From Gemmatimonadota bacterium (GTDB lineage Bacteria; Gemmatimonadota; Gemmatimonadetes; Gemmatimonadales; GWC2-71-9): a stretch of DNA of 50,705 nt. The position numbers were made by a program, and so were the translations under genes. The stretch covers positions 1 through 50,705 of the forward strand of contig JBGQJV010000002.1 in assembly GCA_041499215.1 (NCBI GenBank), read 5' to 3'. Shown here piece by piece: positions 1-50,705 of the stretch. Positions within the stretch are counted from its first letter, which is position 1. Each line of letters starts with the position of its first letter. A model generated the notes under the pieces. The model did no database searches and was not told where the DNA came from. It was given only the letters and a program-made list of their open reading frames with translations.

Positions 1-2
1 AC

Positions 3-743
3 TTCCGGCCCGACTCGACCACCACCGTAACGGGCGACTACCTGCTGCTGATGAAGGTCAACGGCATGGCCCCGGAAATGGTGGCGAGCAACATCGAACA
101 GTACCCCAGCCGTTCCTTCTTCGAGTACTATGTCCACCCGCGGACCCTGGTGTCCCCCGCGCCCCGGGACTCGCTGGTGCGTGCCAATGCGGCGGGCAGC
201 GGGATCACCCTGCCGATCGTGCACACGCTTTCGATCCATGGCAGCGTCGGCGACACCGCCGGCAGCACCACCGCTCTGGCGGACAGCGTGAAGGCGGTCC
301 GGCTCAGCATCCGGGTCACCAACGGCCTGACCGGCACGGACAAGCGTTCCACCGACATGTCCACCACGATCAAGCTGCCGAACAACGGCCTGGTCCAGCT
401 GCAGAGCTGTGGTGACGCGCCGCTGTTCATCGGCGGCGGCGGTCTGGTCGCCTTGCCGAACCTGATCGGGACGCCCCCGGCGGCGACCCTCACCTGGCCG
501 GCCTCGGTGGACGAGGCCAGCGGCCAGACCGACGTGACCCAGTACAATGTCTACCGGAAGCTGCAGACCGATCCGGCTTTCGGCAGTGCCCTTACCACGG
601 TTCCCGCGGGCGGCGTTGCGACCTACACGTTCGTGGACGGAGGCGTGACCGTCGGCACGAGGTACGTGTACGGCATCACAGCCCAGGATTGCAGTCCGGC
701 CGAGTCCACCATGCTGGTCAGCGGCATGGTTCAACCCAATTGA
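3..743 (+). CDS. Hypothetical exported or pilus-associated protein, 5' end cut by the window edge; C-terminal ~90 aa look like a fibronectin-III/Ig-like beta-sandwich
   Basis: Frame 3 is open from nt 3 (no stop before the first ATG at 51) to TGA 741-743. The C-terminal segment TLTWPAS..YNVYRK..YTFVDGGV..YVYGITAQD has FN3-like spacing of aromatic residues. It lies directly upstream of a pseudopilin-like gene. Confidence 0.4.
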   Translation, partial: FRPDSTTTVTGDYLLLMKVNGMAPEMVASNIEQYPSRSFFEYYVHPRTLVSPAPRDSLVRANAAGSGITLPIVHTLSIHGSVGDTAGSTTALADSVKAVRLSIRVTNGLTGTDKRSTDMSTTIKLPNNGLVQLQSCGDAPLFIGGGGLVALPNLIGTPPAATLTWPASVDEASGQTDVTQYNVYRKLQTDPAFGSALTTVPAGGVATYTFVDGGVTVGTRYVYGITAQDCSPAESTMLVSGMVQPN

Positions 744-770
744 AGCATCTTGACCCGGAGGCTTGACGGT

Positions 771-2603
771 ATGGCACGCACGACTCAGAGCGACCAACGG
801 GGCTTTGCCCTGCTCATGGCCCTGCTCCTGGCCCTGGCGGTGACCGCCATGGCCATCGGTGCCATCCTCATGTCTTCCAACGCGACCCTGATCTCCCGGT
901 TCCATGCCAAGGAGCTGGAGATGCAGTCGGCAGCCGACATGGGACTCGAGGTGGCCCGTGACACCGTAAACGGTGGCCTGGCCCTCCCCCTGGTAGGCTT
1001 CGACACGCTGGAGCTCAACCGCACCGTGCGCGACGCCACCGGCGCGGTGATTCCGGGCTTCACCCGCTCGGTCTACGTCGGCAAGACCGGCTCGACCACC
1101 GGTCAGTTCGGCGTCTACGCCAGCGTGCTCTCCGTGATCAGCGACACCCGAGGCGCCGTGGTGGTGCGGCGGGCCGAGTTGAGCCAGGAGTCGTTCTCCA
1201 AGTTTGCCCGGTTCGACGACCAGACCACCTCGAGCGTCGTGTTCGCCAACGGCATCCAGGTGTTCGGTCCGCTGCACACCAACGGCACCCTGTACGTCGG
1301 CCCCAACTCCAGCACCATGCCGACCTTCTGGGGCCCGGTGACCACCGCCTCCACCATCAACTCGGTCGCCAACGGGACTTTCCGCCAGGGCTACAAGCAG
1401 AACCAGGCGATCATTCCGATGCCCACGCCGGCCAACCTGGCGACCCTCTCGAGCTACGCCACAACCGGAAATACCACCGTGCCAGGTGGCGCGGTCGGCA
1501 CCGCGGTCTATGATCCCAGCGTCCGCATCGAGTTCATTCCGGTGGACATCAACGGCGACGGCCAGTTCACCGGCGCCGACGAGGGGTTCATGCGGGTCTA
1601 CCAGGCCCTCGGCGCCACCCCGACCGCGGCGGCGAAGGCCTATGTCACGGGCCGGGTGTGGAACACGGGAAGCGCCGCCGACCCCAACTCCCAGTCTCCC
1701 AACTGCGGCTCGAGCCTGAGCGGTGCCTGGCAGTCCGCCCAGCTGGTGAACCCCGCTGGCGCCAACCTGGCCCAGGCCCAGAACCTTCTGAACCACGCCA
1801 CCCGGCGCTGCTTCCTGGGCGGTGATCCGCGCCTGACCGGTGGCTTCGTGGCGATCACCCCCGCCCCGGCCAACTACGGTCAGTGGCTCCCCTGGCCGGG
1901 CTACGGCGCCGGTGCGGCTCCGGTGGCGATCGCCAACGGCCGCCTGCCGGACGGCACCGTCGTCGGCGCCGTCCAGGCCCGCTATCTCTGGCCGGTCAAC
2001 CGCCCCTTCAATGCGAACTTCAAGGGCGTGGTGTACGTCAACGGCAGCGTGGGAGTGAGCGGCCAGGTACGTGGCCAGATCACCGTCGCGACCACGGGCA
2101 ACATCATGCTCGACGACGACATCACCTACGTGACCGCGCCGGGCAGCAGCGTCGACTGCTCCGCCGACATCCTGGGGCTGCTGACGCCCCAGTACTTCAT
2201 GCTCGAAGACGACAACGTGAACTCGCCGTTCAAGGTGAACAACGCCTACAAGACGGGGTACGACGACACCTCCGACGAGTTCCTGCACGCGGCGGTGTTG
2301 ACGCTGAATTCGATCCAGAGCGAGAACGTAAGCGGCGGGTCCACTAACTCCGAAGTCTGTGTAGGCAACCCGTCCGGGCGGGGCTGCTTCAACATGGTGG
2401 GCGCCGCCATCCAGGGCATCAACGGCTCCCGGATGACCAGCTCGGGCACCGGCTGGAACCCGCAGTGGAGCTACGACCGCTGCGACGGCATCAAGGCCCC
2501 GCCGTACTTCCCGACCACGGGCCGGTACTACAAGAACCGTTACTACGAGATCGATCCCGTGGGGTTCAACGTGACCGCCTGGTTCAACGCCAACGCCGCG
2601 TAA
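771..2603 (+). CDS. Large PilX-N-type pseudopilin-like protein (type IV pilus minor-pilin family N-terminus, ~610 aa)
   Basis: ATG 771 is preceded by GGAGG (756-760); the ORF-track start at 750 is a TTG. The N-terminus MARTTQSDQRGFALLMALLLALAVTAMAIG is a short polar leader plus a hydrophobic helix, typical of PilX_N-type minor pilins. Confidence 0.55.
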   Translation: MARTTQSDQRGFALLMALLLALAVTAMAIGAILMSSNATLISRFHAKELEMQSAADMGLEVARDTVNGGLALPLVGFDTLELNRTVRDATGAVIPGFTRSVYVGKTGSTTGQFGVYASVLSVISDTRGAVVVRRAELSQESFSKFARFDDQTTSSVVFANGIQVFGPLHTNGTLYVGPNSSTMPTFWGPVTTASTINSVANGTFRQGYKQNQAIIPMPTPANLATLSSYATTGNTTVPGGAVGTAVYDPSVRIEFIPVDINGDGQFTGADEGFMRVYQALGATPTAAAKAYVTGRVWNTGSAADPNSQSPNCGSSLSGAWQSAQLVNPAGANLAQAQNLLNHATRRCFLGGDPRLTGGFVAITPAPANYGQWLPWPGYGAGAAPVAIANGRLPDGTVVGAVQARYLWPVNRPFNANFKGVVYVNGSVGVSGQVRGQITVATTGNIMLDDDITYVTAPGSSVDCSADILGLLTPQYFMLEDDNVNSPFKVNNAYKTGYDDTSDEFLHAAVLTLNSIQSENVSGGSTNSEVCVGNPSGRGCFNMVGAAIQGINGSRMTSSGTGWNPQWSYDRCDGIKAPPYFPTTGRYYKNRYYEIDPVGFNVTAWFNANAA

Positions 2604-2652
2604 CGGGCGGAAAGGCGGACGGGCGGGAGGGCGGGACGATGTTCAGAATGAC

Positions 2653-2682
2653 GAAACCCTCCGGTGCGAGCCGGAGGGTTTC
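2653..2682. terminator. Bidirectional hairpin between convergent genes
   Basis: Perfect 12-bp stem GAAACCCTCCGG / CCGGAGGGTTTC with a 6-nt loop. It has an AAA/TTT base, sits between the + gene ending at 2603 and the - gene ending at 2753, and is nested inside G-rich/C-rich repeat arms (2607-2618 / 2718-2729). Confidence 0.45.
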
Positions 2683-2752
2683 AAGTTCTAGGGAGCCACT
2701 GACCGCCTGTCCGCCTACCGCCTTCCCGCGACCGCGCGCTTTTGGGAGCGCG

Positions 2753-3778
2753 TCAGCGCGATCCGGGGCGAGGTCGTCCTTTAGGGCCATTCCGCCTTCT
2801 CAGGACGTCACTCACGATAAGCTCGCCGTGGCCCCGGGCGTTCTCGATGAACAGGCGGTTGGCGTCCTTTCCGCTTGCGATCACCCCGGCAAGGTAGCAC
2901 CCCGGAAGGGAGGTCATCATGGTGGCTTCGTCGTGCTTGGGAATGCCGGTAGTCTGATCCACCGGCACGCCCAGCCGTTCCAGCAGGGCGGTGTCCGCGT
3001 GGTAGCCGGTCATGGCCAGGACCGAGTCCGCCGGCAGCCGGCTCCCCTGCCCGGAGTCGAGCGATTCCACCTCGACCGCGTCCGGGGTAATGCGCACCAC
3101 CCGGTGGCGCCACCAGGCCTTGATGCTGCCCTCCTTCACCCGATTGGTGATGTCGGGAAGCACCCACGGCTTCACGACCTTGTCGAACCCCTCGGCGAAG
3201 TGCACCAGCGATACCCGCGCTCCGGCACGCCAGCACTCGAGGGCCGCGTCCACCGCACTGTTTCCCGCCCCGATCACCACCACGTCCTGGTGCCAATGGC
3301 GGTGGCCCTCGGTGAAGTAGTGGGCCACGTGCGGCAGGCCCTCTCCGGGCACGCCGAGCGGATTGGGCCAGTCGTAGTACCCGGTGGCGAACACCACCGC
3401 GCCGGCGAGGTACGTCGTCGCGTCGTGTCGGCGGCGGACCTGTACCCGGAACCGGCCATCCGGCTCGCGAGTCACCTCGGTCACCTCCTGGCCCGGGCGC
3501 GCATCCAACTGGAAGTGCTCCGCCACCCGGCGGTAGTACAGCAGGCCGTCGCGCCGGGTGGGCTTCTCGCCGCTGGCGATGAAGGGGACTCCCCCGATCT
3601 CGATTTTTTCGGGTGTAGAGAAGAAGGTCATGCCGAGGGGATACCGCTCGATGGTCGACACCACCGTGCGCCGGTCGAGCAGGATGCAGCCGAGCCCGGC
3701 CTCCCTGGCGGCCACCCCCACGGCCAGGCCGCAGGGGCCGGCACCGATGACGAGAAGGTCTGTTGCTTCTGATGTCAT
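2753..3778 (-). CDS. ypdA: YpdA-family FAD/NAD(P)H disulfide oxidoreductase (putative bacillithiol-disulfide reductase, Bdr-like)
   Basis: Start chosen at MTSEATDLLVIGAGPCG (ATG 3778). The GxGxxG dinucleotide fold and the motifs TFFSTPEKIEIGGVPF, ATGYYDWPNPLGVPGE, KPWVLP, AMTGY and FIENARGHG match my recollection of B. subtilis YpdA. Confidence 0.75.
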   Translation of the reverse strand: MTSEATDLLVIGAGPCGLAVGVAAREAGLGCILLDRRTVVSTIERYPLGMTFFSTPEKIEIGGVPFIASGEKPTRRDGLLYYRRVAEHFQLDARPGQEVTEVTREPDGRFRVQVRRRHDATTYLAGAVVFATGYYDWPNPLGVPGEGLPHVAHYFTEGHRHWHQDVVVIGAGNSAVDAALECWRAGARVSLVHFAEGFDKVVKPWVLPDITNRVKEGSIKAWWRHRVVRITPDAVEVESLDSGQGSRLPADSVLAMTGYHADTALLERLGVPVDQTTGIPKHDEATMMTSLPGCYLAGVIASGKDANRLFIENARGHGELIVSDVLRRRNGPKGRPRPGSR

Positions 3779-3786
3779 GTCGATCC

Positions 3787-3866
3787 GTTCCGCGTTCCGC
3801 GTTCCGGGTTCCACGTTGCGTAAGGATGGTTCATCAACGCGGAACGGGGAACGCGGAACGCGGAAC
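3787..3866. repeat. Heptamer-array hairpin (GTTCCGC)n / (GCGGAAC)n
   Basis: Left arm 3787-3818 pairs with right arm 3835-3866 at 29 of 32 positions, with a 16-nt loop. It fills the purA-stop (3868) to ypdA-start (3778) spacer. Confidence 0.85.
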
Positions 3867-3867
3867 C

Positions 3868-5148
<1,281 letters not shown>

Positions 5149-5245
5149 ATTCTCCTGGTCTCCCCGGAGTCGCCCGGCACCGGTCCGGCCGGCCGCCCGG
5201 GCAGAGGCGTCGTGGGAGCGACGGAAGCGGCAGCAACGAAACAAG

Positions 5246-5267
5246 AAAAAAGGCCCCGGCTGGGGCC
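5246..5267 (-). terminator. Rho-independent terminator downstream of the M28 peptidase gene
   Basis: On the minus strand: GGCCCC-AGCC-GGGGCC followed by UUUUUU (plus-strand A-run 5246-5251). Confidence 0.65.
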
Positions 5268-5317
5268 CTGGAGTATCCTCTGGGGAAAGCTAGGCGGCCC
5301 CTTGGCCGGGGTCAACG

Positions 5318-6340
5318 TCAGTCCCGGTGCGGGTTTCCGGCCCCTGCAGCGGGCTGCTGACCCACTCTCTGCACCGGCTCGACCCCAGCCAACAAGCGGC
5401 CGACCGCCTCGGCGGTGGCCAGATCGAGGTCGTCGGGAAGGTCGCGCGGGGTGTGCATGCGCTTGAGAGTGCCCCAATCGAGCCGGCTCACCGTAACCGC
5501 CGCCGCCCCTGCCCCAGCCAGAGGCAGGCTGTCCGTCAGGATGCCCAGAGGGAGCCGCCGGGTGACGAGGCGAGGCGCAAGACCGGCAAGCCCTGGTCGA
5601 AGGCTCCGCGCCAGGCCGGCCCCGCGTCCATCGTGGTATACCAGGTAGAGGGCCCCCTGCTGGTCGAGAGTGTCGAGGTTGATGACCTCCACCCCGTCGA
5701 AGGGAATGCCGGCGTTCAGTGCCGCTCTCGCGCCCACCAGTCCGAACTCCTCCGCGCCGGTGAACAGGAAGCCGACCCCCGCGTCCTGGCTGGTGCTCGC
5801 GGTGGTGAGGGCGGCGAGGAGACCGGTACCGTTGTCGCGGGCGCCGGACGAGGTGCCCCGGAGGCGGCCCCGCCCGGCCAGAGCGCCCGCGGCCAGGGCC
5901 GCGCCAGCCCCTGCCGCCACGGGTGCAGCCGGCAGAGGGCGCGCCTGAGTGGCTCTCAGGAGGGCGAGGAGGGTCAGGCCGGCGCAGGACGCGAGCAGCA
6001 GCCACACCGCGACCAGCCGACCGGCCATCGAGTGGCCCTGGGACTTGGTGTCCACGTGCGCCACGATCCAGCGGCGAATCGGGGTGCTCCCCCGGGTGGC
6101 GATGAGGTTGGCGTCCTCCCGACGCTCCGCGCCGGGCACTTCCACCCCCGTGCCGACTCCCCAAGCGAGCACCCCCAGGGCGGCGGCCCCGGCCAGCCAG
6201 ATGCCAATGGCAGCGAAGCGCGGCGCGCCGGGCCACAGCAGGAGCGGGAGTTCCAGCAGGGTGAGCCAGCCGAGACCGGCACCGACCAGCGGGAGAGCGT
6301 TGAGCGCGGCGGGAAGGAAGGTGAACCGCTGTTGCCGCAC
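5318..6340 (-). CDS. Membrane-anchored M28-family metallopeptidase
   Basis: Hydrophobic N-terminal and internal segments. Motifs HVDTKSQG, ARDNGTGLLA, FLFTGAEEFGLVGA and MHTPRD are typical of M28 aminopeptidase metal ligands. Confidence 0.65.
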   Translation of the reverse strand: MRQQRFTFLPAALNALPLVGAGLGWLTLLELPLLLWPGAPRFAAIGIWLAGAAALGVLAWGVGTGVEVPGAERREDANLIATRGSTPIRRWIVAHVDTKSQGHSMAGRLVAVWLLLASCAGLTLLALLRATQARPLPAAPVAAGAGAALAAGALAGRGRLRGTSSGARDNGTGLLAALTTASTSQDAGVGFLFTGAEEFGLVGARAALNAGIPFDGVEVINLDTLDQQGALYLVYHDGRGAGLARSLRPGLAGLAPRLVTRRLPLGILTDSLPLAGAGAAAVTVSRLDWGTLKRMHTPRDLPDDLDLATAEAVGRLLAGVEPVQRVGQQPAAGAGNPHRD

Positions 6341-6458
6341 CGCGTAGCCACTGGCCTCGAGAAACCGGGTAATCAGGCGACGGGCTTCCTCGGCGGCCGG
6401 GGTGCCGGCTTCCCGCGGGAGAGCGGCCAGGGAGTGAAACAGTTCCCGGGGGTTCAGG

Positions 6459-7502
6459 TTATTTCCGCGGTGCGCCGCCGGTGACCCCGAGAGCGACTGC
6501 GGCCTCCTGGGTGATCGCCCCCTGTTCCAACAGCCTGGACGCGTGCTGTTCGAACGCCTGCATCCCGTCTTCCGCGCCCTCCATCATGACCACGCGAAGT
6601 GCACCGAGCCGCTCGGGGTCTCGCAGGATGGCCCGGACGGGAGAAGAGGTGGTCAGGGTCTCCACCGCGACCACCCGTCCCCCCTCGTCCTTCCGGGGAA
6701 GGAGCCGCTGCGAGATGATGCCGCGCAGGACCTCGGACAGCCGGATGGTACCGATCTCCCGCTCCACCGGCGGGAACATGGAGTGGATCCGGCTGACGGT
6801 GCTGACCACATCGGGAGTCGGCAGAGTCGAGATTACCAGGTGCCCGCGCTCCGCGGCTTTGATGGCGGTGTCGAGCGTCTCACTGTCGGCGATCTCGCCG
6901 ATGACGATCACGTCGGGATCCTGCCGCAGCGCGGACTGGAGCCCCACGGCGAAACTGTCGGTGTCGACACCCACCTCGCGCTGGGTGACCGAGCACTTCA
7001 CATCGCGATGCAGGAACTCAATGGGATTCTCCACCGTGACGATGTGCCGCTGGAGATTCTGGTTGATGTGGTTGAGCATCGCCGCCACGGTTGAGCTCTT
7101 GCCGCTGCCGGACACGCCGGTGACAAGAACGAGGCCCTGGTCCAGCTCTGCCAGCTTCGCGGTGATGGGCGGCAGCCCGAGCTCCTCGATCGTCGGGACC
7201 GCAAACGGGATGACCCGCATCACGATCATGAACGAGGAGCGCTGCCGGAGCACGTTGACCCGGAACCGGCCGACTCCGGGCATCCCCCAGGAGCAGTCGA
7301 AGTCCTTCAGCTGATCCAGCCGGGCACGATCGACCTCGTTGGGCAGCAGCTTGAGGGCGATGGCCCGGGTCTGGTCCGGGGTGAGCCGCTGCTTGGTAAG
7401 CGGAACCAGCTTGCCGTTGATCCGGGCGCGAAACACGTCTCCGGCCTTGATGTGGAGGTCGGAGGCGCCACGTTCGACGGCAGCCTTGATAATTTTTTCC
7501 AT
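6459..7502 (-). CDS. pilT: Type IV pilus retraction ATPase PilT
   Basis: MEKIIKAAVERGASDLHIKAG.., Walker A GVSGSGKSST, and Asp/His boxes. ATG 7502 has GAGG 11 nt upstream. The upstream in-frame ATG 7547 would add MAKGQSANGQEANGH, which is encoded by a repeat array. Confidence 0.9.
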   Translation of the reverse strand: MEKIIKAAVERGASDLHIKAGDVFRARINGKLVPLTKQRLTPDQTRAIALKLLPNEVDRARLDQLKDFDCSWGMPGVGRFRVNVLRQRSSFMIVMRVIPFAVPTIEELGLPPITAKLAELDQGLVLVTGVSGSGKSSTVAAMLNHINQNLQRHIVTVENPIEFLHRDVKCSVTQREVGVDTDSFAVGLQSALRQDPDVIVIGEIADSETLDTAIKAAERGHLVISTLPTPDVVSTVSRIHSMFPPVEREIGTIRLSEVLRGIISQRLLPRKDEGGRVVAVETLTTSSPVRAILRDPERLGALRVVMMEGAEDGMQAFEQHASRLLEQGAITQEAAVALGVTGGAPRK

Positions 7503-7504
7503 GT

Positions 7505-7566
7505 GGCCGTTAGCCTCTTGGCCGTTAGCCGACTGGCCCTTGGCCATGGGCTACTGGCCGTTGGCC
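7505..7566. repeat. Single-arm array of GGCCGTT(A/G)GCC-type units
   Basis: GGCCGTTAGCC at 7505 and 7520, TGGCCCTTGGCC at 7534, TGGCCGTTGGCC at 7555. The same unit family occurs at 11095-11132 (inverted) and 17602-17625. Confidence 0.8.
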
Positions 7567-7600
7567 GCGAACACCCTTCTCACTGCTCACTTTTCACTTC

Positions 7601-8611
7601 TTACTTCTCCCCGCTGTCACCGTCCCCGGCCGCCAGAAACCCCATGCGCTCCCGAACCTCGCGCATCGTTTCCCGCGCCACCCGCCTGGCGCGGTGCGCG
7701 CCTTGGGCCAGGATCTCGATTACCCGCTCGGGATGGGCATGGAGGTCGGTGGCGCGTTCCCGGATCGGAGTCAGCGCCGCGATCATGTTATCGGCCAGCA
7801 CGCGCTTGCACTCAATGCACCCCCAGCGCGCGCCACGGCAGTTCACCGCCACGGTCTCCAGCGTCGCTGCCGGCGAGAAATGCTTGTGCAGTGCGTAGAT
7901 ATTGCATACGTCGGGGTTCCCCGGGTCTTTCTTGGTCACCCGGGCCGGATCGGTCTTGGCCGGCCGCAGCTTGGCCCAGATCTCCTCCGGAGTCTCCATG
8001 ATCCCGATGGTGTTGCCGAGGCTCTTGGACATCTTCGCCTCGCCGTCGAGCCCCATGATCCGCTTCGCCTCGGTCAGGAGTGGCTGAGGCTCCGCAAAGT
8101 AATCCTCCCCGCCGCCGAACTGGGCGTTCCACTTGCGACAGATCTCCCGGGTCAGCTCGAGGTGCTGCACCTGATCCTCACCCACGGGCACCAGGTCCGC
8201 GTGGTACAGCAGGATATCCGCGGCCATCAGCACGGGGTAGTTGAGCAGCCCGGCCGGGACACTCTCGAATCGGGTAGACTTATCTTTGAACTGCGTCATC
8301 CGCTCCAGCTCGCCGATCGGCGTCACGGCGTTGAAGAGCCACTGCAGCTCGGCGTGCTCGGGCACGTGCGACTGGACGAACAGGGTCGCCCGCGCCGGGT
8401 CGATTCCGGCGGCGAGCAGCCCTATGGCCATCTCCCAGGTCCGCTGGGCCAGCGTCGCCGCGTCGTACTTGCCGGTGATGGCATGGAGATCGACGATGCA
8501 GATGTAGCACTCATACGATTCCTGCAGTCGGACCCAATTCTGGACCGCGCCGAGCCAATTGCCGATGTGCAGCTCGCCGGAGGGTTGGATCCCGGAGAAG
8601 ATTCGGGGCAT
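7601..8611 (-). CDS. trpS: Tryptophan--tRNA ligase
   Basis: MPRIFSGIQPSGELHIGNWLGA (HIGN) and KMSKS motifs; class I TrpRS length. Confidence 0.95.
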   Translation of the reverse strand: MPRIFSGIQPSGELHIGNWLGAVQNWVRLQESYECYICIVDLHAITGKYDAATLAQRTWEMAIGLLAAGIDPARATLFVQSHVPEHAELQWLFNAVTPIGELERMTQFKDKSTRFESVPAGLLNYPVLMAADILLYHADLVPVGEDQVQHLELTREICRKWNAQFGGGEDYFAEPQPLLTEAKRIMGLDGEAKMSKSLGNTIGIMETPEEIWAKLRPAKTDPARVTKKDPGNPDVCNIYALHKHFSPAATLETVAVNCRGARWGCIECKRVLADNMIAALTPIRERATDLHAHPERVIEILAQGAHRARRVARETMREVRERMGFLAAGDGDSGEK

Positions 8612-8647
8612 TTGGGCAAGGTACCGGGCCTGAAGGAGCCACGCAAG

Positions 8648-9463
8648 ATGCCATCGGCCAACGACTTACTCGACCTGGCCTCGACCGCGGCGAGATTAGC
8701 CGGGCACTATCTCCGAACCGCCGAACGGCCCTGGGACCCGGCCGGGTGGACGTCCAAGGGCCGGGCCGACTGGGCCACCGATGTCGACCGGACGGCGGAG
8801 GCGATGATCGCGGAGATTCTGCTCGGGGCGATCCCGGGATCACGCATCATAGGCGAGGAGCTGAGTCCTGAGGTGGTGACCGACGGGCTGGTCTGGGTGG
8901 TCGACCCGCTCGACGGGACTACCAACTTCCTGCACGGCTTTCCGGCGTTCGCGGTCTCGATCGCGGCCGCGCTCGACGGGGTGCTGGAGGCCGCGGCGGT
9001 GCTGCACGTTCCCCTCGACCGCATGACCACGGCGGAGCGCGGGCGAGGCACCTGGGAGAATGGGGTCCGGGTCACGGTATCGCGGATTACCGATCCGGCC
9101 CATTCCCTGGTCGGCACCGGACTCCCCTATCGCGATTTCGGCCGGATCGACGAATACCTCGGCCAGCTCGGCCGGGTGATCCAGGGAGCCACAGGAGTAA
9201 GACGGCCCGGATCGGCCGCCATCGACCTGGCCGATGTGGCGGCGGGACGGTTCGACGGATTCTGGGAACAGCGGCTTTCGGCGTGGGATATTGCCGCGGG
9301 GATTCTGCTGGTTCGGGAGGCGGGTGGGAAAGTGACCGACTCCACCGGGCGGGATCTCGGAGTGGAGCATTCGAGTGTGGTCGCGGGCAACCCGGCGATT
9401 CACGGGTGGCTGCTCGAGGTGCTCAACGGCAGTACCGAGTCCCGGGTTTCGAGTTCCGATTGA
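8648..9463 (+). CDS. suhB: Inositol monophosphatase family protein (SuhB-like)
   Basis: ATG 8648 with AAGGAG 9 nt upstream. Motifs IGEE, WVVDPLDGTTNF and WDIAAG. The 5' 318 codons of ORF 7694..9463 are antisense to trpS and were discarded. Confidence 0.85.
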   Translation: MPSANDLLDLASTAARLAGHYLRTAERPWDPAGWTSKGRADWATDVDRTAEAMIAEILLGAIPGSRIIGEELSPEVVTDGLVWVVDPLDGTTNFLHGFPAFAVSIAAALDGVLEAAAVLHVPLDRMTTAERGRGTWENGVRVTVSRITDPAHSLVGTGLPYRDFGRIDEYLGQLGRVIQGATGVRRPGSAAIDLADVAAGRFDGFWEQRLSAWDIAAGILLVREAGGKVTDSTGRDLGVEHSSVVAGNPAIHGWLLEVLNGSTESRVSSSD

Positions 9464-9501
9464 TTGTTCGCGCAGCTCAATGCAGGCGCTCCCCAACGCA
9501 C

Positions 9502-10122
9502 ATGACCGAGACCATCGAGCAGTTCGGCAGGCAGGTTGCGGCTCCGACGCCAACTCCGGCGGGGGGCGCGGTAGCGGCGGTGGCCGCGAGTCTCGCCGCC
9601 GCCCTGGTCGAGATGGTCGGCCGGATCGGGCAGGCCAGGCAGCGGGACGGCTCGGAGAGCCTGACCCAGCTGGTGGAACAGGCGGAGCGGCTCCGTGGAA
9701 GGCTGCTGGAGCTTGCAGAGGAGGATTCGAAGGCCTTCGCTGCCGTGCTGGAGGCGAAGCGGTCCACAGCGGGCGGAGAGGCGGAGCGGGACACCCGAAT
9801 CCGGCGCGCGTGGCGCCATGCGGGACAGGTTCCGGCCGATGTGATCCGGTTGTGCCGGGAGATCGTCCAGCTGGCGAGAAGGGCGGCCCACGACGGGCCG
9901 CCCAGCACCATTGGCGACGCGGTCATGGCGGCGCTGCTGGCGGCCGCGGCGGCCGCCGGGTCCCATCTGAACCTGCGTTTCAATCTTGAGGCAGCGGGCC
10001 GCCCCGAGGACATGCGGGTGCTGGCCAACGACAGCGAAGTCCTGCTGCGCGATACGCAGAGGGCCGCGTCGGAGACGCGGCTGATTGCGGAAGAAAGGCT
10101 GGGCTCCAAACGTAAGACGTAA
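9502..10122 (+). CDS. Cyclodeaminase/cyclohydrolase family protein (FTCD C-terminal-like)
   Basis: MTETIEQFGRQVAAPTPTPAGGAVAAVAASLAAALVEMV.. is the all-helical pattern typical of formiminotransferase-cyclodeaminase C-domain proteins. The start is uncertain because there is no clear SD. Confidence 0.6.
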   Translation: MTETIEQFGRQVAAPTPTPAGGAVAAVAASLAAALVEMVGRIGQARQRDGSESLTQLVEQAERLRGRLLELAEEDSKAFAAVLEAKRSTAGGEAERDTRIRRAWRHAGQVPADVIRLCREIVQLARRAAHDGPPSTIGDAVMAALLAAAAAAGSHLNLRFNLEAAGRPEDMRVLANDSEVLLRDTQRAASETRLIAEERLGSKRKT

Positions 10123-10242
10123 GACGTAAGACGTGAGACGTGAGACGTGAGATGTGAGAGGAGAGGTGCCACTACCGGGCGTGGACTCCCACCGCCCAGG
10201 CGTCCCTGTGCACGGGCGCACGTCTTACGCCTCACCTCTCAC
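10111..10242. repeat. Heptamer array CGTAAGA x3, CGTGAGA x3, TGTGAGA, GGAGAGG plus a short inverted copy
   Basis: The array spans 10111-10166 and overlaps the last codons and stop (10120-10122) of the + gene. 10220-10229 is the exact complement of CGTAAGACGT. 10230-10242 complements 10154-10166 at 12 of 13 positions. The copy ends 1 nt before the map stop codon. Confidence 0.8.
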
Positions 10243-10243
10243 G

Positions 10244-10993
10244 TCAAACGGTCAGCAGCCTCGGCCCGTTCCCGGTAATAGCCACGGTGTGCTCGAAGTG
10301 AGCCGCCAGACTCCCGTCGGCGGTCACCACCGTCCATTTGTCGGGGAGGGTCCGGGTGGTATAGTGCCCGGCGGTGATCATCGGCTCGATGGCGATGGTC
10401 ATTCCCTCCAGCAAGCGGGGTCCGCGCTTCGGCTGGCCGTGGTTCGGGACCTGGGGCTCCTCGTGGAACTGGGTGCCGATGCCGTGACCCACCAGCTCGC
10501 GCACCACGCCGAACCCCGCGGCCTCCGCCACCTCCTGTATCGCGTGGCCGATGTCACCTACGTGGTTGCCCACGCGTGCCTGATCGATCCCTGCTGCGAG
10601 ACACTGCTGGGTCACCGCCAGCAGCCGGGTCGCCTCGGGCGAAACCTCGCCCACCGCCACCGTGGTGGCCGAGTCGGCATGCAGACCCTCGAGATGCACC
10701 CCGACGTCGATACTCACGATGTTGCCTTCCCGGAGCACCCGGCGGGCGTTCGGGATGCCGTGCACGATCTCTTCGTTGATCGAGGTGCAGAGGGTCTTGG
10801 GGAACCCGTACAGGCCCTTGAAGGACGGGGTCGCCCCGGGGTGGCTCCGGATGAACTCCTCGGCCAGCGTATCCAGCTCGAGGGTGCTGACCCCCGGCCG
10901 GACGGAGCGCCGCATCAGGGCAAGGGTCTCGGCGACGATATGGCCGGCTCGGGCCATCGTCTCGACTTCGCGGGGGGACTTGATGGTGATCAT
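10244..10993 (-). CDS. map: Type I methionine aminopeptidase
   Basis: MITIKSPREVETMARAGHIVAE.. with conserved D/D/H/E/E metal-ligand context. It follows adk in the spc cluster. Confidence 0.95.
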   Translation of the reverse strand: MITIKSPREVETMARAGHIVAETLALMRRSVRPGVSTLELDTLAEEFIRSHPGATPSFKGLYGFPKTLCTSINEEIVHGIPNARRVLREGNIVSIDVGVHLEGLHADSATTVAVGEVSPEATRLLAVTQQCLAAGIDQARVGNHVGDIGHAIQEVAEAAGFGVVRELVGHGIGTQFHEEPQVPNHGQPKRGPRLLEGMTIAIEPMITAGHYTTRTLPDKWTVVTADGSLAAHFEHTVAITGNGPRLLTV

Positions 10994-11010
10994 TGCGGGT
11001 GGCGGTCAGC

Positions 11011-11123
11011 CATTAGCCATTAGCCGCTAGCCATTAGCTGCAGCCCAGTTCGTCGGGGACGCAGTAGGAAGTCCGCAGTCTTGCGCACCATGAAAGCTAA
11101 CGGCTAAAGGCCAACGGCTATGG
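11011..11123. repeat. Heptamer-array hairpin (AGCCATT)n / (GGCCAAC, GGCTAAC)n
   Basis: 11011-11039 pairs with 11095-11123 at 22 of 29 positions, with a 55-nt loop. It fills the adk-stop (11142) to map-start (10993) spacer. Confidence 0.7.
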
Positions 11124-11141
11124 CCAACGGCCCACCAGACC

Positions 11142-11705
11142 CTACCGCCCGATAATCCCCACCACCCGCGCCGCGATCTCGTCGATTCCTCCGACCGCCG
11201 GGATGACGTGGACAGCCGCACGGCCCTTGAACCACTCGAGCACCGGGGTCGTCAGGTCGCGATAGGCCTTGAGCCGGGTGGCCACGGCCACGGGATCGTC
11301 GTCCACCCGCCCCTCGATGGTGCGCCGCCGGTCGATCCGGGCGAGAATCTCACTGTCCGGCACGTCGAAGAACAGCACGCAGTCCATCTTCCGGCCGCGC
11401 TCGCCCAGGAGACGGGTCACCCCCTCCGCCTGGGGTACCGTCCGCACCACCCCGTCGAAGATCACGCCCTGGGCGGCTTCGGGCTTGGCGAGCTCGTCGC
11501 GCACCACACCCATAATGATATCATCGCTGACCAGCTGGCCGGATTCCATCACCGCCTTGGCGCGGAGCCCGACGGGCGTCCCGCGCTTCACCGCGTCGCG
11601 CAGCAGGTCGCCGGTGGCGAATTTCGGCAGACCCAGCCGCTCGGCGAGCAGCGCGCCCTGGGTGCCCTTGCCGGCACCGGGCGGACCCAGCAGCAGAATG
11701 TTCAT
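11142..11705 (-). CDS. adk: Adenylate kinase (short-LID type)
   Basis: MNILLLGPPGAGKGTQ P-loop; 187 aa; no Cys4 zinc LID. Confidence 0.95.
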   Translation of the reverse strand: MNILLLGPPGAGKGTQGALLAERLGLPKFATGDLLRDAVKRGTPVGLRAKAVMESGQLVSDDIIMGVVRDELAKPEAAQGVIFDGVVRTVPQAEGVTRLLGERGRKMDCVLFFDVPDSEILARIDRRRTIEGRVDDDPVAVATRLKAYRDLTTPVLEWFKGRAAVHVIPAVGGIDEIAARVVGIIGR

Positions 11706-11746
11706 GGGTGGTCACCCGTCGTGTGAGTCGGCGATGCCGCCCGACT

Positions 11747-11846
11747 CGTCATCCTGAGAGCCTGTCCCGAGCGAAGCGAGGGAAGCGAAGCGACGAAGGA
11801 TCCCTTTCGGTCCGGCAAGGGATCCCTCGCTGCGCTCGGGATGACG
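11747..11846. repeat. REP-like composite extragenic palindrome
   Basis: CGTCATCCTGAG..CCCGAGCGAAGCGAGGGA (11747-11783) is mirrored by TCCCTCGCTGCGCTCGGGATGACG (11823-11846). An inner 9-bp stem GGATCCCTT / AAGGGATCC is at 11798-11806 / 11817-11825. It lies between secY and adk. Confidence 0.7.
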
Positions 11847-11865
11847 CGAGGCCGCGGGCCCCGCG

Positions 11866-13182
11866 TCACATGAATCGCTGCTGCCGCCCGCGGAACTTGA
11901 TTCGTCCGGTCTTCATGAAGCTGTCGTATTTCCGGAGCGTCAGGTGCTGCTGCACCTGGGCGATCGTATCGAGCAGCACGCCCACCACGATCAGCACCGA
12001 GGTTCCGCCGAACTGCTGCTGGAAGCCGAGCTGCTTGGTCATGGTGACCGGGATGATGGCGATCAGGGCCAGGAACAGGGCGCCCGGGAGGGTCACCCGG
12101 GCCAGCACGTTGTCGATGTAGTCCGCGGTGCTGGCGCCGGGCTTCACTCCGGGGATGAACCCGCCCTGCTTCTTCAGGTTCTCCGCCAGGTCCACCGAGT
12201 TGAAGATGATGGAGGTGTAGAAGTAGCTGAACAGCAGGATCAGGATCGCGAAGGTCACGTCGTAGGGCAGCTCGCCGGGCGTGAAGAAGTCGGCGAAGGC
12301 CCTGAGGATGTTGTTCTGGGTGAAGCTCGCCAGCGTGCCCGGCACGATGATGATCGTCTGGGCGAAGACGATCGGCATGACGCCGGCGGTGATGAGCCGG
12401 ATGGGAATGAAGGTCTTCTGCCCCTGGGTCATCCGGCCCCGCCCCATCACCTTCCGCGGGATCTGGACCGGGATCCGGCGTGCCGCGAGGGACATGGCCG
12501 TCACCGCCGTGACCACCCCGACCAGAATCGCGCCGAACAGGATCACCTTGGGGAACGACAGCGCCCCTTCCTTCCAGAAGCCCGCCATCTGCACCAGGCC
12601 GGGCCACAGCCGGTCGAGGATCGAGAAGGTGATGAGCAGGCTCATCCCGTTCCCGATCCCGCGCTCGGTGATCTGCTCGCCCAGCCACATGACGAAGATC
12701 GCGCCGGTCGTCAGGACCACCATCATCGAGAGTCGGGTCCAGAACGTCGGGACCGGAACCGCCCCCGGGATGCTCTCGGTGAACACCGCGAAGGCGTAGG
12801 CCTGGGTCAGCGCGATGGCGACCGTGGCGTAGCGGGTCCACTGGGTGAGCTTCTTCTTCCCCTCCTCGTCCTTCTGCATCTTACCGATGGAGGGGACGAT
12901 GCCGCCCGCCAGCTGGAAGATGATCGAGGCCGAGATGTAGGGCATGATGCCCAGCGCGAACACCGTGGCGCGGGAGAGCCCGCCGCCCAGGGTGTCGTAC
13001 AGCCCGAAGAAGCCGGCGGCCGCCGAGTTCCGGATGAAGTCGGTGACCGCCTGGACATTCACGCCGGGCGCGAAGATGTGCGCCCCGATCCGGTAGATGA
13101 CCAGGGCGAGGAGGGTGAACCCGATCTTCCGCTGCAGCTCGGGGTCGATCCCGCCGAAGGTGGGCCGGGCGGCGGCGGTCAT
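11866..13182 (-). CDS. secY: Preprotein translocase subunit SecY
   Basis: 438-aa polytopic membrane protein with a SecY-like sequence, in the canonical position after rplO. Confidence 0.97.
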   Translation of the reverse strand: MTAAARPTFGGIDPELQRKIGFTLLALVIYRIGAHIFAPGVNVQAVTDFIRNSAAAGFFGLYDTLGGGLSRATVFALGIMPYISASIIFQLAGGIVPSIGKMQKDEEGKKKLTQWTRYATVAIALTQAYAFAVFTESIPGAVPVPTFWTRLSMMVVLTTGAIFVMWLGEQITERGIGNGMSLLITFSILDRLWPGLVQMAGFWKEGALSFPKVILFGAILVGVVTAVTAMSLAARRIPVQIPRKVMGRGRMTQGQKTFIPIRLITAGVMPIVFAQTIIIVPGTLASFTQNNILRAFADFFTPGELPYDVTFAILILLFSYFYTSIIFNSVDLAENLKKQGGFIPGVKPGASTADYIDNVLARVTLPGALFLALIAIIPVTMTKQLGFQQQFGGTSVLIVVGVLLDTIAQVQQHLTLRKYDSFMKTGRIKFRGRQQRFM

Positions 13183-13637
13183 TCGACGGCGATCTTCCCG
13201 CCGGCCTGTTCGATCTTCGTGCGCGCCGAGGCGGAGAGCTTCACGCCGTGCACGGCGTACGCCCGCGCCACCTCGCCGGTCCCCAGCAGTTTCACGGGGA
13301 CGTCGCGCTTGGAGATCAGACCTGCGGCGAACAGGGTATCCGGGTTGACCTCGGTGGCGCTGAGGCCGGCGAGGTCCTTCAGGTTCACCGGCTGGGCGGT
13401 CACCTTGAACGGATTGGTGAAGCCGCGCTTGGGCAGCCGCCGGTACATCGGCATCTGCCCGCCTTCGAAGCCGGGATTCGTCTCACCCGCCTGCCGGGCC
13501 TTGTGACCCTTGTTGCCGCGGCCGGCGGTCTTGCCCTTGCCGGAACCGGGGCCGCGACCGACCCGCTTGCTGGTCTTGGACGCGCCGCGGGCCGGCCGGA
13601 GCGTCGACAGCGTCACCGGACTCGTCTTGTCCGCCAT
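13179..13637 (-). CDS. rplO: 50S ribosomal protein L15
   Basis: ..RVGRGPGSGKGKTAGRGNKG.. motif and spc operon position. Confidence 0.97.
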   Translation of the reverse strand: MADKTSPVTLSTLRPARGASKTSKRVGRGPGSGKGKTAGRGNKGHKARQAGETNPGFEGGQMPMYRRLPKRGFTNPFKVTAQPVNLKDLAGLSATEVNPDTLFAAGLISKRDVPVKLLGTGEVARAYAVHGVKLSASARTKIEQAGGKIAVE

Positions 13638-13898
13638 TTACTTCTCCTCGGCCGGCGCCACCTCGACGAGGTGGCGCACCTTGAACAGCATCCCGCGGAC
13701 GGAGGCGTTGTTGGGCAGCTCCGAAACCGCCTGATGGCGCTTGAGGCCCAGCGCCTTGAGCGTCCGCCGCATGGTTTCCGAATGCCCGATCCCGGAGCGG
13801 ATCTGTTTCACCCAGAGCCGCTTGGCCTGCCCCTCGGCGGGGATGGTGGCCGCGTGGTAGGCCGGCCCCTGGCGGCCGACGACGGGATTACGTCCCAT
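13638..13898 (-). CDS. rpmD: 50S ribosomal protein L30 (with ~25-aa N-terminal extension if ATG 13898 is used)
   Basis: Core WVKQIRSGIGHSETMRRTLKALGLKRHQAVSELPNNASVRGMLFKVRHLVEV. ATG 13898 lies 3 nt after the rpsE stop. An internal non-ATG start cannot be excluded. Confidence 0.85.
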   Translation of the reverse strand: MGRNPVVGRQGPAYHAATIPAEGQAKRLWVKQIRSGIGHSETMRRTLKALGLKRHQAVSELPNNASVRGMLFKVRHLVEVAPAEEK

Positions 13899-13901
13899 GG
13901 C

Positions 13902-14570
13902 TCAGACCTCCTGCGGGGCGCGGTAGGGGATCTGATCCAGCTCGATCCCGCGCTCTCGCGCCACCTGGCGCGCCGTCACGAGCTGCGAGAGCCCGTCCAG
14001 CGTGGCCCGCACCATGTTGTGCGGGTTGTTGGACCCCAGGCTCTTGGTGAGAATGTCGGTAATGCCGGCGCACTCGAGCACCGATCGCACCGGGCCGCCG
14101 GCGATGACCCCGGTCCCGCTGGCCGCCGGCTTGAGCAGTACCCGGCCCGCGCCATGCTGGCCGATGACCTCGTGTGGAATGGTCGCCCCGACGCGCGGCA
14201 GATCCACCATGCTGCGCTTGGCAGCATCGACCGCCTTGCGCACCGCCTCGGAGACCTCATTGGCCTTGCCGGTAGCGATGCCGACCCGTCCCTTGCCGTC
14301 CCCCACGGCCACCAGCGCGTTGAACGAGAACCGCCGGCCGCCCTTCACGACCTTGGCGACGCGATTGATCGCGACCACGTTCTCGATGAACTCGCTCTTC
14401 TCCCGATCGCGGTCCCGGTCGCCGCGGCCACCCCGCCCGCCACGGTCTCCCCGGCCACCCCGCCCGCCGCCCTGACCACCCCGACCCCCGCGGCCACGCC
14501 CACGATCGCCAGGCGGGGTACCGCTGGGCGGCGGGGTCTCGGTCACGGGGCCTTCCTGTTCGTCTGCCAT
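13902..14570 (-). CDS. rpsE: 30S ribosomal protein S5 with an RGG-rich N-terminal extension
   Basis: Core [24 protein letters not shown]... ATG 14570 abuts the rplR stop (14572). The ORF-track start 14627 would overlap rplR. Confidence 0.95.
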
Positions 14571-14571
14571 G

Positions 14572-14943
14572 TCAGAACTCCAGTCCGCCTGCGCGCGCGC
14601 CGTCGGCCACAGCCTTGACGCGTCCATGATACCGGTACCCCGCCCGATCGAACACTACCCGGGTGAAGCCCGCGGCCTTGGCCTTCGCCGCGATCGCTTT
14701 GCCCACACCCTTGGCCTTCCCGATCTTGCCCGCCCCATCCGGCGACACGCCCTCGGAGGTATCCCCCAGGCCCAGCAGGCACACACCTTTGTCGTCGTCC
14801 ACCAGCTGGGCGTAGATGTGCTTGAGCGAGCGGAACACCGCCAGCCGCGGCCGCTCCGCGGTCCCCGTGACCGTCTTGCGCACCCGCAGGTGCCGGCGGT
14901 AGCGAAGCTCCAGCCGCGAGGAGGGAGACTTGATGGCACGCAT
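14572..14943 (-). CDS. rplR: 50S ribosomal protein L18
   Basis: ..[31 protein letters not shown].. typical L18. Confidence 0.97.
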
Positions 14944-14946
14944 GGA

Positions 14947-15486
14947 TTACTTGGCTCCTGTCTTGCCGGCCTTGCGGCGGACCGTTTCGCCCTGATACCG
15001 CACGCCCTTGCCCTTGTACGGCTCGGGCTTCCGGAGGCTCCGGATCTCGGCGGCCACCTGGCCGACCAGCTCCTTGTCCGGACCCTCGATTTTGACAATG
15101 GTGTTGTTGTCCACCGTGAACTTGATACCCGGCGGCGCCGGATAGTGCACCGGGTGGGAGAACCCCAGCGCCAGCTGCAGTCCGGTGGACTTGGACTCGG
15201 CCTTGTAGCCCACGCCCTGGATCTCCAGGATGCGGGAGAAGCCCTTGTTCACCCCGTCCACCATGTTCTGGATCAGAGTCCGGGTGAGGCCGTGGAGCGC
15301 CTTGTGCCGGGCCTCGTCCGATGGCCGGGTCACGGTCACCAGCTCACCGGCTAGGGCGATCTGCATCTCGGGGTGGAAGGTGCGCTTGAGCTCGCCCTTG
15401 GGGCCCTTCACGGACAGCTGCTGCCCGTTCACGGCCACCGAGACGCCTTTGGGCACCGCCACCGGCTTCCTGCCGATACGCGACAT
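14947..15486 (-). CDS. rplF: 50S ribosomal protein L6
   Basis: MSRIGRKPVAVPKGVSV.. typical L6. Confidence 0.97.
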   Translation of the reverse strand: MSRIGRKPVAVPKGVSVAVNGQQLSVKGPKGELKRTFHPEMQIALAGELVTVTRPSDEARHKALHGLTRTLIQNMVDGVNKGFSRILEIQGVGYKAESKSTGLQLALGFSHPVHYPAPPGIKFTVDNNTIVKIEGPDKELVGQVAAEIRSLRKPEPYKGKGVRYQGETVRRKAGKTGAK

Positions 15487-15494
15487 GGTCGTTC

Positions 15495-15890
15495 CTACCA
15501 GACGAGGGCGACGAGTTCGCCGCCCAGGTTGGCCGACCGCGCATCGCGGTCGGACATGAGGCCCTTCGGCGTGGAGACGATCGCCATGCCGAGGCCGTTC
15601 TTGACCCGGGGGATCTCGCGGGTCTTCACGTAGCGGCGGAGTCCGGGTGTGGAGACCCGGCGCAGCTCGCGGATGACCGGCTGGTCCCCGTGGTATTTGA
15701 GATACAGCCGGAGCACCCCGCGGGCACCGTCATCGAGGATCTTGTAGTCCGCGATGTAGTGGTTGTCGCGGAGCAGCCGGGCGAGCTCGCTCTTGAGCTT
15801 GCTCACCGGGATGTCCACCCGCTTGTGTCCGGCGGCGCACGCGTTGCGGATGCGGGTCAGCATGTCCGCGACGGGATCTGTCATGCTCAT
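15495..15890 (-). CDS. rpsH: 30S ribosomal protein S8
   Basis: DPVADMLTRIRNA.. typical S8. Confidence 0.97.
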   Translation of the reverse strand: MSMTDPVADMLTRIRNACAAGHKRVDIPVSKLKSELARLLRDNHYIADYKILDDGARGVLRLYLKYHGDQPVIRELRRVSTPGLRRYVKTREIPRVKNGLGMAIVSTPKGLMSDRDARSANLGGELVALVW

Positions 15891-15902
15891 CGTGTCACTC
15901 CC

Positions 15903-16088
15903 CTACCAGCTGGCCTTGCGGACACCCGGGATCTCGCCCTTGAGGGCCATCTCGCGGAAGCAGATACGGCACAGACCGAACTTGCGCAGCACCGCGCGGC
16001 TCCGGCCGCAGCGCTGGCACCGCCGCACCGCCCGGACCTTGAACTTCGGCGTGCGCTTGGCCCGCTCGATCCAACACGTCTTCGCCAT
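15903..16088 (-). CDS. rpsN: 30S ribosomal protein S14 type Z (zinc-ribbon form)
   Basis: 61 aa with CxxC..CxxC (CQRCGR..CRIC), ending ..GVRKASW. Confidence 0.95.
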
Positions 16089-16107
16089 CGATCTCTCCTG
16101 TCCTGCC

Positions 16108-16135
16108 GTAGCGCCGCACAGCTGTGCGGCGCTAC
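16108..16135. repeat. Perfect 28-nt palindrome GTAGCGCCGCACAG|CTGTGCGGCGCTAC (CAGCTG-centred family, copy 1)
   Basis: Self-complementary. Located in the rplE-stop / rpsN-start spacer. Confidence 0.9.
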
Positions 16136-16142
16136 AGAGTGA

Positions 16143-16835
16143 TTACGCCACCGCCAGCGGCGTCTCGCCCCGGAACGGCCACCCGAACTCGCGCAACAGC
16201 GCCATCGCTAGGTCGTCCCGGCCGGCCGTGGTCACCAAGGTGATGTCCATCCCGTGGATCTTCTCGACCTTGTCGAAGTCGATCTCGGGAAAGATCATCT
16301 GCTCCTTGATGCCGAGGGTGTAGTTCCCCCGTCCGTCGAAACTCTTGTTCGGCAACCCGCGGAAGTCGCGCACCCGGGGCACCGCCAGGCTGATGAACCG
16401 GTCCAGGAACTCGTACATCCGCGCGTTCCGCAGGGTGACCGACACCCCGATCGGCAGTCCCTGCCGGAGACCGAAGTTGGCGATCGCCTTCTTGGCCCGC
16501 CGGACCACCGGCTTCTGCCCGGTGATGATCGAGAGCTCCTCGGCGACGGCGTCGATCACCTTGGGGTTCTTCGCCCCTTCGCCCATGCCGACGTTCAGCA
16601 CGATCTTCACCAGTCGCGGCACCTGGTGCGGATTGGTGAGCCCGAACTGCTTGGTCAGGTTCGCCCGGATGACGGTGTCGAAGTAGGTCTTGAGCCGGGG
16701 GACCCCCTCCACCGACTTCGGGTTGGCCTCGACCGCCGGCCCCGACCCACCCTTGTCCTTGCCGCCCTTGCCCGCGGGTTTCTTTTCGGCGCCCTTGTCC
16801 CCGCCCTTCGGCGCCTTGTCCTTGGTCTCGGCCAT
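16143..16835 (-). CDS. rplE: 50S ribosomal protein L5 with a Lys/Gly-rich N-terminal extension
   Basis: Core [34 protein letters not shown].. preceded by a 45-aa segment [30 protein letters not shown].. Confidence 0.93.
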
Positions 16836-16837
16836 CG

Positions 16838-17218
16838 TCAGCGGTTCCTCGGTATGGACTGGCCCGACTTCACCGCGATCCGCTCCAGCGTACCGTCGGC
16901 GTCCTTCTGCCGGCGGATCCGGGTCGGCTCGCCCGTCTTGAGATCGATCAACATCACCTTCGAGTGGTGCAGCGGCGCCTCGCGGGTCACGATCTGCCCC
17001 GGCGCGTTGGGGGTCGGGCGCTGGTGCTTCTTGATGATGTTCACCCCCTGCACCGTCACCCGCCCGGTCTTGGGGGACACCCGCAGCACCTTGCCCCGCT
17101 TGCCCTTGTCGTCGCCCGAAATCACCTGCACGGTATCACCGGATGCGATGTGCAGCACCTGGCGCTCGACCGGCTTGTGCCGCACCCGCTTCGCCTTCTT
17201 GTAGACCAGCGGCTTCAT
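16838..17218 (-). CDS. rplX: 50S ribosomal protein L24
   Basis: ..[21 protein letters not shown].. KOW motif. ATG 17218 abuts the rplN stop. About 20 extra N-terminal residues. Confidence 0.93.
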
Positions 17219-17219
17219 G

Positions 17220-17588
17220 TCAGAGGACCTCAGGTGCGAGCGAAACGATCTTCATGTAGCGCTTCTCGCGCAGCTCACGCGCCACCGGGCCGAAGATGCG
17301 CGTCGCACGCGGCTCGTTCTGGTCGGTGATCAGGACCACCGCGTTCTCGTCGAACCGGATGTAGGAGCCGTCCTTGCGCCGGGTCTCCTTCACCGTCCGC
17401 ACGATCACCGCCTTGACCACGTCGCCCTTCTTCACCTGGCCGGTGGGGATCGCGTCCTTGATGGTGACCACCACCTTGTCGCCCACGCCGGCGTAGCGGC
17501 GCTTGCTCCCCCCCAGGACGCGGATCACCAGCGCCTTCCGCGCGCCCGAGTTGTCGGCGACCTTCACGATCGATTCCTGTTGGATCAT
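17220..17588 (-). CDS. rplN: 50S ribosomal protein L14
   Basis: [18 protein letters not shown].. typical L14. Confidence 0.97.
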
Positions 17589-17601
17589 CTCCGCCTCAGT
17601 C

Positions 17602-17688
17602 GGCCGCTGGCCGTTGGCCGTTGGTCGTTCGCCCTGCTCCAGCCAATGCCCCAGCCGCGGTCCCGCCAGCGGCTAATGGCCAATGGCC
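17602..17688. repeat. Heptamer-array hairpin (GGCCGTT)n / (AATGGCC)n
   Basis: 17602-17625 pairs with 17665-17688. Of 24 positions, 18 are Watson-Crick, 5 are G.U (plus-strand sense) and 1 is a mismatch. It runs from the rpsQ stop codon to 13 nt upstream of the rplN ATG. Confidence 0.75.
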
Positions 17689-17961
17689 CTACTTCGCCCG
17701 CTCCACAATCTCGATCACCCGCCAGCAAACCGTCTTGGCAACCGGCCGGGTCTCCATGATCCGCACGGTGTCGCCCACTTTGGCGCCGTGCTCGTCCCGG
17801 GCCTTGATCCCCTTGCTGCGGGTGATCCGCTTGCCGTACGCCGCGTGGGCGAACCGGCGGGTGAGGGTGACCGTGACCGTCTTGGTCATCTTGTCACCGG
17901 TCACGACGCCCGTGCGGATTTTGCGCTGGGCCCGGGGCTTCTGAATCGTCTCGGTCATCAC
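17689..17961 (-). CDS. rpsQ: 30S ribosomal protein S17
   Basis: ..RKIRTGVVTGDKMTKTVTV.. typical S17. Confidence 0.97.
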   Translation of the reverse strand: MMTETIQKPRAQRKIRTGVVTGDKMTKTVTVTLTRRFAHAAYGKRITRSKGIKARDEHGAKVGDTVRIMETRPVAKTVCWRVIEIVERAK

Positions 17962-17978
17962 TCGTCTCGTGTCTGGAA

Positions 17979-18010
17979 CGGTCCGCCGGTCCGACGGTCC
18001 GCCGGTCCGC
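17979..18010. repeat. Single-arm array of CGGTCCGC-type octamers
   Basis: CGGTCCGCCGGTCCGACGGTCCGCCGGTCCGC sits between the rpmC stop and the rpsQ start. The same unit occurs at 36910-37057 and 46804-46868. Confidence 0.8.
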
Positions 18011-18205
18011 CTACTTCCCCAGCTCCTTCGCCCGGAGCAATGTCTTGACCCGGGCGATGTCCCGCCGCAGGTGGCGGAACCGCATCGGGTTCTCGATCGA
18101 CTCCGTGGCCGACCGGAACCGGAGCCGGAATCGCTCCTCGGTCAGTTCGGCCAGCTTCGCCTTGAGATCGTCCACCGACAGCTCGTGCAGGTTGGTCTCG
18201 GCCAT
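18011..18205 (-). CDS. rpmC: 50S ribosomal protein L29
   Basis: 64 aa, ..LSVDDLKAKLAELTEERFRLRF.. typical L29. Confidence 0.95.
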   Translation of the reverse strand: MAETNLHELSVDDLKAKLAELTEERFRLRFRSATESIENPMRFRHLRRDIARVKTLLRAKELGK

Positions 18206-18208
18206 CGC

Positions 18209-18622
18209 CTAGTCCTCCGTCCGCTTCACGAACCGGGTACGCACCGGCAGCTTGGCCGCGGCCAGCCCCAGCGACAGCTTCGCCAGGTCCACCGCCACGC
18301 CCTCCACCTCGAACAGCATCCGGCCCGGCTTGACCACGGCCACCCAGCCTTCCGGGTTGCCCTTGCCCTTCCCCATCCGGGTCTCGGCCGGCTTCTTGGT
18401 GATCGGCTTGTCCGGGAAGATCCGGATCCACACCTTGCCGCCCCGCTTCATCTCGCGGGTCATCGCGACACGGGCGGCCTCGATCTGCCGATTGCTGACC
18501 CAGCCCGGTTCCAGGCTCATCAGGCCGTACTCGCCAAAGGCCACCGAGTTGCCCCGGGTGGCGATTCCCTTGGTCCGGCCCTTGAACGTCTTGCGGAACT
18601 TGACGCGCTTCGGTGCCAGCAT
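18209..18622 (-). CDS. rplP: 50S ribosomal protein L16
   Basis: [16 protein letters not shown].. typical L16. Confidence 0.97.
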
Positions 18623-18625
18623 CGG

Positions 18626-19285
18626 TCAGTTCCCCGTGCTGTAGGTGCGGCCCGACAGGTCTTCGATCACTTCACCCTTGAAGATCCAGACCTTGATTCC
18701 GATCGTGCCGTAAGTCGTCTTGGCGGTGCCGTGCGCGTAGTCCACGTCGGCCCGCAGGGTATGCAGCGGCACCCGGCCCTCGCGATAGCCTTCGGTCCGG
18801 GCGATCTCGGCGCCGCCCAGGCGGCCGCCGGCCCTGACCTTGATGCCCTGGGCGCCCATCCGCATGGCGCTTTGTACCGCCCGTTTCATCGCCCGGCGGA
18901 ACGAGATCCGCTGCTCCAGCTGGTGCGCGATGTTGTCCGCCACCAGCTGCGCGCTCAGCTCGGGCCGCTTGATCTCTTCCACGTTGATCGCGGCCTCTTT
19001 GCCGGTGAGCTGCGCCAGCTCGTCCCGCAGCTTGTCCACCTCGGCGCCGCGCTTGCCGATCACCACGCCAGGCCGCCCGGTGTGCACCGTCACGGTGACC
19101 TTCCCCGGCCGCCGCTCGATATCGATCTGCGCGATCGCGGCATGCCCCAGCCGCGCCTTGAGGTACTTCCGGATCAGCTCGTCCTCCTTGAGGAGGGCCG
19201 GCATCTCCTTGGTGGCGTACCACCGGGACGTCCACTGCTTGACGATCCCGAGGCGGAAGCCGATCGGATGGGTCTTCTGCCCCAT
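18626..19285 (-). CDS. rpsC: 30S ribosomal protein S3
   Basis: [24 protein letters not shown].. typical S3. Confidence 0.97.
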
Positions 19286-19647
19286 TATTCGCTCTCCTTG
19301 GTGGCCACGTGGATCTCCACGTGGCTCGTGGGCTTCCGAATCGGAACCCCGCGGCCCTGGGCCGCCGCATGGAACCGCTTGAGCGGCCGGCCCATGTCGA
19401 TGACCGCCTTGGTCACCACCAGCTCGTCCACATCCAGCGCGGCGTTGGTCTTGAGTGCCGCCTGCTCGGCGTTGGCCACGGCGGAGCGCAGCGTCTTCTC
19501 GATCTGCTTCGCCGCCAGCTTCTTGCTGAACTTGAGGATGGCGTACGCCTCATTCACGTTCTTGCCGCGGATCAGGTCCACCACCAGCCGCATCTTCCTG
19601 GGCGACTGGCGCACCCACCGCTGGATCGCATGGGCTTCCATGGTCAC
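19285..19647 (-). CDS. rplV: 50S ribosomal protein L22
   Basis: ..[23 protein letters not shown].. typical L22. Confidence 0.97.
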
Positions 19648-19934
19648 TCCGCCTTGGCCTTCTTATCCGCCACCAGCTTGCCGCTGTGGCCCCGGAACAG
19701 CCGGGTCGGGGCGAATTCGCCCAGCTTGTGGCCCACCATGTTCTCGGTCACGTACACCGGGACGAACTTGTTCCCGTTGTGCACCGCAAAGGTGTGGCCC
19801 ACGAACTCGGGGATGAGGGTGCTCGCCCGGCTCCAGGTCTTGACCACCCGCTTCTCGTTCTTGCTGTTGAGCGCCTGGACCTTGTCCAGCAGCGCCGCCT
19901 GCACGAACGGGCCCTTCTTGATGCTTCGCGACAT
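19644..19934 (-). CDS. rpsS: 30S ribosomal protein S19
   Basis: [11 protein letters not shown].. ATG 19934 chosen; the upstream 18 codons of the ORF-track call are not S19-like. Confidence 0.96.
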
Positions 19935-19979
19935 GATCTGATCCTGTCGATTATCGCCTGACGCCGTCCGCGCACCGTC

Positions 19980-20001
19980 GGCGCGCACAGCTGTGCGCGC
20001 C
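19980..20001. repeat. Perfect 22-nt palindrome GGCGCGCACAG|CTGTGCGCGCC (family copy 2)
   Basis: Self-complementary. Abuts the rplB stop codon, 46 nt upstream of the rpsS ATG. Confidence 0.9.
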
Positions 20002-20840
20002 TACTGCGTCGCCTTGCCGCGCTTGCGGCCGCGCACGATGTACTGCTTCGAGCCCTTCTTCGGGTGCCGGGTCTTCTTGCCCTCCGGCTTGCCCCACGGG
20101 CTCACCGGCGGACGGCCGCCCGAGGTCTTGCCCTCGCCGCCACCCAGCGGGTGATCCACCGGATTCTTGGCCACGCCGCGCACCCGCGACCGCCTGCCCA
20201 GCCAGCGGGTCTTGCCCGCCTTGCCCACCGAGAGCAGCTCGTGCTCGGCATTCCCCACCTCGCCGATCGTGGCCAGGCACTTGGCGTGCACCCGGCGCAT
20301 CTCGGTCGAGCGGAGTCGCACCGTGACGTAATCGCCTTCCTTCGCCACCACCTGGACCCCCGCCCCGGCCGAGCGCGCCAGCTGGCCGCCCTTGCCGATC
20401 TTGAGCTCGACGCAGTGCACCGTCTCGCCCAGCGGCACCTCGCCCAGCGGGATCGCGTTGCCCACCCGCGGATCGACCCCCGGTCCGGACAGCACCGTGT
20501 CGCCCACGTTCAGACCCTTGGCGTGCAGGATGTAGCGCTTGTCCCCGTCGGCGTACACCACCAGCGCAATCCGGGCGCTGCGGTTCGGATCGTACTCGAC
20601 CGTCGCGATCTTGCCGGGCACGCCGAACTTGTTCCGCTTCCAGTCGATCTTGCGGTACATCTGCTTGTGGCCGCCGCCGATATACCGCATCGTGACGTGG
20701 CCCTGGTTGTTGCGCCCGCCGGTCTTGCGGAGCGGCTCGAGCAGGCTCTTCTCGGGCCTGTCGGTCGTGATCTCGGAGAAATCGGAGACCGACCGGAACC
20801 GGGTGCCGGGAGTCACCGGCCGAAATTCACGGATGCCCAT
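20001..20840 (-). CDS. rplB: 50S ribosomal protein L2
   Basis: ..[15 protein letters not shown].. and ..[25 protein letters not shown].. typical L2. Confidence 0.97.
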
Positions 20841-20841
20841 A

Positions 20842-21129
20842 TCAGCCCTCGAATACGGGGAGCGTCTCCCCGTCCTTCAGAGTCACGATGGCCTTCTTCC
20901 ACCGCGGAGTCAGACCCTTGGTCTTCCCCCGCACCACCGCGTTACGCCGCATCTGCATGGTACGGACCTTGGTCGCGGTCACCCCGAAGAGCTGTTTGAG
21001 CGCGTCCCGGATCTCGAACTTGCTGGCTTCCGGGTGCACCTCGAAGGTGTACTCCTTGCGCAGCTGGTAGGCGGCCGAGCTCTTCTCGGTCACCACCGGG
21101 CGCACGATGGTCTCGTGCAGCGCAGGCAT
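20842..21129 (-). CDS. rplW: 50S ribosomal protein L23
   Basis: 95-aa [18 protein letters not shown].. ATG 21129 shares one base with the rplD stop. The rest of ORF 20842..21816 is out-of-frame overlap with rplD. Confidence 0.95.
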
Positions 21130-22010
21130 TACTTGCCCCCCTTCTTCTTGGGCGCGGATTTCTTGGCCGCCTTTGCCTTGGGCGCCGCCTTCTGGGCCTT
21201 CGGCTTGGCCGCCTTCTCCGCCTTCGGCTTGGCGGCCTTGGCCCGGGTCGCGGTTCTCTCCGCCCTGGCCGGCTTCCCCGCCTTGGCGGCCTTCGCGGCC
21301 TTGGGCTTCTCCGCCGTGGGCTTGACGGGCCGCGCAGCGCGCGGCGCCGGCGCCTCCCTGGGCACGGGCGTGAAGGTCCGCACGAAGGGCACCGCCGGCT
21401 CGCCCGCCAGCGCCGGCTCCTCGACCATCACCACCTCCGCCCAGATCACGTCGTAGGCCGAGGCTTCGTTGAACGGCAGCACATCCACCCGCGGCAGATT
21501 GCGGGCGCTCAGGTACAGCGCCTCGCTGACACCATGGGTGAGCACCAGCACCTTCCGCCCGGCCACGCCCAGCTTCTCCAGCAAGGCAACCAGGTCCCGG
21601 GTCTTCGGGCTCTGCTGCTCGAACCGCTCCACCACGTACAGGTTGCCCTCGGCGGCGCGCGCGTTGAGCGCGCTCTTGCGGGCGAGCTGCTTCACCTTGC
21701 GGGGGATGTCCAGCCGGTAGTCGCGCGGCTGCGGGCCGAACACCTTGCCGCCGCCGGGCCACAGCGGGGACCGGATCGAGCCCTGCCGGGCGCGGCCGGT
21801 GCCCTTCTGCTTCCACGGCTTCTGGTTGCCGCCGGACACGAAGCTCCGGGTCTTGGTGGCATGGGTGCCCTGGCGCTGGTTGGCCAGGTAGACCTTGACC
21901 GCCTCGTGCATGACCGGCCCGTTTACGGTGCCATCGAAGAAACCCTCCGGCAGCGCGAAGGCGGCGCTCTTCCGGGCGCCGGCCTGCGAGAAGTGCGGGG
22001 CCTCAATCAT
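21129..22010 (-). CDS. rplD: 50S ribosomal protein L4 with a ~90-aa Ala/Lys/Pro-rich C-terminal extension
   Basis: Core ..[25 protein letters not shown].. followed by the tail ..[55 protein letters not shown]. Confidence 0.95.
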
Positions 22011-22626
22011 GGCGGCTCCTGCCGTGCTGCTTGTTGACGAGCAGGATGCCGTGTTTTGCGCCGGGGACCGCGCCCCGCACGAACAGCAGATTCCGCTCGG
22101 CGTCTACCTTCACCACCCGGAGCCCGAGCTCGGTGTGCCGCTCGGCGCCCATGTGGCCCGGCATCCGCTTTCCCTTGATGACGCGGGAGGGGTCGGTCCC
22201 GGGGGAAATCGAGCCCGGCTTGCGGTGCCGGGTGTTGCCGTGGCTCGCAGGACCGCCGCCGGCGCCATACCGGTGGACCATGCCCTGGAACCCGCGGCCC
22301 TTGGTGGTGCCGGTCACCTTCACCAGCTCGCCCGCCGCGAAGATCCCCACGGTCACCGTGTCGCCCGGCTTGTAGCTCGCCTCGCCGGCGCCGAATTCCT
22401 TGAGGATCTTCGGCGCCGCATCCACCGTGGCGGCCTTGGCATGACCCAGCTCCGCCCTGGTGCTTCGCTGCGCCAGCTTGGCGCCGAAGCCCAGCTGTAC
22501 CGCGCCCGACTTCACCTGCAGCACGCGGCAGGGGCCGGCCTCGATCACCGTCACCGGGACCGAGGTGCCGTCCTCCGCGAACACGCGGGTCATGCCGAGC
22601 TTCTTCCCGATCAGTCCGTTGGCCAT
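22003..22626 (-). CDS. rplC: 50S ribosomal protein L3
   Basis: [16 protein letters not shown].. typical L3. Confidence 0.97.
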
Positions 22627-22628
22627 GG

Positions 22629-22937
22629 CTATTCGACCTTGATCTCCACGTCCACCCCGGCCGGCAGGTCGAGCTTGGTCAGCGCGTCCATCGTCTGCGG
22701 CCGGGAGTCGTTGATGTCGAGGAGCCGCTTATGGGTCCGGAGCTCGAACTGCTCCCGGCTCTTCTTGTCGATGTGCGGGCTGCGGAGCACGGTCCACCGC
22801 TCGATCTTCACCGGCAGCGGGATCGGCCCGGACACCTGCGCCCCGGTCTTCTCGGCAGTGCGCACGATGTCCGCCGCGGCCTGATCCAGCACGCCGTGGT
22901 CGAATGCCTTGAGTCGAATGCGGATTCGCTGTGCCAT
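22629..22937 (-). CDS. rpsJ: 30S ribosomal protein S10
   Basis: [21 protein letters not shown].. typical S10. Confidence 0.97.
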
Positions 22938-22955
22938 CTGGGTTCTCGCTGCTGG

Positions 22956-23037
22956 GAGACGGTCGGGACGGTCGGGGCGGTCGGGACGGACCGCGCATCC
23001 GGTCCATCTCGTCCGTCTCGTCCGTCTTGTCCGTCTC
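22956..23037. repeat. Nonamer-array hairpin (GGTCGGGAC)n / (CTCGTCCGT)n
   Basis: 22956-22992 pairs with 23001-23037. Of 37 positions, 28 are Watson-Crick, 5 are G.U (plus-strand sense) and 4 are mismatches. It fills the tuf-stop / rpsJ-start spacer. Confidence 0.75.
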
Positions 23038-23042
23038 GTCCC

Positions 23043-24242
<1,200 letters not shown>

Positions 24243-24262
24243 ACGATCCTCGGGGCTTAAGA

Positions 24263-24371
24263 GCTATGAGCTATGAGCTATGAGCTATGGTCTGTCCTGC
24301 ATCGCCGTCCGCCGGGCCTGGCTACGATGGCCGCTCCTGGTCGGAGCGGCTCATAGCTCACAGCTCATAGC
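24263..24371. repeat. Heptamer-array hairpin (GAGCTAT)4 / (ATAGCTC)3 with a nested inner hairpin
   Basis: 24263-24285 pairs with 24349-24371 at 22 of 23 positions. The inner 8-bp stem GCCGCTCC / GGAGCGGC is at 24330-24350. It fills the fusA-stop / tuf-start spacer. Confidence 0.85.
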
Positions 24372-24383
24372 CCGGCGGCCGGC

Positions 24384-26480
<2,097 letters not shown>

Positions 26481-26509
26481 CTAGATCTCTGAGATCCCTT
26501 GACTCGTTG

Positions 26510-26529
26510 GCGCGCACAGCCGTGCGCGC
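26510..26529. repeat. Palindrome GCGCGCACAGCCGTGCGCGC (family copy 3, one central mismatch)
   Basis: 30 nt upstream of the fusA ATG, outside the direct-repeat-bounded insertion. Confidence 0.85.
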
Positions 26530-26549
26530 TTACCCAACCTTTACCAGCG

Positions 26550-26596
26550 AAAAAGCGGGGCGACCGACCCGGGAAAGCCCGGTGGTATCGCTCCGC
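26550..26596 (-). terminator. Terminator-like structure at the fusA-proximal end of the element
   Basis: Minus-strand GCGGAGCGA (26588-26596) pairs with UCGCCCCGC (26555-26563) at 8 of 9 positions. The stem encloses the CCGGG-CUUU-CCCGG hairpin and is followed by UUUUU (26550-26554). Confidence 0.35.
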
Positions 26597-26814
26597 GCCC
26601 GTCCGGGTCGAGACCCGGGACGAGGACCATTGCAGGTCCCTGCGTTTCGTTTGGGCCATCCAGCCGGCCCTTCAGAAGGATCGGAGGTGGCTGGCGGGGC
26701 CCGCTCGATCAGGGCCGGCCGGTCACGCGATCCGGATGTCGTCTGGTTTGGTGCGGACGAGCAGGGCCGATTCGGCCACCGCGAAGCACGCGGGAAATCC
26801 CCCAGAGCCCTGCA

Positions 26815-26842
26815 AAGCTAACCCGCTATGGTTCAATGTCAA
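26815..26842 (-). promoter_or_regulatory. Sigma70-like promoter candidate inside the element (TTGACA-16 nt-TAGCTT)
   Basis: The -35 is at 26837-26842 and the -10 at 26815-20 on the minus strand. The extended -35 context GGCCCCGTTGACAT is identical to that of the tRNA-operon promoter candidate at 45506-45519. Confidence 0.35.
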
Positions 26843-26879
26843 CGGGGCCTGGACGGACGCGAAGACGGGAGAAGCTAAC

Positions 26880-26906
26880 GGGGTGAGTTCGTGTGGAACT
26901 CACCCC
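26880..26906 (-). terminator. Strong hairpin just downstream of rpsG (possible terminator or processing site)
   Basis: Perfect 11-bp stem GGGGTGAGTTC / GAACTCACCCC with a 5-nt loop. On the minus strand it is followed by GUUAGCUUCU. Confidence 0.35.
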
Positions 26907-26952
26907 TTGGCAGCAGGACTGTCCGCTGCACCACTGACCGCCTCCCCGCCCT

Positions 26953-27419
26953 TTACCAGCGGTAGTGCGCGAACGCCCGGTTGGCCTCGGCCATCCGATG
27001 CGTGTCTTCCTTCTTCTTGATGGTGTTCCCCTCACCCTTCGACGCGAGGATCAGCTCGGCTGCCAGGCGCTCCTGCATGGTCTTCTCAGACCGGGCACGG
27101 GAGAACTCGATGATCCAGCGCATGGCCAGGGCGGCGCGCCGTTCGGGGCGGACCTCCACCGGCACCTGCAGCGAGGCGCCGCCCACCCGGCGGCTCTTCA
27201 CCTCGAGCGCGGGCTTGGCGTTGTTGACCGCCTGCTTGAACACGGTGACCCCGGGCTGGCCGGTGCGCTCCTCGATCATGTCCATCGCGGAGTAGAAGAT
27301 CCGCTCCGCGGTGCTCTTCTTCCCCTCGAACATGAGCGAGTTGATGAATTTGGAGACGGTCTGGCTGTCGTACCGGGGATCAGGCGGCACCGGACGACGG
27401 ACGGACTTGGTGCGCCGAC

Positions 27420-27423
<4 letters not shown>
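26953..27423 (-). CDS. rpsG: 30S ribosomal protein S7
   Basis: [18 protein letters not shown].. ends ..[10 protein letters not shown], typical S7. Confidence 0.97.
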
Positions 27424-27815
<392 letters not shown>

Positions 27816-27869
27816 AACCCTGCTTTGAGGCCTGTGGCCCAATCCCGGCGGTTCCGGGAAAGACTGGTA

Positions 27870-27898
27870 AAAGTAGCCGGGGGAACGGGTTGGGTCAA
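27870..27898 (-). promoter_or_regulatory. Promoter candidate for rpsL-rpsG (TTGACC-17 nt-TACTTT)
   Basis: The -35 is at 27893-27898 and the -10 at 27870-27875 on the minus strand, about 55 nt upstream of the rpsL ATG. Confidence 0.4.
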
Positions 27899-27979
27899 GG
27901 ATACGACCGCACAGGGGAAGCCCGTCAGTCTTCTGGCTTCCCCTGCCGCAGTCACGACGCCTGCCCAATGCGAGACGAT

Positions 27980-30900
27980 CTAGGGCCCGGTCCGCGCCTG
28001 CAGGATATACCGCCCCGTACTCCCGCTGTCCCGGGTGATCAGCAGGTAGTAGGTGCCCGGTGTGAGGGTTTGCGAGATCCGCGAGCAGAAGTCCCGCCCG
28101 TTCACATCGATGTCGATCGAATTACCGAGGCTGTTCTGGGTCTGATCTCTGAGTTCGAGGATCATGTCCAGGTCCAGCGCAAACCCGCAGAAGGCGCCGA
28201 ACCAGCCCGAGGTCTCGAAGGTGTAGGTCCCGGTGACGGGAATCTGGATCTGGTACACGTCAGTCTGGTCGGTGGCACTCAGACCGCCCTGCACCGCACC
28301 ATCGACGGTCAGCCGGTTGGCCGTTGCGGCCACATCGTTCGACTCCTCCTCCGACGGGAAACCGGCCGTGAAGGCGGCGAACCCGCCGACCGTTCCCGAC
28401 ACCGCCACTGCCGTCGGAGAGGAAACCCCGCCGAACGCCCCGAACCGCCTGCCGGGGATGCCGATCTGGCCGTCGCCAGCTTCATCCTCTCCCGCCACGA
28501 CGTAGTAGCTGCCGTCCGGCAGGGCGCTCAGCGTGTAGTTGGCCCCGCTGGCCGCCACCGTCGCCGCAACGGCTCCGGTCGCGGCGTTGATCGCGCGCAC
28601 GAACAGCTGCCGGCTCGGCGCCGCCGTCTGGGTCAGGGCATTACGGGCGTTGACAATGCCGGGTCCGATCTGTTCCCCGGGATCGATCGGAGTGGCGTAG
28701 GTGATCAGCCGCGTCCGGAGCTGGGCTGGAGTGAGGCTCGGATCCTGCGCGAGCAGCAGGGCCGCTACCCCCGAGACATGCGGCGCCGCCATCGAGGTCC
28801 CGGTGTAGAACGCGTGATTGGGCGTGCAAGCCGCCGAGGGGTTGAGATCTAGCGGGGTGAAATCGCAGGTAGACGAAGCCACCCCGGACGAGGCGAGCTG
28901 CGGCGATCCGAAGTCCCCCCCCGGGGCGGCGAGGTCGACGAAGCTGCCGAAGTTGGAGTAGGAGGTACGGTGTCCGGTGGGACCAACCGCGCCGACGGCG
29001 AGGACTTCCGGATACGCCGCGGGGCACGGCGCGGTAGACGAAGCCTCGTTGCCCGCCGAGACCACCACCAGAACGCCGCCGTTGGGGAGCCCTGGATCGG
29101 TCACGGTCTGCACCGCCGTGTGCAGCGGGTCGGGCCCGGTGATGCAGCCGCCACCCAGACTCATGTTGATGATCCGGGCCGGCTGTGCCGGCCCGGGGAG
29201 CACTCCGCCGGAGCCGTCGTCCGAGGGCATGCCGGCCGCGTACAGCACTCCCTGGGCGATGTCGAAGTAGCTCCCGCCGTCGATGCCGAGCACCCGGACC
29301 GGCCGGATGCTCACGGTCCAGTTCACCCCGAGCACCGCGATCCCGTCATTGCCCTTGGCCCCGATGGTGCCTGAGACATGGGTGCCATGGCTGCCGAGGG
29401 TGCTTCGGGCACAGGGTGCGCCGGTGCTTGGTTCGGCCTCGCGGTCGTCCGGCGTACTGGGGTCGGCATCGTAGCCGTCACCATCACCGGAATTGTTGAT
29501 CGTGCCGCCGCCCTGGGTGGCGCAGAGAGTAACGTTGCTGCTACTTACAAAATCGCGGCCATCGTTGCGGAAGTTTCCCCCGCCCGTGGCCGCCGTGGCA
29601 CCCGCGGCCCCCACCGACGGGTGGTGGAACACCACCCCGTTGTCCAGCACCGCCACAATGACGCTTGCCGAGCCGGTGGTGATGGACCACGCCCGTGGCA
29701 GATCGATCATCGAGTAGTGCCACGACTGGATCGGGAAGAAGGGGTCGTTGGGAATGGTCCCCGGACGCACCGGGCCGGCGTCCGATCGGAGCCACCCGTT
29801 CCGCCCGACCGATTCCACCGCCGGATCCTGCGCCAGGGCCTGCGCCACCGAGTCCATTCTGGCGGGGTCGGCGACCTTGATCTTTGCGGTTCGGATCACT
29901 GGCGACACGCCGGCGATCGTCACCTTGCCCGACAGCGCGTGGGGCGCGAGTTGCTGCCGGATCGCCTGGGCCAGCACCAGCGCGGTCGGGAGCGCAGCCA
30001 TCGCCCGGACCCCAGCGGGGGCGCTGATCGCGCTGCGCTTCATTACCACCAGCAGTTCGTCTGGCACGTAATGGGGACTCAGACCGGACCGCCGCACCCC
30101 CGTCAACGCCGGTAGTGCCGCCTCGGCCCGCTGCCGGGTACTTGCCCGAAGACCGGCGGTGCTTCGCACCCCTCCCACCCGCGCCATCCTGATGCTGCTC
30201 AGGACCGAGTCCGACAGCGCCACCGTACCGATGATCGTGGAGGGTGGCACCACCACCGCAGTCGCCGACAGCGTCACGCTGGTCGGAGAGGTACCCGCGT
30301 TCGAGGCCGTCACGCTCTGGCCTCCCGCCCCGGCCCCGAGAGTCCAGCCGGTGGTCGCCAGGCCGTTTCCGTCGGTGAGACTTGCCGTCTGGGTGAGGCT
30401 GCCACCGCCGGTGGCGACCGCCCAGGTCACCGGCACCTTGGAGATGTTCTGTGCGGTGGCGGTGCGGACCCGGACGCTGAGGGCGGTACCGAGCGCGGCG
30501 CCACCCGGCGCGGTCTGTCCATCACCGCCGGCCACGGCAAGAGTCACCCCGGCGCCCAGGGTCGCCTGGGCTGTTACGGTGGCGGTGACGCCCCCGGCGG
30601 TGGCGGTCACGGAATGCCCGTTGCCGAACTCGAGCCCGAGGGTCCAGGTCGCGGAGGCGCGCCCCTGCCCATCGGTCGTGGCCTGCGCACCGGCCAGCGA
30701 ACCGCCTCCACCGGTGACGGTCCAGGTCACCGCGGCACCATTCACCACGTTGTTGAACGCATCCCGGAACTCGGCGACCACCGGTTGGGCGAGTGCCGTG
30801 CCAACTACCCCGGACTGGGCACCACCCTGAACCACCGTGCCGCTCGCCACCGGGGCGGCGGTCACGCTCGCTGAAAACGTCGCTGGAGTGGTCACCCCGG

Positions 30901-31246
30901 AGACGCTGGCGGTCGCGGTGTTGGCCGTCCCGACTGCGGTCCCCACGGTCCAGCTCGTGGCGGCCTGGCCCTGGGCGTTGGTGCTCACCGTGGTGGCCTG
31001 GAGGGTCCCGCCACCGGCAGTCACCGCGAAGGTCACGTCGACGCCTTGCAGCCCGTCGCCCTGCTTGTCGTTGACCTGCACAGTCAGCGGCAGGCCCAGC
31101 GCGGCGCCAGCGGCGCCCGTCTGGTTGTTGCCTGTGATGATGACGACGACGGTGGGGGTGCGACTGGGTTCGTTGCTGCTGCCGCAAGCGGACAGGATCA
31201 CGCCGGCAGCAAGGAGGCCCAACCAATTGTGGATTCGCATGCCCAA
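27980..31246 (-). CDS. Secreted/lipoprotein subtilisin-family (S8) serine protease with N-terminal Ig-like repeats and a C-terminal PPC-like domain
   Basis: Lipobox ..AGVILSAC. Three ~85-aa repeats (..[13 protein letters not shown].., ..[13 protein letters not shown].., ..[13 protein letters not shown]..). Catalytic triad context VAVLDNGV / [11 protein letters not shown] / [17 protein letters not shown]-terminal ..[17 protein letters not shown].. Confidence 0.85.
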
Positions 31247-31400
31247 TCTTTACACCGAATTGGCTCCTCGGCTAGCCCACCCCCGGCTGTTCCAGAAGTG
31301 CCTCCCGGGATGACCCTCTGGCCGGCTTCCGTCATGACGGGTCATATTCAGCGTCTGCCAGTGGCGCGGGCGGCGCCGTTCACCATCCTGAGGAGGCCGC

Positions 31401-32264
31401 ATGCGGTGGAACCGTGGTCCGATGAGCGACAACATCGAGGACATGCGGGGCCAGGGCGGCGGTCGGCGTCCGGGCGGCATGCGGCTCGGCCTGGGTGGAA
31501 TGCTGCTGCTCTTGATTCTGAGCATCGTCTTCAGGCGGGATTTCTTCTCGCTCATCGGCGGAGCCGATGGAATGCAGGCCGGCGCGCCCGCAGGCGCCGG
31601 CCTCTCCCCCGAAGCGCAGGCTCATGAAGACTCGCTCGCATCTCTGGTCTCCGCCGTGCTCGACAGCGCCCAGGGCGAGTGGGCCGCCATCCTCCCCAGA
31701 CTGGGCGTACAATACCGGCCGGCCAAGCTGGTCCTCTTTCGCGACGCGATCCAGTCGGCCTGCGGGTTTGCCGAGTCGGCGACCGGCCCGTTCTACTGCC
31801 CGGGGGATGAGAAGGTCTACATCGACCTCGGGTTCTATGACGAGCTGACCAGCCGCTTCGGCGCCGCCGGCGAGTTCGCCGAGGCCTACGTCCTGGCGCA
31901 CGAGCTCGGCCACCATGTACAGAACCTGCTCGGCATCGAGCAACAGGTGCGCCAGGCGCAACAGCGCCGGCCGGCGGCCAGGAACGACCTTTCGGTTCGC
32001 CTGGAACTGCAGGCAGACTGTTTCGCCGGAGTGTGGGGCGCCGACTATCAGGCCAAGGGCGGGTTGGAGGCGGGGGACCTCGAGGAGGGCATGCGGGCGG
32101 CGGCGGCGGTAGGCGACGACCGGATCCAGAAGATGTCTCAAGGCTACGTGAACCCCGAGGGATTCACCCACGGGAGTTCCGCCCAGCGGGAGCACTGGTT
32201 CCACCAGGGGTTCGAGACCCACGATCCCAAGCAGTGCGATACGTTCGGAGCGGGGAAACTGTAG
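31401..32264 (+). CDS. ypfJ: YpfJ-family neutral zinc metallopeptidase
   Basis: N-terminal TM segment; ..GPFYCPGDEKVYIDLGF.., HELGHHVQ zinc motif, ..LELQADCFAGVWG.. Confidence 0.8.
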   Translation: MRWNRGPMSDNIEDMRGQGGGRRPGGMRLGLGGMLLLLILSIVFRRDFFSLIGGADGMQAGAPAGAGLSPEAQAHEDSLASLVSAVLDSAQGEWAAILPRLGVQYRPAKLVLFRDAIQSACGFAESATGPFYCPGDEKVYIDLGFYDELTSRFGAAGEFAEAYVLAHELGHHVQNLLGIEQQVRQAQQRRPAARNDLSVRLELQADCFAGVWGADYQAKGGLEAGDLEEGMRAAAAVGDDRIQKMSQGYVNPEGFTHGSSAQREHWFHQGFETHDPKQCDTFGAGKL

Positions 32265-32374
32265 GCGGGCGAGGCGGGCAGGCGGGCGGGCGAAAATGCC
32301 GCGGGCGAGAGATGAAATTCGTCTCTCGCCCGCTGCATTTCCCCGCCGCTTCCGCCCTGCCCGCCCCGTCCGCC
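32264..32374. repeat. G-rich/C-rich repeat-arm hairpin (GGCGGGC units) enclosing a bidirectional terminator
   Basis: 32264-32282 pairs with 32356-32374 across 19 positions, with 1 mismatch and 1 G.U. It lies between the convergent ypfJ-like gene and rpoC. Confidence 0.7.
32301..32333. terminator. Bidirectional terminator hairpin (rpoC / ypfJ-like)
   Basis: Perfect 12-bp stem GCGGGCGAGAGA / TCTCTCGCCCGC with a 9-nt loop. It is followed by GGCAUUUUCG on the minus strand and UGCAUUUCC on the plus strand. Confidence 0.55.
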
Positions 32375-32375
32375 G

Positions 32376-36893
<4,518 letters not shown>

Positions 36894-36909
36894 TGGTCCC
36901 TCTTCGTAT

Positions 36910-37057
36910 CGGACGGGCGGACCGGCGGACCGGCGGACGCAGAGTGTCTCCTCACATTGCGCCCTGAGTTCTCGGCCTACCTGCCCAACCTGTCCCGTCT
37001 AGTAACTCGCTATTGCCTCGGATCGGCCGTCCGCCGGTCCGCCGGTCCGTCTGTCCG
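36910..37057. repeat. Octamer-array hairpin (GGACCGGC)n / (GCCGGTCC)n in the rpoB-rpoC spacer
   Basis: 36910-36939 pairs with 37028-37057 as a 30-bp stem (21 consecutive perfect pairs at 36919-36939 / 37028-37048, plus 2 G.U). The loop is 88 nt. Confidence 0.85.
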
Positions 37058-37062
37058 CCCGC

Positions 37063-41526
<4,464 letters not shown>

Positions 41527-41565
41527 CGAGCACTCTCGCGCAACACAAATGGCCCCGGCGCGTGA

Positions 41566-41586
41566 CCCCCTGCCCATTGCAGGGGG
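41566..41586 (-). other. Hairpin in the rplL-rpoB spacer (possible attenuator or processing site)
   Basis: 8-bp stem CCCCCTGC / GCAGGGGG with a 5-nt loop and no clear U-tract. Partial termination between rplL and rpoB is known in E. coli. Confidence 0.25.
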
Positions 41587-41739
41587 ACCACGCGGGGCTC
41601 TGGTACCTTAGGAGTTAACGCAGCCGTCCAGGGCGCATGCTGTCTCACCGAAGTAGGAGGCTTGGACATCTCCCGGGGGGCCGTGGCGGCGCCTCACCTG
41701 CGCGCCACCATTCGCACCGCCCGCCGGGCCCAGGCCTGG

Positions 41740-42123
41740 CTACTTCAGCTCGACGGTGGCGCCCTGGTCCTCCAGCTTCTTCTTCATCTCCGTGGCCTCG
41801 GCCTTCGGCACACCTTCCTTGACGGTGCCGCCGTTGTCCACCAGTTCCTTGGCCTCCTTCAGGCCCAGGCTGGTGAGCTCACGGACGACCTTGATGACCT
41901 GGATCTTCTTCTCGCCCCCGCCCTTCAGGACGACGTTGAACTCGGTCTGCTCTTCCACCGCCGGAGCGGCGCCCGCGCCACCCGCCGCCGGGGCGGCCGC
42001 GGCGGCCACCACGGAGACGTTGAACTTGGCCTTGAAGGCCTCGATCATGTCGGCCAGCTCGAGAACGCTCATCTTGCCGATGGCCTCGAGGATGTCGTCC
42101 TTGCTCAGTGTGGCAGTGCTCAT
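41740..42123 (-). CDS. rplL: 50S ribosomal protein L7/L12
   Basis: ..Ala-rich hinge..[23 protein letters not shown].. typical L7/L12. Confidence 0.97.
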
Positions 42124-42134
42124 GGTGTTCTCCC

Positions 42135-42629
42135 TCAGGCGTTAGAGGCTGCACCGCGCTGCTCGCGAAGCGCCTCGAGGCAGCCAGCAAATGAAGCCAG
42201 GATGTTGTTCATCGTTCCCGCGATCATCGCGAGGAGCGTCTGCCGGTCCGGAATGGTGCCCAGCCGCTGAATGTGGGCCTGCGACACCGCCGCTCCGTCC
42301 ACCAGTCCGGCCCTGATGCCCGGTTTCTGGTGCTCCTTGGCGAACTCGGTCAGGACCTTGGCGGCGGCGAGCGGTTCCCGGCTCAGCACCAGGCCGATCG
42401 GTCCCTTGAGGTGCTCGTTGAGCGTGCTGATGCCCTGGCTCTCGAGCGCCCGCGCCGCCAGGGTGTTCTTGACCACCACATACCGCGCTCCGGCGCCGCG
42501 GAGGCGGCGGCGGAATTCGGTCATTTTCGCCACGCCCAGCCCGGTGAAATCGGTGACGTAGACATTGGGCGCGGCCTTGATGGCCGAGGTGATGAACTCG
42601 ACCTCGGCCTGGCGATCAGTCTTGCTCAT
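42135..42629 (-). CDS. rplJ: 50S ribosomal protein L10
   Basis: ..[30 protein letters not shown].. typical L10. Confidence 0.95.
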
Positions 42630-43312
42630 CGATACACCGCCGTGTCGAGCCGGACCCCGGGCCCCATGGTGCTGGACACCGTGGCACTCCGGATGTAGTG
42701 ACCCTTCGCCGCGGCCGGCTTCACGCGCACGATGGTGTCCATGAACGCCTGCAGGTTTTCCGCCAGCTGCTGGGTCGAGAAGTTGATCTTCCCGATCGGG
42801 GCGTGGACGTTGCCGGTCTTGTCCACCCGGAACTCGATCTTGCCGGCCTTGATCTCCCGCACCGCCTTGGTCACGTCCATGGTGACCGTTCCCGCCTTGG
42901 GGTTCGGCATGAGGCCGCGGGGACCGAGGATCCGGCCCAGCTGGCCCAGCTGGCCCATGACGTCGGGCGTGGCGACGATGACGTCACACTCGAGCCACCC
43001 CTCCTTGAGTTTCTGCACGTACTCCACGCCGGCGAAGTCCGCGCCCGCATCCAGCGCGTCCTTGACCTTTTCGCCCTGAGTGATCACCAGCACCCGCACC
43101 GACTTGCCGGTCCCGTGCGGCAGCACCACCGTGCCGCGCACCACCTGGTCGGCGTGCCGGGGATCCACCCCCAGGCGCACCGCGACATCGACCGTCTCGT
43201 TGAACTTGGCGAACCCCGCCTGTTTGACCAGGGACACGGCATCCGGAATCTGGTACTCCCGGGAGCGGTCAACCTTGGCCACCGCGGTGGCGAACTTCTT
43301 TCCGTGTGCCAT
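42626..43312 (-). CDS. rplA: 50S ribosomal protein L1
   Basis: 228-aa [24 protein letters not shown].. ATG 43312 shares one base with the rplK stop. The upstream part of ORF 42626..43702 is out-of-frame overlap with rplK. Confidence 0.96.
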
Positions 43313-43737
43313 CAGTCGGCCACCTCCAGCCCCATCGAGCGCGCGGTGCCCGCGATCATCCGCATGGCCCCCTCGAGGTCGGCCGCATTGAGGTCCTGCA
43401 TCTTCAGCTCGGCGATCTTCTTGAGCTGCGCGCGCGTCACCTTCCCCACCTTGGTGCGGTTGGGTGCGGCGCTGCCCTTTTCCAGCCCCGCCTCCTTGAG
43501 CAGGAGGTTCGGCGCCGGCGGGGTCTTGGTGATGAACGTGAACGTGCGGTCCTGGAAGACCGTCACGATGACGGGGATGACCATCCCCGCCTGGGCCTGG
43601 GTCCGGGCGTTGAACTGCTTGCAGAACTCCATGATGTTCACGCCGTGCGGACCGAGGGCCGTGCCCACGGGCGGCGCGGGATTCGCCGCGCCAGCCGGGC
43701 ACTGCAGCTTGATGACTGCGGTGACCTTCTTGGCCAT
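43312..43737 (-). CDS. rplK: 50S ribosomal protein L11
   Basis: [29 protein letters not shown].. typical L11. Confidence 0.97.
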
Positions 43738-43761
43738 CTATCGATTCCTTCCTTTGCGTAC

Positions 43762-43781
43762 GCGCGCACAGCTGTGCGCGC
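43762..43781. repeat. Perfect 20-nt palindrome GCGCGCACAG|CTGTGCGCGC (family copy 4)
   Basis: Self-complementary, 25 nt upstream of the rplK ATG. The flanks GTAC..TCTAC resemble copy 1. Confidence 0.9.
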
Positions 43782-43838
43782 TCTACTGCCGCGATGACCC
43801 GCGCGGTCGCGGGGGCGAACCTTCCGCCGTCAGCGGTG

Positions 43839-43860
43839 CGGCCAACGCATGCGTTGGCCG
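43839..43860. repeat. Perfect 22-nt palindrome CGGCCAACGCA|TGCGTTGGCCG
   Basis: Self-complementary, 4 nt downstream of the nusG stop. A related copy GGCCAACACGTGCGTTGGCC is at 45035-45054. Confidence 0.85.
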
Positions 43861-43864
43861 GGAC

Positions 43865-44419
43865 CTAATGCCCGCGGAGCTGCAGGTAATCCAGCTCCAC
43901 GCTCGTCGGCCGGCCAAACAGGCTGACCGAGACCTTCACCTTGCCCTTGTCCGGCAGCACTTCTTCCACCGTGCCGCTGAAGTCGGAGAACGGTCCCTCG
44001 GTAATCTCGACCACCTGGCCGATCAGGAACGGGATCTCCTCCTTGGGCTCCGCTTCCGCCACTTCCTCCACGATACCCAGGAGGCGGTTCACCTCGTCCT
44101 GCCGGAGCGGCTGGGGGAACTTGCCGGCCCCCACGAACTTGATCACGCCCTGGATGCTGTTGATCACGTGCAGCGACTCCTGGTTCATGACCATCTCCAC
44201 CAGGACGTAGCCGGGATACAGCTTCCGCTCCACCGTGACCTTCTTGCCGTTCTTGATCTCCACCACTTCCTGCACCGGGACCAGGGCCTGGTGAATCAGG
44301 CGCTGTCCCTCGGGCCGCGGGTCCTGGGTGATGCGCTGCGCGATCAGGCTGCGAACCTTGTTCTCGTGGCCGGCCGTGGTCTGGATCGCATACCAGCGGT
44401 ATTCGGGCGCGTCGCTCAC
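43865..44419 (-). CDS. nusG: Transcription termination/antitermination factor NusG
   Basis: ..RWYAIQTTAGHENKV.. NGN domain and a C-terminal KOW (..GQVVEITEGPFSDFSGTVEEV..). Confidence 0.96.
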   Translation of the reverse strand: MSDAPEYRWYAIQTTAGHENKVRSLIAQRITQDPRPEGQRLIHQALVPVQEVVEIKNGKKVTVERKLYPGYVLVEMVMNQESLHVINSIQGVIKFVGAGKFPQPLRQDEVNRLLGIVEEVAEAEPKEEIPFLIGQVVEITEGPFSDFSGTVEEVLPDKGKVKVSVSLFGRPTSVELDYLQLRGH

Positions 44420-44658
44420 CGGACCAGGGCCGCCACCCCGTTCACCAGCACCAGGTTGAGCAGCCAGTCCAGCCAGCCGATCGCGATCCCCAGCACCATC
44501 GCGAGCACCACGATCATCCGCGTGGCCTTCACCAGCTCATCCCGCGACGGCCAGGTCACCTTGCCGAGCTCGGACCGCACCGCGCGCAGAAACTCGACGG
44601 TGGCCCCCACCCAGCGGGCGGGGCCGCCCGACCGGGACGCGGCGACCTCCGTGCTCAC
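44416..44658 (-). CDS. secE: Preprotein translocase subunit SecE
   Basis: GTG 44658 overlaps the rpmG stop (GTGA). 80 aa ending in the single TM ..[20 protein letters not shown].. The longer ORF-track start 44712 would overlap rpmG by 58 nt (44655-44712). Confidence 0.85.
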
Positions 44659-44807
44659 TTCGACTCCTTGTGCAGCCGGTGCTTGTTGCAGCGCGGGCAG
44701 AACTTCTTCCACTCCACCCGCTCGGGATGCTTGCGCCGGTTCTTGTCACCGAAGTAGTTGCGGTCCCGGCACTCGGTGCATTCCAGGATGATCTTTTCTC
44801 GCGGCAC
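44655..44807 (-). CDS. rpmG: 50S ribosomal protein L33 (zinc-ribbon form)
   Basis: Not in the ORF track (50 aa). My translation from GTG 44807 is (M)[49 protein letters not shown], with CxxC..CxxC, in the canonical position before secE. Confidence 0.88.
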
Positions 44808-44814
44808 GATATCC

Positions 44815-44923
44815 TCAGCCGTCAGCCATCAGTCTAGAGCCTTCAGCGGTCCGACGCGGGATCGGGTGGCGTTGCCCGATTCGGCGGGCCATCAACCGGT
44901 GAGGGCTGACGGCTGACGGCTGA
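44815..44923. repeat. Heptamer-array hairpin (CAGCCGT)n / (GCTGACG)3
   Basis: 44815-44827 pairs perfectly (13 bp) with 44911-44923. The stem extends to 21 positions with 1 mismatch and 2 G.U. It lies between tRNA-Thr(GGU) and rpmG. Confidence 0.75.
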
Positions 44924-44937
44924 CGGCTACTCCCCAG

Positions 44938-45010
<73 letters not shown>

Positions 45011-45069
45011 GACCGCCCAGTTCCTCAGTGGTGCGGCCAACACGTGCGTTGGCCACCATCCCTCAGCCA

Positions 45070-45142
45070 AGCGGGCGACGGGGCTCGAACCCGCGACATT
45101 CAGCTTGGAAGGCTGACGCTCTACCAACTGAGCTACACCCGC
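45070..45142 (-). tRNA. tRNA-Gly (anticodon UCC)
   Basis: Reverse complement GCGGGTGTAGCTCAGTTGGTAGAGCGTCAGCCTTCCAAGCTGAATGTCGCGGGTTCGAGCCCCGTCGCCCGCT. Confidence 0.93.
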
Positions 45143-45148
45143 GAAACA

Positions 45149-45248
45149 AGGCGGAAGGGCGGCAAGGCGGGAGGGCGGCATGCCCGGTCGTCCAGTCAGC
45201 CATCCACCGCCACTCGCCAGCTCCACCGGCGTCCCGCCCTTCCGCCTT
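45149..45248. repeat. Repeat-arm hairpin (AAGGCGG/AGGGCGG units) in the tRNA-Gly / tRNA-Tyr spacer
   Basis: 45149-45163 (AAGGCGGAAGGGCGG) pairs perfectly with 45234-45248. The same unit family occurs at 2605-2636. Confidence 0.75.
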
Positions 45249-45259
45249 CCCGCCTAACA

Positions 45260-45343
45260 TGGTGGGGGTAGGATTCGAACCTACGTAGCGCAAAGCGCGG
45301 CAGATTTACAGTCTGCTGCCATTAGCCACTCGGCCACCCCACC
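45260..45343 (-). tRNA. tRNA-Tyr (anticodon GUA, long variable arm)
   Basis: Reverse complement GGTGGGGTGGCCGAGTGGCTAATGGCAGCAGACTGTAAATCTGCCGCGCTTTGCGCTACGTAGGTTCGAATCCTACCCCCACCA. Confidence 0.93.
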
Positions 45344-45385
45344 GACGCCCGCACGCTCCCCGCCGCTGGCAGCGCTCCTGGGTAG

Positions 45386-45458
45386 AGCTGACGGAGGGAA
45401 TCGAACCCTCAACCGCCGGTTTACAAAACCGGTGCTCTGCCAGTTGAGCTACGTCAGC
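45386..45458 (-). tRNA. tRNA-Thr (anticodon UGU)
   Basis: Reverse complement GCTGACGTAGCTCAACTGGCAGAGCACCGGTTTTGTAAACCGGCGGTTGAGGGTTCGATTCCCTCCGTCAGCT. Confidence 0.93.
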
Positions 45459-45483
45459 GGGTAGCCAAAACGGACAGAACGGT

Positions 45484-45513
45484 ATGATAGTTGGGGACTT
45501 ACGGGTATGTCAA
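45484..45513 (-). promoter_or_regulatory. Promoter candidate for the tRNA operon (TTGACA-18 nt-TATCAT)
   Basis: The -35 is at 45508-45513 and the -10 at 45484-45489 on the minus strand, about 25 nt upstream of the tRNA-Thr(UGU) 5' end. Confidence 0.5.
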
Positions 45514-45551
45514 CGGGGCCGATCCGGGCCGACGGCGGCCCCGGCCCGGGG

Positions 45552-46340
45552 TCAGACGCCGGCCGGCCGGACCTGAACCGGAACGACCTGCTGGCGGAGA
45601 TCCTTCACCAGCATTTCGGCCGCCCCGCCGAGCAGGGCAGCATCGACCCCGGCGGCGAGGAGGGTGAACCCCTCGCCAGGCCGGCTCCGGAGCCCGGCCG
45701 CCCCCAGCCCGAAGATGCCGGACCGGACCCCAGCGCTCCGGCAGGCCTCAGCCACCCGCTCGATTGCCGATCGGACCTCCGGATGGTCCAACTCACCGGG
45801 GTGGCCGAGACTGGCCGAAAGGTCGAACGGCCCGACGAAGACCGCATCGAGATCGGCCACCCGGGTGATGGCTTCAATGTTCCGGACTGCGTCCGCCGTT
45901 TCCGCCTGGACCACGACCGTGACCTGTTCCCGGGCCCGGTCCAGGTGCCCAGCCAGCCCAAGTCCATACCGGTTGGCCCTTCCGGTGCCCAATCCCCGGG
46001 TGCCTCGCGGCGGGTAGTGAGCGAACCGCACCGCCCGTTCGGCCTGTTCCGCAGTGGATATCTGCGGAACGATGATCCCGTCGGCGCCGGCGTCCAGGAC
46101 CCGCTTGATCCAGGCTTCTTCCAGGGCCGGGACGCGGACCAGACAGGCGGTCCGCCCAGCGACCACTTGAAGGATGAGCAACACATCGCGTGGGTCGAGC
46201 GCGCCATGCTCGGCGTCCACGAACAGCCAGTCGAACCCGGCTGTTGCCAGCAGGTCGGCCACCTCGGTGGCCGCCATGGTCAAGAGCGTCCCGTGGAGCA
46301 GCTCTCCAGCCCGGAGCCGGGCCTTGAACGGCCGGCTCAT
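45552..46340 (-). CDS. HpcH/HpaI-family aldolase
   Basis: ..GFDWLFVDAEHGALD.., ..RVPALEEAWIKRVLDAGADGIIVPQI.., ..YPPRGTRG.. are typical of 2-keto-3-deoxy-acid aldolases of the HpcH family. Confidence 0.8.
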   Translation of the reverse strand: MSRPFKARLRAGELLHGTLLTMAATEVADLLATAGFDWLFVDAEHGALDPRDVLLILQVVAGRTACLVRVPALEEAWIKRVLDAGADGIIVPQISTAEQAERAVRFAHYPPRGTRGLGTGRANRYGLGLAGHLDRAREQVTVVVQAETADAVRNIEAITRVADLDAVFVGPFDLSASLGHPGELDHPEVRSAIERVAEACRSAGVRSGIFGLGAAGLRSRPGEGFTLLAAGVDAALLGGAAEMLVKDLRQQVVPVQVRPAGV

Positions 46341-47896
46341 ATCCGGCGCACCTCGACAGTGCCGTCCTTGTTGTCCCGCACCTCCCAGCCAGCGGCGTTG
46401 AGCAGGTCGCGGATGCGGTCTGCTTCCTTATAGTCCCGGCGGCGTTTGGCCTCGGAGCGGAGCCGCGCCCAAGCCTTTGCCCAACCTTCTTGCTCATCCC
46501 TGCCCTCGGGGGCAGCAGAGGACAGAGAGTCAGCGCGCGTTTTATCGCTCAGGACGATCGAGTCGGTGAGCGTTACCGATAAAACGCGCGCTGCTTCCCC
46601 TCCTGGCAAAACGTCTAGCACTCCGATCAGCTTGTTCCACACCCCCATCCCCGCCTGGCCCGGCAGCTCCCCTTCATCGAGCAACCGGTTCCCGTCCCGC
46701 ACCGCGTCGAACAGCGCGGCAACCGCCTTCGGAGCGTTCAGATCCTCATCGAGAGCTTCGCGGACAGAGAGCTCGAGTCTCCGACTCCACTCCTGCCATC
46801 CTTCCGCCGGTCCGCCGGTCCGCCCGTCCGCCCGCCCGCCGGTCCGCCCGTCCGCCGGTCCGCCCGCCTTCCTGAGCCGGGCATCGAACTCCCCCAGCCG
46901 CCGGCTCCCCTCCCGCGCCCCCTCGAGGGCCTTGTCGGTCAGATCCATCTTCTGCCGGTAGTGGGTACTGAAGACCAGCAATCGGATTGCCCCGGGATCC
47001 ACTCCATCCTCCCGCAGATCCCGCGGGGTGGTGACGTTGCCGTAGCGCTTCGACATCTTTGTGCCGCGGATGCTCAGGAACTCCCCGTGCACCCAGTAGC
47101 GGGCGAACAGGTCCTTGCCGGTGTGAGCGCAGGACTGCGCGATCTCGTCCTCGTGATGCGGGAAGATCAGGTCTACCCCGCCGGCATGGATGTCGAGCAT
47201 GTCAACCCCGTAGTGGCGGCCGATGAGGTCGAGCGCCATGGCCGAGCACTCGATGTGCCACCCAGGCCTTCCCCGGCCGAAGGGGGCATCCCAGGCCGCG
47301 CCGACCTTTTCGTCCTCCTCCTTCGCGGCCTTCCACAGGACAAAGTCCCGGGCATTCTCCTTGTCGTACTCGTCCGCCAATACCCGGCCGCTGGCTCCGG
47401 CCTTGAGTTCACGCTTGTCGAGCTGCGACAGGCGGCCGTAGGCCGGGAACTTCGCGATGGAGAAGTAGACCGAGCCATCCTCACCCCGGTAGGCCACCCC
47501 CTTGTCCAGCAGCGACTGGATCAGCGCCACCATCGGCCTGATGAACTCGGTGGCCCTCGGGTACTCGTGGGCCCTCCGGATGCGCAACCAGTCGCAGTCC
47601 TCGAAGAAGGCCCGGGCGAAAGGTTCAGTGTGCAGCTTGAGTGGCTGACCGGCCGCGAGCGCGCCGCGAATGGTCTTGTCGTCCACATCCGTCAGATTCA
47701 TGATGTGGAACACCTCGTAGCCGCTGGCCTCCAGCCAGCGGCGCAGCAGATCCTCGAACAGGAACGTCCGGAAGTTCCCGATGTGGGCGAAGTTGTAGAC
47801 CGTGGGCCCGCAGGTGTACATCGCCAACCGCCCGGGCTTTAGCGGAGCGAACTCCTCGACCTGGCGGGTCAGGGTGTTGTAGAGGCGGAGCGGCAT
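46337..47896 (-). CDS. cysS: Cysteine--tRNA ligase (with a repeat-encoded insertion and a C-terminal extension)
   Basis: MPLRLYNTLTRQVEEF..CGPTVYNFAHIGN.. and KMSKRYGN. ATG 47896 chosen. 519 aa. Confidence 0.95.
   Translation of the reverse strand: MPLRLYNTLTRQVEEFAPLKPGRLAMYTCGPTVYNFAHIGNFRTFLFEDLLRRWLEASGYEVFHIMNLTDVDDKTIRGALAAGQPLKLHTEPFARAFFEDCDWLRIRRAHEYPRATEFIRPMVALIQSLLDKGVAYRGEDGSVYFSIAKFPAYGRLSQLDKRELKAGASGRVLADEYDKENARDFVLWKAAKEEDEKVGAAWDAPFGRGRPGWHIECSAMALDLIGRHYGVDMLDIHAGGVDLIFPHHEDEIAQSCAHTGKDLFARYWVHGEFLSIRGTKMSKRYGNVTTPRDLREDGVDPGAIRLLVFSTHYRQKMDLTDKALEGAREGSRRLGEFDARLRKAGGPADGRTGGRADGRTGGPAEGWQEWSRRLELSVREALDEDLNAPKAVAALFDAVRDGNRLLDEGELPGQAGMGVWNKLIGVLDVLPGGEAARVLSVTLTDSIVLSDKTRADSLSSAAPEGRDEQEGWAKAWARLRSEAKRRRDYKEADRIRDLLNAAGWEVRDNKDGTVEVRRI
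46804..46868. repeat. CCGGTCCG/CCCGTCCG octamer array inside the cysS coding sequence
   Basis: Encodes [22 protein letters not shown] in frame. 19 nt (46804-46822) are identical to 37031-37049 in the rpoB-rpoC spacer hairpin. Confidence 0.85.
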
Positions 47897-47931
47897 GGAT
47901 TCAGACGGTCTTCCGGGCGCGGAGCGGCATC

Positions 47932-48957
47932 TCACTCCCCCTCGGATGAGGGCGGCGCGATTTCCTCCTTGGGGCGGGACCCGGGGATAGTCCGCCGGGG
48001 CGCGCGACCGGCCAGGAGGGCGGTGGCCTCGTCCGGGTCGGTGTCGTCACTCACCCGGATGTGCATCGTCCGCTGCGGGAAGGGTATCTCGATCCCCTCG
48101 TGGTCCAGCCGGTTCTTGATCCGCCGGCGGAACTCCCGGCCGACCCCCCACTGCTTGCCGGGGCGCGTCCGGAACAGGGTCCGGATGGTGACCTGGCTGT
48201 CGCCCAGGTCGTTCACGCCGACTACCTCCGGCGGGCCGTCCAGCTCGAGACGCCACACCGGATCCGCGGCGACCCGTTCCGCCTCATCCCGGAAGATCTC
48301 CAGCGCCTTGTCGACCTCGGTGCCGTAGGCCACCCCGACATCCACCACCGCCCGCGACCAGGTCCGGGTCATGTTGCTCACCATGGAGATCTGCCCGTTG
48401 GGGATAATGTGCAGCGCTCCGTGGACGTCGCGCAGCATCACCACCCGCAGGGTCATCCGCTCCACCACTCCCGACTTTCCCGCGATCTCGATCACGTCCC
48501 CGACCGCAAACTGCCCCTCTATAAGGAAGAAGAACCCGGAAATCACGTCCTTGACCAGGCTCTGCGCACCGAACGACACGGCCAGACCGAGAATGCCCGC
48601 ACCGGCCAGCAGCGGGCCGATGTCCACGAAGACGTTGAGCGAGAGGAGCAGTGCCAGGGCGACGAAGAAGACCTTGCTCACGCTTCGGAGCAGTTGCGAG
48701 ATGGTCTGGCCGCGCTGCTCCGCTTCGGTGAGCCGGGTGTCGTCGCCATCGTCCACGGCCTGCTCGATCCGCCGGGCCACCAGCCGTACCAGCCGAGTGC
48801 CCAGCCAGGTCAGCACCCAGATGAGCCCGACCTGGAGCAGTTTCCGGATCAGCTCGGCCGCATCCACCTTCAGGATGTCAGCCAGCTGTCGTATGAAATC
48901 CGGAATGACGGCGGCGAGCACGGGCACAGGAGGCCTCGGAAAGAACGCCAGGAACAC
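47932..48957 (-). CDS. mscS: Small-conductance mechanosensitive channel (MscS family)
   Basis: Three N-terminal TM helices, then ..SLVKDVISGFFFLIEGQFAVGDVIEI.. beta-domain signature. Confidence 0.85.
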   Translation of the reverse strand: MFLAFFPRPPVPVLAAVIPDFIRQLADILKVDAAELIRKLLQVGLIWVLTWLGTRLVRLVARRIEQAVDDGDDTRLTEAEQRGQTISQLLRSVSKVFFVALALLLSLNVFVDIGPLLAGAGILGLAVSFGAQSLVKDVISGFFFLIEGQFAVGDVIEIAGKSGVVERMTLRVVMLRDVHGALHIIPNGQISMVSNMTRTWSRAVVDVGVAYGTEVDKALEIFRDEAERVAADPVWRLELDGPPEVVGVNDLGDSQVTIRTLFRTRPGKQWGVGREFRRRIKNRLDHEGIEIPFPQRTMHIRVSDDTDPDEATALLAGRAPRRTIPGSRPKEEIAPPSSEGE

Positions 48958-49008
48958 CGGGGCAGGAACTTAGGGCGCTCCCGACGGGCCATCAACCCGC
49001 AGCGTGGA

Positions 49009-49536
49009 TCAGAGACCCAGCTCCAGCCCCCCGACCACACTGATGAACTGCTGGTTGTTGATGCTCGGCAGTCTCTCGAAGGTCGAATGGAACCGGGCTT
49101 CGAAGCCGAGGGCGACAGGGCTCCCCCTGAGCCGGAGGCTCACCCCCGGTCCCAGGCTCCCGCCCACCGTGCTGCTGCCCTTCCCGCCGGAGGGGTCGAA
49201 CCGGTAGTTGCCGAGACCCGCAACCAGGTACACCTGCACCGGCCCCTCGCCGATCAACGAAGGCAACCGCACAAACCCACCGTAGACCTTGGACTTGAAG
49301 TCGCCGCCAGTGGTGTGCTGGCCGAACTCCGCCCCGAAGCTCACCCGCGCCAGTCGGATCCCAACCTCGGTCTGAAAGGAAAACCCCCCGCCGTTCTCCC
49401 CCGGGCTGTTGTCGTTCGTAGTGAACGCCGCTCCGGCGTACCCCGCCAGGAACACGGGCAACTGGGCCTCCGCCCTGGTCGGCTGCCCCATTTCGAGGGC
49501 CGCCAGCAGCAGCACACCGCCGATGATCCGTCGCAT
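49009..49536 (-). CDS. Small outer-membrane beta-barrel protein (OmpA-like/OmpW-like barrel)
   Basis: Signal peptide MRRIIGGVLLLAALEMGQPTRAEA, alternating amphipathic strands, and a C-terminal ..GGLELGL. Confidence 0.6.
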   Translation of the reverse strand: MRRIIGGVLLLAALEMGQPTRAEAQLPVFLAGYAGAAFTTNDNSPGENGGGFSFQTEVGIRLARVSFGAEFGQHTTGGDFKSKVYGGFVRLPSLIGEGPVQVYLVAGLGNYRFDPSGGKGSSTVGGSLGPGVSLRLRGSPVALGFEARFHSTFERLPSINNQQFISVVGGLELGL

Positions 49537-49706
49537 GCGTTCCCCGGGAATCGATGGGTGGTAACCTAACCGGATCGACGGAAGCGATGCGACCGGGCGT
49601 CACGGGGGAATGGCGGAGAACCACGGTGACCATGGCATGCCATCCCTCATCTTCGAGTGAGGACCGCAAGCCATGGTCATCGTCCCGTCGGGTGAGGGAA
49701 AGCAGG

Positions 49707-49753
49707 GAGCCCGGCACTCCGGTCGGACTGCTCGTCCGCGGAGTGCCGGGCTC
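49707..49753 (-). terminator. Hairpin downstream of the usp gene
   Basis: Perfect 15-bp stem GAGCCCGGCACTCCG / CGGAGTGCCGGGCTC with a 17-nt loop. It is followed on the minus strand by CCUGCUUUCCC. Confidence 0.4.
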
Positions 49754-49771
49754 GACTCACTGCCCAGGCAA

Positions 49772-50704
49772 TCAGTCGGGCTGGCCGGAGGGCCTGACTA
49801 CCAGTACAGGGTGGGTGGATCCGCGGATCACCTTGTCCGCCACACTCCCCACCACCAGCCGCTCGAACCCGCCCGCACCGTGGCTCGCCAGCACGATCAG
49901 GTCCGCCTTGATCGAACCGGCCTGCTCCAGAATGGTGCCGGCGGCGGTCGCCCCATCCACCGCGTGACACGACACCTGGAGCCCTTCCCGGCGGAGCCGG
50001 TCCGCGACGCCACTGAGGTACTCAGTCGCACCCTCCCTGATCCGGCGCTCCGTGTCCCCCGAGGTGGGCAGCACCATCAGCCCTGACGGATCGGCGATCG
50101 GCATCGGGGGCTCAACAACGAACACCAGCGAGTAGGAGGCGCCGAAGGGCCGTCCCAGCGCGGTGGCGCTGGTCAGCGCCCGCTCGGCGAACGGCGATCC
50201 ATCGAGCGCGATCAGTATCTTCGCGATGGTTCGCGGGGCCTCGGCCGCAACGCCCGCAGGCCGCACCAGCAGAAGCGGCACATGCAGCCGTCGCATCAAC
50301 TGGTCGGCAACGCTGCCCAGCCAGAAGCGACTGAGCGGCCCGCGCCCATGGGTGGTGCTCACCACCAGATCCGTGCCGGTGGCCTCGACCTGGGTTTGCA
50401 GCGCGTCCGCGACCGCTCCGTCCAGGACGACGGCCGAGACGGGGACGTTGGCCGTGGACCGAAGCCGGGTGACGATGCCGTCCAGGTAGTTCCTCTCCCT
50501 GAGGCGCGCCTCCTCGTCGAGCTGCGTCTCTATTTCTGGAACCTCGAGCGCGGTGGCCAGAGCGGGCACCGGGTGGTGAACCAGCGCGAGGTGCAGCAGC
50601 GCGCCGGCCCGGCGAGCGATTTCGACTGCGAGGGGAAGGGCCTGCTCGGCGAAGGGAGAGCCGTCGAGAGGTACGAAGATCGATCGATAGAGCGCGGTTG
50701 CCAT
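49772..50704 (-). CDS. Tandem-domain universal stress protein (UspA family)
   Basis: MATALYRSIFVPLDGSPFAEQAL.. and a second ..ILIALDGSPFAERAL.., each followed by ..GAGGFERLVVGSVADKV / GRGPLSRFWLGSVADQL. The ATG is 1 nt from the window end, so the true start cannot be confirmed. Confidence 0.8.
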   Translation of the reverse strand: MATALYRSIFVPLDGSPFAEQALPLAVEIARRAGALLHLALVHHPVPALATALEVPEIETQLDEEARLRERNYLDGIVTRLRSTANVPVSAVVLDGAVADALQTQVEATGTDLVVSTTHGRGPLSRFWLGSVADQLMRRLHVPLLLVRPAGVAAEAPRTIAKILIALDGSPFAERALTSATALGRPFGASYSLVFVVEPPMPIADPSGLMVLPTSGDTERRIREGATEYLSGVADRLRREGLQVSCHAVDGATAAGTILEQAGSIKADLIVLASHGAGGFERLVVGSVADKVIRGSTHPVLVVRPSGQPD

Positions 50705-50705
50705 A

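Follow-up and report, generated by a model that had tools for sequence, protein, structure and literature searches.

Mirrored arrays of 7-9-nt tandem repeats in the gene spacers of a Gemmatimonadota clade

The genes fusA and tuf of this Gemmatimonadota bacterium are separated by a spacer that carries a long hairpin built from tandem heptamers. Within the window (the whole stretch of 50,705 nt analysed here) the locus consists of the following features:

24384-26480, minus strand: fusA, flanking the hairpin spacer
24243-24383, minus strand: fusA-tuf spacer, 141 nt
24349-24371: inverted arm (GCTCATA)x3.3 with one variant unit, as called by Tandem Repeats Finder (TRF)
24330-24350: inner 8-bp hairpin GCCGCTCC-TGGTC-GGAGCGGC, stacking directly onto the long stem
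24261-24289: arm (GAGCTAT)x4.1, 100% matches (TRF); forming the 3' arm, (AUAGCUC)n, of the sense strand
23043-24242, minus strand: tuf, the other gene flanking the hairpin spacer

The paired segments (24263-24285 and 24349-24371, 23 nt each) match at 22 of 23 positions, corresponding to 96% complementarity, and the sole mismatch is a G·U pair on the sense strand. Both the (GAGCTAT)x4 arm with its inverted partner and the 8-bp hairpin nested in the loop had been described from the sequence alone; the former is confirmed by TRF and an inverted-repeat match, the latter is present and stacked on the long stem. Read along the sense strand, the stop codon of fusA is followed by 11 nt, the 5' arm, a core of 59-63 nt, the 3' arm, and 18 nt that include a GAGGA ribosome-binding site, and then by the AUG. 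The spacer (24243-24383, minus strand, sense) folds with -73.2 kcal/mol, compared to -52.7 ± 4.3 kcal/mol for 200 dinucleotide shuffles (z = -4.75). The interval 24193-24753 was recovered without a single difference in independent metagenome contigs, hence the hairpin is not an assembly artefact.

The sequence-only reading had further claimed that the same architecture recurs at ten other named spacers. All ten indeed fold into long stems with arms of tandem 7-9-nt units, and the layout recurs as described, with one arm, a core that is particular to the locus and in many cases contains an inner hairpin, and an inverted arm. These loci, together with loci of single arrays, are:

2605-2729, between convergent genes: GGCGG-type octamer arms, GGGCGGAA x3.8 and its inverse, enclosing a terminator-like inner hairpin GAAACCCTCCGG...CCGGAGGGTTTC (z = -8.05)
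3786-3866, minus strand: (CGTTCCG)x4.6 facing (AACGCGG)x4.4, filling the spacer between purA and the next gene (z = -8.24)
7504-7609, minus strand: two adjoining single arrays, (TGGCCGT)x8.9 and (CTTCTCA)x4.9, upstream of pilT
10110-10250, between a convergent cyclodeaminase-like gene and map: (ACGTRAG)x7.1 facing about 4 inverted units (z = -4.0)
11008-11131, minus strand: (AGCCATT)x4.4 facing an (AACGGCT / AAAGGCC) array, adk-map spacer (z = -5.3)
17602-17688, minus strand: GGCCGTT / GCCATTR heptamer hairpin, rpsQ-rplN spacer
17979-18011, minus strand: single-arm array (CGGTCCGC)x4.1 without inverted partner, rpmC-rpsQ spacer
22956-23041, minus strand: nonamer hairpin, (GACGGTCGG)x3.6 facing (GTCCGTCTC)x4.4, tuf-rpsJ spacer
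32264-32374, between a convergent Zn-peptidase gene and rpoC: perfect terminator-like palindrome enclosed by GGCGGGC-type arms (z = -8.8)
36910-37059, minus strand: (CGGACCGG)x3.6 facing (GTCCGCCG)x3.9, rpoB-rpoC spacer (z = -5.2)
44815-44928, minus strand: GCCGTCA-family heptamer hairpin, one arm being (TGACGGC)x4.1, between the tRNA cluster and rpmG/secE
45147-45255, minus strand: GGCGG-type octamer hairpin, CAAGGCGG x4.2 facing TCCCGCCT x3.0, between two tRNA genes

The stem at 3786-3866 (32 nt, 91% complementary) closes a loop of 16 nt, the stem at 36910-37059 (30 nt, 93% complementary) a loop of 88 nt, and the arms at 10110-10250 are unequal in length (about 8 units versus 4). The span that had been proposed for the hairpins, starting right behind a stop codon and stopping just ahead of the following ribosome-binding site, is supported: stems begin 1-11 nt past the stop codon and end 8-18 nt ahead of the start, leaving the GAGG-type ribosome-binding site free. 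Their placement inside operons, however, does not hold for 4 of the 11, namely those at 2607, 10111 and 32264, which lie between convergent genes, and that at 45149 between two tRNA genes.

The architecture is far more frequent than expected by chance. With a minimum length of 18 nt, a minimum complementarity of 80% and a maximum loop of 200 nt, the window contains 12 ungapped inverted repeats, whereas 100 dinucleotide shuffles average 1.64; 7 of the 12 have periodic arms, compared to 0.01 in the shuffles. Pairing of mirrored units by TRF only was too strict (4 of the 11 were recovered), and a seed-and-extend search for inverted repeats combined with the autocorrelation of the arms was used instead. 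Of the 31 spacers with a length of 40 nt or more, 11 then contain mirrored arrays. Their loops measure 16-98 nt, and fold z-scores range from -1.9 to -8.8, as compared to z-scores near 0 for spacers without such arrays; none of the 3 divergent (promoter) spacers in the window carries one. The arms are direct tandem arrays rather than palindromes: at period 7-8 their autocorrelation is 0.75-1.0. In the intergenic 8% of the window TRF finds 18 arrays with a period of 7-9 (median 4.1 copies, interquartile range 3.4-4.4), and most arrays in coding DNA have a period divisible by 3. Elements also occur in frame inside cysS, and as single arms. Rfam matches in the window are restricted to four tRNAs, and an rRNA gene is not found there.

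Units were thought to be specific to each locus. They do vary, with at least eight distinct units in this genome and periods of 8 and 9 nt as well as 7, but GGCGGACC is shared by three loci of the window (P = 0.008, permutation test) and arms are reused elsewhere. Sharing among the heptamers of the window is weak (P about 0.05-0.15, permutation test). The permutation test replaces a single-linkage clustering of units at distance ≤1, which was dropped because about 2% of random heptamer pairs link by chance when rotations and both strands are allowed. Metagenome contigs of the same depth show GGCGG-type arms joined to other loops, of 10, 13 and 22 nt; the arms of 45147-45255 are found with the 10-nt and 22-nt loops, and those of 3786-3866 also occur elsewhere, judging from loose ends at 3786 and 3868. 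The unit of the single array at 17979-18011 is identical to that of the rpoB-rpoC arms. Across the clade, GCCRTCA and AGTGAGA reappear at non-orthologous spacers, and in an acidobacterial contig (L021) the unit CGATTGA is present at five loci with unrelated loops. A limited set of unit families is reused at many loci, with a different core each time. The GAGCTAT unit itself is 1-2 substitutions away from a clade-wide CAGCCRT family, to which the closest relative (L162) provides an intermediate, having CAGCCRT in the 5' arm and CAGCTAT in the 3' arm of its fusA-tuf hairpin. That the unit was seeded locally, by the TGAGC of the stop-codon context or by an ancestral CTGAYNGC motif, is suggestive but was set aside; the order of the arms in L162 contradicts a simple expansion in situ. 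GCCGTCA arrays in viral contigs (39 matches, all single-arm and most in whole 21-nt, i.e. three-unit, steps) are possibly coding repeats and were set aside.

A comparison of approximately 47 kb with populations of the same species reveals otherwise scattered single-base changes, and the indels within arrays are all whole units. In three metagenome populations an insertion of 7 nt (ACTTCTC) at 7602 lengthens the (CTTCTCA) array by one unit; in one population a deletion of 9 nt at 32263 removes one unit. No other length differences separate these populations, and neither indel is matched by a change in a partner arm. Whole units are thus gained and lost by replication slippage, which bears out one half of the earlier proposal that the arrays are generated locally. 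The other half was fold-back copying, which might be the source of the arms, but the mirror order of variant units expected from it was sought at 10110 and 17602 and not seen.

Among relatives the turnover is rapid. All of ten close relatives (82-94% identity) carry such hairpins, in different spacers or with different units, and in the conserved ribosomal-protein operons of eleven related genomes hairpins come, go and change unit while the flanking genes are 94-100% identical. Twelve other, more distant Gemmatimonadota yielded no mirrored arrays; some Acidobacteriota are rich in them. The fusA-tuf spacer measures 141, 133, 51-52, 22 or 13 nt across the clade, and a comparison of filled and empty fusA-tuf sites shows no target-site duplication. 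Relative to L162, third codon positions are 90-92% identical, whereas identity drops to about 63% in the rpoC/Zn-peptidase spacer and to about 60% in the fusA-tuf spacer, whose homology is still detectable (z = 6.6): the arrays evolve several times faster than synonymous sites. The large indels between the window and L162 all lie in spacers, and most correspond to tandem-repeat arms or other spacer repeats. Arrays appear, vanish or switch unit among close relatives. The nonamer hairpin of the tuf-rpsJ spacer is 88% identical in L162 and is replaced by a GCCRTCA heptamer hairpin in L163-L168 and L170. In the rpsQ-rplN spacer of L162 a plain palindrome takes the place of the heptamer hairpin, and the rpmC-rpsQ spacer of L162 holds a GCCGTCA hairpin of 126 nt. 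The rpoB-rpoC spacer of the distant relative L001 (58 nt) has only a small GGCGGTCCGCC hairpin. Orthologous spacers had been expected to change in unit number or sequence with complementarity kept. Unit number and sequence do change, and both arms shift together at the level of the unit: the orthologous rpsQ-rplN hairpins are of type GCCATTR in the window and L161 (GCCATTN in the latter) versus GCCRTCC on both arms in L168 and L170, and the fusA-tuf unit is GAGCTAT in the window versus CAGCCRT/CAGCTAT in L162. Base-by-base compensation, however, is absent from the 27 pairs considered.

Several known classes of repeats invite comparison. In REP families the unit, 20-40 nt long, is itself an imperfect palindrome, every family has its own conserved consensus, and a RAYT (Y1 transposase) is the partner. 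REP, BIME and REPIN elements are likewise intergenic, hairpin-forming, multi-copy and located behind genes, and can form inverted doublets of about 100 nt. Their repeat units, however, are palindromic and follow a family consensus, whereas here each arm is a direct tandem array and the cores are unrelated; the arrays thus lack the unit structure of REP/REPIN. A RAYT gene is not found within the window. REP-like GC-rich hairpins of different appearance occur separately, at 11765-11841 in the window and in the rpsQ-rplN spacers of L163, L165 and L167. A MITE was rejected, since copies with shared arms have unrelated loops and the fusA-tuf site has no target-site duplication. In a hairpin cassette of the PF05635 ("S23p") or 23S rRNA intervening-sequence type, a small four-helix-bundle ORF would be expected in the loop between mirrored heptamer arrays; in the window no loop contains an ORF, and there is no rRNA gene. 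A search for ORFs in loops of 200-1200 nt between periodic arms, covering the window and L161-L170, returned none; gene-less remnants would be indistinguishable from arrays of other origin. The STRR heptamers of cyanobacteria were reportedly described by Mazel and colleagues in 1990. According to the accounts in PMC4679880 and PMC4692102 of Mrazek et al. 2007, prokaryotic genomes contain long simple-sequence repeats (SSRs) with units of 5-11 nt, of which heptamers are the commonest, and polymerase slippage has been put forward as their source. With long SSRs and STRR the arrays share a lineage-specific excess of 7-nt tandem repeats in non-coding DNA; both are described as direct arrays, and a mirrored layout around a core does not figure in those accounts.

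The architecture itself is already in the literature, as inverted pairs of heptamer or octamer arrays in Xanthomonas (PMC4692102) and Geobacter metallireducens (PMC2700814), and the best reading of the arrays is as a further member of this class: each arm has at least 3 head-to-tail copies of 7-9 nt, the pairs are convergent on opposite strands at variable distance, and they lie behind the 3' ends of genes. Rehm et al. 2015 (PMC4692102) described GGGAATC heptamer arrays of X. campestris and X. axonopodis that occur as inverted pairs in convergent orientation; 70-75 pairs are of this kind and could form a stem-loop or cruciform, and related species differ in repeat length while the single or paired type is usually kept. 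As here, the units are tandem 7-mers with a preference for about 4 copies, intergenic, mostly between same-direction or convergent genes soon after the stop codon, and rare between divergent genes. The Xanthomonas arrays have one G-tract consensus and were interpreted as G-quadruplexes, whereas most of the at least eight units here are incapable of forming them: GAGCTAT, CGTTCCG, ACGTGAG, AGCCATT and TGACGGC have no G3 tract, and G-quadruplex repeats were rejected. The four-unit preference in this genome is therefore not explicable by G-quadruplexes. Aklujkar et al. 2009 (PMC2700814) described the paired tandem repeats of G. metallireducens as "global regulator binding sites" of classes 1-3 (units GTTGCTYN, TCTCCGTS[Y] and MTYCTGA), each class having one consensus in 16-48 copies. 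Common to both genomes are 3-5 tandem octa-, nona- or heptanucleotides in opposite-strand pairs at variable distance, several classes per genome, an intergenic location that includes the inside of operons (proB-proA in Geobacter), and a close relative without the repeats (G. sulfurreducens in that case). A locus in Thermoanaerobaculia has GTTGCTRA arms that resemble the Geobacter unit. The units here are far more diverged among loci than the Geobacter sites, which were proposed to bind protein, and the unit-sized polymorphism and the faster-than-synonymous divergence go beyond what is described for Geobacter.

The reading we favour, to which we would give about an even chance, is that of mirrored long-SSR arrays at the level of DNA: slippage lengthens them, and they would be tolerated at places where, once folded, they lie out of the way between a stop codon and the ribosome-binding site that follows. 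The fusA-tuf hairpin would be one copy in a genome-wide and clade-wide population of such arrays, each consisting of two inverted runs of about 4 copies of a 7-9-nt unit around a locus-specific core, which is often an ordinary small hairpin or terminator. The elements would be made and maintained at the DNA level. A unit variant would sweep through an arm by repeated slippage, resulting in concerted evolution, and the likeness of the arms would stem from common descent together with occasional arm-to-arm copying (intrastrand template switching or gene conversion), which we infer and have not observed directly. Purifying selection would leave arrays only at harmless sites, behind the stop codon and ahead of the following ribosome-binding site, where a folded insert would keep the stop codon and the next start site near each other. 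The arrays must form very stable stems in the mRNA; a role at the RNA level (3'-end protection, RNase III processing) is putative and would be secondary. Slippage alone does not account for the entire pattern. Random local seeds cannot explain the same units at unrelated loci (GGCGGACC at three loci here, GCCRTCA and AGTGAGA in the clade, CGATTGA at five loci of the acidobacterial contig), and slippage alone does not explain the arm size of about 4 units in very different organisms or the patchy phylogenetic distribution. Taken together, unit recurrence, arm size and distribution hint at a trans-acting factor.

Such a factor is central to an alternative that we consider possible but rather unlikely, in which the arrays belong to a mobile or exchangeable element, as its ends or as remnants without a gene, and a trans-acting protein that reads its own 7-9-nt word services this element. 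A RAYT/REPIN-like system or PF05635 four-helix-bundle / 23S-IVS-type cassettes would be candidates, and the arms would be installed and homogenised as blocks of about 4 units at gene 3' ends. Consistent with this are multi-copy arms with locus-specific cores (the GGCGG arms with loops of 10, 13 and 22 nt, the five CGATTGA loci of L021), unit families common to non-orthologous spacers, the patchy distribution among lineages, stereotyped arms of about 4 units as in Xanthomonas and Geobacter, whole spacers replaced between 94%-identical genomes, and IS elements located at a fixed distance from such sites in G. metallireducens (PMC2700814). However, neither an ORF-bearing loop nor a candidate gene is seen in the window or in approximately 0.2 Mb of clade DNA, a single genome harbours many different units, single and unequal arms exist (8 versus 4 units at 10110), no target-site duplication is visible between filled and empty fusA-tuf sites, and the unit-sized polymorphisms that were seen require no enzyme. 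It is similarly doubtful that a so far undescribed DNA process, active at gene 3' ends in register with the units and possibly run by a trans-acting protein or cassette system, has left the arrays as its footprints. If true, the process would recognise its own word, place both arms around any spacer content and subsequently homogenise them, and it would be active in scattered lineages from many phyla (this Gemmatimonadota clade, some Acidobacteriota, G. metallireducens and Xanthomonas); the hairpins of the ribosomal-protein operons would be neutral or co-opted by-products.

We note that the position of the stems, with the ribosome-binding site left free, could also be expected of selected RNA elements in polycistronic mRNAs in which stem length alone matters and the sequence drifts, for example RNase III processing sites, 3'-end stabilisers or clamps between stop codon and ribosome-binding site. 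The strongly negative fold z-scores, the persistence of the tuf-rpsJ and rpsQ-rplN hairpins in most clade members despite a change of unit, and the fact that unit changes hit both arms are in line with such elements. Three soil metatranscriptomes contain only relatives (90-95%), whose contigs cross the fusA-tuf and tuf-rpsJ junctions (the intervening sequence is unread), indicating that the spacers are transcribed through; the fusA-tuf spacer itself has no match in the RNA runs searched. Selection for a long stem in the mRNA, which had been proposed from the sequence, nevertheless finds no support. Stem mismatches on the sense strand comprise 16 G·U, 27 A·C and 30 others, so G·U is not in excess, and none of 27 pairs in seven orthologous tuf-rpsJ hairpins shows a compensatory double change, most changes being disruptive. 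Given these two results and the lack of an Rfam match for the hairpins in the window, the hairpins do not behave as a covarying structured RNA. The minimum free energy (MFE) is better on the sense strand in only about half of the cases, several stems favouring the antisense strand. The presence of a hairpin at a given spacer varies between 94%-identical genomes, junctions of relatives have spacers of 13-22 nt, the same architecture occurs between convergent genes and between tRNA genes, and single arms lack a partner. A U-tract 3' of the intra-operon stems is absent, and a scan for terminators and promoters flags none of the hairpins; short A/T-tract flanks occur only at the inner hairpins of the convergent sites 2607 and 32264. 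The intra-operon stems are therefore not intrinsic terminators. Altogether we regard selected RNA elements as possible but rather unlikely, and it is because of the mismatch spectrum, the 0 of 27 compensatory pairs, the convergent, tRNA, single-arm and cysS sites and the split of the MFE between strands that the favoured reading is placed in DNA rather than in the sense RNA.

A DNA-bending or global regulatory protein of the IHF/HU kind could also use the arrays as binding sites, as suggested for the paired repeats of G. metallireducens. The layout would match, the class 1-3 sites there also consisting of 3-5 tandem 7-9-nt repeats on opposite strands at variable distance, but such a role seems very unlikely given the many unrelated units within a single genome, periods of 7-9 nt that are out of step with the DNA helical repeat, a location at gene 3' ends and inside operons instead of promoters (0 of 3 divergent spacers), and the rapid turnover. 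A chance product of GC-rich sequence (GC 67%) or an artefact of a metagenome-derived assembly is refuted for practical purposes by the dinucleotide shuffles (7 versus 0.01 periodic-arm inverted repeats), by identical sequence in independent assemblies from other samples, and by the same architecture in independently assembled relatives.

Long repeats of the heptamer type have long been noticed in some bacterial genomes and are still without an explanation. The clade analysed here constitutes a clean natural experiment, in which the same ribosomal-protein operons are present in eleven genomes while the hairpins vary. Within the arrays whole-unit indels are the fastest mutations, and the arms co-vary by unit, not base by base. 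A preference for about 4 units, seen with units incapable of forming G-quadruplexes, removes the sole published rationale for that number. Finally, stems of -50 to -90 kcal/mol are tolerated between the cistrons of the most highly expressed operons, and this tolerance bears on ideas about translational coupling and mRNA processing.

The spacer between fusA and tuf carries a hairpin whose arms are tandem heptamer arrays:

24243-24383, between minus-strand genes: fusA-tuf spacer, 141 nt
24261-24289: array (GAGCTAT)x4.1, 100% matches (Tandem Repeats Finder)
24349-24371: array (GCTCATA)x3.3 (Tandem Repeats Finder)

The arms pair at 22 of 23 positions (24263-24285 with 24349-24371), and an inner 8-bp hairpin (24330-24350) is stacked on the long stem. 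The sense strand folds at -73.2 kcal/mol, compared to -52.7 +/- 4.3 for 200 dinucleotide shuffles (z = -4.75). Repeat calls, pairing and fold confirm the mirrored-arm hairpin with its nested 8-bp hairpin, as described in the sequence-only reading. An assembly artefact is ruled out, since independent metagenome contigs match 24193-24753 exactly.

The data analysed are the window (67% G+C), loci from public collections and public-run contigs. All ribosomal-protein, tuf, fusA and rpoBC genes of the window are encoded on the minus strand. The ten further spacers named together with fusA-tuf all fold the same way. Ungapped inverted repeats (length ≥18 nt, complementarity ≥80%, loop up to 200 nt) number 12 versus 1.64 in dinucleotide shuffles; for those with periodic arms the counts are 7 versus 0.01, hence a frequency above shuffles within the window. 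Of 31 spacers that reach 40 nt or more, 11 have the architecture (fold z -1.9 to -8.8), and the three divergent (promoter) spacers all lack it; spacers without it have fold z near zero. In intergenic DNA, which makes up 8% of the window, there are 18 arrays with a period of 7-9 (median 4.1 copies, interquartile range 3.4-4.4), and the periods of arrays within genes are mostly multiples of three.

The suggested location inside operons does not hold for every hairpin: three are found between convergent genes (2607, 10111, 32264) and one between two tRNA genes (45149), and all others lie between genes of the same direction. At 2607 and 32264 the arms enclose a palindrome of ordinary terminator-like form, flanked by short A/T tracts. 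In co-directional spacers the stem runs, as had been noted, from the stop codon (onset 1-11 nt past it) to just before the next ribosome-binding site (end 8-18 nt ahead of the start codon), leaving the GAGG-type site free. These stems lack a following U-tract and went unflagged in a terminator scan; an Rfam search of the window returned four tRNAs and no other match. Arrays without a partner also occur in the window:

17979-18011: single array (CGGTCCGC)x4.1 in the rpmC-rpsQ spacer, no inverted partner
7504-7609: two unpaired arrays
46803-46866: octamer array (TCCGCCGG)x7.8, in frame within cysS, its unit being the rpoB-rpoC arm unit

The length of the cysS array is constant in three same-species metagenome populations, with several substitutions clustered immediately upstream (46778-46803). 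A further coding repeat is found in rplD (21184-21304), where 18- and 24-nt tandem repeats form a C-terminal Lys/Ala/Pro-rich extension; L4 length varies between 285 and 296 aa in the clade, with a 9-nt rplD indel relative to L162, a 94%-identical relative.

No periodic-arm inverted repeats were found in the same region of twelve other Gemmatimonadota (L001-L013, 67-85% FusA identity), whose spacers are short. Ten close relatives (L161-L170; identical S10 protein, shared gene order, 82-94% nucleotide identity) nearly all possess the architecture, yet the spacer it occupies or the unit it is built from varies.

Spacer lengths and contents in the window and in other Gemmatimonadota
fusA-tuf: other Gemmatimonadota 0-72 nt; window 141 nt (GAGCTAT); L162 133 nt; L163, L165, L167 51-52 nt, no hairpin; L161 22 nt; L168, L170 13 nt
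rpoB-rpoC: other Gemmatimonadota 17-74 nt; window 169 nt
tuf-rpsJ: window, L162 nonamer hairpin; L163-L168, L170 GCCRTCA heptamer hairpin
rpsQ-rplN: other Gemmatimonadota 0-18 nt; window 100 nt; window, L161 GCCATTR and L168, L170 GCCRTCC, both arms; L162 plain palindrome; L163, L165, L167 REP-like GC hairpins
rplE-rpsN: L162, L168, L170 AGTGAGA hairpins; L167 GCGGTRA; L163, L165 single (GGAGTAA)n array; window plain palindrome

The (GGAGTAA)x6-7 arm of L163 (16800-16845) and L165 (16701-16750) lies immediately upstream of the rpsN start codon; it has no inverted partner and in effect strings together six or seven Shine-Dalgarno-like AGGAG motifs in tandem. In the window, rplE-rpsN is occupied by a plain GC-rich palindrome centred on CAGCTG (16108-16135, GTAGCGCCGCACAGCTGTGCGGCGCTAC), and in L162 a similar one fills rpsQ-rplN (15402-15443, TGCGCGCACAGCTGTGCGCGCG); both are spacers in which other clade members carry tandem-arm hairpins. 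In place of the latter, rpsQ-rplN of L163 (15191-15348), L165 (15195-15262) and L167 (15275-15407) contains alternating small GC hairpins (GGGGCGACCCTCGTGGTCGCCC, GGGCGGGCACAAGGCCCGCCC), up to three repeats, BIME-like. The adk-secY spacer (11765-11841) harbors a REP-like inverted pair of another type than the tandem-arm hairpins, TCCCGAGCGAAGCGAGGGA facing TCCCTCGCTGCGCTCGGGA (19 nt, 95% complementary), a copy of which lies in a 59-nt insertion upstream of rplV in L162 (13316-13374). Metagenome contigs have loose ends at 11816 and 11846, and the repeat therefore appears to be multi-copy. Between rpoC and rpsL (27980-32264) there is an insertion of two genes, one for a 1088-aa S8 subtilase carrying Big_1 domains and one, convergent, for a Zn-metallopeptidase; most of the close relatives examined keep this synteny.

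Of 160 FusA-anchored loci from diverse bacteria, 2.26 Mb in total, 16 contain one or more such hairpins, 6 of them two or more. Acidobacteriota contigs provide examples: one has CGATTGA at five spacers whose loops are all unrelated, others have diverse heptamers or GTTGCTRA arms. Hairpins of a Thermoanaerobaculia contig (L025, 18495-18563 and 22445-22501) have GTTGCTRA / GTTGCCNR octamer arms that match the class 1 consensus GTTGCTYN of Geobacter metallireducens, a different phylum. GCCGTCA arrays of up to 13 units occur in 39 viral contigs (IMG/VR, L171-L209), always single-arm and mostly in whole 21-nt (three-unit) steps, as would be expected of in-frame heptapeptide repeats and not of hairpin arms.

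Large indels between the window and L162 all fall within spacers, most being tandem-repeat arms or other spacer repeats. The fusA-tuf spacers are about 60% identical, still homologous (z = 6.6), compared to 88% for the tuf-rpsJ hairpin and 90-92% for third codon positions of flanking genes. In L162 the 5' fusA-tuf arm is CAGCCRT, a clade-wide family, and the 3' arm is the complement of CAGCTAT; the window has GAGCTAT on both arms, and the L162 hairpin is an intermediate. Same-species metagenome populations were compared with the window over about 47 kb. Array lengths differ by whole units only: three runs have an extra ACTTCTC at 7602, and one run lacks 9 nt at 32263, its partner arm showing no corresponding change; all other differences are scattered single-base changes. 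Unit-wise slippage is thereby shown directly, in line with the local generation first proposed. Both arms change together at unit level in rpsQ-rplN and fusA-tuf, but tuf-rpsJ lacks base-level compensation. Unit-level co-change requires either shared descent combined with copying between arms or a degree of selection for complementarity overall.

Contrary to what had been supposed, units are not confined to one locus each. The octamer GGCGGACC builds the arms in rpoB-rpoC as well as the unpaired arrays of rpmC-rpsQ and cysS (permutation P = 0.008); heptamer sharing is weak (P about 0.05-0.15). Several contigs match GTTCCGC, ACGTRAG and GGCGG arms and then diverge into unrelated sequence, and in contigs of the organism's own depth GGCGG-type arms are joined to other loops of 10, 13 and 22 nt; the same arms therefore occur elsewhere in the genome around different cores.

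The observation is thus confirmed and its original interpretation partly supported. The best-supported account is at the DNA level: mirrored long-SSR arrays shaped by slippage. Arrays lengthen and shorten through slippage, diverge faster than synonymous sites and are replaced between relatives; they would homogenise within an arm and persist only where a compact fold is harmless, between the stop codon and the next ribosome-binding site. Slippage alone leaves unexplained that identical units recur at unrelated loci, that arm size settles at about four units, and that only scattered lineages carry arrays. These features keep alive a trans-acting factor or cassette system that installs the arms, although no ORF-bearing loop was found in the clade.

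A role in RNA processing, stabilisation or coupling is possible; in soil metatranscriptomes, which contain relatives only, contigs span both the fusA-tuf and the tuf-rpsJ junction and so suggest read-through, and the fusA-tuf spacer itself was found in no public RNA run. However, mismatch and covariation tests support neither this role nor the proposed selection for a long stem whatever its sequence: sense-strand mismatches in 25 periodic clade stems comprise 16 G·U, 27 A·C and 30 others versus 566 Watson-Crick pairs, compensatory double changes are absent from all 27 pairs compared across seven tuf-rpsJ hairpin orthologues, all changes being one-sided or pair-breaking, and folding favours the sense over the antisense strand in only about half of cases.

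The mirrored long-SSR arrays of the window belong to a class known from Xanthomonas and Geobacter, for which the phylum is new. Two Xanthomonas genomes each contain 70-75 convergent inverted GGGAATC array pairs (Rehm et al. 2015, PMC4692102), placed behind stop codons, scarce between divergent genes, and with a four-unit preference attributed to G-quadruplex formation. In Geobacter metallireducens, tandem octa-, nona- and heptanucleotide repeats of several classes are paired across opposite strands, a variable distance apart, and were read as regulator-binding sites (Aklujkar et al. 2009, PMC2700814). Heptamers are the commonest long SSR, with slippage as source, according to Mrazek et al. 2007 as cited in PMC4679880 and PMC4692102. 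In contrast to the Xanthomonas and Geobacter arrays, units in the window are more diverged and most are unable to form G4. The comparative and population evidence on array change goes beyond both reports (PMC4692102, PMC2700814).

Follow-up and report, generated by a model that had tools for sequence, protein, structure and literature searches.

What occupies the long spacer that separates rpsG from fusA at the locus studied here, and is it foreign to this locus or a part of its control? In the window, by which we mean the whole 50,705-nt stretch of Gemmatimonadota DNA analysed, the gene for ribosomal protein S7, rpsG (26953-27423, from the ORF list and its translation), is followed by 472 nt of spacer (26481-26952) before fusA (24384-26480), which encodes EF-G and heads a co-oriented cluster of ~17 kb in the order fusA-tuf-rpsJ-rplC-rplD-…-secY-adk-map (ORF lists). 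The S7 of the window is 99% identical to S7 of Gemmatimonadaceae MAGs. A sequence-only reading of the window had singled out this spacer, the length of which is borne out by the gene ends in the ORF list, as a single 400-nt structured element inserted at the junction and bounded by a 12-nt direct repeat, and had proposed that it might be a non-autonomous mobile element, an acquired promoter plus attenuator-type leader for fusA-tuf, or an independent small RNA gene. All features described below lie, as do both genes, on the minus strand and are given in operon sense.

The repeat itself is real. The 12-mer CCTTTACCAGCG occurs in exactly two copies, at 26538-26549 and 26950-26961, against a chance expectation of 0.12, and two or more matches arose in 0 of 100 shuffles. 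The upstream copy (26950-26961) comprises the last rpsG codons CGC TGG TAA plus AGG, and the downstream copy is largely the conserved tail of the leader described below, reading CGCUG in most relatives and CGCUGG(UAG) in some, the form CGCUGG resembling the Arg-Trp-stop codons of rpsG. One may suppose that a mobile or once-mobile element inserted here, recently or anciently, and duplicated the target CGCTGGTAR at the rpsG end; in keeping with this, the tail after the U-tract repeats at least 8 nt of the rpsG end in 20 of 172 relatives, several such tails lead straight to a short ribosome-binding site of normal appearance (CGCTGGTAGAGGAC…ATG, for example), and the junction is an insertion hot spot, with an rve transposase in one case. 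However, the full duplication is confined to the window, the rest of the 172 relatives sharing only 0-7 nt, which means that the repeat ranges from 0 to 12 nt across these loci, and the rpsG copy is fixed by coding.

The sequence-only reading had itself stated that an equally long, alignable spacer in the relatives would point to an ancestral spacer; this is what the relatives carry, with a conserved core at every rpsG-fusA junction compared, and for this reason the insertion, whether by target duplication or at an att-like core, fails as an explanation. Among 176 loci, in relatives down to 75% S7 identity, there is no empty site. A search for extra copies with other flanks, for which repeats were also sought, yielded none in the window, in 555 kb of related loci, or in plasmids and phages (BLAST), and a covariance model finds one match in the 50.7-kb window and one per locus in 100 loci (555 kb). 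Terminal inverted repeats are absent and the element contains no recombinase, consistent with the earlier remark that no transposase or integrase is present. What would mark a mobile element, namely copies in multiple contexts, inverted repeats, direct repeats of constant length or empty sites, is missing from the window and the related loci. A recent insertion is already refuted by the relatives, the non-autonomous mobile element is rejected as being single-copy and having no empty site, and an insertion of whatever age seems to us barely credible; an ancient one would in any case bear on the origin of the element, not on its present function. That the element arose as a duplicate of the 3' end of rpsG (ACAUCGGAU compared with GCAUCGGAUGG, in addition to CGCUGGUAR) was also considered and rejected, the similarity being too weak beyond the window.

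Three parts make up the supposed single element, namely an rpsG-distal hairpin region, which is specific to the window, and a promoter and a leader, both of which are conserved. The first of these (26880-26929, from the sequence) consists of GCAGCGGAC/GUCCUGCUGC at 26910-26929 and a perfect 11-bp hairpin at 26880-26906, which, like the TTGACA-16-TAGCTT site and the local helices, can be read from the sequence just where it had been described. This region is not conserved, the 102-nt stretch here matching only 1 of 199 related loci (blastn), and its hairpins are probably the end of the rpsL-rpsG transcription unit. At the opposite end of the spacer, the reported stem with five U residues is present at 26550-26596, but it does not adjoin fusA, as had been thought: 69 nt stand between it and the ATG. 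Between this terminator-like hairpin, here called P4, and the fusA ribosome-binding site stands a palindromic repeat unit, GCGCGCAC-GGCU-GUGCGCGC (26505-26533), a member of a repeat family (D3) with four copies in the window; in 1.47 Mb of related DNA it is found only in the window and its nearest relative (L198), and it is outside the conserved leader. The ORFs listed within the spacer are the usual high-GC artefacts, and a leader peptide or small ORF was rejected on the ground that loops and linkers differ in length by numbers of nucleotides not divisible by 3.

The promoter (26815-26842, from the sequence and its relatives) has a -35 element TTGACA (26837-26842), a 16-nt spacer and a -10 element TAGCTT (26815-26820), directly after which comes the GC-rich discriminator TGCAGGGC; transcription would be expected to start near 26805-26808. 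A simple scan with the E. coli consensus missed this site, of which the -10 matches only 3/6 positions, the consensus being that of E. coli. Upstream of the leader a perfect TTGACA-N16-TAnnTT is carried by 82 of the 160 loci holding both genes and, with one mismatch, by 9 more, giving 91/160 (~57%) with the motif, a promoter spacer of 16 nt being kept in 91 of 92. The other 69 loci (43%) have no promoter motif in either the rpsG-P4 or the P4-fusA interval, and in the promoter-less lineages the leader comes directly after rpsG. The 5' part of the leader (26740-26808) is variable; in the sequence of the window it forms the hairpins CCGCG-UGCUU-CGCGG (26779-26793) and GGCCG-AAU-CGGCC (26765-26777), and relatives share only its start (GGGCU…).

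The element is tied to fusA. It lies upstream of this gene in 67/67 Gemmatimonadota genome loci reaching fusA and in 109/109 assessable metagenome contigs, the latter retrieved by the P4 pattern alone and regardless of context; in all 176 assessable loci it stands before fusA and in none elsewhere, and its range within the Gemmatimonadota is probably phylum-wide. It remains at fusA even where 0.7-6 kb of unrelated genes, encoding an MFS transporter, an ECF sigma factor, an rve transposase, a Ser/Thr kinase, a glycosidase or a Kelch protein, part rpsG from fusA. The distance from the P4 end to the fusA start is 15-215 nt (median 31-42) and does not exceed 35 nt in about half of the loci, and in many the U-tract is only 19-32 nt away from the ATG. 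The comparison of these sequences indicates that promoter and leader are ancestral to the clade and not a recent insertion. Accordingly, of the earlier proposal of an acquired promoter and attenuator-type leader for fusA-tuf, promoter and leader are retained and the acquisition is not.

The same distribution bears on the proposal of an independent small RNA gene of ~170-260 nt that has a promoter and a terminator to itself, acts in trans and stands before fusA only by chance. A promoter and a terminator do bracket the structured RNA in ~57% of the loci, and leader transcripts ending at the terminator would build up as a distinct RNA species. Nevertheless, the position of a free-standing small RNA gene should be independent of its neighbours and its promoter its own, whereas here the position is bound to fusA, always 15-215 nt upstream of it and never away from it in the 176 assessable loci, 43% of loci are without an internal promoter (91/160 having one), and there is often no room for a separate promoter of fusA. 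We accordingly disfavour this reading and regard it as very unlikely.

The folding of the leader is conserved among the relatives. The P1 domain (26677-26739) consists of ACAU, the P1 5' strand CGGAUCG (26728-26734), P1b with GUGAC (26722-26726), a variable hairpin (26691-26721), CCAC-CUC (26684-26690) and the P1 3' strand CGAUCC (26677-26683); compensatory changes affect 6/6 P1 and 3/3 P1b pairs, with 96-100% of cells paired (RNAalifold and pair counts), and the domain is missing from the most divergent, 'minimal' lineages. A lineage-specific extra hairpin, GGGCCGGCUGGAUGGCCC (26653-26670), and the joining region AAACGAAACGCA (26641-26652), the counterpart of a conserved GACAACGCG, follow in alignments A1 and A2, the GACAAC of the joining region being kept even in minimal forms of the leader. 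Next come P2, GGGACC-UGCAAU-GGUCC (26624-26640), with compensatory changes in 6/6 pairs and 92% of cells paired, and P3, CGUCCCGGGU-CUCG-ACCCGGACG (26600-26622), with compensatory changes in 9/9 pairs and 88-97% of cells paired, the strands of which read in the window as the local helix CGUCCCGGG/CCCGGACG (26600-26622). Overall, 28 of 38 pairs show compensatory changes, a number equalled in 0 of 500 shuffles, and in 100 sequences left out of model building 96.1% of cells are paired as against 83.0% when shuffled and 37-54% in slid controls. Covariation is strong in P1, P2, P3 and the upper part of P4, and the many G·U pairs identify the fusA-sense strand as that of the RNA. The leader of the window has a minimum free energy only modestly under that of its shuffles (z = -1.81), and it is from comparison rather than from thermodynamics that the structure draws its support.

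P4 (26555-26596) behaves differently in its two halves. In the window its stem runs GCGGAGCGA…UCGCCCCGC (26596-26555) and is followed by U5 (26554-26550). The lower stem, GCGG-A-GCGA paired with UCGC-C-CCGC around an A·C mismatch, has 10 pairs that are invariant in 69 genome-derived sequences selected through rpsG only, and the pattern GCGGAGCGA-N-ACC … GGUCGCCCCGC-UUUU does not vary, the terminator hairpin holding 24 invariant nucleotides. Above it lie a 2-nt bulge (UA), 2 G-C pairs, a small internal loop and the variable upper stem CCGGG/CCCGG, in which 4/4 pairs covary. The U-tract UUUUU (26550-26554) and the conserved tail CGCUGG (26544-26549), with which the downstream 12-mer copy begins, follow within 26538-26554; UUUU is invariant, and at least five U residues are present in 171/188. 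Median nucleotide identity over P4 and tail is 89%, compared with 84% for rpsG and 86% for fusA, and at two loci (L144 and L187) P4 is retained alone, P2 and P3 being absent. With a predicted dG of -24.4 kcal/mol, P4 has the anatomy of an intrinsic terminator, that is, a GC-rich hairpin abutting a U-tract on the transcribed strand; a simple terminator scan missed it because of the mismatch and the long upper stem or the size of the loop.

These observations lead us to a reading which we hold, by a modest lean, to be the best account of the locus: the spacer would be the control region of the fusA unit, and its RNA a cis-acting attenuator leader. In the lineage of the window a sigma-70-type promoter would give rise to a structured leader comprising the P1 domain, the GACAACGCG joining region, P2 and P3, with P4 and its U-tract, last in order, acting in vivo as an intrinsic terminator. 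Transcription of fusA would have to pass through P4, as suggested by the promoter-less loci and by the ~20-30 nt between U-tract and fusA start, and by position the same probably applies to tuf and the S10/spc genes, so that the fraction of polymerase reading through P4 would set the expression of EF-G and of what lies downstream. Conserved, structured RNA directly upstream of translation genes, the hallmark of translation-operon leaders, is present at 176/176 loci, and the variability of the distance between P4 and the start codon argues for a transcriptional role rather than occlusion of the ribosome-binding site.

Termination at P4 may itself be modulated by a trans-acting factor that recognises this hairpin, since both strands of its irregular lower helix, with A·C mismatch, NA bulge and small internal loop, are invariant, since lineages with P4 only exist, and since no antiterminator covaries with it. 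The invariance of a mostly Watson-Crick helix goes beyond what terminator function alone demands. Much of the evidence would also suit a partial terminator that works constitutively, or an element of processing or stability. P4 could act mainly post-transcriptionally, as an operator through which a bound protein represses translation of fusA, as a site at which an RNase III-type cleavage parts the message of rpsG from that of fusA, or as a hairpin with a protective function; the U-tract would in that case be a landing site for the ribosome or S1 instead of part of a terminator. An invariant, irregular lower helix is typical of protein sites, in the roughly half of the loci with at most 35 nt to the start codon a bound protein could reach the ribosome-binding site, and an antiterminator with covariation support is lacking. 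Against this, the distance to the start codon varies from 15 to 215 nt with unrelated hairpins in between (69 nt including a palindromic repeat in the window), and the invariant U-tract abutting a GC-rich stem is the classic signature of a terminator; we think such post-transcriptional action unlikely, if worth keeping in mind.

Does the leader then switch between alternative folds? The only recurrent antiterminator candidate, in which CGCGU of the joining region would pair with GCGCG at the P4 base (P~0.37 in nascent RNA folds), shows no covariation, with 83.4% paired as against 83.3% in shuffles, and was rejected as a closing or antiterminator helix; a systematic search for conserved alternative pairings returned matches of 4-6 bp only. 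A small-molecule riboswitch, for instance for a guanine nucleotide or alarmone, in which an aptamer including P2, P3 and lower P4 would shift the stability of P4 on ligand binding, would account for the multi-stem architecture with its covarying helices, conserved joining nucleotides and terminator, and the head of a translation-machinery cluster is where a global signal would make sense. Yet some lineages have only P4 and no aptamer-like domain and others lack P1, no alternative pairing is supported, no Rfam riboswitch matches, and conservation is higher in the expression platform than in the putative aptamer, contrary to what known riboswitches show. A riboswitch would be recognised by terminator and antiterminator folds that exclude each other and are linked to a conserved aptamer; these were not found in the leader, and we rate this reading as improbable.

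Likewise, P2 and P3 may be asked to form a put-like RNA that modifies RNA polymerase in cis and so carries upstream-initiated transcription past P4 and later terminators of the ~17-kb cluster. They are two covarying hairpins, 1-2 nt apart, immediately upstream of a terminator, and the co-oriented genes behind them form a very long cluster, an arrangement which we take to resemble HK022 put. However, there is neither sequence nor Rfam similarity, both hairpins are missing in L144 and L187 while P4 persists, and the invariance of P4 would be left unexplained; only a slight chance can be given to processive antitermination of this kind.

The leader is an RNA absent from Rfam 15. At gathering thresholds the whole window yields 4 tRNAs only, for the spacer a cut-off of E<=10 brings up nothing beyond sub-threshold miRNA or sRNA noise, and 8 related loci at E<=1 produce nothing relevant, the best overlap being Chloroflexi-1 with 24 bits against a gathering score of 80. 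For mimicry of rRNA, comparison with the 16S, 23S and 5S rRNA of E. coli, the fetched loci containing no Gemmatimonadota rRNA, gave shared words of 7-11 nt at chance level, and the Rfam rRNA models have no local match to the leader; neither comparison brought up a significant similarity by which one particular ribosomal protein could be singled out. Several single likenesses were rejected. That of P4 to 23S 312-340 (GCGAUAC…GGGUGAC…CCCCG; 317-338 when drawn more narrowly), noted by eye and presumably near the L4/L24 region, is not significant: the words that match lie outside the invariant set, and at that site bacteria have the consensus C-c-A-u-A-g, not GCGAUAC. A 12-mer in common with 5S rRNA, GGGUCUCCCCAU, occurs in 5 loci only, inside a covarying helix, and a loop-C-like UUCCGAAC in a subset of loci; neither is significant. 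A T-box-like GGUGGUAUCGC belongs to the other strand, and this strand is ruled out by the abundance of G·U pairs. A possible boxA/Nus site, GAUCUUCCAAU, agrees at 6/10 positions with the consensus GYUCUUUAANA (PMC5725501) and sits in a covarying P1 strand, so that its sequence is not constrained.

For the attenuator leader a protein would be the favoured effector, the likeliest being one of the translation apparatus encoded downstream, as is L4 for the E. coli S10 leader. Whether protein or small molecule, it is conceivable, though on balance doubtful, that the fusA leader is an undescribed sensor RNA, either a new class of riboswitch or a protein-RNA feedback module built on the invariant P4, which gates the cluster in Gemmatimonadota. 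If so, regulated termination would place EF-G, EF-Tu and the ribosomal proteins of S10 and spc under the control of a global signal, for instance a free ribosomal protein or elongation factor, a guanine nucleotide or an alarmone. For the Gemmatimonadota, a widespread soil phylum outside the model phyla, the leader is a clean candidate for control of the balance between elongation factors and ribosomal proteins: it stands at the head of a ~17-kb translation cluster, is present in every relative examined, and has well-supported covarying helices and 24 invariant nucleotides in a terminator hairpin no less conserved than the genes for S7 and EF-G beside it. It also provides a defined RNA bait and, in read-through of P4, a simple read-out for an effector search. 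More generally, an ancestral control region can take the form of a long, 'odd' spacer flanked by a repeat, and such a spacer need not be an insertion.

Among known systems the closest in design is the E. coli S10 leader, likewise a structured leader heading a ribosomal-protein cluster, with a terminator hairpin and U-run a short way before the first gene. There, L4 encoded downstream acts on the terminator hairpin in a NusA-dependent manner and without a classical antiterminator; for the fusA leader a counterpart of this effector is only proposed. The first regulated gene is fusA here and rpsJ in the E. coli S10 operon, and the two leaders have no sequence similarity. The S10 leader is not known outside the Gammaproteobacteria, to which the E. 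coli leaders are for the most part restricted.

Within the str operon, attenuators have been predicted as 'rpsL-leaders' and between streptococcal rpsG and fusA (Naville & Gautheret 2010, PMC2965389), and a Pelagibacter rpsL motif has been described (Meyer et al. 2009, PMC2704228); the authors stress that these elements are mutually unrelated and propose feedback by a ribosomal protein, S7 (PMC2965389, PMC2704228). They share with the fusA leader that terminator-containing or structured elements lie within rpsL-rpsG-fusA-tuf, in some cases between rpsG and fusA, but they belong to other phyla, have no sequence in common with it, and their Rfam models have no match here. Since P4 is downstream of rpsG, S7 would be a less logical effector. 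In B. subtilis the infC-rpmI-rplT leader is subject to L20-dependent transcription attenuation (PMC1865079). It is similar in being a leader of ~200 nt before a translation-factor gene and then ribosomal-protein genes, and its control is protein-induced terminator formation; however, it relies on an L20 site that mimics rRNA and on competition between a terminator and an antiterminator fold. For the fusA leader there is no support for a competing fold, and comparison with E. coli rRNA and the Rfam models brought out no mimicry of rRNA. The E. coli rplL–rpoB junction, finally, holds an intercistronic partial terminator after ribosomal-protein genes, and downstream expression needs read-through; that attenuator is not known to keep an invariant sequence across a phylum. 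In about half of the lineages with the fusA leader, by contrast, a promoter of its own immediately precedes the attenuator, an arrangement that speaks for regulation over fixed stoichiometry.

The rpsG (26953-27423) and fusA (24384-26480) genes of the window both lie on the minus strand and are thus separated by a spacer of 472 nt. The sequence-only reading took this spacer to contain a 400-nt insertion flanked by a 12-nt direct repeat, and its gene coordinates and spacer length are borne out by the ORFs and the sequence, as are the features it listed, namely a perfect 11-bp hairpin (26880-26906), a TTGACA-16-TAGCTT element (26842-26815), local helices, and a stem with U5 (26596-26550), although the latter, placed immediately before fusA, is actually 69 nt from the ATG with a palindromic repeat (26505-26533) between. 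The 12-mer CCTTTACCAGCG is indeed duplicated, with exactly two matches in 50.7 kb (26538-26549 and 26950-26961), against a chance expectation of 0.12 and with two matches in none of the shuffles of the window.

Insertion with target duplication is rejected as an explanation of the spacer. The upstream copy of the 12-mer comprises the final rpsG codons CGC TGG TAA plus AGG, and the downstream copy begins with the conserved tail of a structured leader RNA, which past its U-tract reads CGCTG in most relatives, CGCTGG in many and CGCTGGTA(G) in about 20 of 172 loci. Since the run shared with the rpsG end is 0 nt in 43 of these loci, 4-7 nt in 109 and 8-10 nt in 19, and extends to 12 nt in the window only, the repeat is not a fresh target duplication. 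Nor was an empty site seen among relatives: in the best 80 species-level genome loci, which with few exceptions carry the label Gemmatimonadales, Gemmatimonadaceae or Gemmatimonadota (the window S7 shares 99% identity with its counterpart in Gemmatimonadaceae MAGs), rpsG and fusA hardly ever lie close together, the distance being 182-680 nt in most and 0.8-5.9 kb in about 20. The leader could conceivably have arisen by an ancient insertion at the rpsG end, as in some lineages the tail is continued by what resembles an ordinary short ribosome-binding site (e.g. CGCTGGTAGAGGAC…ATG), a scenario bearing on origin and not on function.

In blastn searches with the window spacer, in which position p stands for window coordinate 26953-p, the segment ~327-411 (window 26626-26542) was matched in about 75 of the 80 loci, always just 5' of fusA, and the segment 213-411 in closer relatives, the 210 rpsG-proximal nucleotides being essentially private to the window's lineage. 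The 15-mer GGTCGCCCCGCTTTT is shared without change by 68 loci and present in 67/67 genome loci extending to fusA. For 69 genome-derived cores RNAalifold predicted helices P1, P3 and P4, with compensatory changes at 12 of 30 pairs, and a covariance model was built with P1, P1b, P2, P3 and P4 (169 positions, 38 pairs). This model matched the window once (121 bits, 26539-26738) and each of 100 metagenome loci exactly once over a combined 555 kb, such that the search for extra copies proposed with the insertion reading found none there. Among these 100 metagenome sequences, all outside model building, 96.1% of cells were paired as against 83.0% after shuffling, compensatory changes occurred at 28 of the 38 pairs, and the covariation score of 0.348 (0.126 shuffled) was reached by 0/500 shuffles; sliding one strand by 1-3 columns lowered pairing to 37-54%. 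Covariation is seen at every pair of P1, P1b, P2, P3 and upper P4, and at none of the 10 pairs of lower P4 is there any variation, an invariance that the search pattern partly imposes on the metagenome set but not on the genome set, chosen only via rpsG. Frequent G·U pairs indicate an RNA in the fusA sense, and loop and linker lengths varying by non-multiples of three indicate that the region is non-coding. In one sub-clade (L055, L070, L076, L079 and L178) the sequence GGGUCUCCCCAU at the P2 3' strand and P3 start exactly matches positions 84-95 of E. coli 5S rRNA, probably by chance since it lies inside a covarying helix and is missing from other lineages.

P4, the terminator-like hairpin at the 3' end of the leader (dG = -24.4 kcal/mol), reads GCGG-A-GCGA-NA-CC-N-[variable stem-loop]-NNC-GG-UCGC-C-CCGC-UUUU(U)-CGCUG, with an A·C mismatch that never varies and a bulge of two nucleotides. 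Metagenome contigs were searched by the P4 pattern alone (GCGGAGCGANACC-N12-42-GGTCGCCCCGCTTTT), giving at least 120 contigs; among the matches listed, which extend to 75% S7 identity, fusA starts 17-215 nt past the U-tract in 109/109 contigs with enough downstream sequence, and none lies outside a fusA context. The most divergent contigs carry a minimal leader of GACAAC, P2, P3 and P4 without P1, directly 3' of the rpsG stop, and L144 and L187 retain P4 alone, which identifies P4 as the universal module.

Of 160 loci holding both genes, 82 have a perfect TTGACA-N16-TAnnTT motif 5' of the leader and 9 more have one with a single mismatch; its spacer is 16 nt in 91/92, and it is followed by a GC-rich discriminator and the conserved sequence GGCTTGG. 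No motif of this type was found on either side of P4 in the other 69 loci, where the leader directly follows rpsG and often only 19-32 nt separate U-tract from ATG, so that fusA must be transcribed through P4. Downstream of fusA the window carries, on the same strand, tuf, rpsJ, rplC, rplD and further genes through secY, adk and map. Kilobase-scale stretches between rpsG and the leader hold unrelated genes in 32 loci, including an MFS transporter, an ECF sigma factor with DUF6596, an rve-family transposase, a Ser/Thr kinase, a glycogen-debranching-like glycosidase and a Kelch-repeat protein. The rpsG-fusA junction is where two units come apart, and the leader stays with fusA in every case. Such 0.7-6 kb inserts, many on the opposite strand, occur in about one-fifth of loci (L006, L018, L021, L028, L031, L033, L035, L040, L051, L055, L060, L062, L067, L071, L076, L079 and L080), the str cluster of Gemmatimonadales being broken repeatedly at exactly this point. 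In L065 a ~70-nt near-perfect hairpin (761-830) directly 3' of the rpsG stop, scoring on both strands like generic miRNA-like hairpins, probably represents an rpsG terminator or palindromic insert specific to that lineage.

Other repeats accompany these genes. A 20-nt palindrome with conserved flanks, GCGCGCAC-AGCT-GTGCGCGC, recurs in intergenic spacers of the window (19981-20000, 26510-26529 and 43762-43781, with a variant at 16107-16135), was found in 1.47 Mb of related Gemmatimonadota DNA only in the window and its nearest relative L198, and looks like a lineage-specific REP-like repeat; its copy between P4 and fusA accounts for the 69-nt distance there and looks to be the sole recently inserted part of the spacer. 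Runs of 8-nt periodic repeats (GTCCGCCG/GGCGGACC and variants, both orientations) occupy several intergenic regions (2603-2635, 17981-18037, 36910-36939, 37021-37085, 45150-45186 and 46802-46890), two of them next to the rpmC/rpsQ junction and near a cluster of four minus-strand tRNA genes (44938-45458), the sole Rfam gathering-level matches in the window. The rplD ORF (21129-22010, minus strand) encodes an L4 of 293 aa, about 90 aa longer than that of E. coli; 24-nt direct repeats (GCCGCCTTCTGGGCCTTCGGCTTG, plus strand, 21184-21309) code for the C-terminal portion of the window protein and imply a Lys/Ala/Pro-rich repetitive tail.

The spacer matched no family in Rfam 15 even at E<=10. Published predictions place attenuators in the rpsG-fusA interval of streptococci and diverse 'rpsL-leaders' in other phyla (PMC2965389), the Pelagibacter rpsL motif occasionally lies 5' of fusA (PMC2704228), and ribosomal-leader surveys hold no entry for fusA or Gemmatimonadota (PMC7247131); our literature search turned up no relevant account of a fusA leader or motif. 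We regard the element as a new cis-regulatory leader, probably present throughout the phylum, that is akin to ribosomal-operon attenuators and has a terminator hairpin of unusual invariance. The earlier proposal of an acquired promoter plus attenuator leader is supported, except that 'acquired' gives way to ancestral.

We lean slightly towards attenuation as its mode of action, given the intrinsic-terminator anatomy of P4 (a GC-rich stem abutting an invariant U-tract), the read-through needed for fusA expression and the variable distance to the start codon. Screening every pair of columns for a competing fold gave only conserved complementarities of 4-6 bp. When the nascent RNA is folded, the first three P4 bases pair with CGC of the joining region (P~0.37); as an antiterminator this helix was rejected, being without covariation (83.4% paired against 83.3% shuffled). 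The lack of a supported antiterminator, the irregular helix, the invariance of both strands and the occurrence of P4 alone in some lineages favour instead a trans-acting factor, which would recognise P4 itself and so set termination. Comparison of the leader with E. coli rRNA revealed no significant mimicry. Since rpsG lies upstream of P4, we favour proteins encoded downstream as the more logical effectors than S7. The hairpin of the E. coli S10 leader is recognised by L4 with NusA, and the proposed P4-recognising factor would resemble L4 in acting on the terminator hairpin.
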